Shown piece after piece: positions 1 through 39,561 of a DNA stretch of 39,561 nt. The stretch covers positions 1 through 39,561 of the IMG/VR virus record IMGVR_UViG_3300030106_004706. One strand, 5' to 3'. The position numbers and the translations under genes are program-made. The DNA is from a virus. Taxonomy: Duplodnaviria > Caudoviricetes. Every line of letters starts with the position of its first letter. Position 1 is the first letter of the stretch. Under the pieces are notes generated by a model, which worked only from the letters and a program-made list of their open reading frames with translations, searched no databases and was not told the origin of the DNA.

Positions 1-456
1 CCAGTAGGTTGAAATATCATCATCCTCTGTGATGGCAGCACGGGAATCTGGATTCGTTTCAAAGGCACCTGGATACTGTGTATGAGGGTTCATACCCAGG
101 AAATGACAGGGATGATGAACACCCATGAATAACTTATCTGTGAAGATGTCTTCAGGTTTTACTTCATCAACCAGGATCATATCAGCATCAAGGAACAAAA
201 AGTAATCATACTTCTGAATCTCTTCAGATGCTCTCAGCAGGGTAGCAAACCTGTAGAGGGTGATGTATGGCCAAGGAAGATGCTCTTGGTAATATGGAGT
301 GATGTTGTCAGGAATACCCTCTAACTCACCATCAGTAAAGACCAAATATCTTTTTTCACATCCAGGGGCAAGGTATTTTTCACAAGACTCATGCCAACTA
401 GGAAGAAAGTCAAGATACTTGTTAGTGCCAATAAAGGCAACTGCAAGTTTAGGCAT
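1..456 (-). CDS. Glycosyltransferase family 6 (ABO-type alpha-1,3-Gal/GalNAc transferase), 3'-truncated by the window
   Basis: Manual translation from ATG 456: MPKLAVAFIGTNKYLDFLPSWHESCEKYLAPGCEKRYLVFTD...HLPWPYITLYRF...YDYFLFLDADM...GVHHP...FETNPDSRAAI. These are GT6 hallmark motifs. The frame is open to base 1. Confidence 0.85.
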   Translation of the reverse strand, partial: MPKLAVAFIGTNKYLDFLPSWHESCEKYLAPGCEKRYLVFTDGELEGIPDNITPYYQEHLPWPYITLYRFATLLRASEEIQKYDYFLFLDADMILVDEVKPEDIFTDKLFMGVHHPCHFLGMNPHTQYPGAFETNPDSRAAITEDDDISTYW

Positions 457-1138
457 TTTTCACAAAAGTCAAACGACAGACATTCAAATAAGAGAAGTTT
501 GGAACCTTAAACAAGTTCTTTTTACGATTTGTCCAACGACCAACAAGGGAAAGACCTTGCTGTTTTGCCAGAGCAATGATGGCAGATGGTCTCATGAACT
601 CACCAACATCAGTATTCATATTAACATCCGAGGATATAATAATATGACCACCAGGTTTCAGGCAACGGTTAATCTCTCTAAAAATTTTGGTGAACTGCTG
701 CTCACCATCTGGACATACACCGCTCGGTCCACAGAAGTGAGCATAGGCACAGAGGTCAATAAAGACATCAATACTTTCATCTTCTACTGTAGGGAACCAG
801 TCAAAAGCATTTGAGTTGACCATCGTGACATTACTTCCTTCACAGTCATGATCAAGACGACCACCACACACAGGAGTGTCCACTCCAGTTACATCATTAC
901 CCCAAGAATCAATGATATGAGGAACACATCCTCTAGCACATCCAAGGTCTACCACCTTTACACCATTGTCTGGATACAGTTCTTGAAACCTTTCCAGAAC
1001 ACTAATCCATTTAATGATGGCATCAGTCTTGGTCCACAAATCTTGGTGAGGAAAGTTTTGAGGATATTGCCTCTCTGCCATCACATTTAGTGAATGATCT
1101 AAATCACCAAGATTAAACAGTGTATTAGTTATAGTCAT
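449..1138 (-). CDS. Class I SAM-dependent methyltransferase
   Basis: Motif I VVDLGCARG, plus ESIDVFID and the post-II motif EINRCLKPGGHIII. Confidence 0.85.
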   Translation of the reverse strand: MTITNTLFNLGDLDHSLNVMAERQYPQNFPHQDLWTKTDAIIKWISVLERFQELYPDNGVKVVDLGCARGCVPHIIDSWGNDVTGVDTPVCGGRLDHDCEGSNVTMVNSNAFDWFPTVEDESIDVFIDLCAYAHFCGPSGVCPDGEQQFTKIFREINRCLKPGGHIIISSDVNMNTDVGEFMRPSAIIALAKQQGLSLVGRWTNRKKNLFKVPNFSYLNVCRLTFVKNA

Positions 1139-1788
1139 TTGATATGAAATTCAGGAAGTGAGTTATACAGTTCAGTAGCATCCTTAAGAATAGAAGTGAA
1201 TTCGTCCTTCATATCATCTGGGATAAGGTCAATCGTAGAGTTTCTATCCCTCTGAACATACTGCTCTGGAACTTTCTCTTGACCTAGGAAGTCAACGAAT
1301 ATTTCTTTCCCATATTTCCACTGAACGTCTGACTTGACACAGAGAACTGGATATTTGGTCTGCCTTTGCGTCCAGTTGTATATATGCTCGTATGTCATGA
1401 ACCAGTCTTGACCACCCCTTACATATTCTTCAAGAGAATATTTTTTTACAAACTGTGAGTGAACCCTATAAATCTCTTTAGTCTCTGGATGAATCTCTAC
1501 ATTATCAGTCCGCGTAGGATGTAGAGGAAGACCCTTGTTTTCAATGTGAGTGACAGGCATATCCCTACGAAAAATAGAGATAATAGATTGAACAGGGTCA
1601 CCCATCACAAAGATTGCTTTCTCAATCTCTTCATAGACTGGTGGGTACAGGGTGTGCTTACACCGACCAAAGTTAATTCCCTGGTGAAAATGATCTCTGT
1701 TACTTTCAATCCCAAGACCATTAATAATTTTGAACAGTTGACTTGAGGCACAACCACCAATACTATTCAATATTGTTACTTCTTCCAT
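1135..1788 (-). CDS. Putative sulfotransferase-fold (P-loop) protein
   Basis: N-terminal SIGGCASS loop and IFVMGDPVQSIIS resemble the two PAPS-binding motifs. ATG 1788 overlaps the upstream TGA. Confidence 0.45.
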   Translation of the reverse strand: MEEVTILNSIGGCASSQLFKIINGLGIESNRDHFHQGINFGRCKHTLYPPVYEEIEKAIFVMGDPVQSIISIFRRDMPVTHIENKGLPLHPTRTDNVEIHPETKEIYRVHSQFVKKYSLEEYVRGGQDWFMTYEHIYNWTQRQTKYPVLCVKSDVQWKYGKEIFVDFLGQEKVPEQYVQRDRNSTIDLIPDDMKDEFTSILKDATELYNSLPEFHIK

Positions 1789-2591
1789 CAGATTACCTTC
1801 CAACCTTTACAATATAAGTCTTTCAAATTATGCTTATCATCAGGGAACCACTTCTTTGGAGCAATTACCTTTCCACGATTACCCAACCAAGCTGCCCACC
1901 AAGAGAATGAAGAGTTGGCAATAATGAAGTCAGAGCACATACTCATCAGACACTGGTCAATATATCCACTCTCATTTTCAGAAATCATAAACCGATCGTC
2001 TTGGAAGAGGTCCTGCTCATGACACCAGGCAGGGTCATCAGAGAATACAATAACGGGAACATCATATTCAAATTGTTTCAGTGCCTTCTTGTAGTAAGAC
2101 ATATCAAGGGCACAGTGATTTGGATTTGTAAGATAATCCTGCCTACGAATATGAAGTCCAATAACTTCATCTACTCCAAGACCATCAATCATTTCCTCAC
2201 AGGGTTCACGAATCTCATCCTTGAATGTGAAGTTGCGACGGATCTCGTGTTCTACATTCAGAAAATATTTTTCACTTTGAAAAAATCCCCAAATGTTTGC
2301 CCAGTCAGGACATCTTTTATGCAACTCTTCATTGTAATGAAAGTTGCCCTCAAACATAGTGGGTCTTCCAACATCAATGCTTTGAATATTCAGAACTGAT
2401 GTTGTCTCCATGATGAAGCAATCAAACAATTCTGTCCTATTAGGATTTCCCAGACCATCGTCAACCGCGTCCTGGTAGAAAGGAAAACAGTATTCCACAC
2501 CCGTGTTAGCAGCAATACCACGGAGTGCTGCGTATTGGAACATTTGATTACCAATACGCCCCAATCTTCCCAGATTGTTAAATCCAATCAT
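1788..2591 (-). CDS. Glycosyltransferase family 11 (alpha-1,2-fucosyltransferase)
   Basis: GRIGNQMFQYA, GFFQSEKYF, GLHIRRQDY, VFSDDPAWC and IIANSSFSWWAAWL. Confidence 0.93.
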   Translation of the reverse strand: MIGFNNLGRLGRIGNQMFQYAALRGIAANTGVEYCFPFYQDAVDDGLGNPNRTELFDCFIMETTSVLNIQSIDVGRPTMFEGNFHYNEELHKRCPDWANIWGFFQSEKYFLNVEHEIRRNFTFKDEIREPCEEMIDGLGVDEVIGLHIRRQDYLTNPNHCALDMSYYKKALKQFEYDVPVIVFSDDPAWCHEQDLFQDDRFMISENESGYIDQCLMSMCSDFIIANSSFSWWAAWLGNRGKVIAPKKWFPDDKHNLKDLYCKGWKVI

Positions 2592-3513
2592 AATTTAAAA
2601 AATAATTGTAGGTTCGCTGAAGACCTTCTTCAATACCAATCTGTGGATACCATCCAGTCTGCTTAATTCTAGAGACATCCATAACCTTACGCAACGTTCC
2701 GTTAGGTTTACTAGTATCCCACATTATGGCACCTGTGTAACCGACCACATCTGCGACGATTTCAGCAAGGTTCTTAATAGTTATATCAGTTCCCGTACCC
2801 ACATTAACGATATTTTGTGGATCATGATATTCATTCATCAGATGAACACAAGCATCAGCAAGGTCATCTACATACAAGAACTCACGCATCGGAGAACCAT
2901 CACCCCAGCAAGTTACAGTTGGTTGATTGGTTTCTTTTGCCTCATGGAACTTACGAATAAGACCAGGAATGACATGAGAGTTTTCTGGATGAAAGTTGTC
3001 TTTCACACCATATAGATTACAAGGCATCGCAGAGATAGCGTTGAACCCATACTGTTCATGATAGGACTGACACATCTTGATACCAGCAATCTTAGCGATG
3101 GCATAGGCATCATTTGTGGGTTCTAAAGTGCCAGTCAGCAACTGCTCTTCTTTAATTGGAACATTCGTATGCTTAGGGTAAATGCACGATGAACCAAGGA
3201 AAAGAAGTTTCTTGGCACCAGTATAGTAAGCAGCATCTATGACATTACTCTGAATCATCAGATTGTCATAAATGAACTCTGCCTTATGGTTTTGGTTACC
3301 AATAATTCCACCGACCTTGGCCGCGGCAAGAAAAACAAAATCAGGTTGATGAATGGCGAACAGATTGTCTACCTGCTCTTTCTCCCTGAGATCACATTCC
3401 TTACTAGGAATCATGATCAGATTCTTGTACCCTAGTTGACGAAGTTTACGAACAATAGCAGAACCAACAAGACCGTTGTGTCCTGCTACAAAAATTTTAG
3501 AATTATTGTCCAT
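2578..3513 (-). CDS. fcl: GDP-L-fucose synthase
   Basis: [36 protein letters not shown] and [15 protein letters not shown]. Probable start MDNNSK at 3513. Confidence 0.95.
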
Positions 3514-4510
3514 AAAGCACCATGTCCTCAATTAGTTCTTTAAATGAAATTTCAGGTTCCCAACCAAGTTTCTCTTTTGCCTTTGTGGCATCACCGAGTA
3601 AAGATTCAACTTCAGCAGGGCGGAAATACTTTTCACTCACCTTTATCACAGGGCGTTTAGTATTCCAGTCATAACCCACTTCATCCATACCATCACCCAT
3701 CCACTCAATCTTCATACCAAAGTAATTGGATGCCTTGTTAACAAACTCTCTGACAGTATACTGCTCACCTGTAGCAATTACATAATCATCAGGTTCATCT
3801 TGCTGAAGCATCAACCACATCGCTCTGGCATAGTCTTTAGCGTGTCCCCAGTCCCGCTTGGCATCAAGATTACCAAGATACAAACAATCTTGAAGACCGA
3901 CAGAGATGCGTGAGAGACCTCTAGTAATCTTACGGGTTACAAATGTCTCACCCCGCCGTGGAGATTCATGGTTGAAAAGAATACCAGAACTGGCGTGCAT
4001 ACCATATGATTCACGATAGTTCTTGACAATCCAAAAACCATACAGTTTTGCTACACCATAAGGAGAGCGTGGATAGAAAGGTGTAGTTTCTGTCTGAGGT
4101 GTCTCTTGAACCTTTCCATACAGTTCACTAGTAGATGCCTGATAGATACGCACCTTGTCTTCCATGCCAAGAAGACGAACTGCCTCCAGAACACGGAGAG
4201 TTCCCAGTCCATCAACATTCCCAGTGTACTCAGGAGTTTCAAAAGAAACTTTTACATGACTCTGGGCACCCAGGTTATAAATCTCATCTGGTTCAGTTTT
4301 CTTAATGACACCAATAATATTAGTGGCATCAGTCAAATCACCGTAGTGAAGTGTCAGATTTGGATTATCGTAGATATGGTCAATACGATGGGTATTAATC
4401 AAAGAAGAACGACGGACAATACCATGCACTTCATATCCCTTTTCAAGGAGTAGTTCGGCAAGGTATGATCCGTCCTGTCCAGTGATACCCGTAATCAGGG
4501 CAGTTTTCAT
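3503..4510 (-). CDS. gmd: GDP-mannose 4,6-dehydratase
   Basis: [36 protein letters not shown] and [16 protein letters not shown]. Confidence 0.97.
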
Positions 4511-5529
4511 AGTTTGATCCAGCGTTCGTTAGCGAGAGTCCATTCAACAACCTCTGCGATACGCTCTCGGATATCTTGAGGTTCCCAACCCATACGACGC
4601 ATCTTCTCACCAGAGAGAGCATAACGAAGGTCATGACCAGGGCGAGTAGAGTGGAAGTCAACCATCTTGTACCGAAGTTCTTTATCTTGAACATCAGCAA
4701 TAATCTGTGCCAGTTGCAAATTATTCAGTTCTTCGGCACCAACAATATTGAACTTAGGGCACTTTGCTCCACCATAGTTTCCATTCTCAACCACAGTATC
4801 TTGTGCCAGAAGGAACAGCAGAGCGTCTGAAACATCTTCAGCGTGGATGTAATGACGTGCTCCAGGGATAGTCTTAGTTTCATCACTATGAATGGTGACA
4901 ATCTCACCATCACGAATACGTTTGATGCACATCGGAATATACTTCTCTGGATGCTGACGCTGACCGAAGACATTCATCGTATGAGTGATATAGACAGGCA
5001 GTCCATAAGTATTTTCAAATGCTACTGCCAGTTCTTCACCACCCGCTTTCGTTGCACTGTAAGGATTAGTGGAGTTGTATCGGTCATTCTCCAGATAATT
5101 GATTCCGTTAGGAGCAGGACCAAAGACTTCATCAGTACTGAAGTATACAAACCTTTCAAGGTGATCCAGACCACGGGCATAGTCAAGGATGTTGCAGGTT
5201 GCTACAACGTTGTCCATGACAAATTCCATGGGATATTCAATACTACGATCTACATGAGAACCCGCAGCAAGGTGAAGGATATAATCTACACGTCCGATGT
5301 CAGCAGCAATAAGAGGGTTGATTGCTGCTTTCAAGTCATGAAAAACAACTTTTACACGAGACCTATCTTCAGGAGAAAATTCTGTAAGGATATCTTGAAG
5401 ACGATTCAGATTGCCACTGAAGTCTAACCGATCAAGTGTAACAACTTCCCAATCAGTGCCCTTCAGAATTTGCGAAATAAGGTGATGAGCAATAAAACCA
5501 GCACCACCAGTAACAAGAGCTCTTTTCAT
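4507..5529 (-). CDS. NAD-dependent epimerase/dehydratase, dTDP-glucose 4,6-dehydratase (RfbB/RmlB)-like
   Basis: [35 protein letters not shown] and RPGHDLRYA. Confidence 0.88.
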
Positions 5530-5551
5530 GTCGCTGATAATTTACTATAAC

Positions 5552-5580
5552 ATTATACCAAAAAAGGATGGTTTATACAA
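5552..5580 (-). promoter_or_regulatory. Sigma70-type promoter for the sugar operon, overlapping a terminator
   Basis: TTGTAT-17 bp-TATAAT on the minus strand. Confidence 0.6.
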
Positions 5581-5586
5581 CCATCC
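5560..5586 (-). terminator. Rho-independent terminator
   Basis: GGATGGTT-GTATA-AACCATCC followed by TTTTTT. Confidence 0.75.
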
Positions 5587-5725
5587 CCTCAGGTCTACAT
5601 GCACGCCACTTATTTTTTTACTGGAAATAAGAAACCAGGCGGGAGTATTACCTCCATCCGCACCACCTGATTTTTGAAGAAGCAGGAAACTTTCGGGATT
5701 GAAGGGAACCTTCACCGACCAGGGC
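5586..5725 (-). ncRNA. Structured RNA with two tandem pseudoknot modules, probably of the cyanophage manA/wcaG RNA motif class
   Basis: Closing stem CCCUGGUC/GACCUGAGGG; hairpins GAAGG/CCUUC and GGAG/CUCC; two stem-UUUCYURYUU-stem modules, each followed by an A-rich linker, a loop-complementary strand and UGGYG. It lies upstream of sugar-epimerase genes. Confidence 0.65.
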
Positions 5726-5729
5726 AAAT

Positions 5730-5954
5730 TTAGAGTCGTTCCGGGACTTCAACAGTTTCAAGATCAGCGTAAATCTGTTCCATCAACATTTCATAATCAT
5801 CTAGAGGTTCGCCTGAAAACACCACTCCATTATTTTCATAGAAGCGGCGCACCTTTTTGAAAAGTTTCGGATTCTTTACATCAAGGAAAATTTCGCCATT
5901 AGCAGCAGCACTAAGAGTGCTGATGTCTTTTTTGAATTTTTCAGTCAGTGCCAT
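5730..5954 (-). CDS. Hypothetical cyanophage protein (74 aa)
   Basis: ORF with its own consensus promoter immediately upstream. Confidence 0.75.
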   Translation of the reverse strand: MALTEKFKKDISTLSAAANGEIFLDVKNPKLFKKVRRFYENNGVVFSGEPLDDYEMLMEQIYADLETVEVPERL

Positions 5955-5977
5955 CGTTGTGTTTGGTTTACCTTTGT

Positions 5978-6006
5978 ATTATAAGGTTTTGACTTTATAT
6001 AGTCAA
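5978..6006 (-). promoter_or_regulatory. Sigma70-type (early) promoter
   Basis: TTGACT-17 bp-TATAAT. The -35 box lies in an inverted repeat TTGACT-ATATAA-AGTCAA. Confidence 0.8.
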
Positions 6007-6026
6007 GATGCCAGAGGATCTGGCAA

Positions 6027-6100
6027 TCGGAATGACAGGATTCGAACCTGCGACATCTCGCTCCCAAAGCGAGTGCTCTACCAAACTGAGCTACATTCCG
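6027..6100 (-). tRNA. tRNA-Pro(UGG)
   Basis: CGGAATGTAGCTCAGTTTGGTAGAGCACTCGCTT-TGG-GAGCGAGATGTCGCAGGTTCGAATCCTGTCATTCCGA. CCA is not encoded. Confidence 0.96.
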
Positions 6101-6103
6101 AAG

Positions 6104-6170
6104 TGGTAGTTCCTATCGCCGCTAACCCTGAACTACCAAGGGGGTCACCGCAGTTGAGTTGTCTCTCAAC
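6104..6170 (-). ncRNA. Putative pseudoknotted small RNA leading tRNA-Pro
   Basis: Hairpin GUUGAG/CUCAAC, then stem UGACCC/GGGUUA whose loop UGGUAGUUC pairs over 9 bp with downstream GAACUACCA. Confidence 0.5.
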
Positions 6171-6176
6171 TTGTTT

Positions 6177-6205
6177 AGTATAACACTATTTGTGGTGTTT
6201 CGCAA
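6177..6205 (-). promoter_or_regulatory. Sigma70-type promoter for the pseudoknot RNA and tRNA-Pro
   Basis: TTGCGA-17 bp-TATACT with an extended -10 TG. Confidence 0.7.
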
Positions 6206-6344
6206 ATGGTTCCCAATGCTCCCATCCATACTTATGAACCAAATGCATTCCTATAATAGGAACAAATACAAGAAAGAACCCCATGATACCTAGTACCCAT
6301 GGGGTTTGCATCACAGACCTAACGAACAATTGAACATATGTCAT
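6186..6344 (-). CDS. Small single-pass membrane protein (52 aa)
   Basis: MTYVQLFVRSVMQTPWVLGIMGFFLVFVPIIGMHLVHKYGWEHWEPFAKHHK. Its start overlaps the zwf stop (ATGA). Confidence 0.7.
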   Translation of the reverse strand: MTYVQLFVRSVMQTPWVLGIMGFFLVFVPIIGMHLVHKYGWEHWEPFAKHHK

Positions 6345-7681
6345 GATGGGTAATCCCAATCAGTTATTCGGTCGGTTCTGTATTGTGGTCCCCAGGAACC
6401 AGGCAGATAGATATAAGGAGTAGTGCGTATGGGGCAAGAATCCCCAGTGCAAAGTAAATCATCGACAATCCTCCAGGATTCCATTACTTCATCAGCATGA
6501 ACAAAATGAGACTGATCACAGTTGATAGCATCATACAGAAGCTTCTCATACCCGTCTACTGCTCGGTCTTGGGGATACTCATGGGTGAGAGTGGCGAGTT
6601 CCAGTTCGTCTGATAACCCAGGGGACTTAATATCCATCCTAATATCAAGATGAGGATTAGGTTGAAGACGCATGACAATACGGTCGTTGATTTCTCCATC
6701 ATAGAGTTTCAGTGGTGGTGCTTTAAGTTTGATAACAACTTCAACGCATCCATAAGGCATTTTCTTACCAGTCAGGACACGAAAAGGAACGCCTTCCCAA
6801 CGCCAGTTATCGACGAATAAAGTGCCAGCAACACTGGTAGGAGTACGACTATTAGGATTAACACCCTCTTCATCACGGTAACCTGCATATTGTCCAAGAA
6901 TCATGTCCTCCCCTAAACGAGTAGCAGCAAGTACTTTTGTTTTCTCACGCCTAATTTCTTTGGCGCTCATCTTACATGGTGCTTCCATAGCAATCAAAGA
7001 CAGAACCTGAAGAATATGGTTCTGAAGCATATCTCTTACAGCACCAGCAGTTTCATAATACTGAGCACGTCCATCACACCCAATAGTTTCAGTAGCATAA
7101 ATTTGAACTTCTTCTATGTAATTGCGGTTCCATAAAGGTTCCAGCAGTATGTTGCTAAACCGAGTAGCGAGAATATTATTAACAGTATCTTTGCCAAGAT
7201 AATGGTCAATGCGATAAACCTGTTTCTCGCGTAGATGTCGCTCAACCACAGACTGTAGATGATGAGCAGATTTATAATCGTACCCAAAGGGTTTTTCGAT
7301 AACCACTCTAGACCTTTCCGGGTCGTCAAGGAGTCCTGCTTCTTTGAGATTGACGATAGCATTCTCATATCGTTCTGGTGGTACGGACAGGAAATAAGTA
7401 TTATCTTCTAAGTAATCTGGGAGATGTTTCAAACTCTCAACACAATCTAAATCAGCACACTGATAATCTAGATGATGCAAGAACTCCTCAGGATAATCTC
7501 CCAAAGAGTCTTTCCATTGTTGTGCTGTTGGTTCTCTCCTTGCAGATCCACTAATTACAAAGTTGTCTGGGAGCAAACCTTTCTTCCAGAGTTTATGAAG
7601 TGCTGGTATCAGTTTTCTTTTGCATAGATCTCCAGTAGCACCGAAGATAACTATACCTCTAGTGAGCGGTTCCGTTTCCAT
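6341..7681 (-). CDS. zwf: Glucose-6-phosphate 1-dehydrogenase
   Basis: IFGATGDLCKRKL, EKPFG, RIDHYLGK and RDMLQNH. Probable start METEPL at 7681. Confidence 0.96.
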   Translation of the reverse strand: METEPLTRGIVIFGATGDLCKRKLIPALHKLWKKGLLPDNFVISGSARREPTAQQWKDSLGDYPEEFLHHLDYQCADLDCVESLKHLPDYLEDNTYFLSVPPERYENAIVNLKEAGLLDDPERSRVVIEKPFGYDYKSAHHLQSVVERHLREKQVYRIDHYLGKDTVNNILATRFSNILLEPLWNRNYIEEVQIYATETIGCDGRAQYYETAGAVRDMLQNHILQVLSLIAMEAPCKMSAKEIRREKTKVLAATRLGEDMILGQYAGYRDEEGVNPNSRTPTSVAGTLFVDNWRWEGVPFRVLTGKKMPYGCVEVVIKLKAPPLKLYDGEINDRIVMRLQPNPHLDIRMDIKSPGLSDELELATLTHEYPQDRAVDGYEKLLYDAINCDQSHFVHADEVMESWRIVDDLLCTGDSCPIRTTPYIYLPGSWGPQYRTDRITDWDYPS

Positions 7682-7790
7682 CGTATTTGTCTGAGTCGTA
7701 GTATATATTTTCACCTTTTCGTATCCCGAAATATATCGTGGATAGTACAAACGGTATTGAAATCCAGGTGAGTGCATTAGATAGTATCAT
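7659..7790 (-). CDS. ndhP: NDH-1 small subunit NdhP homolog (43 aa)
   Basis: MILSNALTWISIPFVLSTIYFGIRKGENIYYDSDKYDGNGTAH: one TM helix, then FG...YDSDxYxGNGTAH, matching the cyanobacterial NdhP C-terminus (YDTDxYHGNGSAH). Confidence 0.85.
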   Translation of the reverse strand: MILSNALTWISIPFVLSTIYFGIRKGENIYYDSDKYDGNGTAH

Positions 7791-7849
7791 TTGTTTTTTG
7801 GTGAAGGGCAGTAGGGGCATCCTCTTCCCCCACATCTGTTACAAACCAT
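7787..7849 (-). CDS. Putative 20-aa four-cysteine micropeptide
   Basis: MVCNRCGGRGCPYCPSPKNK. Its TGA overlaps the ndhP ATG (ATGA). Confidence 0.45.
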   Translation of the reverse strand: MVCNRCGGRGCPYCPSPKNK

Positions 7850-7862
7850 CCATTTAGTTTTT

Positions 7863-8912
7863 TTATCGGACATCATGACCTCCAAACATAGCCCTCATTC
7901 CGTTGAGGACTTTATTTGCGAACTTTCCAAGTCTTCGTGACTCAAATCTTGAGTATAGCGCACCGCTGATAACAGGAGCGGGTACACCAAGATCCACAGC
8001 AGCGTGAACAGTCCAACGACCCTCACCAGAGTCTGATACTCCCCCATCAAACTTGCTAAGCTCTCTATCGCCGCGTAGAACATCAGCGGTAAGGTCAAGC
8101 AACCAACTACCAACAACGCTACCCCGACGCCATAACTCAGCAACCTCAGAACAGTCAATATCATATTGATAGTCCTCTGGATTATCCATTGGAGCAACCT
8201 CAGCATCTCCTGCTTTAACATATGCTGACCCAGCATTAGCTTCATGCAGGATATTAAAGCCCTCGGCGTACGCTTGCATGATTCCATATTCGATACCGTT
8301 GTGAACCATTTTTACGAAGTGACCTGCTCCAGGACCTCCACAGTGTAACCAACCATATTCTGCACTGGTTGCTCTAGACTCGGGATCTGTGCGGGGTGCA
8401 GAGGCAATGCCAGGTGCCAGTGCCCTGAAAATGGGAGCACAGACAGATACTGCCCCATTTGCACCACCAACCATAAGACAGTATCCACGCTCCAGACCGT
8501 AAACTCCACCAGAAGTACCGCAGTCAATATATTGGATACCATACTTAGAAAGCCTTTTTGCTCTCCTGCGAGAATCCTTAAAGTTGCTATTGCCATGATC
8601 AATAATAATATCCCCGTCGCTAAGTAATGGTAATAACTCATCAATAGTGTCCTCTACTGTTTCTGCTGGTACAACCATCATAAAGATTCCAGGAGATTTT
8701 GACTCTTCCTGTGTAAGAGTTCCTACACCAGTGTGTACTACTTGAACAAGATTTTCCAAAGAAGTGGTACATCCACTGATATAGCCCTTTTCATATTGTT
8801 CTTCAGCTTTTGCATAATTGTTACGATATCCATGAACTTCGATACCTGCTTTAATCATACGACGAGACATACCCTCGCCCATTCTTCCTAGTCCAATAAT
8901 TCCTACTTTCAT
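7863..8912 (-). CDS. gnd: 6-phosphogluconate dehydrogenase (short type)
   Basis: GIIGLGRMG, IIDHGNS, DCGTSGG, GAGHFVKMVHNGIEYG, DSGEGRWT and MRAMFGGH. Confidence 0.96.
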   Translation of the reverse strand: MKVGIIGLGRMGEGMSRRMIKAGIEVHGYRNNYAKAEEQYEKGYISGCTTSLENLVQVVHTGVGTLTQEESKSPGIFMMVVPAETVEDTIDELLPLLSDGDIIIDHGNSNFKDSRRRAKRLSKYGIQYIDCGTSGGVYGLERGYCLMVGGANGAVSVCAPIFRALAPGIASAPRTDPESRATSAEYGWLHCGGPGAGHFVKMVHNGIEYGIMQAYAEGFNILHEANAGSAYVKAGDAEVAPMDNPEDYQYDIDCSEVAELWRRGSVVGSWLLDLTADVLRGDRELSKFDGGVSDSGEGRWTVHAAVDLGVPAPVISGALYSRFESRRLGKFANKVLNGMRAMFGGHDVR

Positions 8913-9076
8913 AGCACCCTCCCAGGAACATAATTAATTTGATCTAGAACTTCATTGAGAAGTTTTTCATACGATCTAAACAGTTTATCACCTGCAATAA
9001 ATGATCTCTGTTTTTTCCAAAGTGCTTCTGCAAGCATTTGTTTTTCATCTTCTGTGAAATCTTTAAATCGATTCAT
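8909..9076 (-). CDS. Hypothetical protein (55 aa)
   Basis: MNRFKDFTEDEKQMLAEALWKKQRSFIAGDKLF...PGRVL. Its stop overlaps the gnd start (ATGA). Confidence 0.65.
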   Translation of the reverse strand: MNRFKDFTEDEKQMLAEALWKKQRSFIAGDKLFRSYEKLLNEVLDQINYVPGRVL

Positions 9077-9090
9077 GTGATTTTACCTTT

Positions 9091-9318
9091 TTACAGTGAA
9101 ATTTTTAACCATGGTAATAATGGATCTATAACTCCAATAAGTCTTAGAAGACCTTCACTAAAAAGACCAAGAATAAAAAAACCAACAAACATACTGATAA
9201 TCCCAGCATTACGATTATGTTTTCGTATTGCAGTATCAATCATCTCCTGAACTTCTTCTTTTGTTACGTGGTTAGGAAGGTCAACTTTCCTACCGCGCCA
9301 GATCCAACTCTTAGGCAT
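9091..9318 (-). CDS. Small membrane protein of the cyanophage EMIDxAIRKHNRN family
   Basis: QEMIDTAIRKHNRNAGIISMFVGFFILGLFSEGLLRLIGVI. Confidence 0.75.
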   Translation of the reverse strand: MPKSWIWRGRKVDLPNHVTKEEVQEMIDTAIRKHNRNAGIISMFVGFFILGLFSEGLLRLIGVIDPLLPWLKISL

Positions 9319-9817
9319 TTATCATCTCCATAGCATCTTGTAGTTCTTTTGAGTGATGTAATTCATCGTTCAAAATTTCAAGGATTTTATCGTCATGTCC
9401 ATTAAAGGCGAGATGTTTTGCATACGTTTCTGCTGCATGAATCTCTACCTCGTAGGAGAGATGGTAAGCAGACCTAGGAGCCACCCAATAATAAACCACG
9501 TTGACCCAATAGTAGATAAGTACCAGGTGTTTGGCGAAAGCGCGATCCACCCAATAAGCATTACCGCCCCTAGATTCCATATACTCCAGATGTTCTGTTT
9601 CATTGACCGACTGCTCGAAATGTTGTTTCATCAAATATAAATGCTCTGGACCTCGTAGCCCCATAGATTCTCTTAAATGCAACACACTTAGAAAAGCAAA
9701 GTAGGGTGCCCTAGCAATTTCTTCAAGCACCCAGAATCTTTGATAGTCTCTGCCTTGATATAAGAAATCAATGATTGCTACTGTGATGTTTAATGTGATT
9801 GTGTTAATTTTCCTCAT
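9311..9817 (-). CDS. ptox: Plastoquinol terminal oxidase (alternative oxidase family)
   Basis: RFWVLEEIARAPYFAFLSVLHLRES and di-iron motifs NETEHL, EVEIHAAETY and DELHH. Confidence 0.93.
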   Translation of the reverse strand: MRKINTITLNITVAIIDFLYQGRDYQRFWVLEEIARAPYFAFLSVLHLRESMGLRGPEHLYLMKQHFEQSVNETEHLEYMESRGGNAYWVDRAFAKHLVLIYYWVNVVYYWVAPRSAYHLSYEVEIHAAETYAKHLAFNGHDDKILEILNDELHHSKELQDAMEMINA

Positions 9818-9935
9818 CGTCATCCTCATATAAGGGACTGCGATTATGCTTTCTTATTGCATCATCAATCATCTCCTGACACTCTTCACAAGTGACATAA
9901 TGTGCTGGTTTGATTTCATCCATCCTGTGAGACAT
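9804..9935 (-). CDS. Truncated or chimeric paralog of the 9091-9318 protein (43 aa)
   Basis: MSHRMDEIKPAHYVTCEECQEMIDDAIRKHNR-SPLYEDDDEEN. It lacks the TM helix. Confidence 0.6.
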   Translation of the reverse strand: MSHRMDEIKPAHYVTCEECQEMIDDAIRKHNRSPLYEDDDEEN

Positions 9936-10071
9936 TAGGTAGATTGTCCATCGGGTCAGGTCCTCCCGATACTATAGCACAAGCACGTCTGTAATAAAAA
10001 TTTTCAGTATTTCCTGACTCTTCAAGAGCCTCCTTTATTCTCACCCAGTTAGAAAATTCGTCGGGGTGCAT
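9916..10071 (-). CDS. Hypothetical cyanophage protein (51 aa)
   Basis: MHPDEFSNWVRIKEALEESGNTENFYYRRACAIVSGGPDPM... Confidence 0.65.
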   Translation of the reverse strand: MHPDEFSNWVRIKEALEESGNTENFYYRRACAIVSGGPDPMDNLPNVSQDG

Positions 10072-10167
10072 AGTTCTATTTTGAAATACACTATAGCTAT
10101 AATAGTTAATTCCTAAAAAGTTGCCACAATATGTTTATCCCATAACATACATTAAGAAAATATGTAA

Positions 10168-10422
10168 TTATCGCACCTCAAAATCTAATTTTCTAACTTT
10201 TCTCTTTCTTCTTGACTCTTGCCACTGAACATCCTCTGAAGAAAGAAAATTCTCCTTCTTGCTAGTATAAGAGTTAAGCATAACAACCTGACTTAAGTCA
10301 ACCGCAGATATCTTATCTCCACGAATAGTTGTCATATTTGAGCATCCACAAGAGATTGCTCTACTAGGATGCCCAATCAACTCCTTGCCACAGGAGCGGC
10401 ACCTTACCTTTATAGTGTCCAT
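10168..10422 (-). CDS. Small zinc-ribbon protein
   Basis: VRCRSCGKEL...SCGCSN. A late promoter lies upstream. Confidence 0.75.
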   Translation of the reverse strand: MDTIKVRCRSCGKELIGHPSRAISCGCSNMTTIRGDKISAVDLSQVVMLNSYTSKKENFLSSEDVQWQESRRKRKVRKLDFEVR

Positions 10423-10454
10423 GGTATGACGAAATATACGTCTTCATTTTCACT

Positions 10455-10462
10455 TATTTATA
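10455..10462 (-). promoter_or_regulatory. T4-type late promoter
   Basis: TATAAATA directly after tRNA-Val. Confidence 0.65.
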
Positions 10463-10534
10463 TGGGTGAAGAGGGGATTGAACCCCCGACCGCCTCCGTG
10501 TAAAGGAGATGCTCTACCGCTGAGCTATTCACCC
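10463..10534 (-). tRNA. tRNA-Val(UAC)
   Basis: GGGTGAATAGCTCAGCGGTAGAGCATCTCCTT-TAC-ACGGAGGCGGTCGGGGGTTCAATCCCCTCTTCACCCA. Confidence 0.96.
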
Positions 10535-10698
10535 CTGTACCCATATTGTAACATATACTCTACAGTATTGGCAACATCTTCCATTGCATCACGTAGAACT
10601 GGTCGTTGTCCTGCTTCCATCCACCTTGCATCTTTCTCATCAGTAAGAGTCCAACGCCATTGACCCATACTCTTGGAATACCAGAGATTAATTTTCAT
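10525..10698 (-). CDS. Hypothetical protein (57 aa)
   Basis: MKINLWYSKSMGQWRWTLTDE...DAMEDVANTVEY. Its stop lies 10 nt inside tRNA-Val. Confidence 0.7.
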   Translation of the reverse strand: MKINLWYSKSMGQWRWTLTDEKDARWMEAGQRPVLRDAMEDVANTVEYMLQYGYRGE

Positions 10699-10886
10699 TT
10701 TAACCGGTCCTCAGGAAGATATTCAGCACATTTGCCAGGGTTTGCTCTACAATACTTTCTCACTACACCATGAATATCATGTTCCATCGTATGGTGTGCA
10801 TGATTGTGTTGGACTCCAATTAGAATTAAAAAACCCACTAGCAATACGTTGAAGTGAGTAACGGGGGAGAGTAAAATCCTTTTCAT
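10695..10886 (-). CDS. Small membrane-anchored His-rich protein (63 aa)
   Basis: Hydrophobic N-terminus, HNHAHHTMEHDIH and a Cx6C pair. Confidence 0.65.
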   Translation of the reverse strand: MKRILLSPVTHFNVLLVGFLILIGVQHNHAHHTMEHDIHGVVRKYCRANPGKCAEYLPEDRLK

Positions 10887-10887
10887 T

Positions 10888-10913
10888 AAAAAGGGGGGTG
10901 CCGTCGCACCCCC
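10888..10913 (-). terminator. Rho-independent terminator after the OMP gene
   Basis: GGGGGTG-CGACGG-CACCCCC followed by CTTTTT. Confidence 0.8.
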
Positions 10914-10944
10914 ATCATAGCATCTAGATGTATTATTGTCTATA

Positions 10945-11310
10945 TCAGAAGTTGTACTTCAGACCCAGTTTACCACCGACACCCAGATCGTCGGAATCGT
11001 CTACAGTCAGGAAGGAGAGTTCACCATAGACTCCGATAGCATCAGAAACAGGAATACCAACACCTGCTTTACCAGAGAATTCAGTCTCGGTGTCAACACC
11101 ATCAGCAGCGACGATCGCTGGACCCGCCTGGACGTAGTAGGAGGCAGCACCGACTTCTCCCTCGTAACCTACGTGGATGTCTGTCGTTGCTCCGACGTAA
11201 ATATCTCCGGTCCAACCAGCATTGGTTTCCACGTTGACGTAGGGACCTGCAAGGGCAGGTGCTGCCATCAAAGGAGCAGCGGCAGCAAGTGCGATTGCGG
11301 ATTTGAACAT
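10945..11310 (-). CDS. Small outer-membrane beta-barrel protein (cyanobacterial type)
   Basis: Signal peptide ending APALA, alternating amphipathic beta-strands and a C-terminal KLGLKYNF beta-signal. Confidence 0.8.
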   Translation of the reverse strand: MFKSAIALAAAAPLMAAPALAGPYVNVETNAGWTGDIYVGATTDIHVGYEGEVGAASYYVQAGPAIVAADGVDTETEFSGKAGVGIPVSDAIGVYGELSFLTVDDSDDLGVGGKLGLKYNF

Positions 11311-11410
11311 TAGTTAGTACCTCGTTATTTTTGCTTGTGGATTGGTTACCCACAGATGAAAGGGAATCGACATTTCCCTGTATGTAAACCTTTTGTTACA
11401 AAAGGTAAAA

Positions 11411-11418
11411 TATTTATA
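11411..11418 (-). promoter_or_regulatory. T4-type late promoter for the OMP gene
   Basis: TATAAATA followed by the inverted repeat CCTTTTGT-A-ACAAAAGG. Confidence 0.6.
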
Positions 11419-11454
11419 CTAGGTATAATTTCGGATAAACTTTGGATATCCGAA

Positions 11455-11526
11455 AGCGGGAGACGAGATTCGAACTCGCAACAACCTGCTTGGAAGGCAG
11501 GGACTCTACCGTTGAGTTACTTCCGC
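11455..11526 (-). tRNA. tRNA-Gly(UCC)
   Basis: GCGGAAGTAACTCAACGGTAGAGTCCCTGCCT-TCC-AAGCAGGTTGTTGCGAGTTCGAATCTCGTCTCCCGCT. One A-C mismatch in the acceptor stem. Confidence 0.92.
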
Positions 11527-11529
11527 AAG

Positions 11530-11577
11530 TGGTGGGGGAGGTATTCTCCCCGACGCATCCTTCACACGGATGAACAC
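11530..11577 (-). ncRNA. Putative D-armless tRNA-like mini-RNA ending in CCA
   Basis: GUGUU-CAUCC-GUGUGAA-GGAUG-CGUC-GGGGA-GAAUACC-UCCCC-CACCA. Confidence 0.45.
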
Positions 11578-11606
11578 ATTATAAAGGAAAGATGTTATGT
11601 GGTCAA
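11578..11606 (-). promoter_or_regulatory. Sigma70-type promoter for the mini-RNA and tRNA-Gly
   Basis: TTGACC-17 bp-TATAAT. Confidence 0.8.
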
Positions 11607-11677
11607 GCCCTCAGTCGGATTTGAACCAACGACCTACGCTTTACAAAAGCGTTGCTCTACCACTGAGCTATAAGGGC
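11606..11677 (-). tRNA. tRNA-Thr(UGU)
   Basis: GCCCTTATAGCTCAGTGGTAGAGCAACGCTTT-TGT-AAAGCGTAGGTCGTTGGTTCAAATCCGACTGAGGGCT. Confidence 0.96.
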
Positions 11678-11679
11678 GG

Positions 11680-11751
11680 CTTCCCCGGCAGGATTCAAAC
11701 CTGCGACCAGACGATTAACAGTCGTCGGCTCTACCGCTGAGCTACAGAGGA
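11680..11751 (-). tRNA. tRNA-Asn(GUU), possibly degenerate
   Basis: TCCTCTGTAGCTCAGCGGTAGAGCCGACGACT-GTT-AATCGTCTGGTCGCAGGTTTGAATCCTGCCGGGGAAG. T-loop is TTTGAAT and there is a C2-A71 mismatch. Confidence 0.8.
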
Positions 11752-11922
11752 TTATCCGTAGGGATTTCTCCCTTGTTCTTTACAGAGTTTGAAGTATAGT
11801 TTGTAGTACCTACCCTTCATTTCGTTAAGAACTTCTTTGTCCTCTTCAAAACCCAAGTTGCCCAAATGAGCAGAACTGCCTTCTAATTCAGATAGTAGAA
11901 GTAATATTTTAACTGGGTCCAT
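11752..11922 (-). CDS. Hypothetical protein (56 aa) between tRNAs
   Basis: MDPVKILLLLSELEGSSAHLGNLGFEEDKEVLNEMKGRYYKLYFKLCKEQGRNPYG. Confidence 0.7.
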   Translation of the reverse strand: MDPVKILLLLSELEGSSAHLGNLGFEEDKEVLNEMKGRYYKLYFKLCKEQGRNPYG

Positions 11923-11936
11923 AGTAAGAAGACAAA

Positions 11937-12010
11937 CGACTCAAGTAGGATTTGAACCTACGACCGACTGCTTAGAAGGCAGTTGCTCTATCCAGCTGAG
12001 CTATTGAGTC
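11937..12010 (-). tRNA. tRNA-Arg(UCU)
   Basis: GACTCAATAGCTCAGCTGGATAGAGCAACTGCCT-TCT-AAGCAGTCGGTCGTAGGTTCAAATCCTACTTGAGTCG. Confidence 0.96.
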
Positions 12011-12022
12011 TTGAATGTATCC

Positions 12023-12051
12023 AGTATAATTTAGTTTTCAAAAAACGTCAA
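12023..12051 (-). promoter_or_regulatory. Sigma70-type promoter for the tRNA cluster
   Basis: TTGACG-17 bp-TATACT, back-to-back with a plus-strand CTAAATA late-promoter variant at 12053-12059. Confidence 0.75.
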
Positions 12052-12081
12052 GCTAAATAAAATTAAATCAACTATATACAC

Positions 12082-12576
12082 ATGAAAAAAGCTCTGGTTG
12101 CTTTTGGTATGCTTTTGATGACGACACCTGTTTATGCTGGTGGTCTTGTTAGTAAACACTCAGCAAGTGTTCAACTCTCCGTTGATGCTGCTAGAACAAC
12201 TGCATCGAGAATCGGGAGTTCGTTCTCGATATCAGGCAGTAATATTGACACTACGAACGGTACAACTGCAAATACAGTCTCTACCGGTACTATTACAGAT
12301 GGAATTTATAATCCAGGAACAATTGCAGCCACACAAGATACTCCAGGAGCAGCATTTTCCTTCAGTCAGTCTTACACTCAAGGAGATGCTGTCCCAACTA
12401 GTGCTCCTACCGTAGGAACTGTTGGTAATCTGACAGGTCAAACATCTTATACTGCTGGTACTACTGGTGATCTTGCCGGTACTGTAACCTCAGCAAATGT
12501 ACTTACGGTAACAGCAGGCGGAGCTGGTTCTACGGCAATCGGACAATTCGTTTCCGAGATTACTGTTATAGACTAA
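12082..12576 (+). CDS. Exported Thr/Gly/Ser-rich beta protein
   Basis: Signal peptide ending PVYA and the motif QDTPGAAFSFSQS. Confidence 0.8.
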   Translation: MKKALVAFGMLLMTTPVYAGGLVSKHSASVQLSVDAARTTASRIGSSFSISGSNIDTTNGTTANTVSTGTITDGIYNPGTIAATQDTPGAAFSFSQSYTQGDAVPTSAPTVGTVGNLTGQTSYTAGTTGDLAGTVTSANVLTVTAGGAGSTAIGQFVSEITVID

Positions 12577-13022
12577 TGACTAAACTACAAGAGGCAATCG
12601 GGCTAGGGTTGGTTCTTGGTATTATCCACGGATTAGTTCAACCTGGACATTCCGTGCCGGTGGTCCCGAACTTTACACAGGGCTCCATGACTAGCCACAC
12701 GGAGACAACTTCTACCGTGACTGAAACAATTAATTCTATGGATTATAATACAGGATATCAATATTCTGTAACTGGCAGTGGTGTTGAACCAACCAGTGGA
12801 ACTTTATCACCAACAACAGGTGATGTTAATGTAACGATTGAAGGGGTGAATTCAAAATGGACAGGAGTCACAGCGACACCATCATTCAAACAAACCACAC
12901 CAGGAGCAGCGTTTCAGTTTACGCAAACCGTTTCTGGTCCAGGTTTAAGCAATCACACGATTATTCAAAGGGAGACCACCGTTACAAGCGTAACGGACAC
13001 CACAAGTATCTTCCAGCAATAA
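12576..13022 (+). CDS. Exported Thr-rich beta protein, probable paralog of the upstream gene
   Basis: Hydrophobic N-terminus, motif QTTPGAAFQFTQT and a TAATG stop/start overlap. Confidence 0.8.
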   Translation: MTKLQEAIGLGLVLGIIHGLVQPGHSVPVVPNFTQGSMTSHTETTSTVTETINSMDYNTGYQYSVTGSGVEPTSGTLSPTTGDVNVTIEGVNSKWTGVTATPSFKQTTPGAAFQFTQTVSGPGLSNHTIIQRETTVTSVTDTTSIFQQ

Positions 13023-13768
13023 TAGCACTACTATTTGCGGCACCCGTAAGAGCAGAAGGTGTTGGTGGCGTGTCTGCTACTGCATCTCCAATCGCGAATA
13101 GTTCAGGTTCGGTGACCAACCAAGCGATCCAGGTTTTACAAGGCCCATATATCACTAATACTTACGGGGGAGGAATACAGTGTCAAGGTCCCACTGTAAA
13201 CTTTACACCCTTCGTTACAGGTTCACTTTCTCAACAACATCCATATGAACCATTTTATAATGATCCAGTATATGATATGCGTGATTTAGAAGGTGCTACT
13301 GATGCAAATGGAAATGTTATAGGAGACGGAGCACCTGACAATCCGGGAGATATTTTATATTACGTACCGACTAGAACAGGACAGAAAAATAATACTAACT
13401 TATCTGTAGGTTTCTCCATGACTTGGAGTACACCTTTGGATAAAAAATTACAAGACCAATGCAAAAAAGCAGCAGCAACACAAATTGCTTTACAACAACA
13501 ATTAACTGCTAATAAGAGATTAGATTTTGAGATAGCCAGACTCAAAAATTGTGGAGATTTGATGAAGAAAGGAATTCGCTTTCATCCAAAGAGTCCATAC
13601 TATTCCATATGTGCTGATGTGGTGATAGATAATGTTACTACTATTGCACCACACGTTCATTCTATTTCCCGTCCTTCATCCTCCGGAGAATCCGAATCGC
13701 CCGTGAGCGTTCGCGCTGAAGATCTCGGCGTTCCTTTAAGGACTCAATCTTTACCTTCTTCCCCCTAA
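12857..13768 (+). CDS. Exported Cys-containing protein, start uncertain
   Basis: Signal-like KYLPAIIALLFAAPVRA, then SATASPIANSSGSVTNQAIQ, a coiled-coil segment and four Cys. Confidence 0.75.
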   Translation: MDRSHSDTIIQTNHTRSSVSVYANRFWSRFKQSHDYSKGDHRYKRNGHHKYLPAIIALLFAAPVRAEGVGGVSATASPIANSSGSVTNQAIQVLQGPYITNTYGGGIQCQGPTVNFTPFVTGSLSQQHPYEPFYNDPVYDMRDLEGATDANGNVIGDGAPDNPGDILYYVPTRTGQKNNTNLSVGFSMTWSTPLDKKLQDQCKKAAATQIALQQQLTANKRLDFEIARLKNCGDLMKKGIRFHPKSPYYSICADVVIDNVTTIAPHVHSISRPSSSGESESPVSVRAEDLGVPLRTQSLPSSP

Positions 13769-14426
13769 TCTTTGAGATCTTTGTAATCACCTTTTTGATT
13801 ACAGGTTTGAATACTTTAAGTAGTAAATCTGCCAGTGGTTTTGCCAAAAGAGCAGAACTAGTAGCAACTACAGCGATACCAGCAGTGGTTGCAGCAACCT
13901 GTGGTGCAGGTAGATACTGTGCAGTGAAAGGAATATCTTCGTAGAGAGTCACACAAACACCATTCTGCAATTCAAAACCAGATACTCTCTCCTTCTGGTT
14001 CTGTGCTACATCACCGATGCGTGGTGCGTTAGGTGGAGGACACTCTACTTCTTTCTCTACCTTTGGAATAACATCTTTAGGTATCTCTGGTACTCCCGGA
14101 ACATCTGGTGCCTTGTATGGAGGAATGATTGGTTTAGGAGTTGGTAACTCTACCTCCTCATTAAAATTAATAGGATTAAATGATGGCATATTACCATCAC
14201 AAAAGACTCTAGCGCCATCAGAGTCATCCTCAACCAATTTATCATTGGTTCCCTTCTTATTATCAGTGTGTGCCTCAACACATCCAGGAATATCAATAAC
14301 AGGAACTCCCACCTGCACCGTTACTGGCGGAACAGATGGAAGGCGTGGTTGATTCGTCATCCAACTAGGAACATTTATGTCACGAACTTCCACTTCTCTA
14401 ATATCAATATCACGAATTTCTGCCAT
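13662..14426 (-). CDS. Pro-rich membrane protein with Cys pairs and a basic C-terminal tail
   Basis: IDIPGCVEAH, Pro-rich linker, hydrophobic TTAGIAVVATSSALLA and a K/R-rich tail. Confidence 0.8.
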   Translation of the reverse strand: MAEIRDIDIREVEVRDINVPSWMTNQPRLPSVPPVTVQVGVPVIDIPGCVEAHTDNKKGTNDKLVEDDSDGARVFCDGNMPSFNPINFNEEVELPTPKPIIPPYKAPDVPGVPEIPKDVIPKVEKEVECPPPNAPRIGDVAQNQKERVSGFELQNGVCVTLYEDIPFTAQYLPAPQVAATTAGIAVVATSSALLAKPLADLLLKVFKPVIKKVITKISKIRGKKVKIESLKERRDLQRERSRAIRILRRMKDGK

Positions 14427-14674
14427 CAGAATTTAGGCAGTCCTCCACCACTACTAGGAATAGCACCACCAGTTACTTCAGGAAGTTCAGGCATGGCAGC
14501 GTCAAGCATTCCAGGAAGTGCTCCTGCAATTGCCTCTGTGGCAGCCTTTGTGATCTTCTCTTTGGCGTTTTCTACCATTGCGTCCTTGTTAAGATAAACA
14601 TAGACGCCGCCACCAACAACGGCAGCAGATACAATAAAAGACGACAACGCGAGTACATTAACTATTTTCTGCAT
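14426..14674 (-). CDS. Small membrane-anchored protein
   Basis: MQKIVNVLALSSFIVSAAVVGGGVYVY followed by a helical, Pro-rich tail. Confidence 0.75.
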   Translation of the reverse strand: MQKIVNVLALSSFIVSAAVVGGGVYVYLNKDAMVENAKEKITKAATEAIAGALPGMLDAAMPELPEVTGGAIPSSGGGLPKF

Positions 14675-14936
14675 CGTTAAGTGCCTCAACAGTATATTGA
14701 TACCCACTATCTATAACATCATCATGTAGATTAGCAATATCCTGCAAACCATTTACATCAAACCATGGTGCTGTTTCCCAGTCAAAACCTTCTCCGAAGG
14801 TGTTGTCGGCATTAACGATATACCAGTGACAAGATGAATCAGGGACATCAACAGCACAATTACTCCAATCATCTGACCACTGCGGAACTTGTACCCATAA
14901 TGTTACTGCAAATAAAAAACTAAACAAGTGTGCCAT
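14658..14936 (-). CDS. Small acidic Trp-rich exported protein
   Basis: MAHLFSFLFAVTLWVQVPQWSDDWSNCAVDVPDSSCHWY. Confidence 0.65.
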   Translation of the reverse strand: MAHLFSFLFAVTLWVQVPQWSDDWSNCAVDVPDSSCHWYIVNADNTFGEGFDWETAPWFDVNGLQDIANLHDDVIDSGYQYTVEALNDAENS

Positions 14937-15378
14937 GTGCCCTGCGGATTTCACGAAGTTCCTCAAAGTTCTTTTGCTTGGTGCCACCATCATACTCCCA
15001 AGCATATCCTTCGTCAATCATTTGCTCGTTAAGTGACAGTTCAGAGTCTCCTATGTACAACCAACCGAGGAGACGACCATACTTGCCCATACCACCAACA
15101 AGCTCAGTGCGGATAACAAGGTCGTCATCCCCAGTAATGGCACCATCCAACTTCTCTTTGAGCCAATCCGTCGCATGGATACCTAACTCCTTTTCTTCAA
15201 GGTCTCTAGTCCTTTTCTCTGGCGTATCAACGCCTGCAACTCTAACTCTTTCTTTCTTGAATAAATCAAACCCAAGATCAATGGTGACATCAATAGTGTC
15301 GCCGTCAACAACACGATTTATCTCAACTACCCTGAAGTTGTAACACGACTTCCTGCTTGGCGGGGTCATTGCTCCCAT
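14920..15378 (-). CDS. Thermonuclease (SNase) family protein
   Basis: RVVDGDTIDV, RVRVAGVDTPE, GKYGRLLG and LNEQMIDEGYA. Confidence 0.9.
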   Translation of the reverse strand: MGAMTPPSRKSCYNFRVVEINRVVDGDTIDVTIDLGFDLFKKERVRVAGVDTPEKRTRDLEEKELGIHATDWLKEKLDGAITGDDDLVIRTELVGGMGKYGRLLGWLYIGDSELSLNEQMIDEGYAWEYDGGTKQKNFEELREIRRAHGTLV

Positions 15379-15640
15379 AGTTCATCTCCTTTGATTCTGC
15401 ATCTTGTGGCATTGCAACAACAATTCCAATAAGAGCTACTGCTGCACCAATAACAGCAGATGCTCTCTGAATCCAAATCTTGTTGTCTGTAACTTGTTGC
15501 TTAAGTTCTTTAATTTGTTCTTCAGTCTTATCTATACGACTATGAACCATCTCAATTCGACGAATAGCATTCTCTAAAGTGCTGTCCATTACAGCAATCT
15601 TTGTATCCTGTTCTGCGTCTTTATTTGTCAGATCGCTCAT
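15323..15640 (-). CDS. Coiled-coil protein with a C-terminal TM helix
   Basis: Heptad-rich N-half followed by ASAVIGAAVALIGIVVAM. Confidence 0.7.
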   Translation of the reverse strand: MSDLTNKDAEQDTKIAVMDSTLENAIRRIEMVHSRIDKTEEQIKELKQQVTDNKIWIQRASAVIGAAVALIGIVVAMPQDAESKEMNYGSNDPAKQEVVLQLQGS

Positions 15641-15776
15641 CGTCCAACTCCTTGAATGCCATACTCATAATTGTATATATGTAGTATGCAACGCCAGCAA
15701 GGAGTATTAATATGGATATTACAATACTCCAAGTGACATCATTAGTATCAGCAAGAGGTCGTAATACTAAATTCAT
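15621..15776 (-). CDS. Small membrane protein (51 aa)
   Basis: MNLVLRPLADTNDVTWSIVISILILLAGVAYYIYTIMSMAFKELDDERSDK. TAATG coupling to the upstream gene. Confidence 0.7.
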   Translation of the reverse strand: MNLVLRPLADTNDVTWSIVISILILLAGVAYYIYTIMSMAFKELDDERSDK

Positions 15777-16363
15777 TAACAGTCATTAAAGACGGAACCA
15801 ACTTGAGATCCAATAGATTCTCCTGCACTATTACCAAGTAAAGTTGCCCATCCAGCAGCTAACCATCCAATGTATGGAATATTCATGACAGCAGGAGCGA
15901 CTAAACCAGTAGTAATGGCACTACCTGCCATCGCACCTTGTGACCGTGCCCCAGCGTCCGCCACGATGCACTCTATGTCTTTTGCAGACTTTCCCTCGCC
16001 TGGTAAAGAGGCACCTCCCATATTACGAACGCCTTCCATAGTGTATTGATCGCGACGATATTCATTACGATCTTCAAAGAGTTCACTACCACCAAAAAAT
16101 CCTTTCTTATTCTTAGTTTGAACTAAATCAACAGACCTTTCAGACTCTAAGACTTTGGGATCATTTGCTTTATATTCTATACTATAACCTTCCTTACCTG
16201 CTTCTATTTTGTAAGAAGAATATGGAGTACCACGAGGGATGTTAATCGTTGGAACTTCAACAACTCTTCTAGGTTGTCGAATGAGGTGTCCTAAAACACC
16301 AATATGAGTAATTGCTATGAGACCGCCAATACTAATTGCGGTCCATTTAAGAGAAGGTTTCAT
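15776..16363 (-). CDS. Membrane protein with a C-terminal glycine zipper
   Basis: N-terminal TM; GAMAGSAI...IPYIGWLAAGWATLLGNSAGESIGSQVG. Confidence 0.8.
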   Translation of the reverse strand: MKPSLKWTAISIGGLIAITHIGVLGHLIRQPRRVVEVPTINIPRGTPYSSYKIEAGKEGYSIEYKANDPKVLESERSVDLVQTKNKKGFFGGSELFEDRNEYRRDQYTMEGVRNMGGASLPGEGKSAKDIECIVADAGARSQGAMAGSAITTGLVAPAVMNIPYIGWLAAGWATLLGNSAGESIGSQVGSVFNDC

Positions 16364-16364
16364 A

Positions 16365-16826
16365 TCACATCTTATATGGAGGTTGATCTGAATCAGTTAC
16401 GATTTTGATAGGTCCTTGCTCAAGTCTAATAGTTTGAGCAGGTGCGGTTTCTTTAGCAGCAGCAATTAATCTTTCAATATCTGCTTTTGTAATTCCACCA
16501 CCAGCACCAGCTGCGATAGAACCACCATTCTGCATCTTCATAGTACCATCACCAGACTTCTTCGCTGTCTGGACGCCAAAAGTAGCTAAAACACCAGTGA
16601 ACACACTGGCTATGAAAGTTGGATCGATCTTTTGCTGTGGTAGATTTGGGATAGTGACATAGTTTAATGTGAGAATACCACCGGACCAAACAAGAATCCC
16701 TAAACGAACAAAAGTTGAAAGAATGGCAAGGTGCTCCTCAGAGTCCTCTACCTTTTCTTTCAACTTTCCGAAAGGTCCTTTTTTCTTTTCTTCTTTTACT
16801 TCTTCCTTTTTTACTTCTTCGGGCAT
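16365..16826 (-). CDS. Two-TM membrane protein (holin-like topology)
   Basis: Charged N-terminus, LSTFVRLGILVWSGGILTLNY and DPTFIASVFTGVLATFG. Confidence 0.75.
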   Translation of the reverse strand: MPEEVKKEEVKEEKKKGPFGKLKEKVEDSEEHLAILSTFVRLGILVWSGGILTLNYVTIPNLPQQKIDPTFIASVFTGVLATFGVQTAKKSGDGTMKMQNGGSIAAGAGGGITKADIERLIAAAKETAPAQTIRLEQGPIKIVTDSDQPPYKM

Positions 16827-16847
16827 GGTAAAAGGGGTTAGGCAACT

Positions 16848-17552
16848 TTATTTAGCGATGAACCCCTTCTCAATCAACCATTCGCGTGTCATTGGTGTTG
16901 GATCGTAATCAGTCCACATAGTTCCAGCAGCACAAGACTCCAGTGCTTTGGCAGTCATACCCTCAGTTTTACCTGCCCAGGTTGCTTCTTTCTCCCAAGG
17001 AATAGCAGATGGTTGGAATGCGTATGTTCTTCTTGCCATCTCCTGCCAAATCTCAGGAACATCCTCCTCAGGCATGATGATAGCAATCATACTATTATCA
17101 ATAGTTCCTGCCATACAATCCTGTGCAGCGTGCCATCCTTCATGACGCATCACACTCATTAATGTACCAGGACGACCCATAAATCTTTTATTCAAAAAGA
17201 AGTTATTACTTACAGTATGATAAACACCACGGTGTCCTACAGGAAAATACTTTTCATCTGCTAAAAACACATTAACTCCGACCCTGCTAAGGGAAACAAG
17301 CATATTGTTGAATTCAGTAGCAATAGGATAAAAAGAATCAGTATTGGGGTACTGACTAGAAATATCCAAAAGATTAGTGACTTTCTGGACTCCATCTTTA
17401 CACTCTCGGAGTAACATGCATCCCATGGAATCCATGGAATAATAACCGTTCTTTAATTTATCTTCTTCAGCTAGAACTGGAGTCATCCCTAATAGGCACG
17501 AACCAATTAGGATTGATTTCAAGGCATTTTTCAAGTTTGTAAACTTGTTCAT
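16848..17552 (-). CDS. Exported zincin-like metallopeptidase
   Basis: Signal peptide ending PVLA, VMRHEGWHAAQDC and downstream WEKEA. Confidence 0.75.
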   Translation of the reverse strand: MNKFTNLKNALKSILIGSCLLGMTPVLAEEDKLKNGYYSMDSMGCMLLRECKDGVQKVTNLLDISSQYPNTDSFYPIATEFNNMLVSLSRVGVNVFLADEKYFPVGHRGVYHTVSNNFFLNKRFMGRPGTLMSVMRHEGWHAAQDCMAGTIDNSMIAIIMPEEDVPEIWQEMARRTYAFQPSAIPWEKEATWAGKTEGMTAKALESCAAGTMWTDYDPTPMTREWLIEKGFIAK

Positions 17553-17742
17553 GATGGACCTCCTTCAAATATTTTTGAAAATAATGTTCAATGTTATTAA
17601 TATTGTTATTGCCTTGACTTACCCAGTCATGACAAAACTCATATACTGCTCTACAGTTCTCGTCAAGGTGATGTTGTAGAGCACGAAACACAGCAGCTCT
17701 CAACTGCATACGTTCGTCAGTAAATCTCCAGTCTTCAGTCAT
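17467..17742 (-). CDS. Hypothetical protein
   Basis: 91-aa ORF with ATGA coupling to the upstream gene. Confidence 0.65.
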   Translation of the reverse strand: MTEDWRFTDERMQLRAAVFRALQHHLDENCRAVYEFCHDWVSQGNNNINNIEHYFQKYLKEVHHEQVYKLEKCLEINPNWFVPIRDDSSSS

Positions 17743-18164
17743 TTTTTAAAAGCATTCCATCCATTACCAGATTGCCAACCACCAGGTCCCTCCTGGAAGT
17801 TTTCAGAACCACCCTGACTTTCGCTAACGGTGTTCCAATTTTGTGTTGCGATTTCATACATCTTTTGATGAATGTCGTCTAATTCTGCACCAGACTCTTC
17901 ACGCTTTTTTTCTTCTTCAATTTTCCACTCCATCTCAACTGCCATATAATCCTTTTGCTTCTCAGTAAGAGTTGGAGTTGGTCCAAACCAAGGATCCTCT
18001 GGAAGATAAGCAGGAGCAGGAATACCAGTAAAAGGAGTTGAATCTATTTCAGAACAATCAACTACTTCATCATCAATAGCACATTCAATCTTTTCTTCTT
18101 TCTTGGGAGAAAGAATTTTTTTAATTGTTGCTTGTGCGCCGAGAAGTAGTTCTCTAAATTTCAT
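17739..18164 (-). CDS. Hypothetical acidic protein
   Basis: Probable start MKFREL at 18164 (TAATG overlap). Confidence 0.7.
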   Translation of the reverse strand: MKFRELLLGAQATIKKILSPKKEEKIECAIDDEVVDCSEIDSTPFTGIPAPAYLPEDPWFGPTPTLTEKQKDYMAVEMEWKIEEEKKREESGAELDDIHQKMYEIATQNWNTVSESQGGSENFQEGPGGWQSGNGWNAFKK

Positions 18165-18562
18165 TACTGCCAATAATAGTGATAAAAGTTTCCTTTAGGA
18201 TGACACATCGGATCTTCGGAAGCAACCCGATATCTCAACATAGATTGTCCTTTGTAGTCGGTTCTACCATTGAGAACCTCTGACCATAATAGTATACTAT
18301 TCCTACCCTGTACAGAGCTTAACCTCTCTACAAGTTTTGGATTCGGAACAATTGATTTCTTAGTATATATGCCCTCGTACTGACCTGGAGCATAGACCAC
18401 TTCAGAAACTGTGTTTGGAAATCTATCAGATGCTACTCGGTTAAGAACTGATGCAGCAACGCAGAATTCATCTGCCGTGTTTGGTGCCGCTTCAACCTGA
18501 ACAACCTTTGCTAAATGCTGATAATCAAGTGGGGTTAATGTTAGTAATAATTCAATCATCAT
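18164..18562 (-). CDS. Cell wall hydrolase (SleB/Hydrolase_2 family)
   Basis: LAKVVQVEA...VAASVLNRVASDRFPNTVSEVVYAPGQY...GNFYHY. Confidence 0.85.
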   Translation of the reverse strand: MMIELLLTLTPLDYQHLAKVVQVEAAPNTADEFCVAASVLNRVASDRFPNTVSEVVYAPGQYEGIYTKKSIVPNPKLVERLSSVQGRNSILLWSEVLNGRTDYKGQSMLRYRVASEDPMCHPKGNFYHYYWQ

Positions 18563-18701
18563 AAGTCAACTTTTTTTCATCAGGGAAGTAAGTTCTAAAA
18601 AGATGCGATGCTTCAATATGCTCGCCCTTTGAAGTCAATCGTTTACATTCTTTTAGAATCCTATCTTTGAATTCTTTAGAAGGTCCGTGACTAGTCGTCA
18701 T
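18552..18701 (-). CDS. Hypothetical protein (49 aa)
   Basis: MTTSHGPSKEFKDRILKECKRLTSKGEHIEASHLFRTYFPDEKKLTYDD. It fills the gap and overlaps both neighbours. Confidence 0.6.
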   Translation of the reverse strand: MTTSHGPSKEFKDRILKECKRLTSKGEHIEASHLFRTYFPDEKKLTYDD

Positions 18702-18891
18702 GCTTGTCTCCTATGTATTCTAGTGAGATTATGTCATGAGTTAGAGAATTTGGGTCCAACCACTCATAAAATTCACCTTGAATTGCAGAGGCATCATCAA
18801 TGCTAATGAAGTTATTGGATTCACAGAGAGTATGTATACGATCTATTGCCCAGTCAGTCGTCTTTAGACATGTCTCTTCCAAAGTTACCAT
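18691..18891 (-). CDS. Hypothetical protein (66 aa)
   Basis: ORF in the tightly packed minus-strand run. Confidence 0.65.
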   Translation of the reverse strand: MVTLEETCLKTTDWAIDRIHTLCESNNFISIDDASAIQGEFYEWLDPNSLTHDIISLEYIGDKHDD

Positions 18892-19303
18892 AGTCCTTAC
18901 GCATGTAACGCCCTAGAATGTTGGAATTATAGTATGCGGGAGACCCATCGTCAAGAGCCTCGCTTAAGACATTATTTAAGAATAACTGCTTTGTCTCTTC
19001 GTAGTTACAGTTACCCTTCGTATCGTGAAGACTTAAAATTTCTCTATTGAAAATCTCTTTGCCGTATAGTTTGAGATCTTCTTTTAATTCTGGACAAGAA
19101 CCGTAATACTTTTGCCAGTCAGATTCCTGTTTGACTCTCCTTTTTTTACCAGGTGGTTTTCTAAATGACCAGAAGTACTTTCTACCAATGTACCTTTTAC
19201 CCGATCGTGTATTTGTAATAAGATAGACAAAACCGAAGTTATCGTCAATATCCTCAGATAAAAAAGGTTGTCCCCTAAAGCACCAGGGATTCTCATAGCT
19301 CAT
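18854..19303 (-). CDS. denA: GIY-YIG endonuclease II (T4 DenA-like)
   Basis: GFVYLITN...RYIGRK...DWQKYYGS...YYNSNI. Single nuclease domain located downstream of nrdB, as in T4-like phages. Confidence 0.8.
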   Translation of the reverse strand: MSYENPWCFRGQPFLSEDIDDNFGFVYLITNTRSGKRYIGRKYFWSFRKPPGKKRRVKQESDWQKYYGSCPELKEDLKLYGKEIFNREILSLHDTKGNCNYEETKQLFLNNVLSEALDDGSPAYYNSNILGRYMRKDYGNFGRDMSKDD

Positions 19304-19367
19304 ACTATATTTATAATATTAAGCTATTATTTATCTTTAACCGGGACAAACCTAGTCTATTGACGTT

Positions 19368-19847
19368 TCAGTTATTTGTCAAGCCTTTAAGGGATCTTAT
19401 TGGTCTCTTCACAATCTCTCTTGTGATTGGAGTTGGACCTGATCCAGGACCACCTTGACTTGCAGGAACTCCTACAAACCTTCTTTGCCTGATTGATTGT
19501 GGAATATCAACACCAAATGCTCTGTCAGGTCTTCCAAGAAGTCCAGGTTTTTCACCTGCCTTGTATGCCTGATTGCTCATGCCCCTCTGTAAGGCATCAT
19601 CACCAAACAGAGTTTTGGGGTTAGGATTCTTCTTGAAATACTCCAGAGGAGTTCCAAAGGGTGCCTGTGCCTCGTTTGGAATGCGAGTATTCTTTCCTTT
19701 GTTAAACCAATTCATAGCACCTGTTGCTGCTTTTTGAAGTGGTTTCTTGGCAACTCTACCAATCATTTTCAGAGCAGTGCCGAGACCTTCATCAATTTGA
19801 GACTTTGATGAATATGCCTGCTCTGAGAACTCCTTATACGTCTTCAT
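19368..19847 (-). CDS. Putative internal head protein with a T4 capsid-targeting-like N-terminus
   Basis: MKTYKEFSE...QIDE|G resembles the T4 IP leader MKTYQEFIAE. Confidence 0.6.
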   Translation of the reverse strand: MKTYKEFSEQAYSSKSQIDEGLGTALKMIGRVAKKPLQKAATGAMNWFNKGKNTRIPNEAQAPFGTPLEYFKKNPNPKTLFGDDALQRGMSNQAYKAGEKPGLLGRPDRAFGVDIPQSIRQRRFVGVPASQGGPGSGPTPITREIVKRPIRSLKGLTNN

Positions 19848-19851
19848 TTAA

Positions 19852-20934
19852 TCAGACTTTACCCTTTTTCTTGTAGGTTTCTTTAGTAAACGATTCTGGT
19901 TTTCCTCCATAGGACGCCCTTACTGGTGCAGTGCCTTTTACATAAGTAACCGAATCGGCATACTTGCCCTCTACGATGTCCTGGACGTGCTCAGAGGTCA
20001 TCTGGAGCATGACGTAATGCGCTTCTTCTACGGTGTCTACGTGCCCCTCAGAAAGGAGGTAGTCTAAAACTAAATCGTATGCTTCTTTTTTCATTCTTTG
20101 TGCTGCGGGTTTGATTGTGCCTTTAGGTAGTGCTCCAAAATTGCTGGACAGTGCGTCCGTTGTTCTTTTAAGTTCTGCAGCATAAGTTCCTGCTCTAGGA
20201 TTTACACCACCTGTTGCTGCATTGGTAGGATTTTTAGTTGTAGTTGAATTTGTAAAATCGCTAAATCTGCTTGGTCGCTTGCCAGTTTTTGGATCAACAA
20301 AAATCTTTTGATTAGGAAATATTGCTGCGTTTGCATTAAGACCAAAATCTTTTGCTCTTGCAGGATTTTTCCTTAACTCATCATACTTTTTGTTGATATC
20401 CGCCTTAGTCAAATTATATGAACCCTCTTTGTCAGAGAACTTATACTTCTTCTCATCCTTTGGTGGAGTGGGTGTGGAAGTAGTAGTGGTAGTGGTTGGT
20501 GGTGTATAAGGTTCTACTTTTATTGAAGTGGGTTGAGTTTTTGTATAATCTACTTTTGGATTTCCATATCCGTCAACCTTGTCATCTCCACCACGGAGAT
20601 CAGGAAACTTTTGTTTTGGTTTTTCTTTGGGACCACCAGAACCATAGTCTCCAGTTCCAAAGTATTCCTCAGGATCCTGAGTTACCTTGGGTCTACCACC
20701 ACCAGGTCCAACATAATTTGGATTAGGTTTGGTAGAATCTTGTTTGATGCCTGCTGCACCTTTACCAGTAACAGTATTTTTTATAATACTCCCGATTGCC
20801 TCTAACCCACTCATGTCATCGCGAGGTATCCTCGGACTAGTGGTGTTTACATTATCAGAGTCAGGAATTGGAACAAACGTACCATTAATGATGAATCCTG
20901 GTTTTCCGTTTCTAATTACTACTCTATTGCTCAT
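19852..20934 (-). CDS. Low-complexity, probably virion-associated protein
   Basis: Pro/Thr/Lys-rich with a C-terminal [22 protein letters not shown] helical module. Confidence 0.7.
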
Positions 20935-21494
20935 TTCTTTACCTTTTCAAGTTTTCCGTTGTTAAATCTATATTCCTGACCGTTATATATGTAACGGTCG
21001 GGATCATTCACTACCTCAGGAGTGTATGGATCTTTAGTTCCCGTAGGTCCAGTGGGTCCTGTGGGACCACCAGTAGGACCTGTGGGACCGCCAGTAGGAC
21101 CTGTGGGTCCTGTGGGTCCAGTAGGTGCTGTAGGACCTGTAGGTCCAGACGTTTTACCACTCTCAGCTTTATCTAATTCTCTATGAATGTCTGAACCCAC
21201 TTCTTTGGTTAAATCGCGTAGATTTTTAGCACCGTACCCTATAGCACGTCTAAAAGCACCATCAAACATTGCCTGGTCAATGCCAATAGCTCCACCCAAC
21301 TTCAAAAGTTTTGACTTCCAACCCTCAGTAAGTTCAGTATCTTGAGGAATGATATCTTCCTTTTTGAGTAAGTCAAAAAGATTTTCTGCTAAATTTTGAA
21401 TAGCAACTTCTTCACTTAATTCATCTTTATCAGGATAAACTGAAGTGTAAGCACTATTCAGTTCTCTTAATTGTTTTGGTGATAGCGGATCCAT
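20931..21494 (-). CDS. Probable virion-associated protein with a collagen-like GPT repeat
   Basis: [16 protein letters not shown]|G and (GPT)n. Confidence 0.7.
21040..21146 (-). repeat. 9-bp-unit degenerate tandem repeat encoding Gly-Pro-Thr
   Basis: [36 protein letters not shown]. Confidence 0.9.
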
Positions 21495-21514
21495 CTTATA
21501 GAGACACTTTCTTA

Positions 21515-22759
21515 CTATTTAGCACTAGATGCTTTTTTCCGGAAAGAAGCAAAGTCAACTAAACCTTTTGCAAAACCCTTTGAACCTCCTTTTGAAATAT
21601 TATCAAATGCTTGTGTTGCTTTATCAGCACCGACCATGTATCCATAGATGCTGCCAGCAGTGCCACCAAGTAAAGCACCTTTTGGTCCAAAAACAGAACC
21701 AAATTTCGCACCAAGTTTTCCACCAATAGCAGCACCTCCAATACCACCACTAGTTCTTGTTGCTGCACCTGTTACTGCGGTCGATGTATCCTGTCCAAGA
21801 TCTTTACGTCTCATGTATTCGCCTTGTGCCTCAAGACCAGCACCAACAGCACCAAGACCCTTTCCTATACGACTAAGAGTTCTAACATTAGATGCAGATT
21901 TCTTTTTAGCAGCATCTTGCATCTGCTTTACTACTTTATCTGCTACGGCAGTTGAAGATGTTCCTGGTGGTTTTAGTAGTTCTATTGGTGGTTTAACACG
22001 AATTTTTACAGGTCTGTTAACAACTCTTTGTCCTGCCCTTTCTCGACCAAGACCTAAATTACTGTATGTTTGAGGACGAGATGCCCTAACAGGGTTAGAT
22101 GCCCTTACTCTCTTGACATCAAGACTTCTTCCAGCCGTTTCTGGACCAAGACCTAAGTTCCTATATGTAGTGGGTTTTGGAGGTTTGGGTAGTTTTGAGT
22201 CCGATCTTATCTGCTTGAGAACTTCCTCACCTCTCCTAACAAGAGTTCTGTCATACCCAGCAGACATTCTCTTTTCTAATCCTGCCTGTGTTCTAAGTCC
22301 TTTAAGAACATCATCGGCCTGACTAGAAAGACGCCCTCTTCTAGTAGTAACTTTTGGTTTTACTTTATCAATTTCTCTATTAAGATCTGCAAGTCCGGAA
22401 CTAGTTTTTGGTTTTGAAGATGTTGGTCTTTTCCTTTTAAACTCTGCTTTCATATCCTGAGCAGCTTGATTCTCCGCAGCTGCTCCTTTTTCAGTACCAA
22501 TTTCTAATTTTTTAAAAAACTCAGCATCTGCTGCCCGCCCTGCAGGAGTATTTCTTGCACTAGGTCTTGTTCTTGTTCTTTGACCAGTTTGAGAGGTTCT
22601 TGTTTTACCACCTGATATTCTTTCAGCAGCTTGTCTAGTAGATTCTAACTCAGCCTGAAGTCTTCTAGCTTTTACAGGATCCGCAGTCATCATCTGACGG
22701 ATTCTTTTAATATCCTCCTGACTAATATTCTCAGTGACAAAATTCTTGAACGACTTCAT
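21515..22759 (-). CDS. Basic putative internal/ejected protein with a C-terminal glycine zipper
   Basis: [10 protein letters not shown] leader, K/R-rich body and [32 protein letters not shown]. Confidence 0.7.
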
Positions 22760-22786
22760 CTGACAGCGACACTATTCCTATATGGA

Positions 22787-22794
22787 TATTTATA
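22787..22794 (-). promoter_or_regulatory. T4-type late promoter
   Basis: TATAAATA immediately after the nrdB terminator. Confidence 0.75.
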
Positions 22795-22820
22795 AAAAAA
22801 GAGAGGACCTTAGTCCTCTC
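22795..22820 (-). terminator. Rho-independent terminator after nrdB
   Basis: GAGAGGAC-TAAG-GTCCTCTC followed by TTTTTT. Confidence 0.85.
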
Positions 22821-22941
22821 TAAAAGATTCGTATCCGTCGTAGTCACCAAATAGAAAATTGTCGCGTTTAGCTGCCTCTTGGAATGCTCTTATTGCTTCC
22901 TCACGAAACGCTTCATATTCCTCAGAGGGAGAAACCTGCAA
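22810..22941 (-). CDS. Possible small acidic ORF overlapping the nrdB stop
   Basis: TTG start gives LQVSPSEEYEAFREEAIRAFQEAAKRDNFLFGDYDGYESFRED. Confidence 0.4.
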   Translation of the reverse strand: MQVSPSEEYEAFREEAIRAFQEAAKRDNFLFGDYDGYESFRED

Positions 22942-24109
22942 AGGAGTCTTTTTTAACGTCTTGTTTGATTCCTCCAACGATATAGGATTCAACTTCGGTT
23001 TCCTGTGGGGCAACCTGAAGACCCTTAGAAGAGATCCAATGCTCTGTCCAAGGAAGTGGATTGTTCTTTGCAGGTACGTCATAGATTGGTTTCAGTCTGA
23101 TTGCTTTCATTCTACGATTAGCAACCCATTCAACATACTGCTGTAACAGTTTGTCATTAAGACCAATCATAGATCCATCTTTGAACAGATATTCTGCCCA
23201 AAGTTTTTCTTGATTAACACAATTTTCAAAGGCGCTAATCAACCACTGTTCTTCTTCTTTGAAGATCTGCTGCATCTCAGGGTCATCACCATTCTTCCAT
23301 TTGTTCAGAATGTTCTGAGTAATGGCAAGATGCTGATTCTCATCGCGAGCAATCAAGGAAATGATTTTGGCACTTCCTTCCATAAGTTTGAGTTCGCCAA
23401 ACGCAAAGCTGCAAGCAAAGGATACGTAGAAGCGAATACCTTCAAGAATATTAACGTTTGCAACTGCTCTGAAGAGTTTGCGCTTGAGTTCATACCTTGA
23501 TTCTAGTGCGTAGGGGACTTCTTCTAATGCGTGCTTCCAATCATTGCTATTATCCCACTGATGGGCAGCATTTATAAAGTCATTATATGCCTCAGTAACA
23601 CTGGCGGCACGTTCTAGGATACGATCATCAGTCAGAATGTGGTCAAACACATCTGAAGGGTCTGCATAAACATTCTTGATGATATGGGTGTAGGAGCGAC
23701 TGTGGATCATTTCCATGAATCCCCAGACCTCCATACATGCCTCTAACTCAGGTAATGAGCAGTATGGGATAAAAGCCATCCCAGGACCGCGCCCTTGTAC
23801 AGAATCCAGCATGATCTGGTACTTAAGATTGCTGGTAAAAATGTGCTTTTGCTCAGGGCGTAATGTCTGATAGTCACTGCGATCCTTTTGTAAGGAGACC
23901 TCCTCAGGTCTCCAGAAATAACCAAGTTGTTGCGTCGTCAGTTTATCAAAAACTGGATACTTGTAAGAGTCATATCTTTGAATACCCAGGGGTTTTCCAA
24001 AGAACATAGGTTGTTTTTTGGTGTCAACTACTTCTGAGTTGAACACCGTCATGGAATCTACCACTGGTTTTTTACTCTCGCTGTTTGTCTTAAATCTTAC
24101 AAGACTCAC
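22922..24109 (-). CDS. nrdB: Ribonucleotide reductase class Ia beta subunit
   Basis: FWRPEEVSL, LDSVQGR, EMIHSRSYTHI, EGIRFYVSFA, IARDENQH and VAPQETE. Confidence 0.97.
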   Translation of the reverse strand: MSLVRFKTNSESKKPVVDSMTVFNSEVVDTKKQPMFFGKPLGIQRYDSYKYPVFDKLTTQQLGYFWRPEEVSLQKDRSDYQTLRPEQKHIFTSNLKYQIMLDSVQGRGPGMAFIPYCSLPELEACMEVWGFMEMIHSRSYTHIIKNVYADPSDVFDHILTDDRILERAASVTEAYNDFINAAHQWDNSNDWKHALEEVPYALESRYELKRKLFRAVANVNILEGIRFYVSFACSFAFGELKLMEGSAKIISLIARDENQHLAITQNILNKWKNGDDPEMQQIFKEEEQWLISAFENCVNQEKLWAEYLFKDGSMIGLNDKLLQQYVEWVANRRMKAIRLKPIYDVPAKNNPLPWTEHWISSKGLQVAPQETEVESYIVGGIKQDVKKDSFAGFSL

Positions 24110-26390
24110 ACTCTTCCTCCTCTGCGTTTTCTAGTTGAGCGATTAGATTCTCAAGACTTTCTTTATCGGTTTCGTCAACCTCGTCAGTCTTGAAGTCGTA
24201 TGTGTTCTGATAATAAGAAGTCTTCCAACCGTATTTGTATGTAGTCAGAAGGTCCTGTGCCATCACTGAAATTGGAACTTCATTATCTGGATACTGAAGT
24301 GGATTATAACTCCAGTTGCCGCTGATTGCTTGGTCAAAGAACTTCTGCATTACAGCAACAATATTAATATAACCACGATTGGAGCCCATATCCCAGAGGA
24401 GCGTATAATTATTTTTAAGAGTTGCATATTGAGGAACAATCTGTTTGAGTGGTCCCTTTTTGCTCTTCTTAATGGACAAATATCCTCTAGGTGGTTCGAT
24501 TCCATTTGTTGCGTTTGACACAACGGAACTGCTCTCCGATGGCATTTGAGCAGACAATGTTGAGTTCCGTACTCCGTGCTTTTTGACCCGAAGTCTAAGA
24601 TCCTCCCAATCATAGTGAAGATCATTCGGAACTATTTCATCCACATCATGTTTATATGTATCAATCGGAAGAATTCCATTCCCGTACTTTGTTCGGCCAC
24701 TATACTCACATGCACCTTTCTCTTCGGCAAGGTCCACTGTAGCAGAAATCAAGTAATATTGGAAGGTTTCAGTGAGATTATGAACCAGTTGCCATGCTTC
24801 AGGATCGTTGTAATCGTGCCCGTTCTTGGCAAGATAGTGTGCCAGACCAATAAATCCAATTCCAAGCGATCTACGTGCCTTTGTGGCAATCTCAGCAGCG
24901 TTGATGGGATAGTTCTGGAAGTCAATCAATTCGTCCAAAGAACGGACAGCAAGATCACAGAGAACTTTCAGATCATCAAGGTCACGAATCTTACCAACAT
25001 TGACAGCACTCAGAATACAAAGAGCAATCTCACCGTTTGGATCATCAATATGTTCAAGAGGTTTGGTAGGCAGAGTGATCTCCTGACAGAGATTACTCAT
25101 TTCAACCTTATCCAAGAACGATGAGTGAGAGTTGCAGTGGTCAATGTTCATAATGTAGAGACGACCAGTCTCAGCACGTTCCTTCAGGATGTCAAGGAAG
25201 AGTTCCTGAGCGCCGATAGTTTTGCGCGGAACAGATCCATCAGATTCATAACTTGTATAGAGATCATCAAACGATTCAGTGCCAAAAGCATCATACAAAC
25301 CTGGCACATCGTGAGGGCTGAAGAGACTGATTTCTTCATTCTTGATAAAACGTTCGTAGAACAGTTTAGAGATCTGGATGCTGTAGTCCAACTTTCGGAC
25401 ACGGTTATCTTCTGTCCCTTTATTGTTTTTAAGTACAATGATATCCTCTATTTCTTGGTGCCAAATGGGAAAATGGACTGTCGCGCTTCCACCTCTGATG
25501 CCGTTTTGAGTACAGCATCTGACAGTTGCCTCAAACTTTTTGAGAAATGGGACGACGCCTGTGTGTTGTACTTCTCCGCCTCTGATTTTAGCGTTGATGC
25601 CACGGATGCGACCCGCGTTGATGCCGATTCCCGCCCTTTGTGCAACGTATCTGCCAATAGCCATATCGCTAGTAAAGATACTATCGAGGGAGTCATCAAC
25701 ATCAACAAGAACACAGCTAGCGTATTGTCGAAGTGGAGTTCGCACTCCTGCCATGATAGGTGTGGGAATGTTGATTTTGTGTCTGGAGATTGCGTCATAG
25801 TACTTCTTTACGTAATCGAGACGTGTAGATTTTGGATACTTAGAAAATATAGTTGCAGCAATCAAAAGATACATGAACTGAGGGGTCTCATACTGTGCCC
25901 CAGTGCTGCGATCTTGAACCAGATACTTGTCAACTACCTGGCGCAGACCAGCGTAGGTGAAAAGCATATCACGATCATGATCAATGAAAGACTCAAATTT
26001 CTCAAACTCTTCATCAGAGTAGAGATTAAGAATTTCAGGATCATAAACACCCTTCTCCACACAACGCTCTACGTGCGCCTTGATGGTGGGGAACTCGTGC
26101 ATACGACCATACAGTTGCTTGCGGAGCGCAAACAGCAGCAGACGCGCTGCTACGAACTGATAGTTGGGATGGTCAAGGTCAATCAGATCACTGGCGGAGC
26201 GGATAAGAATCTCTTGGATCTCATCCGTGGTGATGCCATCATAAAACTGAATGCCAGATTGAATCTCAACCTGAGAGGCAGAGACACCTGCCAGGTCTTT
26301 ACATGCTTGCTCCACCATGACGTGGAGTTTGTTCAAATCAAGAGGTTCCGTGTTGCCGTTTCTCTTTACAACTTTGGTGCCGTTGCTCAT
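24090..26390 (-). CDS. nrdA: Ribonucleotide reductase class Ia alpha subunit
   Basis: ATP cone VVKRNG, PTPIMAG, SCVL, SNLCQEI, MPSESSS and C-terminal CESCKI. Confidence 0.97.
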   Translation of the reverse strand: MSNGTKVVKRNGNTEPLDLNKLHVMVEQACKDLAGVSASQVEIQSGIQFYDGITTDEIQEILIRSASDLIDLDHPNYQFVAARLLLFALRKQLYGRMHEFPTIKAHVERCVEKGVYDPEILNLYSDEEFEKFESFIDHDRDMLFTYAGLRQVVDKYLVQDRSTGAQYETPQFMYLLIAATIFSKYPKSTRLDYVKKYYDAISRHKINIPTPIMAGVRTPLRQYASCVLVDVDDSLDSIFTSDMAIGRYVAQRAGIGINAGRIRGINAKIRGGEVQHTGVVPFLKKFEATVRCCTQNGIRGGSATVHFPIWHQEIEDIIVLKNNKGTEDNRVRKLDYSIQISKLFYERFIKNEEISLFSPHDVPGLYDAFGTESFDDLYTSYESDGSVPRKTIGAQELFLDILKERAETGRLYIMNIDHCNSHSSFLDKVEMSNLCQEITLPTKPLEHIDDPNGEIALCILSAVNVGKIRDLDDLKVLCDLAVRSLDELIDFQNYPINAAEIATKARRSLGIGFIGLAHYLAKNGHDYNDPEAWQLVHNLTETFQYYLISATVDLAEEKGACEYSGRTKYGNGILPIDTYKHDVDEIVPNDLHYDWEDLRLRVKKHGVRNSTLSAQMPSESSSVVSNATNGIEPPRGYLSIKKSKKGPLKQIVPQYATLKNNYTLLWDMGSNRGYINIVAVMQKFFDQAISGNWSYNPLQYPDNEVPISVMAQDLLTTYKYGWKTSYYQNTYDFKTDEVDETDKESLENLIAQLENAEEEECESCKI

Positions 26391-27358
26391 ACTTTTTTCC
26401 AACTGTTAAATTTAACTTTTGCTTCTAAACCAGAATATGTATTTAATTTTATCATAGACATAACGTCATGTCCAGAGAGAACCATGTCGTTAATATCTTT
26501 CTCTTCTATCCCGCTTGGCCAGATGACGACTTTCTCACCTCTGTCAATACATTTCCCAATTCTATTGACAATTTCTCTATTGCGGGGCTCGTTATCATAA
26601 ACAAGAATCGTGTCGCTTCCCTTAAAATAACCCAAGTCACCGTCACTACCACACAGAGCCACACTATTGTTGACGAAAGTGCTGTCAAAGGGTCCTTCAA
26701 CCACATAGATTGGTAAGTCCTCATTGATCGTATCAAGTCCATAAATCTTCGGCGCTTCGTCCTCTAACATCACGGTGATATATTTAACAGAGTTAGAAAT
26801 TAGACTTCTACCCTGAAAACCGATGAGGTCCTTGTCTTGATTATACATTGGTATAATAATACGCGGTTCATCCCTACCGATGGTGTCAAAGGTCTGTTTT
26901 TTGGTATTTGTCCACCGTTTGAAACTGTCAGTGAAATAAAACTTTTCTGGATTTAGTTTACGTTTCTCCAAATATCTTTTAGCGTCAGGATCTTCAGATG
27001 CTTTGGGCAAATCTAACTTTGATTTGAATACTGGTTTCTTAAAAGTGAACGTAGGTTCTTCAGCAACAAAGTTTCTACCAGTGTGTCCTTCCTTGAACTT
27101 CTCAAGCGTATACTGCTTGTGAAGTGTAGTATCCATCGTCTTCAAAAAATTATTCAACGACATACTAGCACCACAATTATGGCACTTGAAGTTGCTGTTA
27201 TTCTTGACCTGGTAGATATATCCCCGTGCCTTGTTTTTGTGCTTTTGAGAGTCGCCACAGATAGGACAACGAAAGTTGTAGAGGTGACTCTTGACCCTCT
27301 TGAACTTCTGTAGACGTGACGAAACTAATCCAATATACTTGGAATCAATCAGATCCAT
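26387..27358 (-). CDS. gp61: DNA primase (T4 gp61)
   Basis: Zn finger FRCPICGDS...CHNCG, FQGR, and Toprim motifs VVEGPFDS, YDNEPRN and KDINDM. Confidence 0.95.
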   Translation of the reverse strand: MDLIDSKYIGLVSSRLQKFKRVKSHLYNFRCPICGDSQKHKNKARGYIYQVKNNSNFKCHNCGASMSLNNFLKTMDTTLHKQYTLEKFKEGHTGRNFVAEEPTFTFKKPVFKSKLDLPKASEDPDAKRYLEKRKLNPEKFYFTDSFKRWTNTKKQTFDTIGRDEPRIIIPMYNQDKDLIGFQGRSLISNSVKYITVMLEDEAPKIYGLDTINEDLPIYVVEGPFDSTFVNNSVALCGSDGDLGYFKGSDTILVYDNEPRNREIVNRIGKCIDRGEKVVIWPSGIEEKDINDMVLSGHDVMSMIKLNTYSGLEAKVKFNSWKKV

Positions 27359-27367
27359 TACAACAGG

Positions 27368-27781
27368 TCACTTCTGTCCCTGTATTATAACCTGCTGTGG
27401 TTCGGGAGTCAAGAAAATAGGTGCCAATCTACTACCTGCACCAATTAAGAGTGCTCCAACTACGAGCACACCACCTATCTGCCATCTAAACTTAGAGAAT
27501 GACTTTATATCTTCTTGTATCTTATCAATCCTACCATGAATGATTTGTGTGTTCTTATCACTATTAACCTTCATCTCATCAATCATCTTGATGATGAGTT
27601 CGTCACTCTTGATACTTTGCTCAATCCTTTCATCATGCTTCGCCAGGATTTGAGCGATTCTTGCGTTTCCTTCTGATATCTTATCAACAGCAGTTTCTAA
27701 CTTCGCCAGCATCTCTCTGGAAAGTTCCTCGTAGATATCTAACTTTGTTTCTAGCTGAGCAACTTTTGAATCTGAAAACAT
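27368..27781 (-). CDS. Coiled-coil protein with a C-terminal TM helix
   Basis: Heptad repeats followed by KFRWQIGGVLVVGALLIG. Confidence 0.75.
   Translation of the reverse strand: MFSDSKVAQLETKLDIYEELSREMLAKLETAVDKISEGNARIAQILAKHDERIEQSIKSDELIIKMIDEMKVNSDKNTQIIHGRIDKIQEDIKSFSKFRWQIGGVLVVGALLIGAGSRLAPIFLTPEPQQVIIQGQK
27384..27412 (-). promoter_or_regulatory. Sigma70-type promoter for primase-nrdAB, embedded in the upstream CDS
   Basis: TTGACT-17 bp-TATAAT. Confidence 0.8.
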
Positions 27782-27782
27782 T

Positions 27783-27992
27783 TTACATCCAGGTCTTTCT
27801 ACCAGGTCCCTTTAGATATTTTTTACCTTTGTTCCAAGGTTTCTTTCTTACAGGAGGATCATCGCCTGCTTCAACAGTTCCAGCAATCTTACCATCACCA
27901 ACATTATTAGTTGGAGCACCGGCAGCACCAGCACCCATCATTTCATCCAGTTTATGACGCCTGACGGTCTCAATAATTCTATCAATTTTCAT
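27783..27992 (-). CDS. Small hypothetical protein
   Basis: LDE|MMGAG..APTNNVGDGKIAG...DPPVRKK. Confidence 0.7.
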   Translation of the reverse strand: MKIDRIIETVRRHKLDEMMGAGAAGAPTNNVGDGKIAGTVEAGDDPPVRKKPWNKGKKYLKGPGRKTWM

Positions 27993-28360
27993 AGATTTTT
28001 GAGTTCTGCTAAACAGTTGTAATCCGGTTCTATGTCACTAATTGATGTTTTTGGGTATTCAGGCAACCTATTCAAGAACATAAGAAAACTCTTGATAGAT
28101 GGCCAGAGGTCCTCATCCAAATTGTAAAACAACAAGGGGACCGCTGCATCATTAAACACATTGAATAATATAATAAGGTGATTGAGAATAAGGTGAACTT
28201 TGAGTTCACCATTATTCTTATATCTCTTCAACAAACGCTTGACATATCTGATACGCTTCAAATCCGACTCAAAGTCGTCTCGTGTAACTGACTGTGGGTT
28301 ATCGTAGAATTTTATAGCAAAGAGCAAATAATTACTCTCATTCAATTCATCAAATCTCAT
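27989..28360 (-). CDS. Conserved T4-like phage hypothetical protein
   Basis: FAIKFYDNPQ...DLKRIRYVKRLL...HLILNHLIILFNVF. Confidence 0.8.
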   Translation of the reverse strand: MRFDELNESNYLLFAIKFYDNPQSVTRDDFESDLKRIRYVKRLLKRYKNNGELKVHLILNHLIILFNVFNDAAVPLLFYNLDEDLWPSIKSFLMFLNRLPEYPKTSISDIEPDYNCLAELKNL

Positions 28361-28376
28361 ATATTAACCCATGTTA

Positions 28377-28940
28377 TCAGCTATCGGGATAGATGGCATC
28401 CTCAGCGTCTCTACCGCCAGCAGCATCAGTAATTTCGCTCATGGCAACTAAAGTCTCAGTCTTAACTCTGAGAGTACCGTGAGTATCAACATATGTAGTA
28501 ACTCCAACCCAACCAGCGTGAGGGGCAGCATACTTAGAACCAGTTGCCGCTCTAGCGACACCTTGCTCAGTTGTATCTACACCGAATACACCAGAGAATC
28601 TGTTTGACTTAACGTCAGGTGCACCATATTGATTATCAGTGATAGCACTGATTGGAGATCTGGTGATGAAGTAGGAAGTTCCACCAACAACGTTAGCAGT
28701 AGCACCATCTTTGATGATGTTGTCTACATGTGCCAGAGTCAGAGATGTATTGCTTGCAACGGATTGAACAATTGCTCTACCGTAAGTAGCGCCAGCACCG
28801 ACTACAATCACATCGCCTTGCTCTGCGGCATAACCACTAGTAGAGAAGGTTGTACCAGAACCAGTAACGACACCAGTGCTTAAGTTAATGGCGACCGTGC
28901 CTTTGTTTCCAACAAGATCTTCTTTGCCCCAAAGAGCCAT
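28377..28940 (-). CDS. Probable virion structural protein
   Basis: MALWG start, beta-rich, HAGWV...RVKTETLVAM. TATAAATA lies upstream. Confidence 0.7.
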   Translation of the reverse strand: MALWGKEDLVGNKGTVAINLSTGVVTGSGTTFSTSGYAAEQGDVIVVGAGATYGRAIVQSVASNTSLTLAHVDNIIKDGATANVVGGTSYFITRSPISAITDNQYGAPDVKSNRFSGVFGVDTTEQGVARAATGSKYAAPHAGWVGVTTYVDTHGTLRVKTETLVAMSEITDAAGGRDAEDAIYPDS

Positions 28941-28970
28941 GTTTCCTTACCTATGTAATTCGTATATTGA

Positions 28971-28978
28971 TATTTATA
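28971..28978 (-). promoter_or_regulatory. T4-type late promoter
   Basis: TATAAATA. Confidence 0.75.
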
Positions 28979-28981
28979 AAA

Positions 28982-29185
28982 TTATTCAGCTTCTCTTGCT
29001 GCGATTGCCTTAGTGACAACCTCAAGAAGTTGATCGTCCATATCAGTCTTGGTCAGCTTAACCGCTTTACCCAAGATAACAAGACAGATCTCAACCATCT
29101 TCTCACCGAGTTCTTCGTTTTCAGGAATCTTTGCGACAGCATCTTTGATGATTTTTGCTGCGAGCGGAAGGAGAAATGCTAACAT
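28982..29185 (-). CDS. Small helical hypothetical protein
   Basis: ILGKAVKLTKTDMDDQLLEVV. Confidence 0.75.
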   Translation of the reverse strand: MLAFLLPLAAKIIKDAVAKIPENEELGEKMVEICLVILGKAVKLTKTDMDDQLLEVVTKAIAAREAE

Positions 29186-29225
29186 TGCCTTAGAGCATAC
29201 GTTACTCTATATAGCAAGTTAACTA

Positions 29226-31403
29226 TTATTTCACATTCTTTTCAATCTTTTTATCTTGATCCGCTTTTGTTACAGTGCCTCTTGGAGTTCTGTTGATTTT
29301 TACACCCATTTTTTCCAAACCGCTTTGAGCTGCTTTGGTTACTTTGTCAACTGTGTCTTGTAGACCTTCATCAACTTTTTGAGTCTCTACAATCTGCTTG
29401 AAAGTATCTGCCATAGACAGTTGCTTTCCTTCAGTTTTTACTTTGGGAGCAGCGTCTTTTTTAGGCATAGCATTAGGTCTTGGCATATCTGTAGGATTAT
29501 TACGACCCAAATTATCTGGTTCTGTACCGTAAGGTTTCAGACCAAACTGTGCCATAAATGCAGCATGACCGCCATTTCCTTTTGCATCTTTGAAGGGAGA
29601 AATACTTTCAATATCTTTAATGCCAAGAGACATTCTCAGTTTTGCGTCCTGAGAAAGCATAGGATAAGGATCCTTTCCAGCATCAACACGGGAAATTCTT
29701 TCTCTACTTGTCATTCCGCCACTACCAGCACCAGAAGGTCCGGAGGATTTAGTTTGTCCGCCACTTGAAGGTTTTGTTGTGTCAGATGCAGGTTCACTAC
29801 GTTTTGTGGTAGTGTTCAAACGTGTTTTTGGTTTCGCATCATCAGGAATCGTATAACCACCAGTGGTGTCATCCTTAGATTTAGGTTTTTCTGTAGGTTT
29901 TGTTGTTTCCTTTTTAGATTCTAACTTTTTTTCTGCTGCATCTTTATCAGCAGTATCCTTCTCTTTAACTCCGGCGTTTTCTACAATTTTCTTAATGGTA
30001 TCTGTCATTGACAGTTGCTTTTCTTCACAAGGGGTCTCTTCCTTATCTTTATCAGGATTGCCAGAATTTACCATCTTGGCAAGGTCTTCCTTTGCCTTCT
30101 TATAGGTTCCTTCAGGATCCATGGCGATAGGACGCTTGGCACCAGTCTTTGCTCTAACGAGGTTTCTGGCAACGTTCATGAAAGCATATCTTTCACGTCT
30201 ATCCTCTTCTTCCTCAGTGAGTTGCTCACCTTCCATCTCTTGACTCATCATCAGAGGTGCTTTACCGACCTGAGGATTAGTGCCATCCTGTGGCATTACA
30301 GTTACTTGCTGAAGTTTCTTAGCAACTTTATCAGGAAGAACATCAATCTCTCTGGCATTCTGACCTTCGGTGCTGGTGGTTCCAGTGGCACCATCAGTGA
30401 TAAACTCTTCGGGAATGGGTGCTGCCATCATTCTTTTTTCTCTAGCAGCTTCAACTTGTCTCCTTTTTACGTTAGAAGGCAATTCCTTTAGACGTTGCTG
30501 TAAAGGTTTGTCAGCTTCAATTGCTGACTTAGACCTGTAGATACCAGGAGCGGTATTCACCATATTGGGATCATTTTCATAATCCACACCCGCTTTTTTT
30601 CTCAGATCTTTAATTTGATCAATAACAGATTGTTCAGAGACATTCTTTTTACCTTTCTTCTTAGCAATTGCCTTACCAACTGCCTTACGACGGTTCATCA
30701 GATAGTCGTCGGTGTCATCCTCTTTACCATCATTATTGACATCACCATCTTCCTTACCAACGGGGTCAAGCTTTCCTTCCTTCACTTCCTTCTTCTGACC
30801 ACCACCCATGGCTGCGGCAGTCTGTTCACCTTTCTTCCTTTCGCCTTCGTATGCTTCACCGTGCTCGGTCATCTCAACTTTGAGACCCTTTGCTCTCAGT
30901 CTAGAAATCTTTTCACGAGTAGCAAATCTAACATAAGACTTCTCACTCTTAGGATCAAATACTCTTACCTTATACTTTCTCTCTGGTTCTTCAGCAAGTT
31001 CTTGCTCATAGACAAGTTCAATAGCAGGTTCTTCTTTCTTGATACCCTCAAAGAAAACTTTATGATACGCTTCAGCAAAATTCTTTTCTGCCCAGTCAAC
31101 ACTGGTAACCATATACTGCTCTGATACACCACCACCCTGCTTGCCAAACAGTTTCTCTCTGACGGCAGTCTTTTCCTGAGGACTCAGATTGCTATTTGCC
31201 ATATACTCAGAATATGCTTTTCTGAGATCAATATCTTCCCTTCTGGCACGATAGCGAATATCATAAACCGCCTGACGAATTCTCTTAGCAGAATTCTCTT
31301 GGGGTGTTCCACCTTTCGCGTCTCCCTTCTTAGCAGAAGATTTCGCTGCAACAGCAGGAGCATTCTTTCTTGCTGGAAGTTCCTCAGAAATATTAATAGT
31401 CAT
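29226..31403 (-). CDS. Large modular charged protein, probable protease-processed head/internal protein
   Basis: RQAVYDIRYRARRE domain, LDPVGKEDGDVNNDG EF-hand-like loop and repeated KQLSMxDTxKxIVE. Confidence 0.75.
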   Translation of the reverse strand: MTINISEELPARKNAPAVAAKSSAKKGDAKGGTPQENSAKRIRQAVYDIRYRARREDIDLRKAYSEYMANSNLSPQEKTAVREKLFGKQGGGVSEQYMVTSVDWAEKNFAEAYHKVFFEGIKKEEPAIELVYEQELAEEPERKYKVRVFDPKSEKSYVRFATREKISRLRAKGLKVEMTEHGEAYEGERKKGEQTAAAMGGGQKKEVKEGKLDPVGKEDGDVNNDGKEDDTDDYLMNRRKAVGKAIAKKKGKKNVSEQSVIDQIKDLRKKAGVDYENDPNMVNTAPGIYRSKSAIEADKPLQQRLKELPSNVKRRQVEAAREKRMMAAPIPEEFITDGATGTTSTEGQNAREIDVLPDKVAKKLQQVTVMPQDGTNPQVGKAPLMMSQEMEGEQLTEEEEDRRERYAFMNVARNLVRAKTGAKRPIAMDPEGTYKKAKEDLAKMVNSGNPDKDKEETPCEEKQLSMTDTIKKIVENAGVKEKDTADKDAAEKKLESKKETTKPTEKPKSKDDTTGGYTIPDDAKPKTRLNTTTKRSEPASDTTKPSSGGQTKSSGPSGAGSGGMTSRERISRVDAGKDPYPMLSQDAKLRMSLGIKDIESISPFKDAKGNGGHAAFMAQFGLKPYGTEPDNLGRNNPTDMPRPNAMPKKDAAPKVKTEGKQLSMADTFKQIVETQKVDEGLQDTVDKVTKAAQSGLEKMGVKINRTPRGTVTKADQDKKIEKNVK

Positions 31404-31415
31404 TGGAAGATGTTA

Positions 31416-31994
31416 CTAGCTTACTTTTTTCCTATATTTATTTATGAATTTGTATCCTGTAAGACGAGCGACATATTGGAGGTGAGCATCAGTGCCTACA
31501 AGTCTTTGGTCGGCAGGAACACCAGAAGGTCCAGGATAATTTACAACCTTCTCAAAAACATTTTTAATCCAGGGTTTGAACATCTCATCATCATCAGTAA
31601 CACAGATGAGATAGTTGGCACCACGACGCATGATTTCACCTTCCTGGTTACTCTCAATACATCTAATCATATCACCAACAGCAAAGATTTCTTCGTTGAT
31701 GTACTTCTCTCTCAACTCTCTTTCATATCCAGCAGTTCCAAAATCAAATGATGATTTGATAGGAGCGTATGTAGTATGAGAGAGTTTTTTCTCTCTATCA
31801 GTTTGAGGTCTATCTTGCTTCCCAACTTGCTGACCTTTATTGTAAAACTCTAAACTACCACCGACAGTTTTAGCAACAAACTCACCAGTTTTTCTATCGT
31901 ACCAACTTCCTCTGTTTTTGGCATTACCTCTTACAAGTCCCAGTCTTGCCGCCTGGAACTCGGCATTGTTCTTCAAAGCAGAAAAGGTTTTCAT
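31416..31994 (-). CDS. Homolog of the terminal domains of the cyanophage cytidylyltransferase-like protein, with no catalytic core
   Basis: QAARLGL..GSWYDRKTGEFVAKT N-domain joined to LREKYINEEIFAVGD...RRGANYLICVT...KPWI C-domain. No FGRFNPP/HxGH motif. Confidence 0.55.
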   Translation of the reverse strand: MKTFSALKNNAEFQAARLGLVRGNAKNRGSWYDRKTGEFVAKTVGGSLEFYNKGQQVGKQDRPQTDREKKLSHTTYAPIKSSFDFGTAGYERELREKYINEEIFAVGDMIRCIESNQEGEIMRRGANYLICVTDDDEMFKPWIKNVFEKVVNYPGPSGVPADQRLVGTDAHLQYVARLTGYKFINKYRKKVS

Positions 31995-32197
31995 TATTTC
32001 TTTAATTCTAAACTAATTACGTTCTTGTTAGTAGCAATATAACGTAGAACGTCGTCTCGTATCTTTATATATTTATCCTTTGACTTACCCTTACATCCAT
32101 GAGATTTTTTAGTCAACGTACCATAAACATAGGCAACGAAGTCTCTGTACTCCGTTCCCTTATAATCTTTGATAAGTTGACTTATATAATCGCTCAT
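31994..32197 (-). CDS. Small basic hypothetical protein
   Basis: Probable start MSDYISQ; ATAAATA lies upstream. Confidence 0.6.
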   Translation of the reverse strand: MSDYISQLIKDYKGTEYRDFVAYVYGTLTKKSHGCKGKSKDKYIKIRDDVLRYIATNKNVISLELKK

Positions 32198-32241
32198 AAA
32201 GTAAAGGGGTCTGAAATTCAAACCCCACGATCTTTTATTAT

Positions 32242-32481
32242 TTATCCACCAAGTTCAGCACATTCACCATCAATAAAGACAGTTCCTGGAGGGCAGTCAT
32301 TTTGACATTCAAATTCTTTTTTTTCAAGTTGTTCGTCAATATCTAAGATGACATTCCGAATATCAACAACACGTTCAGGAACTGACTTAGGATTGTATGT
32401 GTAAACCTTAGTGTCAGTGAATAGTGCTTGACGGACTACTGTCGCTTGGCGAGCATCCATCGTAATGGTAACTGTTTTCAT
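32242..32481 (-). CDS. Hypothetical protein (79 aa)
   Basis: ATGA overlap with mazG; C-terminal CQNDCPPGTVFIDGEC. Confidence 0.7.
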   Translation of the reverse strand: MKTVTITMDARQATVVRQALFTDTKVYTYNPKSVPERVVDIRNVILDIDEQLEKKEFECQNDCPPGTVFIDGECAELGG

Positions 32482-32888
32482 CGGTCACCAACCTCACGAT
32501 TTTCAGAATAGTACACGTCAAACTGACCACCTGGATAACGCTTCTCAAGTTTCTTCACGTTAGTGGCAACCACCTCATCAAAAGAAACTCCAAGTGCCAT
32601 GCACGCCTGAGCGGCATACCACATCAAATCTCCAAGTTCAATAATAAGGTGTTCTTTGTTGTCTTCGTTCCAGGGTTTACCTTGGAAGATCATCTTCTTA
32701 ATAATCTCAAGGAACTCACCACCTTCGGCATTGAGACCAACACCAGCAGTCAGAAGACGTTCAATATTTGCACCTTTCTCATCCAGTTCAACCAGACGGT
32801 CAGAAAGGGCAATGAAATCAGTAGAAGCATCGGATGTCACTGCATCCACAAACTTCTGATACCGTTCAAAATCAACATGCTTAGACAT
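32478..32888 (-). CDS. mazG: MazG-like nucleoside triphosphate pyrophosphohydrolase
   Basis: GLNAEGGEFLEIIKK, ELGDLMWY and NVKKLEKRYP. An alternative in-frame ATG lies at 32990. Confidence 0.92.
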   Translation of the reverse strand: MSKHVDFERYQKFVDAVTSDASTDFIALSDRLVELDEKGANIERLLTAGVGLNAEGGEFLEIIKKMIFQGKPWNEDNKEHLIIELGDLMWYAAQACMALGVSFDEVVATNVKKLEKRYPGGQFDVYYSENREVGDR

Positions 32889-32973
32889 AGTTTTTTTCTC
32901 TAATTGTTCGCGATAAAATTGTTGTGTCCACCCATCATTGTAAGGAGAGTTTGCTTGAACTTCCAGCATCAAA

Positions 32974-34350
32974 TCAGAATTTGAATCCATTGAATGATTT
33001 TTTAGGTTTGTCCTCCTCAGGAGTATACTCCTCTTCTTGCCCAGAGTCAAGTATGTTCTCTTGTGCTGTTTGCTCACAGTCATACAAACGCATTTTGGCA
33101 CGGTCAATGCCAACAATGAACCTCTTATAGATAGTCGGATCATTGTATCGGTTTTTCAACTGCTTTACCATTATCTGACCAAGTTGTTCAAGTTCCTCAG
33201 TACTAATAAGGGCAAACATAAGATCAGCAGTAGCAGGGAGACCAAAGGACTCACTAGTGTCAGTAATGTCAACGTCAGAGCTACCATAACCAGAACGAGT
33301 GGTCTGGGTGGCAGATACGATAGGGACCTCGGCTTCAACAGCCAACCCTCTAAGCTCCTCTGCAATAGCCTTAATATAGCTATATGAATTGACAGAAACC
33401 CCTGACTTATATCTACTGGAAGCACATATATTAAGGTAATCAATGAAAATAATATCAGGTCTAAATGACTTCTTAAGTGCAAGTTCATTAAGAAGTGCTT
33501 TAAAGTGTCCACTGTGTGCACTCGCAGTAGGGTACTCTTTAATAATTAGCGTACCCTGCGTCTTCTTAGCAAGATTGGTCACTTTGTTTTCAAACATTGA
33601 CTTTGGTAAGTCAGTCAAGTCTTGAATAGGAACGTTCAGGAGGTTTGCGTCAATTCGCTCAGCAATCTTCTCTTCTGCCATCTCCATTGTAATATAGAGA
33701 ACGTTCCGTCCTTGGAGCAGCACGGAGCTAGCGACGTGGCACATGAATAGAGACTTGCCGACGCCTGTACCAGCAAGCGCGATGTTAAGAGTCTTGTTAG
33801 GTAGACCACCTTTCGTGACTTTGTTAAAGTATTCGAGATCAAACGGGATCTTGTCCTCTTTCTTGTGATAGAACTCATATCTTTCTTCGTAGTTTTGTAA
33901 GTAGTCATGTCCAATATTGTTGTCAAATGAAACTGCCAGTGCATCAGAAAGGATGCTAGGAATAGCATCCCGAGTCTTCTTATCATCTTGCCCATCAGCA
34001 ATTCCAATTGATTCCATCAAAGCAAGATAAATGGCACGGTCACGACACCACTTTTCAGTGGTATCTAGCAACCATTGATGGTCAACTGGAGCATCAGTCA
34101 ATTCTGAAGTTAAGTTTCTAGTTTCTCGAACTTCTCCTTCATTAAGATCTGTGCGATTTTCAATCTCAATACACAGTGCCTCTACTGAAATAGCAGAACC
34201 ATAGTTCACAATGAACGAGGATATTTCTTCAAAGATAACCTTATCAGAGCGTTGCTCAAAGTAATCAGGTTGAATAAAAGGAATTACTTTACGAGAGTAC
34301 TCTTCGTTGAAAACAAGGTTCCTAAGAATAGTTGTCTCAATTCGCTCCAT
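32974..34350 (-). CDS. gp41: Replicative DNA helicase (T4 gp41)
   Basis: Walker A AGTGVGKS, IFIDYLNI, ATQTTR, SESFGLPATAD and QLKNRY. Confidence 0.96.
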   Translation of the reverse strand: MERIETTILRNLVFNEEYSRKVIPFIQPDYFEQRSDKVIFEEISSFIVNYGSAISVEALCIEIENRTDLNEGEVRETRNLTSELTDAPVDHQWLLDTTEKWCRDRAIYLALMESIGIADGQDDKKTRDAIPSILSDALAVSFDNNIGHDYLQNYEERYEFYHKKEDKIPFDLEYFNKVTKGGLPNKTLNIALAGTGVGKSLFMCHVASSVLLQGRNVLYITMEMAEEKIAERIDANLLNVPIQDLTDLPKSMFENKVTNLAKKTQGTLIIKEYPTASAHSGHFKALLNELALKKSFRPDIIFIDYLNICASSRYKSGVSVNSYSYIKAIAEELRGLAVEAEVPIVSATQTTRSGYGSSDVDITDTSESFGLPATADLMFALISTEELEQLGQIMVKQLKNRYNDPTIYKRFIVGIDRAKMRLYDCEQTAQENILDSGQEEEYTPEEDKPKKSFNGFKF

Positions 34351-35344
34351 AAGAATAAGTTTGTTTAGCAATGATGTCCAGTTTTTCCATCACCTCGGGG
34401 GTGAAGTATGTCTCAGGGTCCTTCAAGATTGCCTTGGCATAGACTTTCTTGCCGCCTATTTCATAACGACCTGCCACATTTTTCCAGAGACCACCCAGTT
34501 CTCCCAACTCAAGAAGACCATAATATCGATCAAGACCACGCTCATCATAATAAAGGCGCACCGTAACATCTTGATTCTCCTTGCTTAAACGCGACTTAGC
34601 AGTCTTTGCCTTGATAAGATTTCCAACGATTTCTGTTCCATCTTTCTCCTTTTTCTTTGAGAGATGGATGATTGTAGAGGCAGCGTATTTGAGTCCAGAA
34701 CCTCCACCCATTTCTTTGGTAGGAACGTAAGCACCGATGACATCGTAAGTGTGATTAGTAACGATCATAGGGATATTTGCTTGACCCAGTTTGAGTGTGA
34801 GCATTCTGAAGGCACCCTTGATCAGTTGGGATTTAGTCATGTCCCGAACTTGCTTGTCGTTGAGTGTGTCAGTAATCTCTTTCTCTGTGGAAAGCATCCC
34901 CAAAGAGTCTAGCACAAACATACAGGGTTTGCGTTCATCTGCCGGTTTCTTAAGGTAAATATCAACTGCTTTGAGTGCCTTGCTACGAAACTCCTCAACT
35001 GTAACCACATTGATAACTACGGTGCGGTCAAGGTCTAACCCACGACTTGCGAGAAGAGACTTGTTAACAGCGGCTTCAGTGTCAAAATATAAGCAATACC
35101 CATCAGGATTAGAATCCAAGAAGTTCTTGACGACAGCAAGGGAGAAAAAAGTTTTTCCAGTACTAGACTCGCCAGCAATGGCAGTAATCTTATTCCCAGA
35201 TACACCACCAAATATAGACCCTGAAACAAGTCCGTTAAAAATGTACGAACCCGTGTCCACAAACTTTTCAGTATCGTCAATATCGGATGCGAGTTTTGTG
35301 TAGTCATCACCAATCTCTTTTACAATTTCTTTAAGAAAGTCCAT
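34337..35344 (-). CDS. uvsX: RecA-like recombinase UvsX
   Basis: AGESSTGKT, YFDTE, VLDSLG and MGGGSGLKYAAS. Confidence 0.95.
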   Translation of the reverse strand: MDFLKEIVKEIGDDYTKLASDIDDTEKFVDTGSYIFNGLVSGSIFGGVSGNKITAIAGESSTGKTFFSLAVVKNFLDSNPDGYCLYFDTEAAVNKSLLASRGLDLDRTVVINVVTVEEFRSKALKAVDIYLKKPADERKPCMFVLDSLGMLSTEKEITDTLNDKQVRDMTKSQLIKGAFRMLTLKLGQANIPMIVTNHTYDVIGAYVPTKEMGGGSGLKYAASTIIHLSKKKEKDGTEIVGNLIKAKTAKSRLSKENQDVTVRLYYDERGLDRYYGLLELGELGGLWKNVAGRYEIGGKKVYAKAILKDPETYFTPEVMEKLDIIAKQTYSYGAN

Positions 35345-37845
35345 TACGCAAAAAATAGTTCAAGGTTTACAGTTTTTTCAACGTTCCACCCGATAGCATC
35401 CAGAATGGATTTGAGTGGTTCCACAAAACTCTTTTCAAATTGTAGGTCATAGTCAATATACTTGTCAAGACCAAGTTCTGTAGGGAAATCCTGAATAAAC
35501 GAAATGACATTCTCTTGAATGATATTAGGTTTCTTCAGATAGAGAAACTTAATTTTCTCGCCGTTGTTAATAAGTGAGTATTTATTGGTGAGTTTTTTCT
35601 CCTTGATATAGTGATTAAAGAGGAGAGCACCACGGCAATGAATAGGAGTTCCCTTGGAATAGATGTCAGCATGAGACCTATACTTCACAACGTCAGACAC
35701 TGAGCGAGGGAAGGCAATCTCTTCAGGAGGAAGATTCTTAAAGTCAACACGGCACTTATCAATGAAGTCAATCACATCTTCTTCGGTTCCGTTCATCATC
35801 AGTTTAAGACCTTCCTTAATCATCGTCCGACATGGTGCCGGAGTAGAAGATTTAACTGCCTCAATACCCATCATCTTCAGTTTGGGTTCTTCATAACGGA
35901 CACCTTCACTGTCCCATACGTTGAGAATGTATCGCTTCTTCGCAGTCCAGATACCACGTTCAGCGATGTTCTCACGCTTCATAAACATTTTCTGATCGTA
36001 AGCGTTTACGTAATCCGCGAGTTCTTGGTAACAACGATCAATATACTTTTCAAGTTCCATCTCACACACCTTATTAAGGAACGTGACAACGCCTTCAGTA
36101 GTTTTCTCTCTTCCCTTGTATACACTTTCAACCAAAGGACCCATATTAAGATAAATGGAATCGGTATCAGAAGCAATAACATAATCTACGTCCTGAGTTT
36201 TCAATACCTTATTCAGGTATTTGTTCATTCGGTTCTCAATCCAGCGGATGGAGACTTGTCCAGATAGGGTGATTGCTTCGGCGTTGGCAAGTTTGTAGTA
36301 ACGAAAATATTGATTACCAATAGCGCCATAAGCACTATTAAGTTGAATCTTACGCGCCATTTGAATGTTGTTACATCTGGCAATTTCTTTTTCAAGTGCC
36401 TTAGTTGGAGTCTTTTCATAATCTTGCTTTGCTTGCAACATTTTCTTCTTGTAGATGGTACGATCTTTGTAGATCTTATCCATCAACTCTGGAAGGAACC
36501 CACGCTTATCCTTACGATACATTGAACCGTTGGCACAAACGGCAGTATCCTTATACAGTTCAAAGTTAATCTCTTCGTTCAGTATCTTATCGACGGTGAC
36601 CGAAGGGTGTCTAGTATCTTGTAAGGTCTCCGGTGAGATATTGTATTGCATAATAAGATGAGGGTAGAGACTATTAAGGTCAAAACTAACCACCCAATCA
36701 TACTTTCCCGGAATCGGTTCCTTGACATATGCACCTGCATATTTGGAATCTTTGTCTGAACGGACAATCGGAGGAATAACAATATTCCTCTTCTTCAGAT
36801 AGTTGTAGATAATTGTATCCCACATACGAACTTGTGAGAACACATCAGCATAGTTCGCTTTGGCGTCATACGCCATAACAATTGCCAGTTCAATCAGTTT
36901 CATCTTGTCTTCCAAACGGTCAACAAGTTCCACGTCAATGATGTTGTATTCTACAAACTTCTGCCATCCATTCGTATAGAAGTCCTTGAACGTATCAAAC
37001 TCGGAGTGATCCAGTTTCTTCTGTCCAAGTTCTACGCTAGCAATATAATCCAAACGATAGGATTCTTGCGCTTTGTAAGTAAACTTCTTATAAAGATTTA
37101 GGTAATCAAGTTGCGTGATACCCCCAACATCATAAGAAATGTGTTTACGCCCCATAATCATGGTCTCACGTTCTGTGACAAGACCCCATGGCGAAATACG
37201 CTTCATCAACTTTTCACCAAGGATCCTGTCAATACGTCGCACCAGGTACGGCATATCATACAGTTCACTGTTCCAACCAGTCAGAACTTCAGGAGTATTC
37301 TCCTCAATCATCCACCAGTTGATGAAGTCATTCAGGAGTTCATACTCAGTGGAGAAACCTTTATAGATGACGTTTTGCTGTTTGTTATTGAAAGGTCCTT
37401 GACCCCAGGTGCGAATCTGTTTGGTAGTATAGTCCTGCACTGTAATGAGCAAGACTTCCTCTGCAGCAGACTCAACGTCAGGGAATCCATTTTCAGACTT
37501 GACCTCAATATCAATCGTGGAGATTTTGATTTTAGTAGTATCAAACTTAATCTCTTCCTCAGGATACTTCTCAGAAATATACTGATAGATGTACCTATCG
37601 TTTCCGTAGATCTTGAAGTTTTCTACACCATCATATCGCTTGATAAACTCACGACAATCACGAACAGTTCCAGGTTCAACAGATTCAACATAATCACCTT
37701 CAAGAGTTTTGTACTTTGTTTTCTTGTTAGATGGGACAAAAAGAGTCGGGTAAAACTTCTCCCGAGTCATGAAATGATGACCATTTTCATAACCTCGGAC
37801 CAAGAAGTGATCCCCGACCATTTGGACGTTCGTGTAAAATCTCAT
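35344..37845 (-). CDS. gp43: Family B DNA polymerase (T4 gp43)
   Basis: Exo I DIE, SFDLNSLYPH, KIQLNSAYG and SDTDS. Confidence 0.97.
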   Translation of the reverse strand: MRFYTNVQMVGDHFLVRGYENGHHFMTREKFYPTLFVPSNKKTKYKTLEGDYVESVEPGTVRDCREFIKRYDGVENFKIYGNDRYIYQYISEKYPEEEIKFDTTKIKISTIDIEVKSENGFPDVESAAEEVLLITVQDYTTKQIRTWGQGPFNNKQQNVIYKGFSTEYELLNDFINWWMIEENTPEVLTGWNSELYDMPYLVRRIDRILGEKLMKRISPWGLVTERETMIMGRKHISYDVGGITQLDYLNLYKKFTYKAQESYRLDYIASVELGQKKLDHSEFDTFKDFYTNGWQKFVEYNIIDVELVDRLEDKMKLIELAIVMAYDAKANYADVFSQVRMWDTIIYNYLKKRNIVIPPIVRSDKDSKYAGAYVKEPIPGKYDWVVSFDLNSLYPHLIMQYNISPETLQDTRHPSVTVDKILNEEINFELYKDTAVCANGSMYRKDKRGFLPELMDKIYKDRTIYKKKMLQAKQDYEKTPTKALEKEIARCNNIQMARKIQLNSAYGAIGNQYFRYYKLANAEAITLSGQVSIRWIENRMNKYLNKVLKTQDVDYVIASDTDSIYLNMGPLVESVYKGREKTTEGVVTFLNKVCEMELEKYIDRCYQELADYVNAYDQKMFMKRENIAERGIWTAKKRYILNVWDSEGVRYEEPKLKMMGIEAVKSSTPAPCRTMIKEGLKLMMNGTEEDVIDFIDKCRVDFKNLPPEEIAFPRSVSDVVKYRSHADIYSKGTPIHCRGALLFNHYIKEKKLTNKYSLINNGEKIKFLYLKKPNIIQENVISFIQDFPTELGLDKYIDYDLQFEKSFVEPLKSILDAIGWNVEKTVNLELFFA

Positions 37846-38096
37846 TCTGTAAGTTTCAGATACTCTTCAACAACTTCTGGAGTAGGGTCTGCGATAGTCA
37901 GAATGTCTTCTGACCGAATCATCAGTTCCCTTTGATTTGTTGCTTTTGGCCAGGGTTCATACTTACCTTCACCAAGAAAACGATATGGGTTGACCAGTCT
38001 GCAGTTTGGATCACCAAGTTCTGCGTCAACCTCAACAACCTCACTGATGAGAACATTATCTACATCAACGAGGAGACACTTAACTGCTTTACTCAT
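37842..38096 (-). CDS. Small conserved cyanophage protein (possibly Sm-like fold)
   Basis: MSKAVKCLL...CRLVNPY...PWP...ILTIADP. Confidence 0.7.
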   Translation of the reverse strand: MSKAVKCLLVDVDNVLISEVVEVDAELGDPNCRLVNPYRFLGEGKYEPWPKATNQRELMIRSEDILTIADPTPEVVEEYLKLTE

Positions 38097-38391
38097 TAAC
38101 TTTTTCCTGATACATTTCAGATACAGACGACAAGGGTTCCACAATCGTTACAACCCAATCTTTGGGAACAACGATGTCATCATCAGAAGACAACAAGATC
38201 CAAGGAGAAAATACAATCTCAACGTTGTCATCAGGTGCTTCATTCTCTTCAGTCAAGAAGAGTGATTTTTGTGTGGTAACCTTGTGCGGTTTATTTAGAA
38301 GGTATCCGTGAACAACCTCATCCTGTACAAGTTCTTTGGCATCAGAGATGAGTTGCTCGCCAGACTTCAATAGGACTAATTTAACGGACAT
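38089..38391 (-). CDS. Small conserved cyanophage protein, paralog of the downstream gene
   Basis: MSVKLVLLKSGEQLISD...LNKPH...SPW...VVTIVEP, with a GGAGG Shine-Dalgarno site. Confidence 0.75.
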   Translation of the reverse strand: MSVKLVLLKSGEQLISDAKELVQDEVVHGYLLNKPHKVTTQKSLFLTEENEAPDDNVEIVFSPWILLSSDDDIVVPKDWVVTIVEPLSSVSEMYQEKVNE

Positions 38392-38412
38392 GTCAGAATA
38401 TCACCTCCCAGC

Positions 38413-38421
38413 ATTATAGCA
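38413..38421 (-). promoter_or_regulatory. Extended -10 promoter
   Basis: TGCTATAAT just after the ndhD stop. Confidence 0.55.
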
Positions 38422-38424
38422 TGG

Positions 38425-39561
38425 TTAGACGGTTGGTGGGGTAAAAGTCCGAACCAATTGTGGGCGAACTAATGCTGCCTTGTCGCGAGCAACCAACGCA
38501 TCAATTGAACTCTTATATGTATCCGTCATAATCCTGGGATACAATCCAATCACAATGATGGGAACCAGGAGAGCACTTACAATGTAAACCTCACGGGGTT
38601 CGGCATCCACCAGGTTAGTATGAGCGACCAGTTCTGCATTCGGTTTACCGTAAAAGATTTCCCGAAGCATTGAAAGCAAATAGATCGGAGTGAGGATAAC
38701 ACCAATAGCAGATACAAGACAAAGTGCAACACGGAATGGAAGAGCATACACAGTATCGGTAGCAAATCCAGCGAAGACCATCAGTTCGCTGATAAATCCA
38801 CTCATACCAGGCAGAGCAAGTGACGCCATGGAACACATCACCCAAAGAGCAAACATAACCTTCATACTCTTACCAACTCCACCCATCTCATCCAGTTGAA
38901 GGGTGTGAGTTCGGTCATATGTTGCTCCCACCAGGAAGAACAGAGAAGCACCAATTAATCCGTGACTGATCATCTGGAGCATCGCACCACTTGTTCCAAG
39001 AGCACTATAACTACCAACACCAATCAGTACAAATCCCATATGACTGATTGAACTGTAAGCAATCTTTCGTTTCAGATTTCTCTGTGCGAAAGATGTGAGT
39101 GCTGCGTAGATAATATTCACAGCACCCATAATAATCAGTGCTGGTGCGAATACTTTATGTGCTTCTGGAAGAAGTTGACAGTTAAATCGCAGAAGAGCAT
39201 ATCCACCCATCTTGAGTAGGATACCTGCCAGCAGCATATGAACTGGTGCTGTTGCCTCACCGTGGGCATCAGGTAACCAAGTGTGGAATGGAACAATCGG
39301 CAGTTTCACACCGAATGCAATCAGGAATGCACCATAACACCAGAGTTGGAAGTTGGGTGGGAAACCCTGTTCCATCAGATAGGTGTATTCAAAGTTAGGT
39401 GTTCCAGTCCAGAATCCCATCGCCAGTCCTGCAAGAAGGATGAACAAAGAACTACCAGCAGTATATAAAATAAACTTTGTAGAAGCATACTGGCGTTTCT
39501 TACCACCCCAGATAGAAATCATCAAATACACAGGAACAAGTTCAAGTTCCCAAGACAGGAA
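38425..39561 (-). CDS. ndhD: NAD(P)H-quinone oxidoreductase subunit 4 (NdhD1/D2 type), 5'-truncated by the window
   Basis: [64 protein letters not shown] and [10 protein letters not shown]. The frame is open to the window end. Confidence 0.93.

Follow-up and report, generated by a model that had tools for sequence, protein, structure and literature searches.

Two tRNA genes in the window analyzed here (the whole 39,561-nt stretch, positions 1 to 39,561 of IMG/VR virus record IMGVR_UViG_3300030106_004706) are preceded by the same seven bases, ACCACTT, which raises the question of whether two different structured leaders share a signal for their release from tRNA precursors. A sequence-only reading had proposed that RNase P cleavage at the tRNA 5' end, followed by trimming, would mature two small RNAs with ACCA 3' ends. 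The layout behind this proposal was confirmed: ACCACTT abuts the +1 of both tRNA-Pro and tRNA-Gly on the minus strand, the 5' flanks of the other four tRNAs (tRNA-Val, -Thr, -Asn and -Arg) differ, and sigma-70-like boxes are predicted ahead of each unit, the -35 box of unit 2 starting on the final base of tRNA-Thr. The elements are:

6177..6205, minus strand: predicted sigma-70-type promoter of unit 1, TTGCGA-17-TATACT with extended TG (9/12)
6101..6107 (read 6107-6101), minus strand: junction 1, ACCACTT, with ACCA paired in helix P2 of leader 1 and CTT as a single-stranded spacer
6027..6100, minus strand: tRNA-Pro(TGG), +1 at C6100, assigned by Rfam; CCA not encoded
11578..11606, minus strand: predicted sigma-70-like promoter of unit 2, TTGACC-17-TATAAT (11/12)
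11527..11533 (read 11533-11527), minus strand: junction 2, ACCACTT, in the place of the U-tract of free-standing leader 2 copies
11455..11526, minus strand: tRNA-Gly(TCC), +1 at G11526; CCA not encoded

The 7-mer by itself was not enriched in the window, with 8 occurrences found versus 6.27 expected. The same 7-mer occurred in two leaders of different tRNA types in 15 of 21,126 background pairs (0.07%), which gives a chance of about 1% for a shared leader 7-mer across the window's 15 tRNA pairs, and when one junction was drawn from each leader family, the two matched 2.8% of the time. ACCACTT stands at both units in both close relatives that carry leader 1 and leader 2. Comparison indicates that the two leaders are two unrelated, widely conserved cyanophage RNA families, and they probably share ACCACTT by chance, through a helix strand in one and a decayed terminator in the other, not as an ACCA-end signal.

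The first of these families was examined in 120 loci read in IMG/VR, out of about 480 estimated, and a covariance model found one copy in the window, with the following elements:

6101..6170, minus strand: leader 1, a predicted 70-nt pseudoknot RNA from the +1 (G6170) to the RNase P site, from comparison and covariation
6153..6170, minus strand: helix P0 (6170-6165 with 6158-6153), beginning at the predicted +1
6120..6150, minus strand: helix P1 (6150-6142 with 6128-6120, one unpaired G.G), from covariation
6104..6138, minus strand: pseudoknot helix P2 (6138-6130 with 6112-6104), from covariation

We assigned this structure because of covariation, single-sequence folds being only modestly stable (z of -0.98 for the whole leader and -2.37 for the 3' hairpin). 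Two-sided changes were found in 9 of 17 pairs, with 98.6% of cells paired, while slid controls gave at most 2-3. The changes fall in both crossing helices, as expected of an H-type pseudoknot: 5 of 8 pairs in P1 (100% of cells paired) and 4 of 9 in P2 (97.4% paired). P0 is more variable in extent, spanning 11-183 nt among relatives, and the G that starts it lies 6-7 nt past the -10 box in 103 of 111. The core CCUU/GUUC/GGAAC is invariant across relatives, and we infer that it may fold into a triple helix. The final four bases of the P2 3' strand are ACCA (6107-6104), so that the helix ends exactly at the last A.

Among 113 distinct leader 1 units, 90 have a tRNA directly 3', which was called in 86 and recognized by pattern in 4. 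The identity of this tRNA varies, being Arg in 49 of 62 junctions and Pro in 13, and therefore leader 1 moves between tRNAs. The spacer between them is nearly constant: among 61 junctions it measured 3 nt in 41, 4 nt in 16 and 2 or 5 nt in 4, so that 3-4 nt was kept in 57. The 22 units without a tRNA behind show a U-tract in just 4 cases, in 10 of the 113 an ATG no more than 32 nt away takes the place of the tRNA, and S-SKS1-type units carry another promoter-like site directly 3'. These contexts bear on the possibility that leader 1 acts in cis, as a 5' stabilizer or ligand-binding aptamer that protects or regulates the downstream tRNA or mRNA and is then cleaved off and discarded. Its constant place at the head of the predicted transcript, the units leading into an ATG, and the invariant unpaired bases, which could form a pocket, would all suit such a role. 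However, the 2-5 nt spacer holds no terminator or ribosome-site switch, S-SKS1-type units have that other promoter-like site directly behind the leader, and the downstream tRNA changes; we consider a cis role rather unlikely. Furthermore, the leader 1 pattern occurred in GTDB genomes in just 2 contigs, both of MAGs, and it is therefore no common bacterial riboswitch.

The second family has a different architecture, with a modestly stable single-sequence fold (z of -1.86):

11527..11571, minus strand: leader 2, a predicted 45-nt small RNA of head, G+C hairpin and linker, from comparison
11554..11573, minus strand: head, 20 nt, 18 of them after the predicted +1, which folds into a 5-bp hairpin whose loop contains GUG
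11535..11551, minus strand: G+C hairpin, corresponding to the terminator stem of free-standing copies among the relatives

A BLAST search with leader 2 alone returned no match among cultured phages, and relatives of this leader were collected from S-SRM01, by patterns, and with a free-standing copy as query. The units with a promoter and hairpin (n=123) ended in a terminator in 71 cases, a tRNA (Gly, Leu or Ser) in 44 and otherwise in 8. At least five T within 8 nt after the hairpin were present in 62 of 77 free copies versus none of the 44 fused to a tRNA, 43 of which have a -35-like box. The terminator is thus found among free copies and never in fused ones, which makes a tRNA cleaved by RNase P its likely substitute. 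The linker in the window is likely a former U-tract, whose U's would have been lost so that polymerase reads on into tRNA-Gly. In two RNA libraries from a single study, contigs of close relatives run across leader 2 into tRNA-Gly, an observation that shows neither transcription nor RNA ends, and no run holding half the words was found among the 19 RNA runs listed, all of them contigs.

Both families were then compared with other phage tRNAs for the letters at the junction. In favor of the sequence-only reading, ACCA is far commoner at -7..-4 after the leaders (26 of 62 leader 1 and 21 of 39 leader 2 junctions) than elsewhere (1 of 222). ACCA as a conserved 3'-end signal, however, was not supported: the letters are missing from 36 of 62 leader 1 junctions, where they form a strand of a covarying helix, and from 18 of 39 leader 2 junctions, and they occur in just 2 of 77 free leader 2 copies. 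Neither leader presents a single-stranded NCCA after an acceptor stem, and CCA is not conserved across either family.

Two explanations would nevertheless give the letters a function. In the first, ACCA is a shared signal, with RNase P and trimming producing a tRNA-like ACCA-3' end read by CCA-handling enzymes or synthetases. The enrichment, the exact end of P2 at the last A, and the resemblance of the leader 2 G+C hairpin followed by ACCA to an acceptor microhelix (28 of the 44 fused units have ACCA no more than 8 nt from the hairpin, in many cases folded back onto the head) are in its favor. In leader 1, however, ACCA is base-paired and changes letters together with its pairing partner, and 7 of the 22 copies that lack a downstream tRNA have it as well; free leader 2 copies, judged by their conservation, work without it; a T-arm and a free 5' acceptor strand are absent from both leaders; and CCA is rarely encoded in these phage tRNA genes (4 of 179, a rough count). 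We therefore regard this first explanation as very improbable. In the second, ACCACUU is a favored RNase P leader on which both families converged to make a good substrate with bulky structure just upstream. Besides the enrichment in both families, ACCA fills exactly -7..-4, where RnpA binds, and species differ in the leaders they prefer (PMC4919922). Against this explanation, 221 of 222 other phage tRNA leaders lack ACCA, the -7..-4 bases are paired in leader 1, and the ACCA pairs are no better conserved than those of P1 (42-51/55 versus 24-55/55), which makes it unlikely. ACCA thus appears, from the comparison, to be common in both families but dispensable, and by itself it is probably nothing unusual. 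The four bases may still be under weak selection, given their enrichment and the fact that two relatives keep them at both units.

What the junctions appear to keep is a short, almost G-free spacer that mostly ends in U, rather than the letters ACCA. The last 7 nt before the tRNA contain 0% G in leader 2 and 4% in leader 1, and U occupies -1 in 39 of 39 leader 2 junctions and 68% of the 62 leader 1 junctions. RNase P leaves a leader with a 3'-OH, favors U at -1, and contacts positions N(-4) to N(-7) with its protein (PMC4919922). In both units the leader lies on the strand of the tRNA, no terminator intervenes, the spacer to the tRNA +1 is short, and the leader is conserved independently of the tRNA. 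From this arrangement we infer transcription, cleavage, stability and functions for both leaders: leader and tRNA would likely be transcribed together from the unit's predicted promoter, and a cut by host RNase P at the first base of the tRNA would set the 3' end of the small RNA, replacing a terminator. In leader 1, trimming would stop at P2 and give a compact RNA paired at both ends, whose likeliest role, held with somewhat less than even confidence, would be that of a stable protein-binding RNA. The proposal of piggybacking on tRNA processing is therefore supported by comparison in one part, since both leaders are conserved RNAs with their own predicted promoter for which the tRNA would act as a 3'-end device, and is not supported in the other, that of ACCA ends as the signal.

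Altogether, the release by RNase P of two unrelated small RNAs ahead of tRNAs, through a junction conserved in geometry and make-up and not in ACCA, is the probable account of this locus. Against this account, leaders freed by RNase P may simply be degraded, and the ending of tRNA-less leader 1 units, just 4 of 22 with a U-tract, is unexplained. The sequences counted are related, so the counts are not independent events. Leaders 1 and 2 do not form one system, since they rarely co-occur: leader 1 is present in 2 of 28 records with fused leader 2, and the leader 2 head in 2 of 18 records with leader 1 (mostly fragments in both sets), and it is missing from 6 of the 7 named GenBank genomes among the latter.

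The head of leader 2 suggests a target for the released RNA. It is a 20-nt exact complement of one type of tRNA-Val(CAC) anticodon arm, found in 6 of 143 sequences (bacterial or proviral); its best match to other isoacceptors was 9 nt (523 tRNAs). The matching tRNAs, on metagenome and viral contigs fetched with a head-derived pattern, include none identified as cyanobacterial, and the neighbors of 16 of them gave no cyanobacterial sign. Variants of the head include GGAAG and GGAUG; the latter, present in the window, pairs at -39.4 kcal/mol with the fully matching arm type and at -27.9 with the commoner type, close to the -25.5 kcal/mol calculated with the phage's own tRNA-Val(UAC):

10463..10534, minus strand: phage tRNA-Val(TAC), which would substitute if the host tRNA-Val(CAC) were sequestered

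Released leader 2 would pair with the anticodon arm of the GUG-reading tRNA-Val, and the phage would supply its own tRNA-Val(UAC) while host tRNA-Val(CAC) is disabled; of the 668 Val codons in 35 ORFs of the window, 94 are GTG. That such pairing takes the GUG-reading tRNA-Val out of use has, by our estimate, about an even chance of being correct.

Alternatively, leader 2 might be a sponge for the host sRNA Yfr1, acting like host Yfr2, which blocks Yfr1 through pairing (PMC6778093). Apart from two inserted bases, the head is complementary to the 11-nt Yfr1 motif (PMC2190773), so the pairing needs two bulges. Its energy is -11.5 kcal/mol, versus -28 to -39 with tRNA-Val(CAC), although the two figures are not strictly comparable because the 11-nt motif alone makes a shorter partner; the inserted A is exactly what the tRNA-Val(CAC) loop requires, and 12 unbulged matches showed no promoter-hairpin layout by eye. 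A Yfr1 sponge is thus quite improbable. Like Yfr2 in the cyanobacterial Yfr2/Yfr1 pair (PMC6778093, PMC2662882), leader 2 has a short and conserved 5' sequence for pairing with an abundant host RNA, but it lacks the second conserved loop element of Yfr2 and fits tRNA-Val(CAC) without bulges. Membership in the Yfr2 family was rejected on the two bulges, the variable hairpin loop and the absence of an Rfam match.

Neither leader matched any Rfam 15 family, at gathering or E-value thresholds, and Rfam gave nothing to support a resemblance between leader 1 and parts of 5S rRNA. The HDV-like (theta) ribozymes that adjoin phage tRNAs are placed 3' of them and require a nested double pseudoknot. Leader 1 is likewise a small pseudoknotted RNA adjoining a phage tRNA, but it lies 5', and such a ribozyme was rejected because a single base (column 26) separates P2 from P1, P3/L3 is lacking, and no Rfam ribozyme matched. 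The 3' end of MALAT1/NEAT1 is formed at a tRNA-like element, plant tRNA-snoRNA precursors are similar, and in MALAT1 a triple helix just upstream protects the end. In these systems a tRNA-processing enzyme makes the end of a neighboring noncoding RNA, as proposed for the leaders, and the CCUU/GUUC/GGAAC core, if it forms a triple helix, may protect the leader 1 end similarly; these systems are eukaryotic and show no homology, whereas the leaders adjoin real phage-encoded tRNAs.

Among phages, T4 makes RNAC and RNAD by cleavage of tRNA precursors, and both end in CCA. They resemble the leaders, by description, as small RNAs of a phage tRNA region, and unlike them the leaders are shorter, have their own predicted promoters and occur also without a tRNA; parts of PMC3014915 and PMC9697503 place RNAC and RNAD in the tRNA region of T4-like phage with function unknown. 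The RNAs manA (RF01745), abiF (RF03085) and wcaG (RF01761) are, as the leaders, conserved structured RNAs of T4-like cyanophages and match neither leader; manA and wcaG are described as 5'-UTR candidates (PMC2864571), and in the relatives read both manA and abiF lie directly next to tRNA genes as well. Among the papers listed by a literature search, neither leader RNA was described, and three supplementary files of PMC10690425, outside that search, may hold these motifs.

Pre-tRNA leaders are usually treated as waste. A terminator swapped for a tRNA gene within one RNA family amounts to a clean natural experiment on whether RNase P makes the 3' ends of small RNAs in bacterial viruses. It also offers a way into a long-standing question, the role of the small RNAs in T4-like tRNA regions. 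The two uncatalogued families belong to abundant aquatic phages, for which S-SM2, Bellamy, RB11-B, S-RIM8 and S-SRM01 are cultured systems. Leader 1 is fused to a tRNA in S-SM2, Bellamy and RB11-B and has none behind it in S-SKS1; leader 2 is fused in S-SRM01 and ends in a terminator in S-RIM8. In its fullest form the model, which is possible but doubtful, would have cyanophages free regulatory RNAs by host RNase P with a tRNA in place of a terminator, one an antisense RNA against tRNA-Val and the other a triple-helix pseudoknot, sealed at both ends, that decoys a host protein. If true, the inactivation of a host tRNA by pairing with leader 2 would be an unusual viral remodeling of translation.

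The window is a 39.6-kb record of a T4-like cyanophage, and its nearest cultured matches around tRNA-Pro are Synechococcus phages. All six of its tRNA genes lie on the - strand, and two of them follow predicted RNAs, leader 1 before tRNA-Pro(TGG) and leader 2 before tRNA-Gly(TCC). Other features of the window are:

5595-5694, - strand: wcaG RNA (RF01761, 90 bits); a gene for a nucleotide-sugar epimerase/dehydratase lies downstream of it
6341-9829 and 10945-11310, - strand: auxiliary genes, namely zwf, gnd, one for PTOX/AOX and one for an outer-membrane beta-barrel protein of cyanophages

The beta-barrel gene stands immediately after tRNA-Gly, and a porin gene occupies the corresponding place in phage S-SRM01. 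tRNA-Asn(GTT) (11680-11751, - strand) had the lowest Rfam score (57.5), one acceptor-stem mismatch and a T-loop T replacing the usual C.

The sequence-only reading had pointed to a shared ACCACTT junction, and the feature itself is real. The motif lies immediately 5' of tRNA-Pro (6107-6101) and tRNA-Gly (11533-11527) and is absent before the remaining four tRNAs, and a sigma-70-like promoter is present at each unit, in keeping with the layout proposed. Across the window ACCACTT was not enriched (8 found vs 6.27 expected). Among other cyanophage tRNA leaders, 15 of 21,126 pairs of unlike tRNA type had a 7-mer in common; at ~1% across the 15 pairs of the window, the shared 7-mer is unusual, yet not extreme.

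Junctions were then compared across relatives, with +1 set by acceptor pairing, tRNAs that failed it or lay near a locus edge excluded, and 30-nt de-duplication. ACCACTT was found at 4/62 leader-1 and 12/39 leader-2 junctions. ACCA at -7 to -4 was present in 26/62 and 21/39, respectively, vs 1/161 for other leaders and 0/61 for tRNA-tRNA spacers. This enrichment in both families is the strongest point in favor of the earlier claim that both RNAs are released with ACCA 3' ends; however, ACCA is missing from more than half of the leader-1 and nearly half of the leader-2 junctions. Two further contigs with both units (79-92% identity to the window) carry ACCACTT at each. The two leaders are mostly found apart, and the leaning to ACCA represents two lineage-level events, separately explained. 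A weak preference of RNase P for ACCA leaders is a live alternative, since RnpA contacts N(-4) to N(-7), as passages of PMC4919922 describe. Junctions generally have a G-poor spacer and U at -1, which agrees with known RNase P preferences. Passages of PMC4264200 describe cyanobacterial RNase P as favoring CCA-less substrates and as having no GGU with which to read 3'-RCCA. CCA is seldom encoded in these phage tRNA genes (4/179, a rough count).

In leader 1, ACCA occupies alignment columns 48-51, in the 3' strand of pseudoknot helix P2. Variants of P2 (e.g., GGTG/CACC, GCTA/TAGC, CCTG/CAGG, GACG/CGTC and GTAG/CTAC) preserve the helix and mostly lose ACCA. Many ACG-2014f records carry the 54-nt core at 100% identity, and it also occurs in S-SM2, Bellamy, RB11-B, S-SCSM2R, SynMITS9220M01 and S-SKS1. 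A pattern scan of IMG/VR matched at least 120 loci (~480 estimated), in 109/120 of which the unconstrained 3' end still read A[CT]AGGAAC; in GTDB, only 2 contigs matched. We aligned the window with 54 of 87 distinct cores, leaving aside 32 whose P2 was longer and one that duplicated the window, and found 98.6% of cells paired and two-sided changes in 9/17 pairs, vs 0-3 pairs in slid-alignment controls. Leader 1 is, by this covariation, a predicted conserved pseudoknot. Its variable 5' helix starts 6-7 nt past a -10 box in 103/111 units and spans 11-183 nt; in loci L041 and L089 it encloses ~170-180 nt. The CCUU loop is invariant, although partly by design, as the regex demanded CCTT and overlooked one true unit (L023), and its position next to the invariant GUUC/GGAAC pairs suggests putative major-groove triples. 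Of 113 distinct units, 90 had a tRNA at once behind them (86 by ARAGORN, 4 by pattern), 22 had none and 1 met the contig end. The single-stranded spacer to tRNA +1 was 3 or 4 nt in 57/61, and ACCA followed the core in 48/90 units with a tRNA and 7/22 without.

Leader 2 is a different RNA. Two patterns matched 119 and 120 loci, in partly overlapping sets, and 138 units were distinct; 123 of these had a promoter-like box and hairpin, followed by a terminator (71), a tRNA (44) or other sequence (8). Free leader 2 is widespread among cultured Synechococcus phages, and many terminator-ended units sit after the apparent end of the capsid gene g23 (named by eye). Because at least five T's follow the hairpin in 62/77 free and 0/44 fused units, and ACCA in 2/77 vs 28/44, the tRNA occupies the position of the terminator tail within this family. 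The linker looks like a U-tract stripped of its U's. The -35 box of unit 2 (11601-11606, - strand) starts at the last base of tRNA-Thr, which lies 35-36 nt upstream of the head in most fused relatives. In L209 and L213, the head abuts tRNA-Thr with zero gap and is followed by tRNA-Ser, and would thus be excised at both ends.

The leader-2 head was at first read as a Yfr1 sponge, by comparison with the Yfr1 motif (PMC2190773, in part) and Yfr1-Yfr2 pairing (PMC6778093, in part); its duplex with the bare motif is -11.5 kcal/mol, and tRNA-Val(CAC) has replaced this candidate. The window head is the exact 20-nt complement of the anticodon arm in 6/143 distinct tRNA-Val(CAC) sequences, a set retrieved with a head-derived pattern and with no member assignable to a cyanobacterium, and its longest match to any other isoacceptor is 9 nt (523 tRNAs). 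Duplexes with the two tRNA-Val(CAC) arm types are -39.4 and -27.9 kcal/mol, and that with the phage's own Val(UAC) is -25.5 kcal/mol. A GGAUG head variant occurs in 23/44 fused units vs 0/79 others. GTG is the rarest valine codon of the phage (94/668, 35 ORFs). Since tRNA-Val(TAC) was below detection in Synechococcus WH5701, according to passages of PMC11726456, Val(CAC) would presumably be a sensitive target. Downstream of what by eye is the same small ORF (window 10525-10698), the window (10463-10534) and S-SRM01 (L004:5228-5300) have tRNA-Val(TAC), while RB11-B and G030 (L699, L700) have a leader-2-type head with a promoter before it and a terminator behind. By eye, a single slot would be occupied by either a valine tRNA or an anti-valine RNA.

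Neither leader matched a family in Rfam 15 or was found described in the literature search listings, outside of which lie three supplements of a large viral RNA survey (PMC10690425). In T4, two small RNAs of unknown role come out of the tRNA region (PMC3014915 and PMC9697503, in part). The manA and abiF RNAs likewise adjoin tRNAs in relatives of the window and may also be excised through tRNA processing. manA RNA is tightly flanked by two tRNAs in RB11-B (L002:3130-3340) and ACG-2014f (L007:3132-3342), and abiF RNA in S-SRM01 (L004:2519-2555) ends 5 nt before tRNA-Arg. Bellamy has more hairpin-rich spacers, without an Rfam match, before tRNA-Gly and tRNA-Asn (L009:2849-2899 and 2971-3096). Eukaryotic non-coding RNAs whose ends are made by RNase P provide a precedent.

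We infer transcription, cleavage, stability and function for both leaders. The 19 sequencing runs surveyed consist of contigs, in which RNA ends are not visible. Each unit would be transcribed in the order promoter, small RNA, 3-8 nt spacer and tRNA; RNase P would cut at tRNA +1, leaving a leader with a 3'-OH, and exonucleases would trim this back to the nearest helix, so that both ends of leader 1 would be paired. Of the earlier proposal, ACCA as a signal is unlikely, while piggybacking on tRNA processing is plausible, with a tRNA in the terminator's place in leader 2. Leader 1 would then likely act as a stable protein-binding RNA, and leader 2 likely pairs with host tRNA-Val(CAC).
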